A stretch of 57,010 bases of DNA from assembly GCA_036513055.1 (NCBI GenBank), contig DATBZT010000026.1:1-57010 (forward strand). The letters are read 5' to 3'. Below the pieces are notes generated by a model that ran no database searches, was not told the origin of the DNA, and worked only from the letters and a program-made list of their open reading frames with translations. A program made the position numbers and the translations under genes. Of this stretch, positions 1 to 57,010 are shown piece by piece; within the stretch, counting starts at the first letter, position 1, and every line of letters begins with the position of its first letter. The stretch is from Gemmatimonadaceae bacterium (GTDB taxonomy: Bacteria; Gemmatimonadota; Gemmatimonadetes; Gemmatimonadales; Gemmatimonadaceae).

Positions 1-52
1 AGGCGCTATCCGGATGGGTGATGGGAGAGTCCTTTACAGGCGAGTCTGGCAT
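1..52 (-). CDS. 5' end of a probable gene running off the window edge (MPDSPVKDSPITHPDSA...)
   Basis: ATG at 52 is open to the window edge and is preceded by TAAATT plus 7 nt, the same -10/start spacing seen elsewhere in this window. Confidence 0.35.
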   Translation of the reverse strand, partial: MPDSPVKDSPITHPDSA

Positions 53-133
53 ATCAGTGAATTTAGCGGGGCATCTGACGGGATGCTGATTGGCGGAGAC
101 GCCATACCTTATGGTGGTCACACGCCCACCGGT

Positions 134-1210
134 GTGAACGGCGCGGACCCGAACGACCCTGGACCGAACGGTACTGGGCCAGGTCACTTGCGTCCGGGAA
201 CCGATGAGTCGAGCCCGACGGGATCGCTCATTGTCTCGACAAGCGCGACCCCCCTGCTGAAGCCTCCGGCAATTGCCAAGGGAGAGGCTATTGGCGTCGT
301 GGCGCCATCCTACTCACCTCGCTCAGGGCCACTGATGCGCGGAGTGAAGGCGCTCGAGCGAGCCGGCTACGCCGTGATCCTCGATCCCGACATCGCTCAA
401 CTGAGACGCTTCCAGCGGCACGAAGACGAGCGTCGCGCATCCAATTTCATGGGAATGTGGCTCGACCCACGGATCAAGGCGGTGATCGGCGGCACGGGTG
501 GCTACGGTGCCGTGCGCATGCTGCCGTATCTCGAGCCGGAGATCTTCCGAAACAATCCGAAGATCTTCGTCGGGTACTCGGACATCACAGCGCTTCACCT
601 CTGGCTGATGCGCCAGGCAGGGCTTCGCGTTTTCCATGGCCCGACGGTGGACGACCTCATTCCCATCGCTCGCGACCCAACCACCAGCTCACTCCTCGCG
701 GCGCTCACGACGCCGAGGCTGGCGACGCGGCTTGGTCGCGACATTGCGCGCGCCGTGAGGCCGGGACGTGCCACCGGCCGTCTGACCGGCGGAAATCTTT
801 CCATGGTCCAGCAGACCATCGGCACGCCGTACGAGATCGACACTCACGGTGCAATTCTGTTTCTCGAGGAGACTCACGATCCGATGTCGGTGGCCGATGA
901 GCGCCTGGTGCACCTCCGTGCGGCAGGCTTGCTCAAGGACGTCAGGGGAATCGTGTTTGGCCAGCTCTCACTGGACCGGTCGGAAGAGGACGAGTTCGAG
1001 GACTTCCTGCTCGATCTGCTCGCCGATCTCGACGTGCCGATACTGATGGACTTTCCGGCCGGTCACGAGGTGCCGAACCTCACGCTGCCACTGGGCACAG
1101 AGGTTGAGCTTGTTGCTGACGAGCTCACCGGGTGGCTCAGCTACAAGGAAGACGCGCTGTCGAGCGCGGAGCCGGATCCCTCGGTGGAGATTGTGCTGGA
1201 GACGCCCTAG
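134..1210 (+). CDS. ldcA: LD-carboxypeptidase, peptidase S66 family
   Basis: GVVAPS, GGYG, GYSD (Ser), GGNLS, LFLEE (Glu) and AGH (His) motifs. Start uncertain: ORF open from 14, GTG at 134 chosen. Confidence 0.88.
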   Translation: MNGADPNDPGPNGTGPGHLRPGTDESSPTGSLIVSTSATPLLKPPAIAKGEAIGVVAPSYSPRSGPLMRGVKALERAGYAVILDPDIAQLRRFQRHEDERRASNFMGMWLDPRIKAVIGGTGGYGAVRMLPYLEPEIFRNNPKIFVGYSDITALHLWLMRQAGLRVFHGPTVDDLIPIARDPTTSSLLAALTTPRLATRLGRDIARAVRPGRATGRLTGGNLSMVQQTIGTPYEIDTHGAILFLEETHDPMSVADERLVHLRAAGLLKDVRGIVFGQLSLDRSEEDEFEDFLLDLLADLDVPILMDFPAGHEVPNLTLPLGTEVELVADELTGWLSYKEDALSSAEPDPSVEIVLETP

Positions 1211-1214
1211 AAAA

Positions 1215-1276
1215 ACCCGCTACCCGCTACCCGTGCCCGTTTACCGTTTACCGTTTACCGTTACCCGTTACCCGCT
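1215..1276. repeat. Imperfect 7-bp tandem repeat (ACCCGCT/TACCGTT/ACCCGTT), about 9 units
   Basis: Read directly; fills the gap between two convergent genes. Confidence 0.85.
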
Positions 1277-1904
1277 AAATGACGAACTCCCCTGACGCGT
1301 TCTCGACTCCCAGTGCATCATCGATTGCGATGCACCAGGTGTGAAGCAGCATCAGGTGAATCTCCTGGACGTGCGCCGTATCGTCACTCGGCACGGCCAG
1401 GATGTGGTCCGCGTCGGGGCCCGTGAGACCGGCGGCGCCGGTTAACGCAATTGTCACCGCGCCCCGCGCCCTGGCGACGGCGAGCGCACGGATCACGTTC
1501 TCGGATTTTCCGCTGGTGGTAAGCCCAAGCGCCACGTCGTTCGGTTCCGCGAATGCCTGCATCTGCCGCTCGAAGAGCGCCGGATAGCCGAAGTCATTTC
1601 CAATGCAGGTCATCATCCCGCCATCGCTCGCCAGCGAGATTGCGGCAAAGGGGCGTCGCATGAGACGGAACCTGCCGACGAGCTCGCCGGCCATGTGACT
1701 CGCCTGTGAGGCACTCCCTCCGTTGCCGAAACAGATCACTTTGCCGCCGCGCTCGAGAGACTGAACGATTGCGCGTCCGGCAGCGGCCGCCGCCGGAGCA
1801 AGCTTAGTTGCGCTGTCCGCCACAACCTGCTGATGGGCGCGGAAGTGTTCAGCAAATCGCGCATTGAAGCCCAGCGCCGGTGGAACACGGGGAGTGAATG
1901 TCAT
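1275..1904 (-). CDS. gmhA: Phosphoheptose (sedoheptulose-7-phosphate) isomerase, SIS domain
   Basis: GNGGSA, HMAGELVGRF, NDFGY, TSGKSENV and QEIH motifs. Confidence 0.9.
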   Translation of the reverse strand: MTFTPRVPPALGFNARFAEHFRAHQQVVADSATKLAPAAAAAGRAIVQSLERGGKVICFGNGGSASQASHMAGELVGRFRLMRRPFAAISLASDGGMMTCIGNDFGYPALFERQMQAFAEPNDVALGLTTSGKSENVIRALAVARARGAVTIALTGAAGLTGPDADHILAVPSDDTAHVQEIHLMLLHTWCIAIDDALGVENASGEFVI

Positions 1905-4636
1905 CGGCCGCGAAATTTACCACGCGGTCCCTTGCCGCGCCCTCCCCCGGTGCCCTTCCGGCCTCCACTTCCCGGTCTCCGGCCATCGCCGGTTGGCTTC
2001 CGTCCTGCACCGGGCCGGGCCGACCCGCGTCTTCGCGCAGTCGCCAGATCTCTCACCTGCTGCTCCTCGCGCGACATGGGCGGCCCCGAATCCCCTTCGT
2101 CTTCCACTTCATCAGGTGACCATGGTCGCTCGAGGATTTCCTGGAGCTCATCGAGAGAATCCGCTCGAATCGCTCCCCGCTGCCCGCGAATGACGACGAA
2201 GCGCAGCGGCCGGTCGAGCACCGGGAGCTCCGCGCTCGAAATGTTCCGTGCGAGTTTTTCCGGAAGACGCAGTCGAGCCACACCCAGGCGATCCCCGTTG
2301 CGCTCCTCGACGTCGTAGTCGATGTCTATCTCCCGGTCTCGTATCTCGACCGATGACGGCAGTGCCGCGTAGCGCTCGCGCACGTCCCGTGGTGCGATCT
2401 CCTCGCGATCGAGCGTGAGACGGGCGTTCCTGAAATCGTCCATCGACCGAGCTGACGCCAACTGCCGCTCGTACCACGCGGTGAGCTCGGCCAGGCCGAA
2501 ACGCGGCGTCGTTCCTCCGGAGCGCCGCCAGGTGGCCCGGATATCCTCGACTGAAGCGCGGTTGCGCTTCACCGCGGGATGCCGTGCTTCGCCGCGAGCG
2601 AGCGCTTCGGCCAGCGCGTGGCGAGCGGGCCCGGAGATCTCATCGGAAAAAACGTCGATCGGCTCGGTCTCGCGCTCGAGCTCGAATCCGAAGTACTCGA
2701 GCGTGCGCGTCAGAAGGAGCTGTCCGCCTTTTCGTTTTGGATCGTACACGATCTCCGACACACCGCGGGTGGCGTACTTCCGGATGAGGTGCATCGGGAT
2801 CTGCGTTCCTTCCACTGCCGCGCGCGGAGTTCCCGACCTGTCGGCGAAATAACGAATCTCGCCGGCAATGGCGCCCCAACTGCCACAGACGCTCGTCCTC
2901 GAGACGCGGGCCTGGGTCCCGTCGGCGGTTTCCTCGTCGATCACCAGGTCGAACGGCATGAACCGCGCGAGAAGCTCGCCGAATTTCCTCTGATCGTGGT
3001 CGCGGGCGATCGGCATCTTCTCGGGCAATGGGATGCCCAGCGCCCGGAACACGCTCGCCATCCCGAGCGCCGTGTCCTCGATTGCCTTAACGAGAACGCC
3101 GCGGCGCTCGGCCCATTGCTCGATGCGGTCGTCGAACAGGTGTCGTGGGAGACCGTAAACCTGCCCGACGTATCCGCATCGCGAGTAGGCTTCCGCATAA
3201 AGATTATACGCCGTGAGGTGATCGCTGCCCGGTATCACGACCCCCGCAAGATCCCGCTCTTCGCGTGTCATCCGGTGCAGCGATTCGAGCGAGCTCATGA
3301 CGGCGAGGTATGGCACGAGCTCGTCATCGGCATTGACGAGGAGCTCCGCCCATGGCCGATCCACCGGCATCGCCTCGACTTTTTTGCCATAAGTGGAAAG
3401 CCGGCCTTTCTCGATGATGCCACGATTTTCCAGCAGCTCCACGGCCTGGCGATAGGCCCCGCGATCCAGCGGCATCGGCAGCTCGAGCGCTCCGGCATCG
3501 ACGCCCAGGTCGGCGCACGTCATGGCGACGCGCTCTGAGTCACCGGCGAGCTGGAACTCCGGCGCAGTGGGCCGCAGAGCGTCGAAGCGGATGTCGCGAT
3601 CGGAGAGAATGAAAACGCGTCCGCCTTCCACGCGCCCGTGCACCCGCCCGGCCATCTGCAGAATCTCGTTGGCGCCGAGGTGCATGCGTGTCAGCACGTT
3701 CTTCCCGCGCTCGATGAGATTTCCGAATCGCGTATCGTCAATTACAACCGTGTCGAGCCCGCGGACGTTGAGGGCGCTCTGGCCGGCCGCCGTCATCGAG
3801 AGAAAGAACGGCTTGCGCTCTTCCGCTTCGAGAAATGGGCGGATCACGCGTATCGGCTCTCCGCCGTGATAGTAGGCGGCGTTGATTCGCGGAAATCTCG
3901 ACTCAACAAGCGAAGCGGCTTCCTCGACGCCGGCGCGCGTCGGCAGAAACATTCCCACGCCCCGCTTGTGCCTGATCACATGCTGGAGAAAGCGGTCGTC
4001 GAGGAACTCGAGCGGATCTTTCCGTATGACTTTCACATCGGCGGCGCGTTCCGGATCGAACGCGTAGCTCTGAAGAACTTCCGCGGCGTCGAGGTATCTG
4101 GCGTAGAACGTCGGGTCCACCGTGGCCGACAGCCAGATGAAGCGGCACCCGACTCGCTTGCCAAGCGCCAGGCAAAGCTCGAGCTCCGCCGATGTCTGGT
4201 GAATCTCGTCCACCAGCAGCGTGTCGGTGGGAAGGATGTCCCCATCCTGGAACCAGCGACGGGCAATGCCGGTGGTGACGATGATGACATTCCATGTCGG
4301 CGTCTCGGGTGTTGCTTCCCGCTCCCGGTTCACCACGCCGACGCGGAGATCCTCGGTGCCGAGTATTGTCTCCGAGATGGGACGGATGGAGAGCGTCTTT
4401 CCGGTGCCCGTGCCGGCGACGATTCCAAATCCCCTGCCGGCCGCGGCGAGCGCGCGAATCTCGCTCCCGTGTTGTTCCTCAAGCACGGTCCGGAGATGGA
4501 GGTGAAGCGCCAGCTCGATTGTCTCGCAGGCTGCACGCGTCGGCGCGATGACAATGATGCGACCGGTGGGCGGCTCGGCCGCGACGAATGCGTCGTGGTC
4601 AGGCGGGAGATACTTGTCCTGGACGGTGCGCATCAT
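1901..4636 (-). CDS. DExH-box (DEAH/HrpB-like) ATP-dependent helicase
   Basis: GTGTGKT, DEIH, LSAT, FLPT and QMAGRVHGR motifs; basic G/R-rich tail. Start at ATG 4636 or GTG 4651. Confidence 0.85.
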   Translation of the reverse strand: MMRTVQDKYLPPDHDAFVAAEPPTGRIIVIAPTRAACETIELALHLHLRTVLEEQHGSEIRALAAAGRGFGIVAGTGTGKTLSIRPISETILGTEDLRVGVVNREREATPETPTWNVIIVTTGIARRWFQDGDILPTDTLLVDEIHQTSAELELCLALGKRVGCRFIWLSATVDPTFYARYLDAAEVLQSYAFDPERAADVKVIRKDPLEFLDDRFLQHVIRHKRGVGMFLPTRAGVEEAASLVESRFPRINAAYYHGGEPIRVIRPFLEAEERKPFFLSMTAAGQSALNVRGLDTVVIDDTRFGNLIERGKNVLTRMHLGANEILQMAGRVHGRVEGGRVFILSDRDIRFDALRPTAPEFQLAGDSERVAMTCADLGVDAGALELPMPLDRGAYRQAVELLENRGIIEKGRLSTYGKKVEAMPVDRPWAELLVNADDELVPYLAVMSSLESLHRMTREERDLAGVVIPGSDHLTAYNLYAEAYSRCGYVGQVYGLPRHLFDDRIEQWAERRGVLVKAIEDTALGMASVFRALGIPLPEKMPIARDHDQRKFGELLARFMPFDLVIDEETADGTQARVSRTSVCGSWGAIAGEIRYFADRSGTPRAAVEGTQIPMHLIRKYATRGVSEIVYDPKRKGGQLLLTRTLEYFGFELERETEPIDVFSDEISGPARHALAEALARGEARHPAVKRNRASVEDIRATWRRSGGTTPRFGLAELTAWYERQLASARSMDDFRNARLTLDREEIAPRDVRERYAALPSSVEIRDREIDIDYDVEERNGDRLGVARLRLPEKLARNISSAELPVLDRPLRFVVIRGQRGAIRADSLDELQEILERPWSPDEVEDEGDSGPPMSREEQQVRDLATARRRGSARPGAGRKPTGDGRRPGSGGRKGTGGGRGKGPRGKFRGR

Positions 4637-4651
4637 CCGGTCAACTTGCAC

Positions 4652-4687
4652 AAAAAAAGCCCCGGGTGGAATCGCTCCACCCGGGGC
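4652..4687 (-). terminator. Rho-independent terminator
   Basis: GCCCCGGGTGGA/TCCACCCGGGGC 12-bp stem followed by 7 T on the minus strand, just after the 4709-5323 gene. Confidence 0.88.
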
Positions 4688-4708
4688 CGTTTGACGATAC
4701 TGACGATG

Positions 4709-5323
4709 CTAATGGCGCTTGCCGTTGCTATTGCCGTTGCCGACGTTCTGGTCGTACCACGGGCCTGACGTGTTGTTATAGGTGCCGCCGTTATTGTAGC
4801 GGCCGTTTTCGTCGCCATCGTTATCCTGTTTGCCCTTGTTGCCCTTCACCTTGTTGTACTTGCAGTTGGTGCTGTAGCCATTCTTGTTCTGCTTGTAGTT
4901 GCAGGTCTCGCCGTTTTGACCGTAAACGGTGTTGTTGCGGCGTGAATTCTGGTTCACGGCCTGACTGTTGGTGATGACGAGCCGGCCATTCGAATCCTGG
5001 CGCGCCGTATCCACAATCACGTTTCCGTTGCCGTCAACGCGCTGGCGCTGGTAGATCGTATTGCCGTTCTGGTCGCGACCCATCACCTGCCATGACCCAT
5101 CGCTCGTGGTGCCGCCGTTGCGGCTGTTCGAGGTCTGGCAATTCACGTCGTACCAGACGCAATTCGTACCGACCTGATCGCGGCTGTCGATGACGCCGTC
5201 GCCGTTCCGGTCGTAAACGCCGCTGCTATTGCGGTTCTTGCCGTGACTGGCCTGCGCCGACAGCGGGGTCGAAACGGCCGCGACGGTTGCAAGGCTCAGG
5301 ACAAGCATCAATTGGTTTTTCAT
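4709..5323 (-). CDS. Secreted Asn/Gly-rich hypothetical protein with a DxNGDG (EF-hand-like) motif
   Basis: Signal peptide ending near LSAQA, GAGGAG RBS, DRNGDGVIDSRD, repeated D/QxNG turns, two Cys pairs. Confidence 0.8.
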   Translation of the reverse strand: MKNQLMLVLSLATVAAVSTPLSAQASHGKNRNSSGVYDRNGDGVIDSRDQVGTNCVWYDVNCQTSNSRNGGTTSDGSWQVMGRDQNGNTIYQRQRVDGNGNVIVDTARQDSNGRLVITNSQAVNQNSRRNNTVYGQNGETCNYKQNKNGYSTNCKYNKVKGNKGKQDNDGDENGRYNNGGTYNNTSGPWYDQNVGNGNSNGKRH

Positions 5324-5357
5324 TTGTGCATCTCCTCAAGAATCCGGGAACGAGCGG

Positions 5358-5729
5358 TCAGCGTTCCAGCTCGGTCTTGCCTTTTTTCGGCTTTTCTTTT
5401 CCCTTCTTCGAGAACTCGTCGCCGAAAATGACACGACCGCTTGCCGGGCGGTTGCGAACCGCGGTTACGCAGTCGGTCGGAGCGGGCTGCTGGTCGGGAG
5501 GAACACCCTCGATCCAGATCCTGCACATCCCCTGAGGGGGCAGATATGCCGACGGAACTGCCGGCTGTCCCTTCGACGAAGGCTTCGGGAATTGCGGGAT
5601 TGGAAAGCCCCGCGGAATCCCCTGAGCCTCCGCCGATCCGCTCACCGCGAGGATCCCCGCGGCGAGCAGAAGGAACCGCCATCTATCCATCTTTTCCGCG
5701 GTTGCCCGCAGAAATTCAAGGTTGGTCAT
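5358..5729 (-). CDS. Secreted Pro-rich hypothetical protein (LPPxGMCRIWIxGVPPxQQPAPTDC domain)
   Basis: Signal-like RFLLLAAGILAVSGSAEA. Start at 5729 or 5690; the ORF-track extension to 6023 overlaps a promoter and the selenoprotein gene. Confidence 0.72.
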   Translation of the reverse strand: MTNLEFLRATAEKMDRWRFLLLAAGILAVSGSAEAQGIPRGFPIPQFPKPSSKGQPAVPSAYLPPQGMCRIWIEGVPPDQQPAPTDCVTAVRNRPASGRVIFGDEFSKKGKEKPKKGKTELER

Positions 5730-5740
5730 GCCGAGTGTAA

Positions 5741-5760
5741 AGGCGAAAGGCATGCCAAAC
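5741..5760 (-). promoter_or_regulatory. Candidate sigma54 (-24/-12) promoter
   Basis: TTTGGCATGCCTTTCGC gives GG-N10-GC, close to the TGGCAC-N5-TTGC consensus, just upstream of the 5358 gene. Confidence 0.6.
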
Positions 5761-5922
5761 AGATGGAGGCGGCGTAACTCGATAAACAACATGCACTTAC
5801 GGCATGCGAATCGGACCGCCGCCGGGGCTGACATGTCACCTTTTCTGGACACTCCATAATCCTCTTCTGGACGCTCTTTGCCAGGCCGGAAAGCGGCCGG
5901 TGACAGGCCGATTGGAAAGTCA

Positions 5923-6165
5923 CTACCGGTGCTGGCCGGCTTCAGCCTTTGCGATCGACTGTGCGATCTCGCCCGGTCTGGCGTGACGCCCCGTTTTCGA
6001 CTTCTCGAATATCGGCCGGCCATCGACTGACACTTCGAAGCGCCCGCCGCGCGAAGGAGTCAGCTCAATCTCCGCGGCTGGGTACACATCTCTGAGCTCA
6101 GCCGCCAGACTGGCGGCTCGGGGCTCGTAGTTTCAAACGGTGCAGTATTCGATCTCGATTTTCAT
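5923..6165 (-). CDS. Rdx/SelW/SelT-family selenoprotein, 80 aa, Sec at codon 11
   Basis: MKIEIEYCTV(U)NYEPRAASLAAELRDVYPAAEIELTPSRGGRFEVSVDGRPIFEKSKTGRHARPGEIAQSIAKAEAGQHR. CxxU motif, GxFEV motif, in-frame TGA at 6133-6135, SECIS-like hairpin downstream. Confidence 0.92.
6094..6126 (-). promoter_or_regulatory. Bacterial SECIS element
   Basis: AGCCGCCA-GUC-UGGCGGCU upper stem with a G-first loop 22 nt after the UGA, plus a lower GAGC/GCUC stem. Confidence 0.82.
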
Positions 6166-6290
6166 GGCTCTTCGCTGGTTGGCGTTCGCACAAGATACTA
6201 ACGCAATCTGCGAACCTCCGCAGCGGAAAAACAATGATGTCCGCGTCATCCGGACGATGGGTCCGTTTCAACTGCTGAGATCTTACGGAC

Positions 6291-6710
6291 GTGAGACGCG
6301 GATTCAATATCATCGAGCTGACGCTCGCGCTGGGCATTGCGGCGGTGCTGTCGGCAGTCGCGCTGCCAAGGGCCGCGTCCTTTCTCGATGCAATCAAGGT
6401 GAGAGGGGCAACAACCGAAATCGACGCCCTCTTCTCCACCGCTCGCCACGCCGCCATCGCCCGCGCCACTCAGACATCGCTCGAGATAGATCCCGGTCGA
6501 GGCGTTGTTCTGGTGCGTGCCGGCACTGATACGCTGGAGAAGAGCCGCCTCGGCGAATCCAACGGTGTGACGCTGAGCGCCACTCGCACCGTCGTCACTT
6601 ACTCGCCAACAGGAATCGGCTATGGCGCGGCAAATCTCACGCTCATCGTCGCCCGAAACCTCTCCGCCGACACTATCTTCGTCTCGCGCCTCGGCCGCGT
6701 ACGGCATTAG
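6291..6710 (+). CDS. Type IV pilin-like / GspH-FimT pseudopilin
   Basis: Class III signal MRRG|FNIIE, hydrophobic helix, and an ARHAAI segment typical of FimT/GspH. Confidence 0.85.
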   Translation: MRRGFNIIELTLALGIAAVLSAVALPRAASFLDAIKVRGATTEIDALFSTARHAAIARATQTSLEIDPGRGVVLVRAGTDTLEKSRLGESNGVTLSATRTVVTYSPTGIGYGAANLTLIVARNLSADTIFVSRLGRVRH

Positions 6711-8043
6711 GACGGCGGAGCTGCCGGCGAGCCGGTTCCTTTGCCGGAAGGTCGGCGGCGGGCTGTGCTGGAGCGCCGGCAGAATCGATAGCGAATGAGA
6801 CAGTCGACTCCTCGTCGAGCGCGCCGACCGAGCCAAAATCGTAGCCCGGGACTGAGATCCTCGGAATCTGCTGTCCGATTACGCGCTCGATTGTGCGAAC
6901 CATCGCGATCTCGTCCGGTGACATGAACGTGAAAGCGTCGCCCGTGGCGGCGGCACGGCCGGTTCTGCCAATGCGATGAACGTAATCCTCTGGCTGCTGG
7001 GGGACGTCGTAGTTGATGACGTGGGATATTCCCGACACGTCGAGACCGCGCTGGGCGATGTCGGTCGCCACGAGAACGCGGATCTTCCCGCTCTTGAAAT
7101 CGTCGAGCGCGCGAGTGCGCTCGCCCTGCGATTTGTCGGCATGCATCGCGGTGGCGGCGATGCCTTTGCCTGCCAGGTGCTTCACAACGCGGTCGGCGCC
7201 GTGTTTCGTGCGGCTGAAGATCAGCACCGAGTCGAGCGCTTCGTTTTTCAGCAGCTCCGCCAGCAGCTCGGTCTTCTTTTCCCTGGGTACGGGATAGACG
7301 GCGTGGGTCACGGTGCTCGCCGCTTCTGACCGGCGGCCAACCTGCACGACGAGCGGCTTGCGCAGATACTTCCGCGCAAGTGCTTCCACTTCGGGCGGCA
7401 TCGTGGCGCTGAACAACAGCGTCTGACGATAACGGGGCACGTCGGCGACGATGCGGTTGAGCTGCGGCGCGAAGCCCATGTCGAGCATCCGATCCGCTTC
7501 GTCCAGAACGAGAATCTCGAGATCGTCGAACACCACGTTCTGGCGCTCCATATGGTCGAGAAGCCTTCCCGGTGTGGCGACAACCACGTCCACGCCTTTC
7601 TTCAGCTTCTGCGTTTGCGGGTCCAGCGGAACACCGCCGTAGATGGAAACCGTGCGGATGTCAGAGTGGCGGCCGTATTTCCGGAAGCTCTCCTCCACCT
7701 GGACGCAAAGCTCGCGAGTGGGCGTGAGAATCAGCGCGCGAACCCGGTGGGTTCGTGTTTCCTTCTCTTCGTGTCGTGTGCCTTCGAGCAGGCGCTGAAT
7801 GATCGGGAGGGTGAAGCCTGCGGTCTTGCCCGTTCCGGTCTGCGCCAGCCCGATCAGGTCGCGTCCGCGGAGCGCGAGCGGAATCGCTACACCCTGAATC
7901 GGAGTGGGTTTTGTGTAGCCGGCGTCGCGAACCGCGTCGAGCAATTCCGGGATGAGCCCAAGCTCGGCAAACATCGTCAGAGCCTCCGGGGCCTCGGAGT
8001 TGATTTCAACAGCCGGTTTCACCGGCTTCCTGGATTTTGTCAT
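6673..8043 (-). CDS. rhlE: DEAD-box RNA helicase, RhlE-like
   Basis: Q motif PTPIQ, AQTGTGKT, PTREL, TPGRL, DEADRMLDMGF, SAT, HRIGRTGRA. Confidence 0.93.
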   Translation of the reverse strand: MTKSRKPVKPAVEINSEAPEALTMFAELGLIPELLDAVRDAGYTKPTPIQGVAIPLALRGRDLIGLAQTGTGKTAGFTLPIIQRLLEGTRHEEKETRTHRVRALILTPTRELCVQVEESFRKYGRHSDIRTVSIYGGVPLDPQTQKLKKGVDVVVATPGRLLDHMERQNVVFDDLEILVLDEADRMLDMGFAPQLNRIVADVPRYRQTLLFSATMPPEVEALARKYLRKPLVVQVGRRSEAASTVTHAVYPVPREKKTELLAELLKNEALDSVLIFSRTKHGADRVVKHLAGKGIAATAMHADKSQGERTRALDDFKSGKIRVLVATDIAQRGLDVSGISHVINYDVPQQPEDYVHRIGRTGRAAATGDAFTFMSPDEIAMVRTIERVIGQQIPRISVPGYDFGSVGALDEESTVSFAIDSAGAPAQPAADLPAKEPARRQLRRPNAVRGRGARRR

Positions 8044-8117
8044 TGTCCCTTGGAATATAAGGCACAGCCGACTGGTCTCCTCCTCTTTCCCATTTCCCTC
8101 GCAAGTAGCCCGATCTG

Positions 8118-8999
8118 CTAAGCCCTGTCGAGTGTTCTCACAAAAGCGATCATCGCTTCGTTGACGGCCACCGGTGCCTCGTCGTAGACGACGTGGCCCG
8201 CGTCGCGGATCTCCACGTGGCGGAGACCGGGCGTGCCGCGGGCGAGCCTGCGCGCTCTCGAACGCGACAATACCGGGTCTCGCGTTCCGGTCAGCAGAAG
8301 ACTCGGAACCTCGAGCGCGCGGAGAGGTGAGTTCCAGTCGTATTCGTGGACCAGCCGGCGCATCGCAATGGTGAATTCGGGGAATTGGGTGGGCGCCCAG
8401 TACTCATCCACGTCGCGCTTCGAGATGGGGCGCAGCTTTCCTGTGACGAAGCGCAGGATCGACGCGATCATCGCTCGCGTGACGATTCGTGGAAGCAGCG
8501 GGACGACTGGCGACGGAGTGGCGCCACGAACCATCCTGAGCCCGGGAACGCCGTCAAATCCCACTGGCGATCCCATCACCACTCCGCGAACGCGTCCAGG
8601 ATGATTCGCGGCGACATGCGCAGCCAGCGACGCGCCCATCGACAGTCCGGCGAGCACGACACCGTGCGCACCCAGCGCGTCGAGTATCTCGATCACGTGG
8701 ACGCGCATCGCATCGAGCCGGTAGTGTCCTCTCGACAGTGGCTTGTCGGAAAGGCCGTGGCCCTTGAGGTCCACGGCAACAGCATGAAAGCCCGCGGCTG
8801 CGAGAGGAGCGAGGTTGTCCCGAAAGACGTACACCGAGCAGCCCCAGCCGGGCACGAGAATTATCATCGGCGCTCCGGGCTCGCCACTCTCCACAGCGCG
8901 CACACGCATTCCCGATGCGAGGTCGAGGTACCGCGTTCGAAGCTCCGGCCTGCGCGCGGGAAACATTTCCGCGGGGGGGAGACGCCCGACTAGAACCAT
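8118..8999 (-). CDS. Alpha/beta fold hydrolase
   Basis: DLKGHGLS, GLSMG nucleophile elbow, GTRD, DAGH. Confidence 0.88.
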   Translation of the reverse strand: MVLVGRLPPAEMFPARRPELRTRYLDLASGMRVRAVESGEPGAPMIILVPGWGCSVYVFRDNLAPLAAAGFHAVAVDLKGHGLSDKPLSRGHYRLDAMRVHVIEILDALGAHGVVLAGLSMGASLAAHVAANHPGRVRGVVMGSPVGFDGVPGLRMVRGATPSPVVPLLPRIVTRAMIASILRFVTGKLRPISKRDVDEYWAPTQFPEFTIAMRRLVHEYDWNSPLRALEVPSLLLTGTRDPVLSRSRARRLARGTPGLRHVEIRDAGHVVYDEAPVAVNEAMIAFVRTLDRA

Positions 9000-9008
9000 C
9001 CGGTCGAG

Positions 9009-10157
9009 CTAGATGAGCTCGATCTCCCGTCCAATGAGCTTTCCGATCAGGCCAATGCGGAATGTCACGTCGGCCAACGCCGCTGGCGTTCCCTTCACCG
9101 GGCCAGAGCCAAAATCCTCCAGCGGGAATATCGGCCAGACACGCGGATTGCCACTCGTGGGAATGTCGCTGCCCTTGTGCGGATGCCACACGCCCGAACG
9201 ATCGCGGTCGTCTTCGAACCTCTCGTACATTTTCAGCCAGTTCTCATTCCGCCGCAGGAATCCGAGGCGTGCCATCGTTTCCAGCCACATCAAGGCGAAC
9301 GGGATGTCCGCCTCCACCGCGTTCCGATGCGGCAGCCGGTCGCCGAGAACGAAATGCGGCTGCTCGATGATCTTCTTTCCGACGAGCTGCATCGGATCCT
9401 GGCGCGGGTGTGGCTGCGAGATGTAGGCGTAGATTCGCTCGACCTCGGAATAGTTCTCCTGCCTGAAGATCGGCATGTGCGCGAGCATCGTCAGCGCGTG
9501 GAAGGATGGCGGCGTCGCTTCCGGCGCCAGAACGTGGACATTTCCAACACGCATCCACGGTTTCCCGGCGAGCGGAGAGTTGAGATATGCGTCGATGCGC
9601 TCGATGATGCGTCGCGCGGCTCCGCGTAGGCGCGGGTCCGCCTCGTATCCGGCATGAGCCAGCGCTGCCGCTGCCGCCTCGCGCAGCAGGAGACGACCGC
9701 GCCGAACTGCGTCCTCGTCCTTTGCCTTGGGCGCCAGCTCATATAGGAATGCCGGATCGTTGTCTTCGGCGAGAAGCCTGAACAGCGCGCGCCGCGCAAG
9801 GGCGAGAGGAGGAGACTCGCGGTCCCATCCGTACTCCAGCAGCCGCCTGACTGCGGGAATGGTTCCGATGTTGGAAAAATCGGTGTTGCTCTTCCCAGGA
9901 ATCGTCAGCATCGACCGATTCCAGGTCCCATCGGGATGCTGCGTCAGTGCAATCCGAAGCGCGGGTGGAAAAGCGTATGGCAGCCATACCATCTCGCCAA
10001 CAGTGGCGTCAGCGAGACGCGATACTTCCGTGGCCGAGCGGTACTTGATTGGACCCGAGGCATGATCGAGAATCCAACCCATCGGAAACTTGAGTGGCTC
10101 GCCACTGACTGCCTGTGGTGCGAGGATCGGATCAACGGCGGAACTGGGAGCAGTCAC
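9009..10157 (-). CDS. Hypothetical protein, possible prenyltransferase/terpene-cyclase-like alpha-alpha barrel
   Basis: Long helical ORF with QW-like motifs QHPDGTW and RDRSGVW; 9 bp from the hydrolase gene. Confidence 0.7.
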   Translation of the reverse strand: MTAPSSAVDPILAPQAVSGEPLKFPMGWILDHASGPIKYRSATEVSRLADATVGEMVWLPYAFPPALRIALTQHPDGTWNRSMLTIPGKSNTDFSNIGTIPAVRRLLEYGWDRESPPLALARRALFRLLAEDNDPAFLYELAPKAKDEDAVRRGRLLLREAAAAALAHAGYEADPRLRGAARRIIERIDAYLNSPLAGKPWMRVGNVHVLAPEATPPSFHALTMLAHMPIFRQENYSEVERIYAYISQPHPRQDPMQLVGKKIIEQPHFVLGDRLPHRNAVEADIPFALMWLETMARLGFLRRNENWLKMYERFEDDRDRSGVWHPHKGSDIPTSGNPRVWPIFPLEDFGSGPVKGTPAALADVTFRIGLIGKLIGREIELI

Positions 10158-10316
10158 TATCGGCGCTCGACGTCTGTTGGGTTGAAAAAGCGGCGGACCG
10201 CCGCGACGGGGAACTCGTCCCGAATGGCAGCTGGCGAACGAGAGCCCAAATGCAGCGCCCAGATGGTGGCGCGTAAGAATAGCAGATTTTGCACCCAGCG
10301 CTAGGGCAGGTGGGGC

Positions 10317-10339
10317 AAGTCGTTAAACATTAACGACTT
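10317..10339. promoter_or_regulatory. Perfect 10-bp inverted repeat, possible protein (IHF-like or TF) binding site
   Basis: AAGTCGTTAA-ACA-TTAACGACTT in a divergent intergenic region. Confidence 0.5.
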
Positions 10340-10384
10340 ACGTCAGAGCCGGGAACCCGCGAACCGCTAACGGTAACAGCCGTT

Positions 10385-10410
10385 CAACCTTTTTTGGGTT
10401 TGCGGCGTAT
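10385..10410 (+). promoter_or_regulatory. Candidate ECF-sigma promoter
   Basis: AAC-N17-CGT (CAACCTTTTTTGGGTTTGCGGCGTAT) upstream of the Spy/CpxP-like gene. Confidence 0.45.
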
Positions 10411-10461
10411 CAATGACGACCACTAGCATCAAAAAAAAACAGTTTACAGTCTGGAGACAAC

Positions 10462-10866
10462 ATGAGTTGGATTCGCTTGGGGCTCGCCGCCGTTGCATTC
10501 GCGAGCATTGCCTCGGTAGCAAGCGCGCAGGGTGGACCGCCGCAGGGCGGACCGCAGGCCGGTCGTGGTGGTGGAATGTCGAGAATGCTGTTCGTCGGCA
10601 TCAACCTCACCGACGCGCAGAAGGATCAGGTTCAGAAGATCAATGACAAGTATCGGGCCGAGAGACAGGCGCTCATGCCGGCAGGTGGGATGCAGGCGGG
10701 ACCGCCGAATGACGCAACTCGCGCGAAGATGATGGAGCTGAGCACCAAGTCGCAGGCAGAGTATCGCGTGATTCTCACCGCCGATCAGCAGAATATCTTC
10801 GACAAGAACGTGGCCGACATGAAGGCCAGGATGGAGCAGCGCCAGAAACAGGGCGCCGGAGCGTAA
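10462..10866 (+). CDS. Spy/CpxP (LTXXQ) family periplasmic chaperone
   Basis: Signal peptide, G-rich linker, LTDAQ and LTADQ motifs, GGAG RBS. Confidence 0.85.
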   Translation: MSWIRLGLAAVAFASIASVASAQGGPPQGGPQAGRGGGMSRMLFVGINLTDAQKDQVQKINDKYRAERQALMPAGGMQAGPPNDATRAKMMELSTKSQAEYRVILTADQQNIFDKNVADMKARMEQRQKQGAGA

Positions 10867-10869
10867 CCG

Positions 10870-12108
10870 CTATTTCACGCTGACCGCGCTCGGGCTTTTC
10901 GGCGACAGCGCGGCGACAGTGTAGCGACTCCCCGGGTTCCAGAGTATCCAGCTCTGGAACCCGTTGTCGTATCCGGCCTTCATCTGAGCGCGAACCTGCT
11001 CGGCGGTGTAGTGCGGGGGACCAAGAGTGAAGTCCTGATACCACGGTACGATCTTCGCCGCTCCAGTCACGGCGGCGCTGCGACGCTTCATGTCCTTCAG
11101 TGCATGATCCACGGTGGCGTATGGGTGGGCGTTGGGATTCCTCAGCCTGTACGTCCCCGGCGCGAAGTGTGACGGATACACCATCGGCAGCACGACGTCG
11201 GCACGATCGACGAATTTCTCCCACTTCTGCCCGATGCCCATGTCGGTGGTGTCGGTGGCAGTCAGCCCGAAGACATCGATCGTCACCGGCATCGACGATT
11301 TGTGAAGCTCCGCGTAGAGAATCCCAAGCTGATCGCGGATCACCTCCGCACGCACACGACCATTGGCGAGAGGATAGACAGTTTCGCTCACAAGCCGCTT
11401 CTCGTCCGGAAACCGCACGTAGTCGAACTGCACCTCGCTGAATCCCAGATCGTACGCTTCCTTCGCCAGATCCGCCGCGTACTGCCACACTCCCGTCTGG
11501 TGCGGGTCGAGCCACGGATTTCCGTTCTTGTCGAGCCAGGGCTGGAGATCGGTTTTTCGTTTGATGGCCCACTCGAGCTTTGCGCGGGCGAGCAGCGGAT
11601 CCTTCGCCACGACGATGCGCGCGATCGGATATATCTGGTGCGCCCTCATCGTGTCGAGGATTGCGCGCAGCCGCGCCGGCGACATTGGCCGCGTCGTATC
11701 GGCGCCGATCTGGCTCGCCAGCGGCACGCCCGACTTGTAGAGAACAAAGCCACGGTCGTCCTTGACGTCGATCACGAGGGTATTCACTTCGGTGGTCTTC
11801 GCGAGATCGATCAGCTGAGTGATCTTCTTTCCGAGCGCGGCCCACCGGTTCACATAAAGACCGCGGAGAACTTCCGGCCGCGGAACGTGAGCAATCGGCG
11901 CACTACGGACGGAATCAGTGGCTATCGTATCGGATCGCTTGCGCAGCATGGCGACCGAGTCGCGTGCATTGGCAATGCGCCCGGCCATGGCCGCGGTCCG
12001 GTCGCTGCATCCGGCGGATGCAGCGAGGCCGGCCGCGGCGATCGCGGTGAGAGTTATTCGCGGAAGAATTTGCATTGTTGAAACGGCAGATGCGGCGACC
12101 GCCTTCAT
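10870..12108 (-). CDS. Putative glycoside hydrolase (DUF4015-like TIM barrel) lipoprotein
   Basis: Lipobox SAGC; NTLVIDVKDDRG, IARIVVAKD, EVQFDYVRFP, PMVYPSH motifs. Start could be 12075. Confidence 0.82.
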   Translation of the reverse strand: MKAVAASAVSTMQILPRITLTAIAAAGLAASAGCSDRTAAMAGRIANARDSVAMLRKRSDTIATDSVRSAPIAHVPRPEVLRGLYVNRWAALGKKITQLIDLAKTTEVNTLVIDVKDDRGFVLYKSGVPLASQIGADTTRPMSPARLRAILDTMRAHQIYPIARIVVAKDPLLARAKLEWAIKRKTDLQPWLDKNGNPWLDPHQTGVWQYAADLAKEAYDLGFSEVQFDYVRFPDEKRLVSETVYPLANGRVRAEVIRDQLGILYAELHKSSMPVTIDVFGLTATDTTDMGIGQKWEKFVDRADVVLPMVYPSHFAPGTYRLRNPNAHPYATVDHALKDMKRRSAAVTGAAKIVPWYQDFTLGPPHYTAEQVRAQMKAGYDNGFQSWILWNPGSRYTVAALSPKSPSAVSVK

Positions 12109-12122
12109 GGGCGGTACGACGG

Positions 12123-14111
12123 CTACAGCGCGTTGACCTCGGCTGCCGCGTCGGAAAGATATCCCATTTCTTTTACCACCACCTGCGCCTGTTCGGTCAC
12201 CATCGTGAGGCCGCGCGGCGTGCCCGACAGTCCCGACGAGCGGTAGCGCAGCAGCTCGAGGCGCATGCTTCGGAGCAGAGTGCGGCAGTGCTCGAGCTTC
12301 GTCTCGCCCTCGCTGCGGGTTTTGCGCAGGTCGGCAACCACTCGACGCTGGCGCTTGAGGTGGGCGAGCCGTCGCACGCGCTCCTCGCTGGCGCGATAGT
12401 CGAGCGGATTGGCCTTTGCTTCGAGATCGTTTATCTCGCGCTCGATCGACTCGGGCGTATCGCGGGAGTCGCGCAGATCGAGCTCGGCGAGAGTTCCGGC
12501 AACCTGCATCGCCTTTCTATAGACAGCGTCAGCGGAAGCTCCGACATCGGGGATCTGCTCTCTCTCGTTTTTCGTCATTCCCAGAATCTGACGCTGAATC
12601 TCGTCGCGGTCCGACCGGATCTGGTTGAGCACCGAGCCGTACGGAGAGTTGTCGGCAAGCAATGGCATAGGCGCGGTCTCGCCCGGCAGCGGCGAGCGAG
12701 CCATTCGCGACCCGCCGGGCTGCTGAGCTGAAGACGATGACGACGGGCCCGAGTAGAGTCCGCCAACGGCGATCAGTCCGCGCGCCCGGGCTCGCGCGCG
12801 AACTTTCTCCCGCTTTGTTTCGTCGAACAGCGCCCGCGCATCGTCAATCGTCTCCGCCGCCACGTCGAACAGCATGCGGTCGCGCGGCTGGCGGAAAACG
12901 TCGCGCCAGTTGTAACCCTCCTGCCATAGCTTGGAGTAACTCACCGCCATCGCGATCGACCAGAACATGGGGATGAAGAGAAATCCGCCGTCGCCGAAAA
13001 TCGAAAGCGGAATGAGGACCGCGTTGACGGCGATGAACGGGGCGAGCTTTTTCCGAAAGCGACGCACGGCGGGCGCATCCCATCGTGACAGATCATCGGG
13101 TGACGGTACCATTGCCGATCGCGGACCCGAGCTCATCCGCGTGTTAGCGGGACTCCACGACGAACGGTCCGGCGCACCCAGAGAGTGGCCGCGGCCGAAG
13201 TGGCCTTCGTCGGCCAGAGTCGGCATGTGACTGCCGAGCGTACGCACCGGTATCTCGCCCCCGCTCAGCGCGACGACCAGTGACTGTGCGTCGGGGAAAC
13301 GGTTTTCCGGGTCTTTCTCCAGAAGCATCATGATGATGCGCGCGAGATCGGGCGGCAGTCCGATACGGCGGTGCTCCACCGGCACGGGCCGCTCCGACAG
13401 ATGCTTTACCAGCATTGACGGCGTGTTCGGCGCGTTGAACGGCAGATCGCCGCAGGCCATCTGGTACCCAACCACGCCCAGCGAATAGAGATCGCTTCTG
13501 CCGTCGATGTTTGCATCACCGGCCGACTGTTCCGGCGACATGTACGCCGGCGTCCCGATTGCCATTCCCGTTGCGGTGAGCCGGGAATCGTTCTTGTCCG
13601 TCAGCGCGCGGGCAATGCCGAAGTCGGTGACCATCGCGCGGCCGCTGTCGGCGTCAAGCAGGATGTTGTCCGGCTTGATGTCGCGATGCACGACATTCCG
13701 CTTGTGGGCGTACGAGAGCGCATCCGCAACCTCGCGCAGAATGCGCCGAACCTCCTCCGGCTCCATGGCCCCTTCATCCTGCAGGCGCTTGGCGAGATTG
13801 TCGCCGGCGATGAAGGCCATGATGAAGTAGACGAGGTTATCCCGCTCCTCGACGTTGTAGATCGGAACGATATTCGGATGGCTGAGCTGTGCCGCCGTCT
13901 CCGCCTCACGCAGAAACCGTGAACGAATGTCCGATCGAAACGCCAGCTCCGGCGGAAGAAGCTTTACGGCGACGTTACGCTTGAGTCGCCGGTCCTTGGC
14001 GCAGTACACGATTCCCATGCCCCCGCGCCCGATCTCCCCCTCCAACTCGTAGTTGGGGGCGAGGACCGTCGCCACATGGGCGCCTAGCTCGTCGTCTGGT
14101 CTTAATGGCAT
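12123..14111 (-). CDS. Hanks-type Ser/Thr protein kinase with a 2-TM segment and a C-terminal coiled coil
   Basis: GRGGMG, VAVK, HRDIKPDN, DFG, GTPAYMSPE; hydrophobic hairpin FIAVNAVL...FWSIAM. Confidence 0.93.
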   Translation of the reverse strand: MPLRPDDELGAHVATVLAPNYELEGEIGRGGMGIVYCAKDRRLKRNVAVKLLPPELAFRSDIRSRFLREAETAAQLSHPNIVPIYNVEERDNLVYFIMAFIAGDNLAKRLQDEGAMEPEEVRRILREVADALSYAHKRNVVHRDIKPDNILLDADSGRAMVTDFGIARALTDKNDSRLTATGMAIGTPAYMSPEQSAGDANIDGRSDLYSLGVVGYQMACGDLPFNAPNTPSMLVKHLSERPVPVEHRRIGLPPDLARIIMMLLEKDPENRFPDAQSLVVALSGGEIPVRTLGSHMPTLADEGHFGRGHSLGAPDRSSWSPANTRMSSGPRSAMVPSPDDLSRWDAPAVRRFRKKLAPFIAVNAVLIPLSIFGDGGFLFIPMFWSIAMAVSYSKLWQEGYNWRDVFRQPRDRMLFDVAAETIDDARALFDETKREKVRARARARGLIAVGGLYSGPSSSSSAQQPGGSRMARSPLPGETAPMPLLADNSPYGSVLNQIRSDRDEIQRQILGMTKNEREQIPDVGASADAVYRKAMQVAGTLAELDLRDSRDTPESIEREINDLEAKANPLDYRASEERVRRLAHLKRQRRVVADLRKTRSEGETKLEHCRTLLRSMRLELLRYRSSGLSGTPRGLTMVTEQAQVVVKEMGYLSDAAAEVNAL

Positions 14112-14237
14112 AATACGCGAGTCATCCCGGCAGGCACGGTTTGCGAATCATGCCCCCGTGGCGTAAATCCTTCGCTCGAAAGATGCAGTATACGTCGTCC
14201 CTAGAGTAGTACACGTTCAACCACTACGGAAGAATTC

Positions 14238-16796
14238 ATGGGACAGCGTCAAACTATACCGGTTCTGCCACTTCGTGGAACAGTAATCTTTCCGGGCCTC
14301 ACGGCGCCAATCTCCGCCGGCCGCCCGGGAACTCTTCGCGCAATCGAGTCGGCGTTGAAGGGAGAGAGGCTCGTTTTCGCGGTCGCCCAGCGCGACAACA
14401 CCGACGAGCCCAGCCCCGACATACTGTATTCGATGGGCGTCATTGCCCGCATCGGCCAGATCCAGCGAGGCCTCGGCGGTGTGCAGCTCCTGCTCCAGGG
14501 CGAGCAGCGGGCCACCGCGCTCCAGTACACGATGACCGAGGGATTCCTGAGCGCCGTCATCGTGCCGGCCGAGGAGATGAGCCCGGTGGACGAGAACGAT
14601 CCGGCGTTCACGGCTCTTCAGAAGGAGACTCGCGAGCGCGCCGCCGAGCTTGGCGAGCGCCGCGGGCTTCCCGAGGAAGTCGTGCACCAGGTGCTCGACG
14701 CCGTAACCGAGCCCGGCAAGTTCGCCGATCTCGTCGCGGGCTACATCGAGCTGCCGGTGCCCGAGAAACAGGGATTGCTGGAGACTCTCAATGTCGAGGA
14801 GCGCCTTCGGCGCGTCCTCGTTCACGTCCAGCGACAAGTCGGCCTCCTCGAGGCGCAGGAAGACATCAAGTCGCAGGTTCAGGAAGAGCTCGGCGAGCGC
14901 CAGCGCGAGATGTACCTGAGAGAGCAGATGAAGGCGATCCAGAAGGAGCTCGGCGATGACGACCAGTCGAAGGAAATCACTGATCTCCGAGACAAGCTGA
15001 ACAGCCTCGAGCTGCCCAAGGAGGCGCGCGCCGAGGTGGAGCGCGAGCTCGGCCGTCTCGAGCGCGCCGGCCGCGAGTCAATGGAAGCCCAGGTTATCCG
15101 CACGTATCTCGAGTGGATTTCCGAGCTGCCATGGAACAAGCGCTCCGACGACCTTCTCGACCTCAGTCACGCCGCCGTCGTGCTCGACGAAGACCACTAC
15201 GGGCTGACGGACGTGAAAGATCGCGTTCTCGAGTTCCTGGCGGTGCGCCAGCTTCGCGCCCAGCAGCTTGCTGAGGAGGTGGAGAAGCAGGGAGAGCTGC
15301 CCGTCTCCAGGATCCGCAGTGAAACAGCCGACGCTACCCCGTCGCTGGCCATCGGCGATGACGAGGACCGCACAATCACCGACAAGAAGGAAGCAAAGGC
15401 CCGCGCCATGGCGAAGGGTCCGATTCTCATCTTCATCGGTCCCCCAGGCGTCGGCAAGACGTCGATCGCGAAATCCATCGCCCGCGCGCTTGGTCGAGAG
15501 TACGTGCGCGTCTCACTCGGCGGCGCTCGCGACGAAGCCGACATCCGTGGACACAGGCGCACCTACGTCGGTGCAATGCCTGGCCGGATCATTCAGGGAA
15601 TGAAGCAGGCCGGGACGAAGAATCCGGTCTTCCTGCTCGACGAAGTCGACAAGCTCGGCACGTCATTCCAGGGAGATCCGTCCGCCGCTCTGCTCGAGGT
15701 TCTCGACCCGGCGCAGAACGATACATTCACCGATCACTATCTCGGCATCCCGTTCGACCTGAGCGAAGTGCTGTTCATCGCGACAGCCAACTTCGTCCAG
15801 AACATTCCCGGTCCGCTGCTGGATCGCATGGAAGTCGTGGACTTCGCCGGCTACACGGAGAAGGAGAAGGCGGAGATCGCCAAGAAGTATCTGATTCCGC
15901 GGCAGCTGGAAGAGTCGGGTCTCGGCGACAAGGGAATTGCCTTTACGGATGACGCGGTGATGAGCGTCGTCACGAGTTACACTCGCGAGAGTGGCGTCCG
16001 GCAGCTCGAGCGGCAGCTTGGCGCCGTCGCCCGGAAGGTCGCCCGCAAGATTGCGATGGGGGAGACCGGACCGATTGTCGATGAGACGATCACGGCCGAA
16101 GAGGTCCGTGAGCTGCTCGGCCGTCCAAAGGTCCATCCAGAGCGCGCTCAGGAACAGAGCGAGGTGGGCATCGCGACCGGCATGTACTACACGCCGATGG
16201 GCGGCGACATCATGTTCGTCGAGGCGTCAATCCGCCGATACTATGGAAAAAGTACGGGCGATGGCGAGCAGCCCGGTCCGGGCGGAGCGGTATCGCTGAT
16301 CCTCACCGGTCAGCTTGGAGACGTCATGAAGGAATCGGCGCGGGCGGCGTTCACCTATGCTACCAATAACGCGGCTGTTCTCGGGATTCCCAAGGATCGG
16401 CTTGGCGCGGTCGAAGCCCACATTCACGTGCCGGCGGGTGCGATCCCCAAGGACGGTCCGTCGGCGGGAATCGCAATCGCCACTGCGCTCGTGTCGGAGA
16501 TGTCCGACCGTCCGGTGAGAGGCGATGTCGCGATGACTGGTGAGATCACTCTGCGCGGCCGGGTGCTGCCGATCGGCGGCCTGAAGGAGAAAGTGCTGGG
16601 CGCCCACCGTGCCGGCATCAAGCACATCATCATCCCGAAAGCAAATGAGGGCGACATCGAGGACGTGCCGGAAGATGTGAGAAAAGTCCTGAGCTTCCAC
16701 CCGGTGGAGACGCTGCGGGAAGTGCTGGACATTGCGCTGGTGCCGGCAGAAGAGGTGAAACAGGTGACACCGCTGGAGATAGCCGGCGCCGCCTGA
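14238..16796 (+). CDS. lon: ATP-dependent protease La (LonA)
   Basis: LPLRG N-domain, DHYGL, GPPGVGKT, LLDEVDK, PKDGPSAG (Ser), GGLKEK (Lys). Confidence 0.97.
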   Translation: MGQRQTIPVLPLRGTVIFPGLTAPISAGRPGTLRAIESALKGERLVFAVAQRDNTDEPSPDILYSMGVIARIGQIQRGLGGVQLLLQGEQRATALQYTMTEGFLSAVIVPAEEMSPVDENDPAFTALQKETRERAAELGERRGLPEEVVHQVLDAVTEPGKFADLVAGYIELPVPEKQGLLETLNVEERLRRVLVHVQRQVGLLEAQEDIKSQVQEELGERQREMYLREQMKAIQKELGDDDQSKEITDLRDKLNSLELPKEARAEVERELGRLERAGRESMEAQVIRTYLEWISELPWNKRSDDLLDLSHAAVVLDEDHYGLTDVKDRVLEFLAVRQLRAQQLAEEVEKQGELPVSRIRSETADATPSLAIGDDEDRTITDKKEAKARAMAKGPILIFIGPPGVGKTSIAKSIARALGREYVRVSLGGARDEADIRGHRRTYVGAMPGRIIQGMKQAGTKNPVFLLDEVDKLGTSFQGDPSAALLEVLDPAQNDTFTDHYLGIPFDLSEVLFIATANFVQNIPGPLLDRMEVVDFAGYTEKEKAEIAKKYLIPRQLEESGLGDKGIAFTDDAVMSVVTSYTRESGVRQLERQLGAVARKVARKIAMGETGPIVDETITAEEVRELLGRPKVHPERAQEQSEVGIATGMYYTPMGGDIMFVEASIRRYYGKSTGDGEQPGPGGAVSLILTGQLGDVMKESARAAFTYATNNAAVLGIPKDRLGAVEAHIHVPAGAIPKDGPSAGIAIATALVSEMSDRPVRGDVAMTGEITLRGRVLPIGGLKEKVLGAHRAGIKHIIIPKANEGDIEDVPEDVRKVLSFHPVETLREVLDIALVPAEEVKQVTPLEIAGAA

Positions 16797-16829
16797 ACGT
16801 GATGGAGCGCTGAAGCAGGATTGACAAAG

Positions 16830-16863
16830 AACGGGGAGTCCAGAGAGGGCTCCCCGTTTTTTT
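16830..16863 (+). terminator. Rho-independent terminator of lon
   Basis: AACGGGGAGTCC-AGAGA-GGGCTCCCCGTT followed by a T run. Confidence 0.88.
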
Positions 16864-16878
16864 GCCTTACATTATGCC

Positions 16879-18450
16879 ATGGCAAATCGGGCTGCGAAGA
16901 TTTTTCTGGGGCTTGGCGCCGTTGCGGTGGTGTTTGCCGCACTCTCGTACAAGCCGTTCGAGCTCGACCGATATTTCGTTCCGAAAGAGATCGTCCTGCA
17001 TGCCGTTGCGCTGATCATCGCGGCGACTCTCGTGCTTCGGCGCCGGACGATCAGCTACGATCTGGTGGATGCGCTGCTGGCCCTCTTTCTCATCTGGAGC
17101 GCAGCGTCCGCGGTTTTTGCCACCAACCACTGGCTCGCTCAGCGCGCGCTGGGCCTGAGTGTCTCGAGCGCGCTCGTCTTCTGGGGTGCCCGGAGGATGG
17201 CCGCAGAAGGGTCGTACCGGTTGCTGATGGCGGCAGTTGCGGTGGCTACGGTGTGTGCGGCCCTCACCGCGCTTGCGCAAGCCTACGGACTCGATACCGA
17301 CTACTTCAGCCTCAACCGGGCTCCGGGCGGCACGTTCGGCAATCGCAACTCTGTCGCTCACATTGCGGCGATCGGACTGCCGGCGCTGGTGTGGAGCACG
17401 GTCACGGCACGCCGCTCCATTGGCGCCTTGCTTGGCTCCATTGGTGGCGGGTTCGTCGGAGCAGCGTTGGTGATGTCGAGGTCGAGAGCGGGTTGGCTGG
17501 CAGTGGCGGCCACCGTGGTCGTGCTCGCTCTGCCTGTGCTCGCATCGCGAAAATACTGGAGCACAAAAGTGGTCGGCGGCCGTTTTGCCCGGCTGCTGCT
17601 GGCTGTCGCGATAGGAGGAATCCTCGCCACCGTGCTGCCCAACAACCTCAACTGGAAGAGCGAGTCGCCATATCTCGATTCGGCCCGCGGAATGGTGAAC
17701 TACAAGAAAGGCAGCGGGCGCGGGCGCGTGGCGCAGTATCAGAACAGTCTGAACATGGCGATTGCAAACCCCGTGTTCGGAGTCGGACCGGGTAACTGGC
17801 CAGTGAGGTACGTGCGGTTTGCGCCGCGTAACGATCGCTCCATTTCTGATGACGGAATGACGGCAAACCCGTGGCCCAGCAGTGACTGGGTGGCCTACGT
17901 GTCGGAGCGGGGGTTTGTCGCAGCGGCGGCGCTGCTCTCCGTTTTTGCCCTGTTATTCCTGGGTGCGTTCCGCGGTTGGCGCGATCTGCCGGACGGTGAC
18001 GCCGTGCTTGTTCGGCTGGCGCTCGCCGGAACCATTGTCGCGGCGATGGCAGTCAGTGCATTCGACGCGGTGCTTCTGCTCGCGGCGCCCGCTCTGTTGA
18101 TATGGACAGTGGCCGGCGCAGCGAGCCGTCCCCGGCGTTCGGAGCGCAAGCTGGCTCTATCCGCGGGCACGTGGCTGGTCGTGGCGGCGGTGACGATCCT
18201 GATCGTCGGCGGTTCACTCGCGCGAAGCGTAACTCAAGCGATGGCGATGACGACCGTTGGCACCGGCGGTCACACTGCCGGATGGGTCAAAGGCGCGGCC
18301 CTCGATCCGGGGAGCTACCGAATCAACCTGAAGGTGGCGCAGCTCTATGCGAGGCGCGGACGCTGCGGGGCGGCGCGAGAATACGCTCAAAAAGCGGGCG
18401 ATCTATTCCCGAATGCCCCCGCGCCAAAGCGTGTGTTGCGAGGCTGCTGA
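16879..18450 (+). CDS. O-antigen ligase (Wzy_C/WaaL/PglL-like) family membrane protein
   Basis: Many TM helices; GTFGNRN, SRSRAGW, GVGPGNW motifs; TPR-like C-terminus. Confidence 0.82.
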   Translation: MANRAAKIFLGLGAVAVVFAALSYKPFELDRYFVPKEIVLHAVALIIAATLVLRRRTISYDLVDALLALFLIWSAASAVFATNHWLAQRALGLSVSSALVFWGARRMAAEGSYRLLMAAVAVATVCAALTALAQAYGLDTDYFSLNRAPGGTFGNRNSVAHIAAIGLPALVWSTVTARRSIGALLGSIGGGFVGAALVMSRSRAGWLAVAATVVVLALPVLASRKYWSTKVVGGRFARLLLAVAIGGILATVLPNNLNWKSESPYLDSARGMVNYKKGSGRGRVAQYQNSLNMAIANPVFGVGPGNWPVRYVRFAPRNDRSISDDGMTANPWPSSDWVAYVSERGFVAAAALLSVFALLFLGAFRGWRDLPDGDAVLVRLALAGTIVAAMAVSAFDAVLLLAAPALLIWTVAGAASRPRRSERKLALSAGTWLVVAAVTILIVGGSLARSVTQAMAMTTVGTGGHTAGWVKGAALDPGSYRINLKVAQLYARRGRCGAAREYAQKAGDLFPNAPAPKRVLRGC

Positions 18451-18475
18451 ACGCACCGTCGTCACGTTCGTAAGG

Positions 18476-20518
18476 CTAACGGCCGAGCGGGCCCCACTCG
18501 AACACCTTCCACGGATCGGCGCGCAGAGGAGGCGGTTCCGTGCCCTCGACGAAATATTCGGTGTAGCGGCGGTCCGCCGGCGTTGCGACCGTCGCCATCT
18601 CACCGGTTGCGCGATCGAGCTCTCCTGAAATCACGCCCAGTGGCGGGGTCCACGAATTGACCGGCGGCTTCGACAGCGCGTAATAGCGCGCCATCATCTT
18701 CCCCCAGATCGGCGCGGCAAGCGAGCCACCCGCCGCACCCGGAGTGATGGTCTTCGGCTTGTCGAATCCAAGCCACACTCCAGCAACGACGTCAGGAGTC
18801 AACCCGATGAACCAGACGTCGGTATTGTCATTGGTCGTCCCCGTCTTGCCGGCAACTGGAATGCTCGCCGGCAGATAGCGCCGCACTGCTGTTGCCGTCC
18901 CCCGTTCAACAACGTCGCGCATCATGTCACGGACGACGAACGTCGTCCGCTGGTCGAGCGCCGGCGGAAGCGCGCGGACGGGTCTCGTCAACACAACCTT
19001 GCCGCTCCTGTCCTCGATTCGATGAATGAATCGGGGCTCGACTGCCGTCCCGAGGTTGGCAAAGGTGGTGTAAGCGGCGATGAGGTCGAGCGGCTGAACC
19101 GCGGAAGCGCCAATTGCGCTCGACGGATACGGCGCAATTGGAGAGCTGATCCCCATTCTCCGCGCGAGAGCGATCACCGAATCCATTCCCACCTGCTGCC
19201 CGAGCTGCACCGCAACGACATTTCGCGACCTGGTGAGCGCCTCGCGCAAAGTGATCGCGCCCAGATACTCGTGGTCCGAGTTGTCGGGACGATAGACGCT
19301 GCCATTCGGAAGCGGAATGGCAATCGCGGTGTCGCCGACAATGCGGTTGGGCGGAATGCTGTCGGCAATTGCCGCCGCGTAGACAATCGGCTTGAACGAC
19401 GAGCCGGGCTGTCGCTTGCCGTCAACCGCGCGGTCGAATTGCGACTCCTTGTAATCCCGACCGCCGACGAGAGCGCGAACGTCGCCGGTGGTCGGGTCCA
19501 TCGCCACCACCAGCCCCTGCAGATAGTCGGCGTCGCTCCCCTTTGCGATGGTCGAGTGGTTGTAGCCGGCGCGGGCCTCGACCTCGGCTGTGCCTTCGGT
19601 GAGCGACTGCACGGCGGCGTGCTGCAACAGCGGGTCGAGCGTCGTGTAAACGCGGTAGCCGCCGTCGTCCAGTTTCACGCCTCCGCGCTGCGCCTGCACC
19701 TTCACCACGTCCACAAACCACGGCGCCACGGCCGACAGTCCATAGTTCGCTGCGGTGATGACCCTGCTCGCCTGCGCCGCCTGCGACTGCGCGTGAGTGA
19801 TGTACCCCTGATGCTCCATCAGCGCGAGCACGGTATTGCGGCGCTCGCGCGCGCGATCCGGGAACTTTACCGGCTCATAGTTCTCGGGTGCCTTGGGCAT
19901 CGCTGCCAGTGTCGCCGCCTCGGCGAGCGTCAGCTTCGAGGCGCTCTTCCCGAAATAATGGCGCGCGGCAGACTCGATTCCGTACCAGCCGTGAGCAAAT
20001 CCGATCTGGTTGAGGTACGCCTCGAGGATCTGCTCCTTGCTGTAATGCCTCTCCATCTCCCGCGCGGCGGTCTGCTCGCGAAGCTTCCGTGCGAGACTCA
20101 TGTCACGACGGTCGATGAGATCGGGATGCATGTTGCCAACGAGCTGCTGGGTGATCGTGCTCGCACCACCCCGCTGCTCGCCGAGGATTTTTCCCTTGAT
20201 CGCGCCGGCAATGCCGATCATGTCGACGCCGTCGTGCTGATAGAAACGTTGATCCTCGACGGCAATGAACGCCTGCCCGACGTATCGTGGCAGGGTTCGA
20301 ATGGAGACGCTCGTGCGGAGCTGGTTACCGACCTCGCCGATCAGCGACCCGTCGCGCGCAAGAATCTGCGATGCCTGGGGCGGCTGGATCATGCGCCACG
20401 CATCCGATTCGCGCGTCTGAGCCCGGCCCGTGGAGGGCATGACGAGCAATGCCGCCAGCGCGAGCGCAACCACCTGTTGCCCGCGCCGATGGCCTATGGC
20501 AACTTCATTGTAATGCAT
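18476..20518 (-). CDS. Class A penicillin-binding protein (PBP1A family)
   Basis: Transglycosylase EDQRFYQHDG, GASTITQQ, RKLRE, ILEAYLN; transpeptidase SSFK, SRN, KTG. Start uncertain (20518 or 20473). Confidence 0.92.
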   Translation of the reverse strand: MHYNEVAIGHRRGQQVVALALAALLVMPSTGRAQTRESDAWRMIQPPQASQILARDGSLIGEVGNQLRTSVSIRTLPRYVGQAFIAVEDQRFYQHDGVDMIGIAGAIKGKILGEQRGGASTITQQLVGNMHPDLIDRRDMSLARKLREQTAAREMERHYSKEQILEAYLNQIGFAHGWYGIESAARHYFGKSASKLTLAEAATLAAMPKAPENYEPVKFPDRARERRNTVLALMEHQGYITHAQSQAAQASRVITAANYGLSAVAPWFVDVVKVQAQRGGVKLDDGGYRVYTTLDPLLQHAAVQSLTEGTAEVEARAGYNHSTIAKGSDADYLQGLVVAMDPTTGDVRALVGGRDYKESQFDRAVDGKRQPGSSFKPIVYAAAIADSIPPNRIVGDTAIAIPLPNGSVYRPDNSDHEYLGAITLREALTRSRNVVAVQLGQQVGMDSVIALARRMGISSPIAPYPSSAIGASAVQPLDLIAAYTTFANLGTAVEPRFIHRIEDRSGKVVLTRPVRALPPALDQRTTFVVRDMMRDVVERGTATAVRRYLPASIPVAGKTGTTNDNTDVWFIGLTPDVVAGVWLGFDKPKTITPGAAGGSLAAPIWGKMMARYYALSKPPVNSWTPPLGVISGELDRATGEMATVATPADRRYTEYFVEGTEPPPLRADPWKVFEWGPLGR

Positions 20519-22426
20519 CAATCCGTGCACCTGGCAATCGTACAGTTCAAGCCCCGCAAGGGAGACTACGCCGGAAACCTCGCCCACCTCGGCGAGATCT
20601 TCGCCCAGCTCGATATGCTCGAGCCTCGCCCCCAGGTCGCATTCCTCCCGGAGACAGCTGTAAGCGGCTATTTCCTCGAAGGCGGAGTGCGAGACCATGC
20701 GGTGAGCGCCGGTACGCTGATGCGTGATCTCGATGAGCAGTACCGCGCCGCTGTTCCGTCACTCGCTCCCATGGATGTCGGGCTCGGCTTCTACGAAGTC
20801 TGGAACAACTCAATCTATAATAGTGCGCTCTATGTGACGCTGGGAGGCGAGGCCCCGGTGATCCGTCACATCCATCGCAAGGTTTTCCTGCCAACGTACG
20901 GGCTGTTCGATGAGGAGCGTTTCGTCGACCGCGGCTTCGAGATCCGCGCGTTCGACACGAGCTGGGGACGCGCCGCGATGCTCGTGTGCGAAGATGCCTG
21001 GCACAGTCTGTCGGGCACGATCGCAGCGCTCGACGGGGCACAGGTGATCTTCATTGCCTCCGCGTCGCCGGCACGCGGAGTGACGCCGCGCAACGACGAC
21101 AGGCCCGGGCCGAGCACCATCGAGCGATGGGAGCGGCTGGCCCGCGACATCGCCTCGGAGCATGGAGTGTTCGTGGCGCTGGTGCAGCTCGTCGGGACCG
21201 AAGGAGGAAAGAGCTTCTCCGGCGGCTCCTTGATCGCCGGACCGAAGGGCGACGTGAAGCTTCGCGCGCCGCTGTGGGAAGAGGCGATCATCACGGCGAC
21301 GCTCGACACGTCAGACCTCACGAGAGCGCGGGTCGAGATGCCGCTGCTCACTGATCTGCAGACGATGCTGCCACATCTCGTACGCACCATCGGCAAGATC
21401 CAGAAGGGCGAGCCGATGCCGCTCGACTACGATCCGCCATCGCGTAACGGAAGCGCTCCGCTCGAAGGCACCGGCTCTCCAGCTGCGGGCCGTGAGGCGA
21501 CGGCCGAGATGGCGGACAAAGGGAATGGCCGGCAGAAAGTGTCGACGCCGTCGCGGATCAAGGCCCGTCGCAAGGCAGTCGAGGTCATCGCCGCGCCCCC
21601 CAGTCTTCTCGGTCCGCCGAGCCTGGAGATAGATCCAGCGCTCACCGCCGACTGGCTCACGACATTCCTTCGCGAAGAGCTTCACTCACGCGGCTTCCAG
21701 AAAGGCGTGGTTGGAGTCTCCGGCGGAGTGGATTCCGCCGTTACTGCATTTCTGGCTGCGAGGGCGCTTGGCGCTTCAAACGTGGTCGGGGTCCGCCTTC
21801 CCTACCGCACGTCGAGCCCCGATTCCCTCGATCACGCTCAGCTGGTCATCGATGCCTTGGGAATCGAGTCGCGCACCGTCGACATCTCTTCGGCCGTCGA
21901 TGGATACCTGGCGAGCGAGCCCGACGCCGACCCGGCGCGGCGAGGGAACGTGATGGCCCGGATGCGCATGATCGTGCTGTTCGACCTGGCCGCAAAATAT
22001 CGCGCATTGCCCATCGGTACTGGCAACAAGACCGAACGGCTCCTCGGCTATTTCACTTGGCACGCGGACGATTCGCCACCCATCAACCCGCTCGGGGACC
22101 TGTTCAAGACGCAGGTCTGGGCGCTGGCGAGGCATCTCGGTGTTCCCGATGTGATCGTCTCCAAGCCGGCATCGGCGGACCTCATCGAGGGTCAGACAGA
22201 TGAAGGAGATTTCGGGATCAGCTACTCACGGGCCGACGAGATACTCAACTGGCTGGTGAATGGGTACGGTCCCAGCGACATCATCACACGCGGACTCAGC
22301 GCTGCCGAGGTCGAGCTGGTGCGGGGGCGGCTGGCGGGAACGCACTGGAAAAGGAAGCTCCCCACCGTTGCCATGGTGAGCCACAGCGCGATTGGAGAAT
22401 CTTATCTGAGGCCGGTGGATTATTGA
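20513..22426 (+). CDS. nadE: NAD+ synthase with an N-terminal nitrilase/glutaminase domain
   Basis: Nitrilase triad PE/RK/CED, then SGGVDS, ARMRM, GNKTE, PLGDLFKT, SADL. Likely start MHQSVHLAIVQ at 20513. Confidence 0.92.
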   Translation: MHQSVHLAIVQFKPRKGDYAGNLAHLGEIFAQLDMLEPRPQVAFLPETAVSGYFLEGGVRDHAVSAGTLMRDLDEQYRAAVPSLAPMDVGLGFYEVWNNSIYNSALYVTLGGEAPVIRHIHRKVFLPTYGLFDEERFVDRGFEIRAFDTSWGRAAMLVCEDAWHSLSGTIAALDGAQVIFIASASPARGVTPRNDDRPGPSTIERWERLARDIASEHGVFVALVQLVGTEGGKSFSGGSLIAGPKGDVKLRAPLWEEAIITATLDTSDLTRARVEMPLLTDLQTMLPHLVRTIGKIQKGEPMPLDYDPPSRNGSAPLEGTGSPAAGREATAEMADKGNGRQKVSTPSRIKARRKAVEVIAAPPSLLGPPSLEIDPALTADWLTTFLREELHSRGFQKGVVGVSGGVDSAVTAFLAARALGASNVVGVRLPYRTSSPDSLDHAQLVIDALGIESRTVDISSAVDGYLASEPDADPARRGNVMARMRMIVLFDLAAKYRALPIGTGNKTERLLGYFTWHADDSPPINPLGDLFKTQVWALARHLGVPDVIVSKPASADLIEGQTDEGDFGISYSRADEILNWLVNGYGPSDIITRGLSAAEVELVRGRLAGTHWKRKLPTVAMVSHSAIGESYLRPVDY

Positions 22427-22438
22427 CTGCAGAACTGC

Positions 22439-22533
22439 GGGCTGACGGCCAACTACGCTGACGGACATTGGCCGGCCGATAGCCGTCAGCCTCTGTTGCC
22501 GTCAGCCGGCAGCCCGTTTTTTTGCCTTTTTTC
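22439..22533 (+). terminator. Long hairpin of GCTGACGG x2 / CCGTCAGC x2 followed by T tracts
   Basis: Units at 22441 and 22457 pair with 22483 and 22499 (both spaced 16 bp); T-rich 22517-22532; lies between convergent genes. Confidence 0.65.
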
Positions 22534-23090
22534 TTACATGTACGTCATTCGCCCGACGACCATTCCGACCACGCCGAACAGGATGATGCAGGCCACGAAG
22601 ATCACTACGGCGTAGGTGACGACCTTGTCGGCCGGCACCTTCATCAGCACCGGCAATCCCACGTAGAACAGGTACAGGCTGTACAGGGCACCTATCACGG
22701 CGAGGATCGTCAGGAAGGGCAGAAGGTAGAAGATCCCCGCGACCCATGCTGCGGTCATGCTGTAGGCCGAGAGCTTTATCGCTTGCGGCATGCTCTGAGT
22801 TGCGCCAAAGGTAGGCGCCAGCGCGTTTATCACCCACGCCAGAACGAAAACTCCGATTACGCCCAGGACGAACGATGTAATCGCCTGAGAGATTCCCCAT
22901 CCCATCGACAGCCGGAATCCGCCGAACCCGAAAATCGAGAACCCATGAAACGAGCAATCGGGCCGATCGCGGCGAGGGGGAGAACATACCCGATCAGAAG
23001 TTCCGAAACGTTCAGGGGTTCCGCATCGATGGCGGCCCACTCCTGCTTCGGGGTCATGAGTATCGCCTTTGCGCGGGCTACGAGGTTCAT
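22534..23090 (-). pseudogene. Yip1-family membrane protein, frameshifted
   Basis: MNLVARAKAILMTPKQEW...PIARF continues in another frame as GFSIFGF...YSLYLFYVGLPVLMK. One base is missing near 22945; may be a sequencing error. Confidence 0.85.
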
Positions 23091-23199
23091 CTGAATCTCC
23101 TGGCGGAGGTGGTGGGCGGTCTTCACCGGGAGAAGCTAGCAGGCTTAGACGCGGGAGTAAGACCGCCTTTCGCTGAGATGATGTCGTGGGTGGCGGGGG

Positions 23200-23628
23200 T
23201 TACTTCGCCACGCACGATCCCCCAACAACCTCGACATTCGGCGGCATCCGGAATTCACACGTAGACACAATCCTGTATTTAGAGTTGTAGGCGCGCTCCG
23301 CCTTCGCGACCTGGTCGAGCCTGCTGTAAAGTGCCGCTGAATCAGTGGTCTTCGCGCAGTACGGGATGTAGTAGCGAGGACCGCCGCACGCACGCGAGCC
23401 AACCGCCGCCGCCCGGCATTCGCTCGACGCACAACCATCGATTCTGGCGATGGCCTTCGCCTGGTCCTCGAGCTTGACGATTGCCGCCCAGTCGCCTTCC
23501 TGCGTGCCGGCAACCACGTTGGACCCGGACGACGGATTGTTGCCCGGATCGGTGCCACCAACCGGCGCCTGCGTACAGGCACTCGCGACGGCGCAAAGGA
23601 AAATCATCGAGAAGATTTTATTCGGCAT
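23200..23628 (-). CDS. Cys-rich hypothetical lipoprotein
   Basis: Lipobox ASAC; C-x4-C...[11 protein letters not shown]...STC...C; GGAG RBS. Confidence 0.8.
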
Positions 23629-23825
23629 TGTGGCTCCGGACGGGCTTCCCGTCTGTCTACGTAAGGCACCAGGGACTTTGCCTGTTTACCTGCTGGAACC
23701 AAAGCATAAGCCGTTCCGCGCAGGCCCCGCGAGCAGCTGGGTCAACGCCACGGGTCGGGCATCGTAGCCATAGGGGCGCCGCGACTACTATAATTAGCCC
23801 AGGACACTGCATCCCGACCCCCAAG

Positions 23826-25946
23826 ATGGCCACTAAGACCCTCCCCGATCGCAAGTCTGTCGCGCGACTATCCGGCGCCCTCGGCGCTGCCGAGCTCGTT
23901 GACGCCTATCGCAACATGCTCTTGTCCAGGAAACTCGACGACAAGGAAGTCCAGCTCAAAGGGCAGAACAAGATCTTCTTCCAGATCTCCGGCGCCGGCC
24001 ACGAAGCCGTATTGACTGCGGCGGCGATGGTTCTAAAGCCGGCCTATGACTGGTTCTACACCTACTATCGCGACCGTGCGCTTTGCCTGAAGCTCGGCGT
24101 GACACCAACCGAAATGCTGTACGAGGCGGTTGGCGCCGCAATAGATCCCGCATCGGGCGGGCGCCAGATGCCGAGTCACTGGGGACACAAGGCCTACAAC
24201 ATCATCTCCGCGTCATCGCCGACGGGGACGCAGTTTCTCCAATCAGTGGGGTCAGCCGAAGCGACGCTTCGCGCGAAGCTCCTTGGAATCTCCGAGGGAT
24301 TCAAGGACGACGAAGTTGTCTTCGTCTCCACCGGCGAAGGCCAGACGAGCGAAGGCGAGTTCTGGGAATCGCTGAACACCGCGTCGAACCTCAAGCTTCC
24401 CGTGGTCTATCTGGTGGAGGACAACGGCTACGCGATCTCGGTTCCCGTCGAAGTGAACACCACGGGGGGAAGCATCTCGAAGCTCGTGCGGTCGTTCCCG
24501 AATTTCCTGATCGAGGAAGTCGACGGATGCGATTTCGTCGCCAGCTACGAAGTGATGTCACGCGCCGTCGCGCACGCTCGCGAGCGAAAGGGTCCGGCAC
24601 TCGTTCATGCGAAGGTCATCCGCCCTTACTCGCACTCGTTGTCCGACGACGAGACGATGTACCGTCCGCCCGCGGAGCGTGAAGCGGATGCAGCGCGCGA
24701 TCCGTTGACGGTGTTCCCGAAGTGGCTGGTTGCCGAAGGGCATGCCACCGAGGATGACATCAGGAAGATCCAGGACGACGTGGAGGCGCTGATTCTGGCG
24801 GCGACCGATGATGCTCTCGCTCAGCCGCAGCCCACAGAAGACACGGTGTACTTCGGCGTCTACTCGCCCGATGTGGATCCGACGGGCGAGCAGTTCGACA
24901 CCGAGGATGATCCCAAATTCACGGGAACGCCCACCACGATGGTGGACCTCCTAAACGCGTGCATGAAGGACGAGATGCGGCGCGACGAGAAGATACTGGT
25001 CTTCGGGCAGGACGTTGCCGATGTCTCACGCGATCAGTACCTGGGCCAGGTGAAGGGCAAGGGCGGCGTATTCAAGGTGACGTGGGGACTTCAGAAGGAG
25101 TTCGGCGGCGCACGAGTCTACAACTCCCCATTGGCCGAGGCGAACATTGTCGGCCGGGCAATCGGACTGGCGCTTCGCGGATTCAAGCCGGTGGTCGAGG
25201 TGCAGTTCTTCGACTACATCTGGCCGGCGTACATGCAGCTTCGCGACGAGCTGGCAACGATGCGGTGGCGGTCAAACAACAACTTCTCGGCGCCGGTGGT
25301 GGTGCGGACGACGTACGGCGGATACATCAGGGGCGCGGTTTATCACTCCCAGACGGGCGCGTCGCTGTTCACGCACTGCCCGGGGTTGAGGGTTGTTTGT
25401 CCCTCCACTGCGCTCGATGCAAATGGGTTGCTGCGCACCGCGATACGCTGCGACGATCCCGTGATCTTCCTCGAGCACAAGCACCTGTACCGCCAGACCT
25501 ACAACAAGAGTGAGAACCCCGGGCCGAACTTCATGATCCCGTTCGGGAAAGCGAAAACAGTGCGCGAGGGCACCGATATTACGCTCGTGACCTACGGTGC
25601 CACCGTCCGCCGAGCGGTCACTGCGGCGAACGCGGTGGCCGACGAGGGAATCTCGGTCGAGGTGATCGATCTCCGGACATTGAGTCCGTGGGACAGGCAG
25701 GCGGTGTTCGAGTCGGTAAAGAAAACGTCACGGGTGATCGTCGCGTACGAAGATTCGTTGTCGTGGGGCTACGGCGCGGAGATCGCGGCGTGCATTGCCG
25801 ACGAGTGTTTTGCATGGCTCGATGCGCCGGTGGGTCGTGTTGCATCGTCCGATACGTTTGTCGGCTATGCGCCTCAGCTGGAGGATGCCATCCTGCCGCA
25901 GGTTGAGGATTTCAAGGTGGCGTACCGGGACACCGCCAAATACTGA
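23826..25946 (+). CDS. 2-oxoacid (branched-chain/pyruvate-type) dehydrogenase E1, fused alpha/beta subunits
   Basis: GAGHEA, YYRDR, GEG...EDNGYAIS ThDP motif, [27 protein letters not shown]. Confidence 0.93.
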
Positions 25947-25964
25947 CAGCCCCGCTGCCCGCTG

Positions 25965-27275
25965 TTACCGACTCCGTCCCCCGCCCGATCGCTGTCCCCC
26001 TCTACCGCCGCCGGCCCGTCCGCCTGACGGTGGCGCGTGGCCGCCACGTCTCGCGACTTTGGCTGCAGCTCGCGTCCGCTCGTCTTTCTTGCGCGCGCGG
26101 ATGGCAGCGATGCGCTCGGCAATTGGAATCTCGAGTCGCGTCGCGGAGCGCGCCGCGTAGTCGAATTCGGGAACCGTCACTCGCGGCAGCCGGCGGCCAA
26201 TTGCGCGCTCGATGTTGCGGAGATCCCCTTCCTCATCGGGCGCAACGAACGTAAACGCTTCGCCGGTCGCTTCGGCGCGGCCGGTTCTGCCAACGCGATG
26301 GATGTAGTCATCGGGCGCAAGCGGAACGTCGAAGTTGACGACGTGACCGAGTGCTTCGACGTCGATTCCCCGGGCGGCAATGTCGGTCGCAACCAGCACC
26401 GGATATCTGCCGCTCTTGAACCCAGCCAACGCCGCCGTTCGCTGGACCTGCGACCGGTTGCCGTGGATGCGCTCGGCGCTGATTCCGTTCCTGACGAGGT
26501 TTTCCGCGAGACGATTGGCGCGGTGCTTCGTGCGCGTGAACACGAGGGCCTGCTTGAGGTCACCGCGCTTGAGCAGCGAGAGAAAGAGAGCCGCCTTGAG
26601 CTCCTGCGGCACGGGATAGACGGCCTGCGTTATTCCGACAGCCGGCGCCGACGTGCGATCGAGATTGATTGTTACCGCGTTCTTGAGCATCTGCGACGCG
26701 AGTGTCGCGATCGGCGCCGGGATGGTGGCGCTGAAGAACAGAGTCTGTCGCTTCGCCGGGACGTACTTGAGAATGCGCCGGATGTCGGGGAGAAAGCCCA
26801 TGTCGAGCATCCGATCGGCTTCGTCGAGCACGAGGTACTCGACGGAATCGAGCTTTGCGTACGGATGATTGAGGTGATCGAGCAGGCGGCCGGGCGTTGC
26901 GACGAGAACGTCCACTCCGCTTCGGAATGCGTGCTCCTGGGGCCCCATTCCCACACCTCCGATGACGACCGCTGCGGTCAACGGCGTGTGCGTGGCGAGG
27001 GCGTTGAGCTGCTCGACGATCTGCGCTGCGAGCTCACGCGTTGGCGTGAGCACGAGCGCGCGTGTTTTTCCACGCGGGCGGGCGAGAAGTTTGTGGAGAA
27101 TTGGTAGAAGAAACGCCGCAGTCTTGCCGCTTCCCGTCGATGCGCAGGCGAGAAGATCGCGCCCTTCGAGCGCCGGCGGAATTGCGTCAGCCTGAATTGG
27201 AGTTGGGCGGACGAAGCCGAGGTCCTTGAGGCCCTTGAGGAGATTGCGGTCGAGCTGAAATGTGCTGAAAGCCAC
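25965..27275 (-). CDS. rhlE: DEAD-box RNA helicase, RhlE-like
   Basis: PTPIQ, TGSGKT, PTRELA, DEADRMLDMGF, SAT, ARGID, HRVGRTGRA; RGG-rich tail. Confidence 0.93.
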   Translation of the reverse strand: MAFSTFQLDRNLLKGLKDLGFVRPTPIQADAIPPALEGRDLLACASTGSGKTAAFLLPILHKLLARPRGKTRALVLTPTRELAAQIVEQLNALATHTPLTAAVVIGGVGMGPQEHAFRSGVDVLVATPGRLLDHLNHPYAKLDSVEYLVLDEADRMLDMGFLPDIRRILKYVPAKRQTLFFSATIPAPIATLASQMLKNAVTINLDRTSAPAVGITQAVYPVPQELKAALFLSLLKRGDLKQALVFTRTKHRANRLAENLVRNGISAERIHGNRSQVQRTAALAGFKSGRYPVLVATDIAARGIDVEALGHVVNFDVPLAPDDYIHRVGRTGRAEATGEAFTFVAPDEEGDLRNIERAIGRRLPRVTVPEFDYAARSATRLEIPIAERIAAIRARKKDERTRAAAKVARRGGHAPPSGGRAGGGRGGQRSGGGRSR

Positions 27276-27395
27276 TTAGTTTCCTGGAGTAAGAAAGGCG
27301 CTCGCCGTGAACGCCCTCCTTACAACTTAGACGCGCAGGGACTTACGCGCGTCTTTTCGGACCTGTGGGGCGAACGGTCGTGATGCCGGAAGCCT

Positions 27396-27866
27396 TCAGG
27401 TTGCGAGATGAACGAGGAATCTGATGGCGAGAATCCCGACAACAGTGGCGCCTATGGCCAGCAGGAATAACGCGGCAATCACGCCTGCGACAACCAGGCG
27501 GTTGGCGCGACGGCTCTCCACCGATCCGCCCAGATGGCTCTCGAGCAGATCCGCATTCATCATGTTCGCGCGCCAGCCGACGTCGAACATGTCGCCGAGC
27601 ACCGGCACGCTTCCGAGAACCGTGTCGATGGCAATGTTGATCAGCATCCTCACAAGTGTGGACGGTGGCGCACCGAGACGTGCCGAGGTGAGGACGATGT
27701 AGCCGGAGAGCGCGGCGCCGCCAAGATCGCCGACGACCGGAATGAGCCCGAGAATGGAATCCGCACCGACCCGGATCTTCGTGCCGGGTATCGCCACCGC
27801 CGAATCCAGCATTCGAGCGAGGGTGCGGATACGCGCGACGCGGGGGTCGGCGGCCGTTGAAGCCAT
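27396..27866 (-). CDS. DUF4112 family membrane protein
   Basis: LDSAVAIPGT, GLIPVVGD, GSVPVLGDMFD...AN motifs. Confidence 0.88.
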   Translation of the reverse strand: MASTAADPRVARIRTLARMLDSAVAIPGTKIRVGADSILGLIPVVGDLGGAALSGYIVLTSARLGAPPSTLVRMLINIAIDTVLGSVPVLGDMFDVGWRANMMNADLLESHLGGSVESRRANRLVVAGVIAALFLLAIGATVVGILAIRFLVHLAT

Positions 27867-28744
27867 CAGTGCTTCGAGGGAGGAATCGTGTCGCGCGCGC
27901 GCTGCATCGACGGCAGCGTCATAGGAGTGTAGTCGGCAGGAACCTCGAAAAGACTCGGCGAAGCGGTCGTCTTCTGAATGCCGGTTACTTCAGAAACGCT
28001 CTTGATGTCGGAGCCGCGTCCGGCACCAGACGTTATCACATGAGTTTCAGCGCGGAGAGCCAATCCTGGAAACTTCGATCGCGCAGCTTGCATCTTGTCG
28101 AAGTAGGCTCTGGCGCCAGGTCCGAACGCGGCGCCCATCGCGTTCTGGCCGAGTCCGCGAAATGGATCGGTGAAGTTTGCAAAATCAGACGCCAGATACT
28201 CGTCCGCCACCGACGACATCCTGGTTACCTGGCTTTGCCCCATGGCGGTAACGCTCACCGTCATTCCGCCTGTCACGCGGTAACGCAATGTGTGGTGGCC
28301 GAGAATGACAGGCCCGGCTCCCAGGTTCTCCACCTTGGGGTCGTCGCCAGTAATATCGAAGCTCATGCTGGCGCCAATACCTTCCATCAGCTTCTGCATT
28401 CCCTCCATCATCTCGGCCGGGCGGATGCGCAGGAACCGCTTGTCCTTGCGATAGAGAAAGATGAGGGTCTTTCCGCTGTCGACCATGATCAGGGTGACGC
28501 TGTCGCTTTCACCCCCTCCCGGCATCTTCATCATCCGCGTGTTGCCTTTCATGTCGATGCGGACACGGTCCTTCGAGATGACAGCGTGCCCGGTGCCATC
28601 TCCGTTGACGGGGCTACCACCGGATACTCCGGATTCCGTCAGGCGAAAATCAATTGCCAGGTCATCGCCCTGCGCCTTCGCGGCTCCGGCGATGAGAGAA
28701 AGGGTGACCGCAAACGAAATGGTGAGTCGAGCGAGATGTTTCAT
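27866..28744 (-). CDS. Secreted DUF4412-like protein
   Basis: Signal peptide; RIDM, LGAGPVILGH, SLFEVPADY pattern; paralog of the upstream gene. Confidence 0.72.
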   Translation of the reverse strand: MKHLARLTISFAVTLSLIAGAAKAQGDDLAIDFRLTESGVSGGSPVNGDGTGHAVISKDRVRIDMKGNTRMMKMPGGGESDSVTLIMVDSGKTLIFLYRKDKRFLRIRPAEMMEGMQKLMEGIGASMSFDITGDDPKVENLGAGPVILGHHTLRYRVTGGMTVSVTAMGQSQVTRMSSVADEYLASDFANFTDPFRGLGQNAMGAAFGPGARAYFDKMQAARSKFPGLALRAETHVITSGAGRGSDIKSVSEVTGIQKTTASPSLFEVPADYTPMTLPSMQRARDTIPPSKH

Positions 28745-28801
28745 GATGATCTCTTTCAAGAGAGCCAGCCAACAAGCCGGAATGCGCCCTGCCTGAAACA
28801 C

Positions 28802-28832
28802 AAAGCGCGGCAGCCAGAAGCTACCGCGCTTT
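28802..28832 (-). terminator. Hairpin/terminator between the two DUF4412-like paralogs
   Basis: AAAGCGCGGTAGC-TTCTG-GCTGCCGCGCTTT then GTGTTT on the minus strand. Confidence 0.6.
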
Positions 28833-28849
28833 ACATGCGACTGCGCCGG

Positions 28850-29878
28850 CTAATGCTTGAAGATGCCCCTGAGCTTGCTCTTCGCGGCCTCTTTCGCGGC
28901 TGCCTTGGCGGCGTCCGCTGCAGCCTTCTTGGCGGCTGAGTCGGCGTTGATGTCCGGGACCGTCACGGTGCTGCCACTATCTTTGCCGGCAGCAGGTGCG
29001 CCCGCCGCAATGTTGGCGTCGAGCTTCGGCATCTGGACCAGTGTGTAATGGTCGGGGATGTGGAACGTCGAGCTGGGAACGTCGGTGTTATGGAAGTTGA
29101 GCATCTCGCTCGTCACGACGCTCGTCTCCGCCTTGCCCTTCTCATCGGTCCTCACGGTCGTTATGACCGTCTTGACCGGCACTCCGTACTCGATCCTCGA
29201 CTGCGCGGCCGCCATCTGACTCTTATAATCGGGATTGTTGAACATGTCCGAAGACCCAGCCAAAGCCTGGCCGTTCGACACGAATGGATTGGCGAGCCCC
29301 CTGAGCGCGGGCGCGAAATAGTAGTCGGTGGTGGTTTCATTGCGCGACTTCGAGCTGCGACCGAAAACCTTCACGTTCATTGTGTAGTTCTGGACCATCC
29401 GATAGTGCACAGTCTTGTAACCCTGAATTGTCTCACCGGCGCCAAGGTTGTGTGATTCGATCTTGACGTCCGACATCTCCATCTTCACCAGACCGCTCAT
29501 GGCGTTCATCATCTTGCTCATCCCGGCGAACATGCCGGCCGCGTCCCATTCCATGTACTGCTTATTGGCGGGATCGACGAGCATCATCTTTTTGCCGCCA
29601 TCGAGCATCAGGAAATAGGAGCCTTTGCCGCCGAACATGCTGGAGTTGCCCTGCGCCGCGGTTTCGAGAATGTCGATTCGACCGTCGCTGCCGGCGAAGG
29701 TTCCCTTCCCCCGCATTATGACGGATTCCTTGTTCCCCGTCCGGTCGCTCTGTGAGTGGACGATGAACTCATAGGTCGTCCCGCCGGCCATTGGGGCGGC
29801 GAGGGGCCTGGCGGCAATCAGCAGAGGAACCGCGGCGACCAGGGCCAGCCGCGAGGGACGCGAAAAAACGGGGTTCAT
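28850..29878 (-). CDS. Secreted DUF4412-like protein
   Basis: AGGAG RBS, signal peptide, GRIDI, LGAGETIQGYKT, TFHIPDHY, AK-rich tail. Confidence 0.75.
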   Translation of the reverse strand: MNPVFSRPSRLALVAAVPLLIAARPLAAPMAGGTTYEFIVHSQSDRTGNKESVIMRGKGTFAGSDGRIDILETAAQGNSSMFGGKGSYFLMLDGGKKMMLVDPANKQYMEWDAAGMFAGMSKMMNAMSGLVKMEMSDVKIESHNLGAGETIQGYKTVHYRMVQNYTMNVKVFGRSSKSRNETTTDYYFAPALRGLANPFVSNGQALAGSSDMFNNPDYKSQMAAAQSRIEYGVPVKTVITTVRTDEKGKAETSVVTSEMLNFHNTDVPSSTFHIPDHYTLVQMPKLDANIAAGAPAAGKDSGSTVTVPDINADSAAKKAAADAAKAAAKEAAKSKLRGIFKH

Positions 29879-30104
29879 CACAATCTCCTTCCTGCGGGAC
29901 ATGGCCGAATCTTCTTCAGCACGTGGCCGAAGAAATGAGGCTAGATGGGACGAAATGATGTCGGAAACATAAGATCAGGATCCCGGTTGGGCCAGATTTT
30001 CCTGGTTCAGGGTGATCCCGCCCTGGCTGGCCACCCTATTCCGTGCCGGTCTCCTGTCCCCTTACCCCTTCCCTCGTTGCGGAGCGTCAGCAACGCCACG
30101 GGCC

Positions 30105-31049
30105 TTAACCGGCCTGATTTGCCTTGCCGCGAGGAAAGACGAGCGACGCCACCACGGACAGTGCCAGGATGAGCGCAATCAGCAGGAGCGACGCCACAAT
30201 CGGGATCTCGTAGACGCTCCCAAGCAGCATTTTCACCCCAACAAAGGTCAGCACCACCGCCAGGCCCAGCTTGAGATACTGGAACTTGTGGATCACGCCA
30301 GCCAGCAGGAAATAGAGTGACCGAAGGCCCAGAATGGCGCAGACGTTCGAGGTATAGACGATCAGCGGATCCCGCGTCACCGCAAAGATGGCCGGGATCG
30401 AATCCACCGCAAAAATCAGGTCCGTCGTCTCCACCAGAATCAGCACGACGAAGAGCGGAGTCGCCAGAATTCGCGCCTTCTCGCCCCGGTGCAAAGGCTC
30501 TCTCACGAAAAAATCCTGATCGCGAAAGTCCTGGGTCACGGGCAGGAGACGCCTGACCAGCCGTAACACGGGATTCGATTCCGGCTCGATGTCCGTTTCA
30601 TCCTGCATCGCCATCCTGATGCCGGTGAATATCAGAAAGGCGCCGAAGATGTAGAGGATCCAGTTGAATCGGTGAATCAGAAGCGCTCCCGCGGCAATCA
30701 TCGAGCCCCGCATGAACAGCGCGCCGATGATCCCCCAGAACAACACGCGGTGCTGGTGCTTCTCGGCAATCCTGAAGTAGGAAAACAGGAGGACAATGAC
30801 GAAGATGTTGTCGACCGACAGCGAGTATTCGATCAGGTAGCCGGTGACGAACTCGAGCGCGTCCTCGCGTCCGGCAAGGACGTGAATGACTGCGGCGAAT
30901 CCAAGCGAAAGCGCGATCCACACGCTGCTCCACGCTGCCGCTTCTCTTACCGAAATCTCGTGGGCTTTCTTGTTGAAGATGCCGAGGTCGACAGCAAGGA
31001 CCGCCAGCACCCCGGCGTTGAACCATATGAGGAGGGCGATTCTGCTCAC
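30105..31049 (-). CDS. TerC/Alx family membrane protein
   Basis: IEYSLSVDNIFV, QHRVLFWG, ETTDLIFAVDSIPA, GLRSLYF. Confidence 0.93.
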   Translation of the reverse strand: MSRIALLIWFNAGVLAVLAVDLGIFNKKAHEISVREAAAWSSVWIALSLGFAAVIHVLAGREDALEFVTGYLIEYSLSVDNIFVIVLLFSYFRIAEKHQHRVLFWGIIGALFMRGSMIAAGALLIHRFNWILYIFGAFLIFTGIRMAMQDETDIEPESNPVLRLVRRLLPVTQDFRDQDFFVREPLHRGEKARILATPLFVVLILVETTDLIFAVDSIPAIFAVTRDPLIVYTSNVCAILGLRSLYFLLAGVIHKFQYLKLGLAVVLTFVGVKMLLGSVYEIPIVASLLLIALILALSVVASLVFPRGKANQAG

Positions 31050-31095
31050 GACGTCAGCGCCCGGCCCGGCCTATTGATTGGGCCGGGCAACGCCG

Positions 31096-31431
31096 TCAGC
31101 GGCGTTCAAGCGAGTCGCGAACGTCGAGCAGGATCTCGAAATAGAGCTGCTCCCTCCGATACGCGAAATCGAGGGAGGCCATTTGCGACTTGTCGTCGGC
31201 AGCTTTGGCGTGCTCGAATGCCTCGGTGTACATCTCGTCGAGGTTCGCCAGGATGCGGTCGCGGGATCGGGACATGAGGTTCTCGAAAGGTATTGAGGTG
31301 GACGGCAGGATGTTGCCATAACGGTCAATGCCGGCGATTCGCTCCAGAATCAATTCCGGATCGCGGTCCGCGAAAAGAAACCTTTTTGCGGCACCAAAGG
31401 CGAGGCGCTTCGGATTGTACGGGGTCGGCAT
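31096..31431 (-). CDS. Small helical hypothetical protein
   Basis: ORF preceded by TATACT; the true start may be the internal MSRSRDRIL. Confidence 0.6.
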   Translation of the reverse strand: MPTPYNPKRLAFGAAKRFLFADRDPELILERIAGIDRYGNILPSTSIPFENLMSRSRDRILANLDEMYTEAFEHAKAADDKSQMASLDFAYRREQLYFEILLDVRDSLERR

Positions 31432-31503
31432 TTTGTGGAGAGTATATGATGCCGCGCACTAACGGAAGCGGCCAGAAACGATGTTTCGGAATCCTGGCGG
31501 GGT

Positions 31504-31854
31504 TCAGGCGGATAGCCGGTGAAACACTGCCTCCTCGACAATTTTGCCCTTCTTGAGGTGTTCGACCACAATCCGCTCGAGCAATTCCGGCGTGACGCCG
31601 GCGTACCACACGCCTTCCGGGTAGACCACCATGATCGGCCCTCCCGCGCAGACGCCCAGACACGGAGTTTCACCGCGTTTCACACGGGTGGGGCCAAAAA
31701 GCAGGTCCTCGCGCTCGAGCAGCGCGGCGAGTTGGCTGTAGAGTGCGCGGCCACGCCGGTCCTCTGAGCAGAAGTCGCCCGTGCAAACGAGCACGTGGCG
31801 CAAGTAGGGCTCCATGAGGGGCCCCTGGGACGCCATGGATTCGGGCTTCTTCAT
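31504..31854 (-). CDS. Thioredoxin-like [2Fe-2S] ferredoxin
   Basis: HVLVCTGDFC...CLGVCAGGPIMVVYPEGVWY. Confidence 0.9.
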   Translation of the reverse strand: MKKPESMASQGPLMEPYLRHVLVCTGDFCSEDRRGRALYSQLAALLEREDLLFGPTRVKRGETPCLGVCAGGPIMVVYPEGVWYAGVTPELLERIVVEHLKKGKIVEEAVFHRLSA

Positions 31855-32186
31855 GCGTCCGGCTCCGTGCCTTCGACCTTGTTGTCGCCGGGCGGCGCCA
31901 CATACAGATAGTCCGCGACGACATGACCGCCGACCAGGTGCTCGGCCACGATGCGCCTCGCGCCGGCTTCATCCACGCCGGCGTACCAGACGTCGTCGGG
32001 ATATACCACGACCATCGGCCCGTGACCGCACTGGTTCATGCATCCGGCGTGATTCACGCGAACCGAATCGCGAATGCCGGAGGTGGCCACAGTTTTCTTG
32101 AGTATCGCGTGAACTTCGGCCGAACCGGCGAGCGGACAGGTCTTGCCGCTGGTGCAGACAAAGACGTGATGGCGGTATTGTCCCAT
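31851..32186 (-). CDS. Thioredoxin-like [2Fe-2S] ferredoxin
   Basis: HVFVCTSGKTC...CMNQCGHGPMVVVYPDDVWY; ATGA overlap with the next gene. Start 32186 or 32210. Confidence 0.9.
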   Translation of the reverse strand: MGQYRHHVFVCTSGKTCPLAGSAEVHAILKKTVATSGIRDSVRVNHAGCMNQCGHGPMVVVYPDDVWYAGVDEAGARRIVAEHLVGGHVVADYLYVAPPGDNKVEGTEPDA

Positions 32187-32272
32187 TCCGAAAGATGAGT
32201 CACTCTCCATCCGGTTGACAGTCGCGCGAGCCTCGCGTTGTTTGAGATCAATCGCAATTTCAGGAACCGCTC

Positions 32273-33178
32273 ATGACGATTTCACCTGACGCTCGCTACC
32301 ACGTCGACGCGTCGATCGCACAGAAGGGCTACGCCCATCCCGAGTCACTGGTCAGCACGCATTGGCTGGCGGCCCATCTCGAAGACCCGGGCATTCGCAT
32401 CGTCGAGAGCGACGAGGATGTTCTGTTGTACGACACCGGCCACATTCCCGGCGCCCAGAAGGTCGACTGGCACGAAGACCTCAATGATGCCGTGCTGCGC
32501 GACTACGTCTCGGCGGAGCAGTTTGAGATGCTCCTGCGGTCGAAGGGAATCGACGAGAACACCACCGTCATCTTCTACGGCGACAAGAACAACTGGTGGG
32601 CGGCATACGCTTTTTGGGTTTTTCAGCTCTTCGGCTTCGCGAACGCAAAGCTGCTGGACGGCGGGCGCATCAAGTGGGAGCAGGAAGGCCGGCCGATGAC
32701 CACTGATGTTCCGAGATTTGCGCTGACAAACTACAAAGCGCCCGAACGCTCGGACGACAAGATTCGCGCTTTCTTTCATCAGGTGCGCGAGCACGCCGAC
32801 AGCGGTAAGCCGCTGGTGGACGTGCGTTCGCCCGACGAATACAGCGGCGCGAAGATCCACATGCCGGACTACCCGCAGGAAGGCACGCTGCGTGGGGGCC
32901 ACATTCGCGGCGCCCGCAGCGTTCCGTGGGCACGGGCGGCCAACCCCAACGGGACGTTCAAATCCGCTGACGAGCTGCGCGTCATTTACGAGAAGGAGCA
33001 GGGCCTCAAGCCAACCGACGACATCATCGCCTATTGTCGAATTGGCGAGCGCTCGTCGCACACCTGGTTCGTCCTCACACATCTGCTTGGTTACGGAAAG
33101 GTCCGGAACTATGACGGAAGCTGGACCGAGTGGGGCAACGCTGTGCGCGCTCCAATCGAGAAGGGCGGGCCGAAGTGA
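32273..33178 (+). CDS. sseA: Tandem-domain sulfurtransferase (rhodanese, SseA/CysA type)
   Basis: [26 protein letters not shown] active-site loop, YDGSWTEW. Confidence 0.92.
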
Positions 33179-33594
33179 GGGAGCCCTCTCGCGTCGATGT
33201 GAAATGGGTTGGTGAGCACGTTTTCGACTTCAGGCGGAAGGGGCGGCCCAGCGCCAGGCTGGATGGCGACGGCATCACCGCACCGAGTTCGGTGGACGGA
33301 CTCCTCGGTGCACTGGGCTCGTGTGTGGCGTACGACGTGCTTGACATTCTCGCGAAGAGGCGGACTCCTGTGGAATCACTGGAAGTAGAGGTGGTAGCCC
33401 GCAGAGTTGAGACGATTCCACGGCATCTCGAGCACGTGACGTTGAACTTCCGAATCGCCGGCACGGGGATAGAGAGAATTCACGCCGAGCGCGCGGTGGA
33501 GCTGGCGGTTACGAAGTACTGTTCGGTTCGTTCTTCGCTCCGGCCGGATGTCCCCGTGAAGTGGACGATAGCACTGGCGTCGGAAACGACTTGA
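33175..33594 (+). CDS. OsmC/YhfA-like protein
   Basis: LGSC...D and KYCSV Cys pair; GTGA overlap with the rhodanese gene. Confidence 0.88.
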
Positions 33595-33623
33595 GCCGCG
33601 GGCCCGGACGACAAGGGCTGGAA

Positions 33624-34772
33624 ATGCTGCGACTCGGTGTGGCGCTCATCGTGTTCCTCGCTTCGCTCCTCACGGTCGTTCGTGCGCCGACTTACAACGC
33701 GTGGAAGCTTTCCGTGGCGGTTACGGAATGGGGCCATGTGGTGGCGCTGCTGGCGTTGCTCGCTTTTCTCCCCGGATGGCGGAGCACTGCAACAGGCAAG
33801 CTTGCTGCGGCACTGGGCGGCGCAGCCGTTGTTCTGGCGCTTACGCCTCTGGCACGGGCAATTCCCATCGCATCGTCGTTGCCGGATGACATGAACTCGG
33901 CATTTGGACCATCATCGCCGAGAACGATGCCCGGCGCGAACGCGCGACCGAAACCGTTGGCGTTTCTCGACGTGCTGACGCACGTCAAGTCCCCATCCGT
34001 CCGGGTTGACACTGCAACGTACGTCATGCACGACGAAACGTCATACGGAACGACGCTTTACCGCCCGCTGACGACCTCAACGCCTTTGCCTGTCGTAATC
34101 ATGATCCATGGCGGCTCATGGAGCGGCGGCACCCGCAACGATCTCCCTGGTCTCAATCGGTATCTCGCCGCGCGGGGATACGCCGTTGCCACAATCAGCT
34201 ACCGCTTCGCGCCGCTGTATCCGCATCCTGCGGCGAGTCAGGACGTTCACGCGGCAATCGAATTCCTGAAAACGAATGCCGGAAGGCTGGAGCTGGATGC
34301 GTCGCGCATCGCGTTGATCGGCCGGTCGGCAGGCGGGCAGCTGGCGCTACTCGCGGCGTACACAGAGCATGATTCGGCAATCAAGGGCGTTGTCGGATTC
34401 TACGCGCCGTCGGACCAGTTGTTCGGATATGAGCATCCCACAAACCCCCGTGTGCTCAACAGCACAACTACTCTGGAGGAGTTTCTTGCCGGGAGTCCGA
34501 AGACGGCGCCGGAAGCATATATGTCTTCTTCGCCGATCAACTTCATTGGGCCTTCAACGGTTCCGACGCTGTTGATTCACGGGGCGCAGGATGAGCTCGT
34601 GTACGCCGAACAGAGTGAGCGACTCGATGCGCGTCTCGCCCTAGCGCGCCGCCCCCATTTTTTCCTTCGTCTTCCGTGGGGAGTTCACGGATGTGACTAC
34701 AACTTCAGTGGACCCTGCGGACAGCTAAGCACGTACGCCATTGAACGATTTCTTGCGGCCGTCCTGCGGTGA
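33624..34772 (+). CDS. Membrane-anchored alpha/beta hydrolase (esterase, HSL-like)
   Basis: Three N-terminal TM segments; HGGSW, YRFAP, GRSAGG, HGAQD, H(GCD). Confidence 0.88.
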   Translation: MLRLGVALIVFLASLLTVVRAPTYNAWKLSVAVTEWGHVVALLALLAFLPGWRSTATGKLAAALGGAAVVLALTPLARAIPIASSLPDDMNSAFGPSSPRTMPGANARPKPLAFLDVLTHVKSPSVRVDTATYVMHDETSYGTTLYRPLTTSTPLPVVIMIHGGSWSGGTRNDLPGLNRYLAARGYAVATISYRFAPLYPHPAASQDVHAAIEFLKTNAGRLELDASRIALIGRSAGGQLALLAAYTEHDSAIKGVVGFYAPSDQLFGYEHPTNPRVLNSTTTLEEFLAGSPKTAPEAYMSSSPINFIGPSTVPTLLIHGAQDELVYAEQSERLDARLALARRPHFFLRLPWGVHGCDYNFSGPCGQLSTYAIERFLAAVLR

Positions 34773-34824
34773 CCCCCTCGCCGTACCAGTTTTCTTTCGC
34801 CCTTTCCTGCTTATGGAGACGCTG

Positions 34825-36210
34825 ATGATGATGAGTAACCGTGTCGCCGGCACACTGTTCATGCTCGCCGTTCCTGTCACCTTGGTCCGCGCTCAGGACA
34901 TTGGGCCGAAAGTCGATTCCATTGCCAACCAGGTATTGCAGAGCACCGGCGTTCCGAGCGCATCGGTTGCCGTGGTCACTCATGGCCGCCTCGCCTACGC
35001 ACACGCTTACGGAATGGCGAATCTCGAGCCCCGTACGCCGGCGAGCGCCGACATGCGTTATGCGATCGGCTCTATCAGCAAGCAGTTCACCGCATCCGCG
35101 ATCCTCCTGCTGGCACAGGACGGCAAGCTCTCGCTGGACGACCCGGTCTCGCGCTTCGTGCCCGGGCTGACGCGCGGCAACGAGGTGACTGTGCGCGAAG
35201 TGCTGTCACACACTTCGGGCTACCAGGACTTCTGGCCGCAGGATTACGTGATGCCAATGATGCTGAAGGCGGCCACACCGCAGAGCATCGTCGACCGCTG
35301 GGGCAAGCAGCCGCTGGACTTTGACCCGGGCACACGGTGGCAGTACAGCAACACGAACTACACCATCGCTGGAATGATTGTCGAGAAAGCCAGCGGCGTG
35401 CCGTTCTTTCAGTTCGTGCGCACGCGCATCCTCAACCCCGTGGGTCTGGCGAGCGCAAGCGACTTCGACGCCAGTCCCACCGCAGCCAATGCCACCGGAT
35501 ATCTCCGTTACGCGCTCGGCCCGCTGCGCCAGGCGCCGGACGCGGGCTCCGGATGGATGTGGGCGGCAGGCGAGCTGGCGATGACGGCGTCCGACCTGGC
35601 GAAATGGGACATATCACTCATTCGCCACAGCCTGCTTTCTCCCGAATCGTACCACGCGCTGGAGAGCGAGGTGCCCTTGAAGAACGGCGCCGGCACCGGC
35701 TATGGCCTCGGCGTAGACGTCGCAATGCAGTCGGGCCGGTTTCTCGTGGAGCACAGCGGCGAGGTTTCGGGCTTTACGGCTGAGAACATGGTATTTCCCG
35801 ACGACAGTGCTGCCGTCGTGGTGCTGACGAATCAGGATGCTGCGCCGGCTTCAGGCGCGATCGCCCGGCAGATTTCACAGCTGCTGTTCGCGACCGAAGA
35901 CGCTCTGACGCAGAGCCGCACGGCACAGGCGAAAAGCATTTTCGAGGGACTGAGACAGGGAAAGATCGACCGGTCGCTCTTCACGTCGAACGCCAACGCG
36001 TACTTCAGCGATCAGGCCCTCGCGGATTTTGCGTCGAGCCTGGGGCCGCTCGGATCGCCAACCACCTTCGTCCAGACGGGACAGTCGAAGCGGGGCGGGA
36101 TGGTGGCGCGCAGCTACCGGGCTACGTTCGCCGGCCGCGCACTGCGTGTCTGGACCTTTGAAACGCCGGACGGGAAGCTGGAGCAATACCAGGTGGCGCC
36201 GATCGGATAG
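34825..36210 (+). CDS. Secreted serine hydrolase, beta-lactamase/AmpC family
   Basis: Signal peptide; SISK, LSHTSG, YSN, HSG motifs; GGAG RBS. Confidence 0.9.
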   Translation: MMMSNRVAGTLFMLAVPVTLVRAQDIGPKVDSIANQVLQSTGVPSASVAVVTHGRLAYAHAYGMANLEPRTPASADMRYAIGSISKQFTASAILLLAQDGKLSLDDPVSRFVPGLTRGNEVTVREVLSHTSGYQDFWPQDYVMPMMLKAATPQSIVDRWGKQPLDFDPGTRWQYSNTNYTIAGMIVEKASGVPFFQFVRTRILNPVGLASASDFDASPTAANATGYLRYALGPLRQAPDAGSGWMWAAGELAMTASDLAKWDISLIRHSLLSPESYHALESEVPLKNGAGTGYGLGVDVAMQSGRFLVEHSGEVSGFTAENMVFPDDSAAVVVLTNQDAAPASGAIARQISQLLFATEDALTQSRTAQAKSIFEGLRQGKIDRSLFTSNANAYFSDQALADFASSLGPLGSPTTFVQTGQSKRGGMVARSYRATFAGRALRVWTFETPDGKLEQYQVAPIG

Positions 36211-36224
36211 CCGGCATCCTTGCA

Positions 36225-36399
36225 TGCCACAGAAACACAGAAACACAGAAAGCCACGCAGCGCTGCGAATAGTCCGGCCCGCAGGGAAACCCTTTTCTTT
36301 TCATTGTTAACTGCGACTGCACCCGCGGCTTACCTATGGCCCCGGGTGCAGTTCACAAAAGAATCAAGCAGTTTTCGGTGTTTCTGTGTTTCTGTGGCA
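36225..36399. repeat. 175-bp palindromic element (MITE/REP-like) with 27-bp terminal inverted repeats
   Basis: TGCCACAGAAACACAGAAACACAGAAA (36225-36251) matches the reverse complement of 36373-36399 at 26/27; internal hairpin 36316-36352. Confidence 0.8.
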
Positions 36400-36404
36400 G
36401 CAGG

Positions 36405-38456
36405 TTACCAGATCTTCACTCGGTCTGCCGGCGCGACGTACATCTTGTCGCCGGGGTGAACGCCGAACGCCTGGTCGAACGCATCATTGTTGATGAGCGG
36501 TACGTATGCCCGGTACATACCGGGTGAGTGGGGATTTGTCAGCAGCTGCTGGCGCAGCGCTTCATCGCGGAACTTGGTGCGCCAGATCTGCGCGAATCCG
36601 ATGAAGAAGCGCTGGTCTCCTGTGAAGCCGTCAATCACCGGCGCTTCCTTGCCGCCGAGCGAGATGCGATAAGCGCGGTACGCCTGGGCAAGGCCGCTCA
36701 GGTCGCCGATGTTCTCTCCCATCGTCAGGCCGGGATTGATGTGGAGGTCATCGATTGGATTAATCGCCTGGTACTGGGCGCCAAGCTTGGTGGTGCGCGC
36801 CTCGAACGCTGTGGCATCGCTCGCCGTCCACCAGTCGCGGAGATTCCCCGATCCATCCGACTTGCGTCCCTGATCGTCGAAGCCGTGACCGATCTCATGG
36901 CCGATCACCGCGCCGATTGCGCCGTAGTTGACGGCATCGTCGGCCTCGACGTTGAAGAAGGGTGGCTGAAGGATGGCCGCGGGAAAAACGATCTCGTTGT
37001 TGGATGCGTTGTAGTACGCGTTCACGGTCTGCGGCGTCATTCCCCACCGCGTGCGATCCACCGGCTTGCCGAGACGGGTGATGACATCGTTGTGCTGGAA
37101 CTCCTCGGCGCGCATGGCGTTGCCGAACAGATCACCGCGCCTGACCTGGAGCGCTGAAAAATCGCGCGGTTTATCGGGGTAGCCGATCTTTACCGTGAAG
37201 TGGGCCAGTTTATCCTGCGCTTGTGTCTTCGTCTCGGGGCTCATCCATTCGAGACTGTCGATTCCCACGCGGTACGCGGCGAGAATGTTCTTCACCAGAG
37301 CGTCCATCCGCGCCTTTGCCTCGGGCTTGAAGTAGCGCGCGACGTATAGCTTTCCGGCCGGCTCGCCAAGGATTCCCTCGACGCCATCTACACCCCGCTT
37401 CCACCTCACTGCCATTTCCTGCTGGCCAGAGAGCGTGCGGCCGCGGAAATCGAATCGTGCCCGCCCGAATACGGCGGGGAGCGCATCGGCGTAGTTGTCC
37501 AGAAGCTTGAACGTCAGGTACTCTCGCCACGTCGCTACGGGAGTGCGGGAAAGGACAGAATCCATGGCGCGCACGTAATCCGGCTGCCGCACGACGACGT
37601 CGGTGACGTTCGTCAGGCCGGCCGCCTTGAGGTACCCCGGCCAGCTGTACGTCGGAGTCAGCGCCGCCAGCTCCGCCGCCGTCATCTTGTTATAGGTGGC
37701 GTTGCGGTCACGGTTATGTGCGCGGTCCCACTGCGGCGTAGCGATCTGAGTCTCCAGCGCCACGATCCTCGCTGCGGCACCGGCCGGATCGGGCCTCCCG
37801 GCAAGCGTGAACAGCTGCGTGATGTAACTGCTGTACGCCGCTCGCGTCTCTTTCGTCTTCGCGTCCTGCCGCAGGTAGTAGTCGCGGTCCGGCATGCCCA
37901 GTCCTGACTGACCGACCTGGACGATGTTCGCGTCGGAGTGTTTGGGATCCTGCCCGACGCCAACACCGAGTGGTGTCTGCACGCCGATCCGGGCGAAGTG
38001 AGCGAATGTGGCGGGGAGCTGAGCCGTTGTCCGGAGAGCCGCGATCGTCCGCAGCTCGCCGGTGAGCGGCGTTATTCCGATTTTCTCGACGCGCGCGCTA
38101 TCCATGAAGCTGGCGTACAGATCACCGACTTTCCGCTGCTCGGTGCCCGCGGCAGCGTTGGATTTTGCGGCATCTTCCAGAATGCTGTGCAGCGCATCAC
38201 GGCTCCGCTCGCGGAGCTCATTGAATGCGCCCCAGCTCGAAGCGTCGGCCGGTATGTCGGTGCGCTTCAGCCAGGTGCCGTTGACGAAGCGGAAGAAATC
38301 ATCCTGGGGCCGCACCGACCGGTCGAAGTTGGTTGTGTCGAATCCCAGTGCGTGGCCGGCCTGGGCCTGGGCTGACGGGGCGAACAGCGTTGTTGCAATT
38401 GCTAGAAGACCGCCGACCATGACTCGGTCGGTCGCTCTGCGGAAATTCCCAGCCAT
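36405..38456 (-). CDS. M13 (neprilysin/PepO) zinc metallopeptidase, secreted
   Basis: Signal peptide; PQDDF, VNAYY, HEIGH, GENIGD, PHSP. Confidence 0.95.
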   Translation of the reverse strand: MAGNFRRATDRVMVGGLLAIATTLFAPSAQAQAGHALGFDTTNFDRSVRPQDDFFRFVNGTWLKRTDIPADASSWGAFNELRERSRDALHSILEDAAKSNAAAGTEQRKVGDLYASFMDSARVEKIGITPLTGELRTIAALRTTAQLPATFAHFARIGVQTPLGVGVGQDPKHSDANIVQVGQSGLGMPDRDYYLRQDAKTKETRAAYSSYITQLFTLAGRPDPAGAAARIVALETQIATPQWDRAHNRDRNATYNKMTAAELAALTPTYSWPGYLKAAGLTNVTDVVVRQPDYVRAMDSVLSRTPVATWREYLTFKLLDNYADALPAVFGRARFDFRGRTLSGQQEMAVRWKRGVDGVEGILGEPAGKLYVARYFKPEAKARMDALVKNILAAYRVGIDSLEWMSPETKTQAQDKLAHFTVKIGYPDKPRDFSALQVRRGDLFGNAMRAEEFQHNDVITRLGKPVDRTRWGMTPQTVNAYYNASNNEIVFPAAILQPPFFNVEADDAVNYGAIGAVIGHEIGHGFDDQGRKSDGSGNLRDWWTASDATAFEARTTKLGAQYQAINPIDDLHINPGLTMGENIGDLSGLAQAYRAYRISLGGKEAPVIDGFTGDQRFFIGFAQIWRTKFRDEALRQQLLTNPHSPGMYRAYVPLINNDAFDQAFGVHPGDKMYVAPADRVKIW

Positions 38457-38579
38457 GTTGCGCTCCTCGAAGTTTTGGGGTGCAAGGACCTTTCCCCGGC
38501 ACCCGACAAGATTTATCGCGGGATTTGCTTATGTCCAGACTGCGAGGCGCCCAGTAGCAGGAGCGAATGCCAGATCGGC

Positions 38580-39560
38580 CTATCGCCGTTTCTTGCTCTT
38601 CGCTGCCGGATTGTAGTCGGCGAACTTTTTTTCCGCCTCCTCCATCTCCGCTCTCAGCTTCTCGAAGCTCTCGTAGCGTGCGCGGGACACGTCGCCTCGC
38701 TTCACCGCCTCGAGAACAGCGCATCCCGGCTCGACGGAATGGGTACAGTCGTTGAACCGGCAGCTCTCGAGATAGGGCCTTAGCTCGGGAAAGCACCCGT
38801 CGAGATCCTCGGACGGCATGCCCCACATGCCCACCTCCCGCAATCCCGGCGTATCGACCACGTAGCCGGCGTCAGGCAAGGGATGCAGAACAGCTCCAAC
38901 GGTCGTGTGGCGCCCCTTGTTCACCGACTCGCTTATTTCGCCGACGCGGAGATTCAATCCTGGATACATCGAGTTCATCAGCGACGACTTCCCCACGCCG
39001 GAGGGCCCGCTGAGGACGGATGTTCGCGACGCCAACGCGGCGTGCAGCTCATCGAGGCCGATGCGCTGTTTTACACTGGTGTAGTGAACAGGGTAACCCG
39101 CGCGCACATAGTCATGGAAACGCTTCTCGGTCTCTGCCCGGTCTGCCAGCTCGATCTTGTTGATGACAACCCTTGCCTCGAGATCGTTCCCCTCGGCGAT
39201 CACGAGAAACCGGTCGAGCATCCGCACATGAGGCTCGGGGTTTGCCGCCGCAAACACTACCACCACCTGGTCGACATTCGCGGCAACGATGCGCTCACCG
39301 CGGCCGGCTCCCGGCATCCGCCTGGCGAGCTGCGATTTGCGGGGAAGGATTTCCGAGATCGTCCAGCCGTGAGCGCCATCACGCTCGACCACGACTTTAT
39401 CTCCGACCGTCAGCTTCAACATGTCATGGCGCTCTTTCTTCAGGCGCCCTCGAAGAGAGGCGTCGACCGTCTCTCCAGTATCTGTTCGCACGCACCAGGT
39501 GCCCCCGGTGCCATTCAGCACCACTCCGCCGTGGCTCGTCCGGCCGGCAGTCCCGGTCAC
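38580..39560 (-). CDS. rsgA: Ribosome small subunit-dependent GTPase A
   Basis: NKIE, GPSGVGKSS, GRHTT, DTPG, CRFNDCTHxxEPGC; GTGA overlap with the upstream gene. Confidence 0.95.
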   Translation of the reverse strand: MTGTAGRTSHGGVVLNGTGGTWCVRTDTGETVDASLRGRLKKERHDMLKLTVGDKVVVERDGAHGWTISEILPRKSQLARRMPGAGRGERIVAANVDQVVVVFAAANPEPHVRMLDRFLVIAEGNDLEARVVINKIELADRAETEKRFHDYVRAGYPVHYTSVKQRIGLDELHAALASRTSVLSGPSGVGKSSLMNSMYPGLNLRVGEISESVNKGRHTTVGAVLHPLPDAGYVVDTPGLREVGMWGMPSEDLDGCFPELRPYLESCRFNDCTHSVEPGCAVLEAVKRGDVSRARYESFEKLRAEMEEAEKKFADYNPAAKSKKRR

Positions 39561-39943
39561 TCGCCGCCTTCGTCGCGCATCGCTTCCCACCACGGGCGGC
39601 CGGCTGATGCGCGGGCGGCAATGAGATCGTCGAGTGTCTCACGAACGTCACTCAGCTTCATCGCGCCGACCTTTGCAATGGCGTCGGTCTCGGATGCCCC
39701 GTAACCGAGGTATTCCGTTTCAAGATGACCGGACGCCACCGGGTCGCCGGCGCGCCACCGGACAAACAGCAAATACGCGGCGTAAGGCCTTGCGTGCTCG
39801 TTCGTCTCGTCGGCAACGATCTCGACGCTGTACGACGCGCCGTCGTATCCCTCGAAGGCGGCCGGCCGGCTGTGCACGGCCATGTAGCCGCCGATCGTAT
39901 TGGCGTCCCCACGGGAGTGATCGGCGGGAAGGAACTGGCCCAT
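39557..39943 (-). CDS. Hypothetical protein
   Basis: Tightly coupled between proline dehydrogenase and rsgA. Confidence 0.75.
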   Translation of the reverse strand: MGQFLPADHSRGDANTIGGYMAVHSRPAAFEGYDGASYSVEIVADETNEHARPYAAYLLFVRWRAGDPVASGHLETEYLGYGASETDAIAKVGAMKLSDVRETLDDLIAARASAGRPWWEAMRDEGGE

Positions 39944-39944
39944 A

Positions 39945-40880
39945 TCAGTCGCGGCGACCGACCATCTCCTTCAGCACGTTGCCGGTAATGAACGCCACAT
40001 TAGCCGGCCGTTCGGCGAGTCGTCGCATGAGATACGGGTACCACTGTGTTCCAAACGGGACATAGACCCGCAGCCGGTATCCCTCCCGCACCAGCTTGTC
40101 CTGGAGATCCCGCCGCACACCGTACAGCATCTGGAACTCAAACCGGCTGGACTGGATCTGATTGTCCCGCGCGAAGCGCTTCGTTTCATTGATCATCCGC
40201 TCGTCGTGCGTGGCGATGCCGGGGTAATGCCCGTCGAGAAGCAGCGCCCGCATGCAGCGGAGATAAGACTCGTCGACATCCTTCTTGTCCTGATAGGCGA
40301 CGGATGCCGGCTCCCGGTACGCGCCTTTGCAGATCCGCACGCGCGCGCCGGCAGCGTTTGCCTGCTCCGCGTCGGACAACGCGCGATACATGTAGCTCTG
40401 AAGCACAATTCCGACATTGCCTCGATACGAGGGAAAAAGCCGGTTGTAGAAGATGTCCAGCGTTTTCTGAGTGTAGTCACTCCCTTCCATGTCGAGGCGA
40501 ACGAACGTCTCGTGCGCGCGCGCCCGCTCGAGAATGTTCTGCATGTTGGCGACACACAGCTCCTCTCCCAGGTCGAGTCCCATCGCCGTGAGCTTGACCG
40601 ACACGTTGGCATCGAGCCGTTTCTCCCTGATGCGATCGAGTATGTCGATGTACTGGCGGGCGGAATCTCTCGCCTCCTTCTCGTTGCGAACGCTCTCACC
40701 GAGCAGGTCCAGCGATGCGGCGATCCCCTTTCCGTTCAGCTTCTTCACCGCGTCGAGAGCGGCATCGAGTGTCTCGCCGGCGACAAATCGAGAGGCAAAC
40801 CCCTTTGCCATCCGGTTGTGACGGACGAAGCTGAACACTTTGGGCTGGCTCGACAGGTATAACAAGGCGCTTCTAAGCAT
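39945..40880 (-). CDS. Monofunctional proline dehydrogenase
   Basis: RFVAGE, DLLGE, VRLDME, RICKGAY, IATHD, EFQMLYG, YLMRRLAERPAN. Confidence 0.94.
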   Translation of the reverse strand: MLRSALLYLSSQPKVFSFVRHNRMAKGFASRFVAGETLDAALDAVKKLNGKGIAASLDLLGESVRNEKEARDSARQYIDILDRIREKRLDANVSVKLTAMGLDLGEELCVANMQNILERARAHETFVRLDMEGSDYTQKTLDIFYNRLFPSYRGNVGIVLQSYMYRALSDAEQANAAGARVRICKGAYREPASVAYQDKKDVDESYLRCMRALLLDGHYPGIATHDERMINETKRFARDNQIQSSRFEFQMLYGVRRDLQDKLVREGYRLRVYVPFGTQWYPYLMRRLAERPANVAFITGNVLKEMVGRRD

Positions 40881-40893
40881 CAGTCGGTTTATG

Positions 40894-42540
40894 CTAACGT
40901 GAAATCGGCAGTGGCTCGTTCATCACTCGCAGAACGGGATAGGCCGCGCCCGACGTGAGCGCGTTGTCGAAGAAATTCCAGTCTACGAGACCGTCGTCGC
41001 TCTGCGGCTCGAGCAGATATATGGCGAGGATGCCAAGGGGCTGGCTCGTGTGAACAATGTAGGTGCCGGCGCCAAGCTCGCGCGCTTCGCTCATCCACCG
41101 CCCCGCGACTCGCGCCTCGCGATGCCCCTGGAACGGCCGCGTGGAAATAATGGTCGAGTCGACGATGAATCTTTCCGCGCGAGCCGATGCCGCTGCGGAA
41201 AGTGAGTCCACGACGACGCCATGGATCCGCAGAAGGTGGACGGCCTGGGTGTCCGACGCCGGTATCGCGTAGGCCACGGGCGGAGCGGCGAAGAGCGTTG
41301 GGCTGAAGCGGTCGAAGACGGGCATCTTCACCGGATGGAACCGGCCCGTGCGCCGCATTCCTTTCGGTACGCCGGCCTGGGTGCGTGCAGAATCACCAGT
41401 GCGCTCGACATCCTCGGCAATGACAGAGCCCGAGTCCGGCGCGGCGACCATCTGCGAGCGAATTGGAATGGATGCCGGCTCTGCAGCCGGCTCCTGCCAC
41501 ACCAGGGGACTATGACTCGTGGCGTTGGTGAGCGCGTGAATCGTCGCCGACTTCGAGGCCACAAGCCCCAGAATCTCGCTGACAAACCTGTAGGTCGACT
41601 CCACTCGCCGTCGCAGCGGGTCATGAGAGTAGGCCTCGCTCAGGATCGCGATGCGTCCGCGCAATCCGTAGTAGTTCGTGCCGAATCGCGGGCGCGAGTC
41701 GAATGTCACCCAGCCCCTGGACAGAGTGTCGTCCGAGATGAAGTCGCCATAATCGAAAGCGGGGAAGCCGGCATCCGACATTCCTTCGGCAAGTCTGGGA
41801 AGGAGATAATCCCGGGTGAACAGTCCGAGCGGCGCTGCGGGATTGAGCGGCGGCGCATATGTCAGCGCATAACCATGATAGCTGCCGTCCGTCGTGTGGA
41901 GATCCACGAACACGTCCGGATCCCATGCGTTGAACATCGCGAGCGATGCGCGCGTCTCCGGCGCCTCGGCTTTGATGTAATCGCGGTTCAGGTCGAGTCC
42001 CTGACCGTTGGCCCGCTCGCCGACAATCTCCGGTCCGTTCTGCTCGCGCCGATTCACTTCCTGTGACGCGAACTTCTCGTTGCCATCGGCGTTGTAGATC
42101 GGCACGGCGATGAGAACTATCGAGTCAAGGACATTCGGCTGGGGCGAGCTCGTAAGATCACGGAGAAGCGCCAGCAACGATTCCTTTCCCTCTATCTCCC
42201 CGGCATGGATGTTCGCCTGCACATATACAATTGCCCGCCCGAGACGCCGGGCTTCGGCCGGAGTCGCGACGCGTGGCCGCGACGCGACGACGTACGGTAT
42301 CTGGCGCCCCTGACTAGTCGTGCCGATGGACCCGAACGAAAGCTCGGCCCTTCCGTGGAGCGAGTCGAGGAAGGCAATCACGTCCGAGTAGTGCGACGTC
42401 TCCAGGTAATTTGTGCGCTCGGCACGGGTGCGTGGACCAGCGGCGACCTTACCGACCGTCGCCACCCCGCCGGTGGCGCATGCCGTAACGCCCGCCACGA
42501 ACACGGCGACGAGCAATGCATGAACAGCGGTCTGCTTCAC
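40894..42540 (-). CDS. M14 family zinc carboxypeptidase, lipoprotein
   Basis: Lipobox VTAC; HAGE, NADG, DLNRD, DLH motifs. Confidence 0.88.
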   Translation of the reverse strand: MKQTAVHALLVAVFVAGVTACATGGVATVGKVAAGPRTRAERTNYLETSHYSDVIAFLDSLHGRAELSFGSIGTTSQGRQIPYVVASRPRVATPAEARRLGRAIVYVQANIHAGEIEGKESLLALLRDLTSSPQPNVLDSIVLIAVPIYNADGNEKFASQEVNRREQNGPEIVGERANGQGLDLNRDYIKAEAPETRASLAMFNAWDPDVFVDLHTTDGSYHGYALTYAPPLNPAAPLGLFTRDYLLPRLAEGMSDAGFPAFDYGDFISDDTLSRGWVTFDSRPRFGTNYYGLRGRIAILSEAYSHDPLRRRVESTYRFVSEILGLVASKSATIHALTNATSHSPLVWQEPAAEPASIPIRSQMVAAPDSGSVIAEDVERTGDSARTQAGVPKGMRRTGRFHPVKMPVFDRFSPTLFAAPPVAYAIPASDTQAVHLLRIHGVVVDSLSAAASARAERFIVDSTIISTRPFQGHREARVAGRWMSEARELGAGTYIVHTSQPLGILAIYLLEPQSDDGLVDWNFFDNALTSGAAYPVLRVMNEPLPISR

Positions 42541-42568
42541 ACGTTCGCAGCGCGGCGCGGAAACACGA

Positions 42569-44761
42569 TCACGACTGTGGATGGAATCGCTCGTTCCGGC
42601 GAGCCATTGCGACAAGTGATTCGGCCGGTGTGTAGCGGCCGGGGAATCGATCGTTGAGCTCTTCGAGCTGCCGCACCACCTCGGCCGCGCCAAGCGAATC
42701 CATGTAGCGGAACGGACCGCCGCGGAACGGCGGGAAGCCGAAGCCGAACACCGCGCCGATGTCTCCATCGCGGGGTGACCTGATCACGCCTTCCTCGAGA
42801 CACCGCACAGCTTCGTTCAACATCGGGAGGATAGTGCGCTGCTGGATTTCCGCGGCAGCGTAGTTCACGCGGAGCGGCGGCGGCGCCCCGGTCGACGGCG
42901 GAGTCTCCCGCGCGGCCGGCGTCAGCAGTGGATAGATCGACTCGTCCACGTTTCCCTTCTTTCCTTCCTCGTCATAAAGGTAGAAACCTTTCTTCGACTT
43001 TCGCCCGTATCGGCCGGCGGCCACTACCGCCTGAACGGACTGCGCCGGTGAAAAACGGTCGCCGAACGCGTCGTGCATGATCTTGCCGGCCTTCGACGCA
43101 ACATCGAGCCCCACTTCATCCACGAGCGTGATGGGCCCCACCGGGAAACCAAAAGTCACCAGCGCGCGGTCGATCGTGTCGATCGACGCGCCCTGATCGA
43201 GCAGCCGGCCGGCCTCGTTGATGTAGGGCGTGAGAATGCGATTGACGTAAAAGCCGGGGCCGTCGTTCACCACAATCACCGTTTTGCCGAGCTTCTTCCC
43301 GTAGGCAACCGCCGATGCCGTGACGTTTCTGTCGGTCTGCGGGGTGACGATCACTTCCAGCAGCGGCATCTTGTGCACCGGCGAGAAGAAGTGCATGCCG
43401 AGCACTCTTTCCGGCCGCGCCGACGCCGTGGCGATCTCGGCGATCGGAATGGTGCTCGTATTCGACGCGAAAATGGCGTCCCGCGGGAGGACCATTTCCA
43501 CCTCACGCAGGACCTCGTGCTTGACCTCGAGATCCTCGAACACGGCTTCGATTACCAGGTCGACGCTGGCGAAGCCGGAGTAGTCGATCGTTCCGCCGAG
43601 GAGCGACATCATGTCCGCGAGCTCGACGCGGGTGATCTGCCTGCGCGTGAGCCGCTCCTTGAGTATCTCGCGCACCGCGGCAAAACCCTTGGCCACCCGC
43701 CCGTGATCGGCGTCGCGCATCCGCACCAGCGTTCCCTGCTGCACCGCAACCGCCGCAATGCCGGAGCCCATGAAACCCGCTCCGAGAATCCCCAGCTTGG
43801 CCACCGGATGGATTACCGGAGCGGGCTCGCCTGCTGAGACACTGACGCCGGGATCTTTCTTGAGTGCCGTGGTCGCGAAGAAAAGGTAGATGAGCTCCTT
43901 CGACACGTCGCTCATGGCAAGCTCGCCGAAGAGGCGCGACTCCTCGCGATACCCCTTGCTCGAACCGCCGCTGTAGCCGGCTGCGACTGCGTCGATGGCG
44001 GCGAGCGGCGCGGGGAAATGTCCGTGAGTCTTCTTGAGCGTTTCCTCGCGCGCTTTCTTCAACACTATCCGGCGGCCGGCGGGGTTCTCGTCGAGCAGCA
44101 GGCCGGCGACGCCATTCCGGTGGCGACTATGCTTGCGCGTCCCGTCGGCAATGTCGCGCGCCCGCTGGATCGAAATGTCACGCAGAATTGCCGGGTGAAC
44201 GAGCTCGTCAATCAACCCGATCTGAAGCGCCTTTTTCGCGCGGACGTTCTTGCCGGTGAGAATCATGTCCAGCGCCGCGCGCACGCCGATCAGTCGCGGC
44301 AGCCGCTGCGTACCGCCGGCTCCCGGGATCAGGCCGAGCTGAACTTCCGGCAGGGCGAGAATGGTCTTCGGATGATCCGTCGCAATGCGGTACGATGCGG
44401 CAAGGGCCACCTCGAGTGCTCCACCCAGGCACGCGCCGTGGATTGCACAAACCATCGGCGTTCTCATCCGCTCGATCGAGTCGAGCAGCAACTGCCCGTC
44501 GTGGCTCATTCGCTCGGCGTCGGCGGCAGTTTTCAGCGCGAGAAACTCCTCGATATCGGCACCGGCGATCCAGCTGTCCTTCTTGCCGCTCAGCAGTACT
44601 GCGGCGCGGACGTTCAGATCGCGCTCGAGGCGGTCGAACAACGCGATGAATTCATCCTTCACCGCCCGGTTGAACTTGTTCACCGGCTCGTTGGGCAGGT
44701 CGATCGTGATGACGGCTACGCCGTCCTGGATCTCGGTGGCGAGTGCGTAGGGTGAGCTCAT
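42569..44761 (-). CDS. fadJ: Fatty acid oxidation complex alpha subunit
   Basis: Enoyl-CoA hydratase motifs AGADI, GGALE, PEVQLG; HAD motifs GAGFMG, EAVFE, SNTS, GMHFFSP. Confidence 0.93.
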   Translation of the reverse strand: MSSPYALATEIQDGVAVITIDLPNEPVNKFNRAVKDEFIALFDRLERDLNVRAAVLLSGKKDSWIAGADIEEFLALKTAADAERMSHDGQLLLDSIERMRTPMVCAIHGACLGGALEVALAASYRIATDHPKTILALPEVQLGLIPGAGGTQRLPRLIGVRAALDMILTGKNVRAKKALQIGLIDELVHPAILRDISIQRARDIADGTRKHSRHRNGVAGLLLDENPAGRRIVLKKAREETLKKTHGHFPAPLAAIDAVAAGYSGGSSKGYREESRLFGELAMSDVSKELIYLFFATTALKKDPGVSVSAGEPAPVIHPVAKLGILGAGFMGSGIAAVAVQQGTLVRMRDADHGRVAKGFAAVREILKERLTRRQITRVELADMMSLLGGTIDYSGFASVDLVIEAVFEDLEVKHEVLREVEMVLPRDAIFASNTSTIPIAEIATASARPERVLGMHFFSPVHKMPLLEVIVTPQTDRNVTASAVAYGKKLGKTVIVVNDGPGFYVNRILTPYINEAGRLLDQGASIDTIDRALVTFGFPVGPITLVDEVGLDVASKAGKIMHDAFGDRFSPAQSVQAVVAAGRYGRKSKKGFYLYDEEGKKGNVDESIYPLLTPAARETPPSTGAPPPLRVNYAAAEIQQRTILPMLNEAVRCLEEGVIRSPRDGDIGAVFGFGFPPFRGGPFRYMDSLGAAEVVRQLEELNDRFPGRYTPAESLVAMARRNERFHPQS

Positions 44762-46053
44762 TCTCTCTCCACCACCATTGCGAAGCCCATCCCTCCCGCC
44801 GCGCACACAGTCATTAGACCGAACTGACCGCCGCGCCGCGCCAGCTCATTCAGCAGCGTCACGGTAATTCTTGCGCCCGTAGCGCCGAACGGATGCCCGA
44901 TGGCGATCGACCCGCCCATCACGTTGAGGCGCGCCTGGTCCACCGCTCCAACCGGCTCGGAGAATCCGGCGCGCTCGGCCCACATTTTCGACTCGAAGCC
45001 CCGTAGGTTCGACAGCAACTGGGCGGCGAATGCCTCGTGCATCTCCACCAGGTCGATGTCCTTCAACGTGAGCCCGGCCCGATGGAGCGCCACAGGCGCT
45101 GCCAGAACGGGCGCCTGCAGCAGCTGCTCGCCCGGATCGAGTGCAGCGTACGCGTACGAGCGGATGAATCCCAGCGGTGCGTAGCCGAGTGCGGCTGCTT
45201 TCTCCTCGCTCATCAGCAGAACGCATGCGCCACCGTCGGTGAGTGGAGATGCGTTGCCCGCCGTAACGCTGCCGTACCGCCTGTCGAACACCGGCTTGAG
45301 AGCCGCAAGCTGTTCGTAGCTGGTATCGGAGCGAATGCCGTTGTCAGTGGTGACTACGCTGTCGAAACGCGGTGGGACATAAACCGGCATCATCTCCGCC
45401 ACGAGACGACCGTCCGCCGTCCCGGCTGAGGCCAGACGGTGGGAGCGGAGCGCAAATTGATCCTGCTCCTCGCGGGAGATGTGGTTGATCTTCGCCATCT
45501 TCTCCGCCGACTGACCCATTGACTCGCCAGTGGACGGCTCGGCAATCGCGGGAGCGATTGGGACCAGGTCGCGGGGACGGATTGCGCCGAGCGCTCTGAT
45601 TCGGCCGGCAAGAGATTTTGCTTTCGACGCCTTCACGAGGGCGTCGGCAAACCCCTGAGCATGCAGAATGGGAACGTTCGACAGCGATTCGGCTCCGCCG
45701 GCAATCGCCACGCTGGCGTGACCGAGAGCGATCTGGTCTGCAGCGTCGGTAATTGCCTGGTTGGAGGAGGCGCAGGCCCGGCTCACGCTGAATGCCTGGA
45801 CTCCTTTCGGAAGCAGCGGCATGAGTGATACTTCCCGGGCAATGTTCGGAGCCACCACCGATGGGATGACCGTCCCGAAGACGAGCATCTCCACCTCAGA
45901 CCCCGTCAGATTGGTGCGCTGAATGAGCTCGGCAACGCAGAGCTTGCCAAGCTCAATCGCAGACACGGACTTGAACGCCGTGCCCGCCCTCGTGAAAGGT
46001 GTTCGAACTCCGGCCACGATTGCTACCCGCCGTCCATTCCCGAAAGTTGCCAT
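44758..46053 (-). CDS. fadI: Acetyl-CoA C-acyltransferase (thiolase)
   Basis: RTPF, RACASS, HEAFA, GHPFGATG, CAAGG. Confidence 0.93.
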   Translation of the reverse strand: MATFGNGRRVAIVAGVRTPFTRAGTAFKSVSAIELGKLCVAELIQRTNLTGSEVEMLVFGTVIPSVVAPNIAREVSLMPLLPKGVQAFSVSRACASSNQAITDAADQIALGHASVAIAGGAESLSNVPILHAQGFADALVKASKAKSLAGRIRALGAIRPRDLVPIAPAIAEPSTGESMGQSAEKMAKINHISREEQDQFALRSHRLASAGTADGRLVAEMMPVYVPPRFDSVVTTDNGIRSDTSYEQLAALKPVFDRRYGSVTAGNASPLTDGGACVLLMSEEKAAALGYAPLGFIRSYAYAALDPGEQLLQAPVLAAPVALHRAGLTLKDIDLVEMHEAFAAQLLSNLRGFESKMWAERAGFSEPVGAVDQARLNVMGGSIAIGHPFGATGARITVTLLNELARRGGQFGLMTVCAAGGMGFAMVVERE

Positions 46054-46091
46054 TACAGGGAAGTTAGACGGGGCTGGGGTATCTTTCTAGG

Positions 46092-47609
46092 ATGCGCACC
46101 ACCTTGGAGGGACGTCGCTTCGACTTGCTCGTGATCGGCGGAGGGGTCACTGGAGCTGGTGTCGCCAGAGACGCAGCCATGCGCGGCCTGCAGGTCGCGC
46201 TCGTGGAAAAGGACGATTTTGCGAGCGGAACGTCGAGCAAATCCTCGCGATTGGTGCACGGCGGAATCCGCTATCTCGAGCACCGCCAGTTCGGAATGGT
46301 GCGGGAGAGCGTGCGGGAGCGAGAGACCCTCTTGCGCATCGCTCCTCACCTGGTGCACCCGCTCGAATTCACCTGGCCGGTGTATCGCGGGGCGCGAATC
46401 TCGCGACTCAAGCTGCGCGTGGCGCTGGGAGTGTACGACTCCCTTGGCGGAAGGTTCTGGTCGCGGTCGCACCGCATGCTGTCGAGAGACGGTGTTCTCG
46501 CGCATGAGCCAGCCCTCGGAAGGGATGGCCTGAAGGGAGGCGCCGTCTATCAGGATGCTGCCACGGACGACAGCCGGCTGACGCTGGCCAACGCGCTCAG
46601 TGCCGAGGCATTCGGCGCCATAACGCTCAACCACACCGAGGCACTTCGACCGGTTTCCCGGGATCGCAGCGAATGGATCGTGGATGTCCGCGATAAGCTC
46701 ACCGGGATGGAATCAGAGGTTCGGGCGACCGTGATAGTGAACGCCACCGGACCGTGGCGGCTGAATCTCGAGCGGCGCTGGCCACAGCGGACGGCACAAC
46801 GCCGGGGCAGCAAGGGGGTGCATATCGCCGTTCCGTCGGAGCGAGTGGGCAACCGGGCAGCCGTGACGATGATTTCGCCCGAAGACGGCAGGGTCATGTT
46901 CGTCCTTCCCGGCACGCGGCGTACGATCATTGGAACGACCGACACGTGGACTGAAGAGGTACCGGATGACGTGCGGGCTTCCGAGTCGGACATCGCATAC
47001 CTGCTGAAGTCAGCGAATGCCTGCTTTCCGGACGCCCGGCTCAGTGAGACAGATGTGATCAGCGCGTGGGCGGGCATCCGGCCGCTGGCCGACTGGGAGG
47101 CCTCCAGCAACCCTTCAGAGGTGTCACGCGAGCACCGAATCGCCCGCAATGGTGCCGGCATGATAACCGTGAGCGGGGGCAAGCTGACCACCTACCGCGC
47201 AATGGCTGCTGAGATTGTGGATGCGGTGGAGCGCGAGCTGGGCAGAAAGCCGTCGCACTGCAAGACGGCCGAGACCGTACTCGCCGGCGGCGAGCGTGAG
47301 GTGGAAATCGCGTCGCTCATTCGCGCCGATGCGACTCTGGGCAATCTGATCGTGCCCGGGCTGCCATACACGATGGCCGAGCTGCGCTACGCCGTCCAGA
47401 ACGAGATGGCCGTCAATCTGAGCGACCTGTTGATTCGCCGCACTCGCGTGGCGCATGAAACGCCGGATCACGGAGCAGCCGCGCTCGAGTCGGTCGGCAG
47501 CCTTGTCGCGCCACTCCGGAAGTGGAGCGCCGACAGGCTTCGCCAGGAAATGGGAGCTTACGACGTCGAGGTGGAGCGGATCTTCGGCGTGGCCCCTGGC
47601 GCAGTTTAG
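46092..47609 (+). CDS. glpD: FAD-dependent glycerol-3-phosphate dehydrogenase/oxidase
   Basis: GGGVTG, GTSSKSSRLVHGGIRYL, IGTTD, GIRPL, GGKLTTYR. Confidence 0.92.
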   Translation: MRTTLEGRRFDLLVIGGGVTGAGVARDAAMRGLQVALVEKDDFASGTSSKSSRLVHGGIRYLEHRQFGMVRESVRERETLLRIAPHLVHPLEFTWPVYRGARISRLKLRVALGVYDSLGGRFWSRSHRMLSRDGVLAHEPALGRDGLKGGAVYQDAATDDSRLTLANALSAEAFGAITLNHTEALRPVSRDRSEWIVDVRDKLTGMESEVRATVIVNATGPWRLNLERRWPQRTAQRRGSKGVHIAVPSERVGNRAAVTMISPEDGRVMFVLPGTRRTIIGTTDTWTEEVPDDVRASESDIAYLLKSANACFPDARLSETDVISAWAGIRPLADWEASSNPSEVSREHRIARNGAGMITVSGGKLTTYRAMAAEIVDAVERELGRKPSHCKTAETVLAGGEREVEIASLIRADATLGNLIVPGLPYTMAELRYAVQNEMAVNLSDLLIRRTRVAHETPDHGAAALESVGSLVAPLRKWSADRLRQEMGAYDVEVERIFGVAPGAV

Positions 47610-47651
47610 GCGCTGTCCTTGCGGCAGACGGCGTCTTTGCCGCCGAATCGA

Positions 47652-48119
47652 CTACGGCTGATGGATTGTCTTCAGCTCCACGATCCTGAGCTTCCGCGTC
47701 TTGGCGGGCAACCGCAGAATAGTGATCTCGCCAACGGATCGTCCCACCAGCGACAGGCCGATTGGTGAAGACATGCTCACGTGTCCATCCTCGAACTCCA
47801 CAGAATCGCCGAATACCAGGCTGAATGCTTCGTGCTCGCCGCTTTCCTCATCCTTCACTACCACGCGCGAGCCAAGCCCCACTTTGTCGGCGGGAATCTG
47901 ATTGATGTCGATGCTCGACAGCTTGCTGAGCCGCTGGCGCAGCTGGCCAAGCCGCGCCTGGACGAGCTGCTGACGCTCAAGGGCCGCCTTGTACTCGCTG
48001 TTTTCGCGTAGATCGCCCATTTCGACCGCTCGGCGTATCTCGCGTGGCAGCACGACGTTCAGCTCGTACTGGAGCTTCTCGACCTCCTCGCCGAGCTTTG
48101 CCTTGAGTTCTTCAATCAT
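47652..48119 (-). CDS. greA: Transcription elongation factor GreA
   Basis: GDLRENSEY and SPIGLSLVG motifs. Confidence 0.92.
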   Translation of the reverse strand: MIEELKAKLGEEVEKLQYELNVVLPREIRRAVEMGDLRENSEYKAALERQQLVQARLGQLRQRLSKLSSIDINQIPADKVGLGSRVVVKDEESGEHEAFSLVFGDSVEFEDGHVSMSSPIGLSLVGRSVGEITILRLPAKTRKLRIVELKTIHQP

Positions 48120-48146
48120 CGTGGGGTACGTCCGGTGATGCGGGAC

Positions 48147-48218
48147 AAAAGCCGAGCGTCGTTCCCTGGGGAACGACGCCCGTTATCTGAAGCTAGAGAC
48201 TGTCCCACACTCTCGCAA
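48147..48218 (-). promoter_or_regulatory. sigma70-type promoter plus a terminator-like leader hairpin upstream of greA
   Basis: TTGCGA-17 nt-TAGCTT, then CGGGCGTCGTTCC-CCAG-GGAACGACGCTCG followed by GCTTTTGT. Confidence 0.68.
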
Positions 48219-48261
48219 TCGCTACGCCATCACGAGCCGCCGCGCCGCCCGGCTGCGAAAA

Positions 48262-49251
48262 TCAGTCGGTGGGGGCGGGCTCGCGGCGCTCCCGCCCTCC
48301 CCGGCGCTCCGGCTTGCGGGTCTGCGATTCGTACGCGCGGATCACCGTAGAGGCGGCCTCGACGGGATCGTCGGTGAGGACCATGAGGTCCATGTCGCCC
48401 GGCGAGATCTTCCGTTCCGCCAGAACGCGCGACTGTAACCATCTCAGCAGGCCCGCCCAGTAGTGGCGGCCGAAGAGGATCACCGGAAACTGGTAGATCT
48501 TGCCAGTCTGGATGAGGGCCACCGCCTCGAACAGCTCATCGAGCGTCCCAAAGCCCCCGGGAAAGATGATGAAGGCCACTGAATACTTGATGAACATCGT
48601 CTTCCGCACGAAGAAGTAGCGGAATTGAATCAGCGTATCGACAAAGGGATTCGCGCCCTGCTCGAAGGGCAGCTCGATGTTGCAGCCGATCGAATGTCCT
48701 CCGGCGAGCCGTGCGCCTTTGTTGGCGGCCTCCATGATGCCAGGGCCTGCGCCGGTGATGATCGCGAAGCCGGCCTCCGCCAGCAGGCGGGCGACTTCCT
48801 GCGCCGCGATGTAATACGGATCCTCCGGAGATACCCGGGCAGAGCCGAAGACGGTCACACCTTTGTCGACCGCTGCCAGTGTATCGAACCCTTCGACGAA
48901 CTCCGACGTGATGCGCATCACGCGCCAGGGGTCGGTCTTGGTGAAGCTCTCGCCAGGCGCGGGTGCCTGGAGGAGCTTCTCGTCCTCCGTCATCGGCTCG
49001 GTGTAGTCACGGATTGCGTCGTCGATGACGCGGGTTGCGCCCGCCTGCCTGGCGGCCGTCATCTGTGATGGCGGCGTGCGCCCCGCCATCATGTGTCCTT
49101 CTTCTGTCCGCTCCTTCAGGCCGGCGCGGGCGCCTTCCTCGGCCGAGGCCTGCATCGCCGGATCGAACTTCTTCCCCGTTGGTGTCCGCGCCTGTTTTCG
49201 CCGCGTTCGCGGCCCGGCTGCTCTCGCAACGGTATCTTTCTTATTCTTCAT
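48262..49251 (-). CDS. LOG family (TIGR00730) nucleotide phosphoribohydrolase
   Basis: FGSAR, TGAGPGIMEA, FFVRK, PGGFGTLDE; low-complexity N-terminal extension. Confidence 0.9.
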   Translation of the reverse strand: MKNKKDTVARAAGPRTRRKQARTPTGKKFDPAMQASAEEGARAGLKERTEEGHMMAGRTPPSQMTAARQAGATRVIDDAIRDYTEPMTEDEKLLQAPAPGESFTKTDPWRVMRITSEFVEGFDTLAAVDKGVTVFGSARVSPEDPYYIAAQEVARLLAEAGFAIITGAGPGIMEAANKGARLAGGHSIGCNIELPFEQGANPFVDTLIQFRYFFVRKTMFIKYSVAFIIFPGGFGTLDELFEAVALIQTGKIYQFPVILFGRHYWAGLLRWLQSRVLAERKISPGDMDLMVLTDDPVEAASTVIRAYESQTRKPERRGGRERREPAPTD

Positions 49252-49314
49252 GACTTCCAGTTATGGGCGCCTGCTCGCCTCGGCGGCCTTTCCGCGTGCG
49301 CGGGCGCTCGCAAG

Positions 49315-50751
49315 ATGCGTGCGGAAACATCCCACTCGCCAGATGATCGTGTGTCAGTCGTTGTAATCGTTGCCGATGGGGCACGCCCCGATACGCTCGC
49401 CGCTGCCATCGACAGCGGGTCGCTGCCCTCTCTTGCCCGGCTCCGGGCGGAGGGCGGGTTTCATACGGTGACTTCCGCCTTTCCCTCGGTTACCGGGCCG
49501 GCCTACGCGCCATTCCTCATGGGCCGTTATCCGGGACCGGCCGGCCTCCCCGGTCTGCGATGGTATGACCGCAGCCGTACCGTATCCAGGCTTCCGGGAC
49601 ACTCGCGCAGCTACGTTGGACCAGAGATGCGCCACGTCGACAGCGACCTCGATTCATCGACGCCGACGATCTTCGAGCTCGTTCCCAGGAGCATTGCCGC
49701 CCTGAACGTCATTGGTCGTGGTCTGGCAAACCGCAATCGCATTGGGCGCAGCCCGCGGTTTGTTACGCGTGCGGCGCTGACACATTTCGCTGGCAACGTC
49801 AGAGGATGGCTGGCGATAGATCGAGACATCGGAAGCGCGGTCGCGCAGCAGATCCGGACGAAAAATCCGGACTTTGTTTTCGCTGCCCTAACCGGCATTG
49901 ACAAGACATCGCATTCCGGCGGTCACGATGCGTCGATCGTCATGGACGCGCTGCGCATTGTCGACGCCACCGTTGAGGAGATTCGCGACGACGCCGAACG
50001 CGCGGGCAGCTGGGACGACATGCACCTCTGGGTGGTGAGCGACCATGGGCACTCACCCGTAGCCGGCCACGAGGATCTCGTGGGGCTGATGCGCAGCCTC
50101 GGCCGCCGCGCCATTGCCCACCCGTGGGTCTACTCGATGTCCGCCGACGTTGCCGTGATGGTGAGCGGCAACGCGATGGCCCACATCTATCTCGACCTGG
50201 CCGAGCGCGAGCGGCCGTGGTGGCCGTCGCACGATTCGGGCTGGAATGAGATTGCCGAGCTGCTGCTCACCCGCCAATCGGTGGACTTGATGATTCTTCC
50301 CCGGTCGCCAGGTGAGTGCGAAGTGCACGGGCGGGCGCGGGGATATGCGCTCATGACCTGGGAGCACGACAGGATCTCGTACCAGCCGGTAACCGGTGAT
50401 CCACTGCAGATAGGAGAGCGCCGCGAGCTCGACAACGCCGCGGCCTACGAGGCGTGCATCGCCAGTGACTACCCCGACGCGCTGGTGCAGATCGCGAACC
50501 TCGCCGGCGCGCCCAGGTCAGGTGAGATCATCCTGTCCGCCACACGCGGCTGGGATTTTCGCGCGCGCTATGAGCCCATTCCGCACCTGTCCTCGCATGG
50601 AGCGCTCCATCGCGAGCATATGCTCGTGCCACTCCTCGTGAACCGGCCGGTGGCGGGACTTCCTCGGCGAACAGTAGACGTGATGCCCAGCGCCTTGAGA
50701 GCACTGGGCATCGATATCCCTGGCGGATTGGACGGCAAGCCGTTCAACTGA
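49315..50751 (+). CDS. Alkaline phosphatase superfamily (type I phosphodiesterase/NPP-like) protein
   Basis: ADG, PSVT nucleophile, DKTSH, SDHG, SHG. Confidence 0.88.
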   Translation: MRAETSHSPDDRVSVVVIVADGARPDTLAAAIDSGSLPSLARLRAEGGFHTVTSAFPSVTGPAYAPFLMGRYPGPAGLPGLRWYDRSRTVSRLPGHSRSYVGPEMRHVDSDLDSSTPTIFELVPRSIAALNVIGRGLANRNRIGRSPRFVTRAALTHFAGNVRGWLAIDRDIGSAVAQQIRTKNPDFVFAALTGIDKTSHSGGHDASIVMDALRIVDATVEEIRDDAERAGSWDDMHLWVVSDHGHSPVAGHEDLVGLMRSLGRRAIAHPWVYSMSADVAVMVSGNAMAHIYLDLAERERPWWPSHDSGWNEIAELLLTRQSVDLMILPRSPGECEVHGRARGYALMTWEHDRISYQPVTGDPLQIGERRELDNAAAYEACIASDYPDALVQIANLAGAPRSGEIILSATRGWDFRARYEPIPHLSSHGALHREHMLVPLLVNRPVAGLPRRTVDVMPSALRALGIDIPGGLDGKPFN

Positions 50752-50777
50752 CCGGCGCCGGCGGTGTCATGCGGGAA

Positions 50778-51155
50778 CTAGGGGACGACCACCTGCGCCG
50801 TCATGCCAGCGTGAATGGTGCAGTGCAGGTTCCAGGTACCCGATTCATTGAACGTTCGCGACACGGTCCCCGAAGAAATTGACCCGATGTCCGTTACGCC
50901 CGTTGAGCGTGGAGCATCGAACACAATGTTGTGAGTCACACCCGAGCTATTGGTGAACGAGACCACAGTTCCCTTCGCCACGCTCAACTGCGACGGGTCG
51001 AAGCTGGCGCCCTGCATGCACAACGTGTTCGCCGCGCAGCCACCCGACGGCGGAGGTGGAGGCGGGGAGACGATGCCGATGCTGCCCCCGCCTCCGCCGC
51101 AGGCCTGAAACACCGCCAGCGCACCGAGCAACCCCAACAGACCAATCTTCCGCAT
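50778..51155 (-). CDS. Cupredoxin (plastocyanin/azurin-like) lipoprotein
   Basis: GGAGG RBS, lipobox FQAC, THN...CTIHAGM type-1 copper ligands. Confidence 0.88.
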   Translation of the reverse strand: MRKIGLLGLLGALAVFQACGGGGGSIGIVSPPPPPPSGGCAANTLCMQGASFDPSQLSVAKGTVVSFTNSSGVTHNIVFDAPRSTGVTDIGSISSGTVSRTFNESGTWNLHCTIHAGMTAQVVVP

Positions 51156-51310
51156 TGAGCATCCTCCCTGGCGGATCCGAGCCGCCGATGAACGCGGTGC
51201 GCCAGAGCGCCGACCCCCGTCGTAGCCGAGCGCGCGCCTGCTGTCTGAAGCTATTGCGCGTACATCAAGGTCGGTATGCCGTTCACCGCGGTCTGGCGGT
51301 TGTTCGCCGA

Positions 51311-52501
51311 TTACAGCACGAACTCCACCGGAATGTGAGGAGTTGTCGCGTCTGCAAGCTTTTCCGCGTCCCAGTTCGTGAGGCGCACGCATCCGTGTGA
51401 GCTCGCCAGGCCAATTGTCTCCGGCGTGGGGGTTCCGTGAATTCCCACGTGCTCCTTGGAAAGCGCGATCCATACGGTTCCGACCGGCGAATTCGGGCCG
51501 GGTGGAAGCCTGGCCTTTGGCTTGGAATGGGGAACGTCAGAAAAAAGAGTCGGGTCGTAACGGAAAGTCGGGTTGCGCGATACGGCCGTGACTTCCCAGT
51601 TGCCGTCAGGCGACGGATCGTACATCGAGCCAAGGGTGGACGGGAAGTGGAACACGATCGAGCCGTCCGCGGCAAGCGCCTGGACGTAGTTGCCGCTCTT
51701 TGAGATGTGAATCCGGGCGATCGATTTCTGAAACAGGTCCGGCCCGCGCTCAACGGACGGCACGAACAATTTCTCTCCCGCGGTGAGCGACGCGAAACTG
51801 ATCTTCGGGTTGAGCTTCTCGAGCAGCTCGGCGGTGGTGTGGAATCTCTCTGCGAGAAGCTCCAGCGGCGACGAGTAGCAGAGACACGCCAGCTTCGCCT
51901 GCTCGTAGACGTTGTGCGGAATTGGCACAAAAGGGCCTTTCAGCGATTCCCTGTCGACCGTGAATTCAGTGATCACATGATCGGTTCCGGCAACCGCCGC
52001 GAGGCGCGTGTATGTCTCCGCGTCGAGCACTCCCGTCGGAGGCAGTCGCTCGCTGTACTGGAACCAGTAGATCGCGATCTGGGTGGTTTTGGCGGCGCGC
52101 CCGCTGATTGCTCCAACCGAGAAGTTGGCGCGGTCGAGCAACACCTGAGCGCGGACAATGGCCGGCCCGCGCTCATACCGAAGCGTCTCTCTGGTTGGTG
52201 AGGCGTTCACCGCTTCGGGCGTAATGTCGTCGAAGTCGAGGTACCTGACTGTTGCATCGGCCCTGGCAAGCGGCTCGGCATGGGTGCCGACTCGCGGTGT
52301 CGAGCGGGGCGCCGGCACCACCACCGAAGCCCGGCGCAGCCGGTCGCGGTCAGCCGCCATGCGCCAGACGCTCGAGTCCAGTGAGATCGCAGCCACCTCG
52401 TCCGGCGACACCTCCGGAATGGGAATCGACACCCGCGGTCGTGCACAGCCTGCGGCGGCCAGTCCGGCAAGAAGTACGAGACTTGAACCAAGCGCTCTCA
52501 T
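51311..52501 (-). CDS. L,D-transpeptidase (YkuD) lipoprotein with a peptidoglycan-binding domain
   Basis: Lipobox AAGC; AQVLL...FQ...LPPTG; GPNSPVG, GIHGT, SHGCVRL. Confidence 0.92.
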   Translation of the reverse strand: MRALGSSLVLLAGLAAAGCARPRVSIPIPEVSPDEVAAISLDSSVWRMAADRDRLRRASVVVPAPRSTPRVGTHAEPLARADATVRYLDFDDITPEAVNASPTRETLRYERGPAIVRAQVLLDRANFSVGAISGRAAKTTQIAIYWFQYSERLPPTGVLDAETYTRLAAVAGTDHVITEFTVDRESLKGPFVPIPHNVYEQAKLACLCYSSPLELLAERFHTTAELLEKLNPKISFASLTAGEKLFVPSVERGPDLFQKSIARIHISKSGNYVQALAADGSIVFHFPSTLGSMYDPSPDGNWEVTAVSRNPTFRYDPTLFSDVPHSKPKARLPPGPNSPVGTVWIALSKEHVGIHGTPTPETIGLASSHGCVRLTNWDAEKLADATTPHIPVEFVL

Positions 52502-53232
52502 GAGCTAATCCCCGGAGGAGGACGTTCACGAAGCGTACCAGTCACGGTCTCTCGCGATGACGGAATGACTCCCTGTAGCACCACCCGCCAGTCACGGCCA
52601 GAAGCGGCGACGGCAACCACGTACGCGTCCGAGTGATCGACGAGGCAAACCACGGGGAGCTCCTGGCTGACATCGGACGTCAAATCGGACTCACGCCCGC
52701 TCTGAAGAACGCGCCACACGCTCGAGCCAAGCGCTTTGGCGAATGCCTCACGCTTCACCCAGCACGACAGAAATTCACGGTCGCGCAGTCCCGCTGGAGC
52801 GGTGGCGACGACGCTGGATTCTTCCGGGGACAAATAACGACGGGCTAGTTCCGCCGCGCGTGGCATTGGACGCAGGTGCTCGAGATCTACTCCCACCGGC
52901 CGCGATGCTGCCACAGCGTATACCGCGAGCCCCCCAGAGTGAGAAAGATTGAAGTGCACTTCGCGATTTCCGGCAAGCACAGGCTTTCCATTGCCCTCGG
53001 TTTCAAAGCGAAGACCGGCGGCCGGAGTGTCGACATATCGAGCGAGCAGCTCGCGGAGCATCCCGCGCGATACTATGTACTGGCGCCGTGCATTGGCATC
53101 GTGGAAACCGGCGGCGACCCGGCTCTCTTCGGGTGACAGAAGGCCGCTGATCCGGGTCAGCTCTTCCTCGTTCACCGCCAGCCCGGTTTCCCAGAGGTGG
53201 ATCTCGTCGCGACCGATTTCAATCGAGGTCAA
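52498..53232 (-). CDS. Sfp-type 4'-phosphopantetheinyl transferase
   Basis: GKP, FNLSHS, VGVDLE, WxxxEAxxKAxG. Confidence 0.9.
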   Translation of the reverse strand: MTSIEIGRDEIHLWETGLAVNEEELTRISGLLSPEESRVAAGFHDANARRQYIVSRGMLRELLARYVDTPAAGLRFETEGNGKPVLAGNREVHFNLSHSGGLAVYAVAASRPVGVDLEHLRPMPRAAELARRYLSPEESSVVATAPAGLRDREFLSCWVKREAFAKALGSSVWRVLQSGRESDLTSDVSQELPVVCLVDHSDAYVVAVAASGRDWRVVLQGVIPSSRETVTGTLRERPPPGISS

Positions 53233-53704
53233 TTATGTCCACCTCGGCGAATCCATCGACGATCGTGAGACGCGCAACACTTGGCTTGAGGTCGAACCTC
53301 CGCGCACCCGCTGCTCCGGGATTCACGACCAGCCGGTCATGCGAGCGAGTGACAAGCTGCCGGTGGGTATGGCCGTAGACGATCACATCCGCGTCGTACG
53401 CCGCGAGCAGCTTTCCCGGCGTGGGACTGCCCAGCTCATTCCCGTGACTGACATGTATGAGGAGTCCGCCGACCTCGATGCCAATTGCGGGAGGGAGGCT
53501 CGGATCGCCGGCGGGATCGGTGTTGCCATGGACCGCCCTCACGGGAGCGATGATCGCCAGCTCGTGCAGAACGTCATCACCGCCGACATCGCCCGCATGC
53601 AGAATGAACTCAACTCCGGCAAGCGCATCATGCACACCCGACCTCACCAGCCCATGGGTATCAGATATCAATCCAACGACGTGGCGGTCCGGAGTGCGGG
53701 TCAT
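53219..53704 (-). CDS. Metallophosphoesterase, YfcE/MJ0936 family
   Basis: SDTHG, HAGD, GNTD, SHG, GHTH, NPG. Confidence 0.92.
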   Translation of the reverse strand: MTRTPDRHVVGLISDTHGLVRSGVHDALAGVEFILHAGDVGGDDVLHELAIIAPVRAVHGNTDPAGDPSLPPAIGIEVGGLLIHVSHGNELGSPTPGKLLAAYDADVIVYGHTHRQLVTRSHDRLVVNPGAAGARRFDLKPSVARLTIVDGFAEVDIIDLD

Positions 53705-53721
53705 GGACTCTATATTAGCAG

Positions 53722-53973
53722 GTGATGACATGGGCCCGCCTTTCCCTCGCACTGGCGTTGAGATCGTTCGCCCATCCCACACTGGCGGTGGATCTGCTCC
53801 GGGTGGGATGGCGATTCAGGACGCGCGACTGGCACCGCCGCGCTCCGTTCCTGCCGCTTCCGGACACGACATACCTCCGATGGCGCATGTACACGGCCTT
53901 CGGCGACTTTGACGCGGTGCCAACGGCAGACGAAGTAGAGCGTTATGTCCGCTGGGCCACGGAAACCGCGTGA
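53722..53973 (+). CDS. Small hypothetical protein
   Basis: PFLPLP...YLRWRMYTAFG; GTGA overlap with queG. Confidence 0.7.
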   Translation: MMTWARLSLALALRSFAHPTLAVDLLRVGWRFRTRDWHRRAPFLPLPDTTYLRWRMYTAFGDFDAVPTADEVERYVRWATETA

Positions 53974-54965
53974 CTGTCGCCGAAAGTCCGACAACTGCGG
54001 GCCGCACCAGCTCGCTCGAGTCGCTGATCAAGGCGCAGGCCTTCGGGCTGGGGTTCGACCTCGCCGGCATCACCACGCTCGGCCCTGTCGAGACCGCCGG
54101 CGCGTTTGAGGACTGGCTTTCGGCGGGCTACGCGGGCGACATGGAGTATCTGCCCCGGGGCGCAGAAAAGCGCCGCGACACGCGGCTGCCAGTTGCTGGA
54201 GCGTGCAGCGCGATTGTGGTCGGCCTCAATTACGGAGGCACCACGCTGGGTGGGCCGGTTGCGCGTTATGCGCGCGGTGACGACTACCACGACGTAATGT
54301 GGAGAAAGCTCGGCGCGCTTCACGTGTGGCTCGGGCAGCTGCTGTCGCGCGACATACCGGGCAAGGCGTATGTGGACACGGGTCCGATTCTGGAACGCGA
54401 CCTCGCCCGGAAAGCAGGCCTCGGATGGTTTGGAAAGAACACCAATCTCATCAACCCGAAGCTCGGGTCATTCTTTTTCATCGGCGCGCTCCTCGTCGAT
54501 CTGGAGCTGGAGCCGGACGCGCCATTCGAGGCTGATCGCTGCGGCAGCTGTACCCGTTGCCTGGATGTGTGTCCAACCCAGGCGTTCGTCGCACCCCGGG
54601 TTCTCGACGCAACCCGATGCATCTCCTATCTCACGATCGAGTCGCGAGGCGGAATTCCCCTGGAGCTTCGCGAATTGGTTGGCGGCCTCGTATACGGGTG
54701 CGACATCTGTCAGGACGTTTGCCCCTGGAACCGCAAGTTCTCGACTGAGTCACGCGAGCCGGCGTTCGCCCCGCGTGCAGCTATCGCGGCGAAGGACGCG
54801 CGCACGCTCGCCCGCGAGATCCTCACGATGACGGAGGAAGCGTTCATGGTTGCCTTCCGAGGCTCGCCAATGAAGCGGGCAAAGCTCAGTGGGCTCAAGC
54901 GGAACGCGGCAGTGGTGTTGGCCAACATTGGCGATAAGCGCGACGTTGCCCTCATCGCCGGATAA
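53970..54965 (+). CDS. queG: tRNA epoxyqueuosine(34) reductase
   Basis: ARYARGDDYH, VDTGP, GWFGKN, CGSCTRCLDVCP, CISYLTIE, GCDICQDVCPWN. Confidence 0.95.
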   Translation: MTVAESPTTAGRTSSLESLIKAQAFGLGFDLAGITTLGPVETAGAFEDWLSAGYAGDMEYLPRGAEKRRDTRLPVAGACSAIVVGLNYGGTTLGGPVARYARGDDYHDVMWRKLGALHVWLGQLLSRDIPGKAYVDTGPILERDLARKAGLGWFGKNTNLINPKLGSFFFIGALLVDLELEPDAPFEADRCGSCTRCLDVCPTQAFVAPRVLDATRCISYLTIESRGGIPLELRELVGGLVYGCDICQDVCPWNRKFSTESREPAFAPRAAIAAKDARTLAREILTMTEEAFMVAFRGSPMKRAKLSGLKRNAAVVLANIGDKRDVALIAG

Positions 54966-54977
54966 ATTCCGAGGCCA

Positions 54978-56096
54978 ATGGAAACGACAGCGAGAACGAT
55001 TGAATCAGACATGCACACGGATCCTGTGCTCGGCACGACTTCCGTCGTGCGGCGCCTGTCCACGCTCGACCGATTCCTCCCACTCTGGATCTTCGCGGCG
55101 ATGGCACTTGGCATCGCCCTGGGCCGCACGTTCCCGGGGCTGGGTGCCGCGCTCGACCGTGTACAGGTGGCCGGAGTATCGGTGCCTATAGGGATCGGGC
55201 TCCTGTGGATGATGTATCCCGTGCTCGCCAAGGTTCGTTACGAGACCATCGGCGCTCACATCGCGGACCGAAAGCTCCTTGGTACCTCGCTCGTGCTCAA
55301 CTGGATCATCGGACCGGTCGTCATGTTCACGCTGGCGTGGTTCTTCCTCCCCGACCTGCCGCACTACCGGAACGGACTCGTTCTGATCGGACTCGCGCGA
55401 TGCATTGCGATGGTGCTGGTATGGAACTCTCTGGCGCGGGGTTCGGCCGAGCTCGCCGCGGTACTGGTGGCGCTCAACTCGGTCTTCCAGGTCCTCACAT
55501 ACTCCGTGCTCGGGTGGCTCTTTCTCACGGTCGTCCCGACCTGGCTCGGCAGTGACAGTACGGCGTTGCACGTCTCGATGTGGCAGATCGCGAAGAGCGT
55601 ACTGATCTTCCTCGGCATTCCGCTCTTCGCTGGGTTTCTCACGCGCCGCACGCTGGTCGCCCGCCGTGGAGAGTGGTGGTACGACAACCGCTTCATTCCG
55701 CGCATCGGGCCAACGGCACTCCTCGGCCTGCTGTACACCATCGTGCTGATGTTCGCGATGCAGGGGACACGCATTCTGCAGTTGCCGGTGGACGTGCTCC
55801 GGATCGCGATCCCGCTCGTCGTCTACTTTTTCATCATGTTCGGCGTTGCGTTCGCGCTTTCCATGAAGCTCGGCTTCAGCTATCCGGAAACGGCGTCGCT
55901 CTCGTTCACGGCGGCAGGCAACAACTTCGAGCTGGCCATCGCAGTGGCCATCGCGACGTTCGGCATTGCGTCCGGCGAAGCGCTCGCGGCGGTGGTCGGT
56001 CCGCTCATCGAAGTGCCGGCGCTGATCGGACTCGTGTACGTATCGCTATGGGCAGGTCGCCGGTTTTTTTCGCCGGTACTCAGCGCGCAATCTTGA
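54978..56096 (+). CDS. acr3: ACR3 family arsenite efflux transporter
   Basis: LDRFL, MMYP, ARCIAMV, GNNFELAIA, GPLIEVP. Confidence 0.95.
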   Translation: METTARTIESDMHTDPVLGTTSVVRRLSTLDRFLPLWIFAAMALGIALGRTFPGLGAALDRVQVAGVSVPIGIGLLWMMYPVLAKVRYETIGAHIADRKLLGTSLVLNWIIGPVVMFTLAWFFLPDLPHYRNGLVLIGLARCIAMVLVWNSLARGSAELAAVLVALNSVFQVLTYSVLGWLFLTVVPTWLGSDSTALHVSMWQIAKSVLIFLGIPLFAGFLTRRTLVARRGEWWYDNRFIPRIGPTALLGLLYTIVLMFAMQGTRILQLPVDVLRIAIPLVVYFFIMFGVAFALSMKLGFSYPETASLSFTAAGNNFELAIAVAIATFGIASGEALAAVVGPLIEVPALIGLVYVSLWAGRRFFSPVLSAQS

Positions 56097-56250
56097 AGTT
56101 GAACATCGGCGTTCCCAGCGCCCCCATGAGGCGGAGCCAGATGGGAAGTATCATCTCGGCTCCCCGTGCCGTCGTGATGTCGCCCAGATCGATAACGTGG
56201 CGGCCTCGCTCACCCGAAACGCACGCGAGCGCGACCTGCTTCTTGATCGC
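56080..56250 (-). pseudogene. C-terminal remnant of an NADP oxidoreductase (F420-dependent/NADPH reductase family)
   Basis: Start-less frame ...KKQV...VIDLGDITTARGAEMILPIWLRLMGALGTPMFNFKIAR*; family recognised by eye. Confidence 0.68.
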
Positions 56251-56273
56251 GCTCGCACGTGCGCCGCGAGTAC

Positions 56274-56819
56274 CTACTGAGCGGGCTTCTTTGCGGTCGG
56301 GGGCAGCAGACCGTTGAGGCGCAAGTAGATCGCCGACTGGCTGTAGTGGTCAGCCCAGTCTGCAGTGGTGAGCGTCATCGTGGCGGCACGTGACATAGAG
56401 CGGCCGAATACGGGAAGCGATTCCCCGAGCTTCGAGTCGTCGAGTCCAGCGAGCGCCTGATCGCAAAACGCAAAGGTCTCTTTCAAACGGGCGACGAGCG
56501 CGTCCTTGCCGGCCGTGGCCGCGACCTTGGTGCGAGTGGGTGCCTTCAATCCGCCGATCGTCCCACAGAGGTAATCGTTGCCACCGCTCAGATGCACCAC
56601 GATGTCGGCAAAGCTCATCTGGGCGGGCGTCGGCTTGTAGTTGTACTTCGCCGCCGGGAATTCATCGGCTGCGGCCATCAAATTCTTTCCGGCCGAAGCA
56701 GCTTCGTCACGGAACGCCTGCGCAACCGGATTTGCCGTCTGCGCCGACGCGACTCCTGAGAGCAGCGTAAGGGCGAGAGCAGCAGAGGAGACGCGGATGA
56801 ACATCTGTGGAAACTCCAT
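56274..56819 (-). CDS. Secreted DinB-family protein
   Basis: Signal peptide; YKPTP.QMSF...H...DHYSQ..YLRLNG..PP. Confidence 0.85.
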   Translation of the reverse strand: MEFPQMFIRVSSAALALTLLSGVASAQTANPVAQAFRDEAASAGKNLMAAADEFPAAKYNYKPTPAQMSFADIVVHLSGGNDYLCGTIGGLKAPTRTKVAATAGKDALVARLKETFAFCDQALAGLDDSKLGESLPVFGRSMSRAATMTLTTADWADHYSQSAIYLRLNGLLPPTAKKPAQ

Positions 56820-56887
56820 TTGAGTGGTGGGCGGGCAAGCACAATTCTGAGTGCAGAACGTGTCTCTGTCCAGAGAAACGGTCTCCC

Positions 56888-57010
56888 TCAGGTCTTCGCT
56901 ACTGCGTCCTTCACTCCATAGAACGCCTGGGCCATCCGTCCGATCGACCGATTGTAGTAAAGGATGGCGAAAATGCCCACCGCCGCCACGGCCAGAACAG
57001 CCGGGTTCAT
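56888..57010 (-). CDS. 3' end of a membrane protein (partial)
   Basis: Open frame ...AVLAVAAVGIFAILYYNRSIGRMAQAFYGVKDAVAKT* from the window edge. Confidence 0.55.
   Translation of the reverse strand: MNPAVLAVAAVGIFAILYYNRSIGRMAQAFYGVKDAVAKT

What the first reader, a model, noticed from the sequence alone, without database searches (positions are those of the whole stretch)
5923..6165. Hidden selenoprotein: Rdx/SelW-like CxxU gene with SECIS, absent from the ORF track
Seen: ATG at 6165, codons 8-11 read C-T-V-TGA, the frame stays open for 69 more codons containing GGRFEV, and a GUC-loop hairpin sits 22 nt after the UGA. Known: Rdx-family proteins carry CxxC/CxxU plus GxFEI/V, and bacterial Sec insertion needs a SECIS just 3' of the UGA. 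Inference: the organism recodes UGA as Sec and has a standalone selenium redox protein that ordinary gene callers miss; no sel genes are in this window.
Basis: partly seen in the sequence, partly recalled or inferred. Interest (0 to 1): 0.85.

Follow-up and report, generated by a model that had tools for sequence, protein, structure and literature searches.

The report
Known-family SelW-like selenoprotein gene
This is a real 80-codon bacterial gene whose internal UGA stop codon is very likely read as selenocysteine, giving a small, predicted redox protein of the well-known SelW/Rdx family; gene callers cut it short, but it is ordinary.

Summary
Observation confirmed. Window 6165-5923 (minus strand) reads C-T-V-TGA at codons 8-11, then 69 codons including GGRFEV. 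Read through, it passes the cut-offs of Pfam Rdx, TIGR02174 and NF041051, and its model matches solved SelW-related proteins (TM 0.86). TGA sits at this position in 60 of 60 homologous loci from the same order and 80 of 80 loci across phyla. The hairpin fits the published bacterial SECIS model and is under RNA-level selection: 4 of 7 pairs show compensatory changes. The genome has selB, selD and tRNA-Sec. selA was not found, but its two flanking genes run off contig ends. In 150 class genomes the TGA form occurs in 90 of 140 with selA and 0 of 10 without. Closest relatives are Gemmatimonadaceae. The family was described in bacteria by 2005, and a Campylobacter member was shown to be translated through its UGA. 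The substrate is unknown. One small point of interest: this genus keeps Sec although formate dehydrogenase was found in only 1 of 36 genomes. Verdict: real, new member of a known family, low interest.

The parts
5923..6165 (-). Gene for an 80-aa SelW-like/Rdx selenoprotein (ATG to TAG)
   Evidence: PF10262 E 8.9e-21; NF041051 96.7 bits vs cut-off 88, TIGR02174 64.4 vs 34.2
6142..6144 (-). Cys8, first residue of the CxxU motif
   Evidence: TGC/TGT in 60 of 60 loci; invariant in the 48-row alignment
6133..6135 (-). In-frame TGA, codon 11, inferred selenocysteine
   Evidence: TGA in 60 of 60 order-level loci and 80 of 80 cross-phylum loci; aligns to the second Cys of CxxC in 2FA8, 2LJK and 3DEX
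6100..6118 (-). SECIS upper stem (6118-6112 paired with 6106-6100) and apical loop AGUCU (6111-6107), with conserved G-U at 6110-6109
   Evidence: 95.2% of cells paired, 4 of 7 pairs compensatory, 0 of 500 shuffles reach it; synonymous constraint peaks at codons 16-22; coordinates
6094..6126 (-). Extended hairpin with a 4-bp lower stem, predicted in this gene but poorly conserved
   Evidence: lower helix only 67.9% paired across homologs
6031..6048 (-). GGRFEV, the GxFE(I/V) motif of the Rdx family
   Evidence: G41 and F43 invariant, G40, E44 and V45 at least 90% conserved

Best explanation
The gene likely makes a full-length 80-residue, probably cytoplasmic, SelW/Rdx-family selenoprotein: SelB likely binds the conserved G-U loop hairpin just downstream of the UGA and delivers Sec-tRNA, so codon 11 is likely read as selenocysteine, and the resulting Cys8-x-x-Sec11 site on a predicted thioredoxin-like fold likely works as a thiol-disulfide oxidoreductase. 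Shown here: the ORF, family membership, TGA conservation, RNA-level selection on the hairpin, and selB, selC and selD in the genome. Inferred: actual Sec insertion in this organism, and the presence of selA in the unassembled gap. Also inferred, the catalytic cycle: the Sec selenolate attacks an oxidised cysteine or disulfide in a partner protein, Cys8 resolves the mixed intermediate to a selenenylsulfide, and the cell's thiol reducing system recycles it. The most likely role is general repair or regulation of oxidised protein thiols, not service to one dedicated selenoperoxidase. I put about 0.97 on Sec recoding and about 0.8 on oxidoreductase activity. The substrate is not identified.
For: Family. 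[quoted passage not shown] TGA in 60 of 60 and 80 of 80 loci. SECIS fits the consensus in PMC13188914 Fig. 2 legend: 3-9 nt loop, 4-16 bp stem, N1-G-[G/U]-N-N2 pattern, 16-37 nt spacing, MFE at most -7.5. Covariation. Synonymous identity 0.79 vs 0.30 expected at codons 17-22, against 0.48 vs 0.42 elsewhere, in 57 loci; codon 19 is AGT or GGT in 57 of 57, so the amino acid changes while the loop G-U stays. The same register pairs in 63 distinct non-Gemmatimonadota sequences: 73.5% vs 57.0% shuffled, 0 of 1000. selB 352 bits, selD 374 bits with its own in-frame TGA, tRNA-Sec 68.9 bits. Co-occurrence with selA: 90 of 140 vs 0 of 10; the one stop-free Rdx in the class draw is a CxxC form in a selA-less genome. 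C. jejuni SelW translation past UGA shown by Ribo-seq and proteomics (PMC11955535). The CxxC homolog MIEN1 has a measured potential of -225 mV (PMC3527542).
Against: selA is not in the assembly; the gap explanation is inferred from flanking genes at the ends of C189 and C133. In the relatives draw three other genomes with the TGA gene also lack a selA hit over cut-off (G011 69%, G054 85%, G040 95% complete), and I did not check their gaps. No expression evidence: the single RNA run laid covers only 5600-5726, not this gene. Column shuffles ignore relatedness, and the Fisher p of 6e-5 treats kin as independent. The planned Cys-homolog control for the hairpin was empty (0 Cys forms among 80 loci). 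No biochemical function was found for a bacterial SelW-like protein in the papers read; the 2026 review calls these functions largely uncharacterised.
Confidence: 0.85

Rival explanations
1. Sec is inserted, but the protein is mainly a redox-switched binding adaptor or a metal/selenium-binding protein, not a turnover oxidoreductase.
For: No catalytic assay exists in what I read for bacterial members. Mammalian SELENOW binds 14-3-3 through its Sec (PMC8508763, abstract start in the listing). K55, R60 and H61 are invariant and could form a binding surface.
Against: Thioredoxin-like fold with CxxU at the thioredoxin active-site position; the homolog MIEN1 is redox-active. The two readings are not exclusive.
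Confidence: 0.1
2. The Rdx is the dedicated reductant of the genome's Sec-containing peroxiredoxins, or a partner of the small secreted two-Cys protein encoded downstream.
For: The genome has two AhpC-TSA genes and one CMD/AhpD-like gene with in-frame TGA. Prx and SELENOW-like genes are reported to cluster in some metagenomes. The downstream gene lies within about 1.5 kb in 24 of 30 closest loci.
Against: The peroxiredoxin has TGA in only 8 of 70 class genomes with a match, while the Sec-Rdx is in 90. The downstream gene is kept in genomes without Rdx or selA (G152, G194), was found in only 3 of 33 genomes of the next family, and has a signal-peptide-like start that the Rdx lacks.
Confidence: 0.03
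3. UGA is read as another amino acid (Trp by a changed genetic code, or Cys by a special tRNA), so the protein is not a selenoprotein.
For: Five database relatives carry W, one C and one R at this position. Cys insertion at UGA by Sec-like tRNAs is recalled from the literature; I did not test tRNA identity elements.
Against: 25 of the 30 closest orthologs end on a TGA stop, so UGA is not globally reassigned. Three of the W entries also end in an extra W, the mark of calling with code 4. The position aligns with Cys in solved homologs, and the gene tracks selA.
Confidence: 0.015
4. The TGA is a nonsense mutation or sequencing error, or only the truncated C-terminal ORF is made.
For: selA is missing from the assembly; most database entries are the truncated form.
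Against: Same TGA in 60 of 60 and 80 of 80 loci, with intact frames at 47-76% protein identity. The ten codons before the TGA are conserved as protein. No variant at 6133-6135 in contigs of three DNA runs; one record bridges the codon by the tool's 31-letter rule.
Confidence: 0.005

Closest known systems
Bacterial SelW-like (SELENOW-like) selenoproteins: Pfam Rdx PF10262, NCBIfam TIGR02174 CXXU_selWTH and NF041051 SelTWH_Campy (PMC1088965, PMC1794560, PMC13188914; passages seen)
   Same: CxxU near the N terminus, GxFEV, about 75-80 aa, single domain, in-ORF bacterial SECIS, missed or truncated by annotation. All three model cut-offs are passed.
   Different: Nothing categorical. The host is a Gemmatimonadaceae-like bacterium by the titles of its closest records. 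I found no paper describing the family in this phylum (searches; no 'Gemmatimonad' in the 2026 review's main text). Supplementary tables of large surveys, which I did not see, may list it.
Campylobacter jejuni SelW on CJnc60 (PMC11955535, passages; PMC4607533, passages)
   Same: 80-aa SelW, unannotated, needs UGA decoding; ribosome profiling and proteomics confirmed full-length translation.
   Different: Different phylum; the sequences were not compared directly here. No expression data for the present gene.
Solved Cys-type SelW-related proteins 2FA8, 2OBK, 2OJL, 2OKA, 2P0G, 3DEX; human MIEN1 2LJK; mouse SelW 2NPB
   Same: Same fold (TM 0.81-0.88 to the bacterial ones) and motif position; 30-39% identity.
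   Different: The three aligned here (2FA8, 2LJK, 3DEX) have CxxC; the bacterial ones are 103-108 aa long. This protein has Sec and is shorter.

Membership tests
Rdx / SelW-like family (PF10262, TIGR02174, NF041051) | Profile score above the curated cut-off over the whole domain | tested here: met
   74.3 vs 22.6; 64.4 vs 34.2; 96.7 vs 88 bits (Sec scored as Cys)
Rdx / SelW-like family (PF10262, TIGR02174, NF041051) | N-terminal CxxC/CxxU after the first strand | tested here: met
   C8-T-V-TGA; aligns with CxxC of 2FA8, 2LJK, 3DEX
   GGRFEV at residues 40-45; G41 and F43 invariant in 48 rows
Rdx / SelW-like family (PF10262, TIGR02174, NF041051) | [quoted passage not shown] | tested here: met
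   Predicted model, pLDDT 89.3; Foldseek TM 0.86, rmsd about 1 A to 2FA8. A prediction, not a solved structure.
Rdx / SelW-like family (PF10262, TIGR02174, NF041051) | Redox activity of the motif | not testable with these tools
   Needs purified protein
Bacterial selenoprotein gene | In-frame UGA conserved in homologs and aligned to Cys | tested here: met
   60 of 60 and 80 of 80 TGA; Cys in G143 and in solved homologs
Bacterial selenoprotein gene | [quoted passage not shown] | tested here: met
   Criteria from PMC13188914 Fig. 2 legend; 7-8 bp stem, loop AGUCU or GUC at 21-22 nt, -20.9 kcal/mol. bSECISearch itself was not available.
Bacterial selenoprotein gene | selB, selC and selD in the genome | tested here: met
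   selB on C371, selD and tRNA-Sec on C99; their GC3 of 0.69-0.74 matches the window's 0.70-0.77
Bacterial selenoprotein gene | selA in the genome | tested here: inconclusive
   No hit in an 82.5% complete assembly; the genes flanking selA in 8 of 8 relatives' loci map to the end of C189 and the start of C133; 33 of 36 genus members have it
Bacterial selenoprotein gene | Sec in the protein product | not testable with these tools
   Needs 75Se labelling or mass spectrometry

The most novel reading that the evidence does not exclude
In this soil and peat Gemmatimonadaceae genus the SelW-like Rdx, not formate dehydrogenase, is the selenoprotein that keeps the Sec machinery under selection. FdhA was found in 1 of 36 genus genomes, selA in 33 of 36 and the Sec-Rdx in 32 of 36, and the two genomes lacking both selA and selB (G018, G029) also lack the Rdx. 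That would make the genus a natural test case for what bacterial SelW actually does. Against it: Sec-containing SelD is the published explanation for FdhA-less Sec users (PMC1794560) and is present here. Loss of Rdx with the machinery is expected under either reading. At class level 125 of 151 genomes have FdhA and 50 of 140 selA-positive genomes have no Rdx hit.
Probability: 0.2. Interest if true: 0.4.

Novelty: new member of a known kind. Interest (0 to 1): 0.17.

Why it matters
Modestly. It corrects an annotation gap that recurs in about 60% of the Gemmatimonadetes-class genomes sampled. It shows Sec use is near-universal in that class (selA in 140 of 150), which I did not find stated in the papers searched. 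It also gives a clean example of a coding-region SECIS with compensatory changes at synonymous sites. It adds no new family or mechanism, and the open question, the substrate of bacterial SelW, is not made easier to test in an uncultured organism.

Tried and rejected
Single-sequence structure prediction gave pLDDT 57.8 and was not used. A Cys-homolog control for the hairpin failed because all 80 fetched loci had TGA. Two selD and two tRNA-Sec genes first looked like a duplication. However, the genes of C319 and C140 have second copies elsewhere at about 38-79% identity and higher GC3 (0.84-0.87), so those contigs are most likely from another organism in the bin. The idea of a class-wide selenium antioxidant relay without FdhA was rejected, as was the downstream secreted protein as a dedicated partner. 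The promoter scan found no sigma-70-like site on the gene's strand; two terminator-like sites were found against 0.6 expected and are not interpreted. The only RNA run had a share of 0.13 and does not cover the gene, so it gives no evidence either way; 4 of 24 listed runs were laid. No complex prediction was run, as no partner was supported. Look-ups of earlier scan findings by sequence and by genome returned nothing. One literature search returned no papers.

Full report
Observation. On the minus strand an ATG at 6165 opens a frame that reads Cys-Thr-Val-TGA at codons 8-11, continues for 69 sense codons including GGRFEV, and ends at TAG 5923. A plain ORF list does not show it. The 51 nt from the UGA fold at -20.9 kcal/mol with a GUC loop 22 nt after the UGA (z -2.9; 2 of 200 shuffles as good).

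Family. With the UGA read through, the protein scores 74.3 bits on Pfam Rdx (cut-off 22.6), 64.4 on TIGR02174 (34.2) and 96.7 on NF041051 (88). Seven solved structures match by sequence, and in the three alignments shown the UGA falls on the second Cys of CxxC. [quoted passage not shown] It superposes on SelW-related proteins 2FA8, 2OBK and 2OJL at TM 0.81-0.88. The closest titled records are Gemmatimonadaceae/Gemmatimonadota (65-82% identity for the top eight). The neighbours include a DEAD-box helicase and a GspH-like pseudopilin gene, so the setting looks chromosomal. Runs that hold the region are peat, soil and permafrost metagenomes.

The UGA is not an error or a lesion. 57 of 61 genomes in the relatives draw have the gene. 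All 60 loci (this one included, three of them contig-end fragments) have TGA at codon 11 and Cys at codon 8. 25 of the 30 closest genes end on a TGA stop, so UGA is not globally reassigned. Database relatives are mostly truncated calls that begin after the UGA. Of the seven top hits that span it, five have W (three also with an extra terminal W, typical of code-4 calling), one C and one R; I could not see the DNA of those entries.

The SECIS. A hairpin alone means little here: 544 of 1760 arbitrary TGA contexts pass a loose rule. Conservation is what counts. In 59 of the 60 loci (one too short; 56 distinct) a 7-bp stem is 95.2% paired, 4 of 7 pairs have compensatory changes, no shuffle of 500 reaches the paired fraction, and slid registers give 17-59%. 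The outermost pair uses the third positions of Arg16 and Ala22 and occurs as A-U 24, G-C 13, C-G 8 and U-A 1, unpaired 10. The lower stem is weak (67.9%). In 57 full-length genes synonymous identity at codons 17-22 is 0.79 against 0.30 expected, versus 0.48 against 0.42 elsewhere. Codon 19 is AGT (28) or GGT (29), keeping the loop G-U while the amino acid changes. 35 of 57 segments fold better than synonymous recodings by z below -1, against 8 of 57 for a control segment. After dropping 10 Gemmatimonadota-titled loci and 2 with an insertion, 63 distinct sequences from other phyla still pair in this register (73.5% vs 57.0% shuffled), with NGT at codon 19 in 37 of 63. These shuffles ignore relatedness. 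The element meets all four criteria of the consensus model in the Fig. 2 legend of PMC13188914 (passages).

Machinery. The assembly (3.0 Mb, 398 contigs, 82.5% complete) has selB on C371, and selD with its own in-frame TGA next to tRNA-Sec on C99. A second selD/tRNA-Sec pair (C319) and a selB fragment (C140) look like bin contamination. selA was not found, but the genes on either side of selA in eight relatives map to the last bases of C189 and the first bases of C133, which places selA in a gap. 33 of 36 genus genomes have selA. In a draw of 150 class genomes at least 90% complete, 140 have selA. The TGA-type Rdx is in 90 of those and in none of the other 10, and the only stop-free Rdx is a longer CxxC form in a selA-less genome (two of the 90 are partial matches). 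Against this, three other genomes in the relatives draw have the TGA gene without a selA hit over cut-off (G011, G040, G054); all three have selB matches (G054 only partial), and I did not check their gaps.

Mechanism. By established bacterial Sec biology (PMC1794560, passages), SelB carrying Sec-tRNA binds the SECIS and decodes the UGA. The product likely stays in the cytoplasm, since it starts directly with strand 1. The CxxU site likely cycles between reduced and selenenylsulfide states to reduce oxidised protein thiols. This is inferred from the fold, the motif and the measured -225 mV potential of the homolog MIEN1 (PMC3527542, passages). I tested two candidate partners and neither is supported. 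The Sec-peroxiredoxin has TGA in only 8 of 70 class genomes with a match. The downstream secreted two-Cys protein is a family-level neighbour that persists without the Rdx.

What is known. SelW-like CxxU proteins were the most abundant selenoprotein family in the Sargasso Sea data (48 genes; PMC1088965, passages). Ten were found in sequenced bacteria, with few Cys forms in Sec users (PMC1794560). SelW genes were reported as completely missed by annotation in epsilon-proteobacteria (PMC4607533, passages), and C. jejuni SelW was shown to be translated through its UGA (PMC11955535, passages). The 2026 review lists the family under PF10262 as predicted with high confidence and with function largely uncharacterised. 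Searches for Gemmatimonad plus selenoprotein or selenocysteine terms (listings only) showed no paper on this family in the phylum. I read no supplements, and large surveys may list it there. An earlier scan report on another Gemmatimonadales-like genome reached the same verdict; it is not independent evidence.

Most novel reading. This genus seems to have lost FdhA (1 of 36) while keeping selA (33 of 36) and the Rdx (32 of 36). Two genomes lack selA, selB and the Rdx together. The Rdx could be the gene that keeps Sec in use here. However, Sec-SelD is the published explanation for FdhA-less Sec users and is present, and most of the class has FdhA (125 of 151). Probability 0.2.

Verdict. Real gene, correct interpretation, new member of a known family. 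Interest 0.17.

Noticed in passing
window 5358-5690 (-), possibly starting at 5729: Small protein with a signal-peptide-like start and a conserved two-Cys, proline-rich core; no Pfam or NCBIfam hit. Found in 11 of 11 genomes of the same family and near the Rdx in 24 of 30 closest loci, but also where the Rdx is absent. An unnamed family.
   Followed up: partly
window 4709-5323 (-): Secreted-looking 204-aa Asn/Gly-rich protein with no family hit; similar ORFs follow the two-Cys gene in up to 13 of 30 loci.
   Followed up: no
G000:C295 TGA at 2471 (+), L093: CMD/AhpD-like gene with CxxU-type in-frame TGA and a hairpin with a GGUC loop; PF02627 E 7e-9 when read through. Likely selenoprotein; conservation not tested.
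   Followed up: partly
G000:C67 TGA at 5262 (-) and G000:C48 TGA at 903 (-): Two AhpC-TSA family genes with TxxU-type in-frame TGA. The C67 type has TGA in only 8 of 70 class genomes with a match, including one of three others in the genus, which suggests patchy Cys/Sec interchange.
   Followed up: partly
G000:C319 and C140: Contigs whose genes duplicate genes elsewhere in the assembly at about 38-79% identity with higher GC3, including a Cys-type selD with a second tRNA-Sec; probably from a second Gemmatimonadota organism in the bin.
   Followed up: yes
L026, L029, L035 and others (15 of 30 loci): A phosphofructokinase-like gene (label recalled from its sequence, not searched) lies directly downstream of the Rdx, between it and the two-Cys gene; an aminopeptidase-like gene (also recalled) lies upstream in 16.
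   Followed up: no
P0002 and P0007: Two close database relatives have C or R at the Sec position on single short contigs; either rare Sec-to-Cys changes or one-base errors from TGA.
   Followed up: no
genus g1, G001-G036: Formate dehydrogenase alpha found in 1 of 36 genus genomes but 23 of 24 genomes of two other families in the order, while selA is kept.
   Followed up: partly
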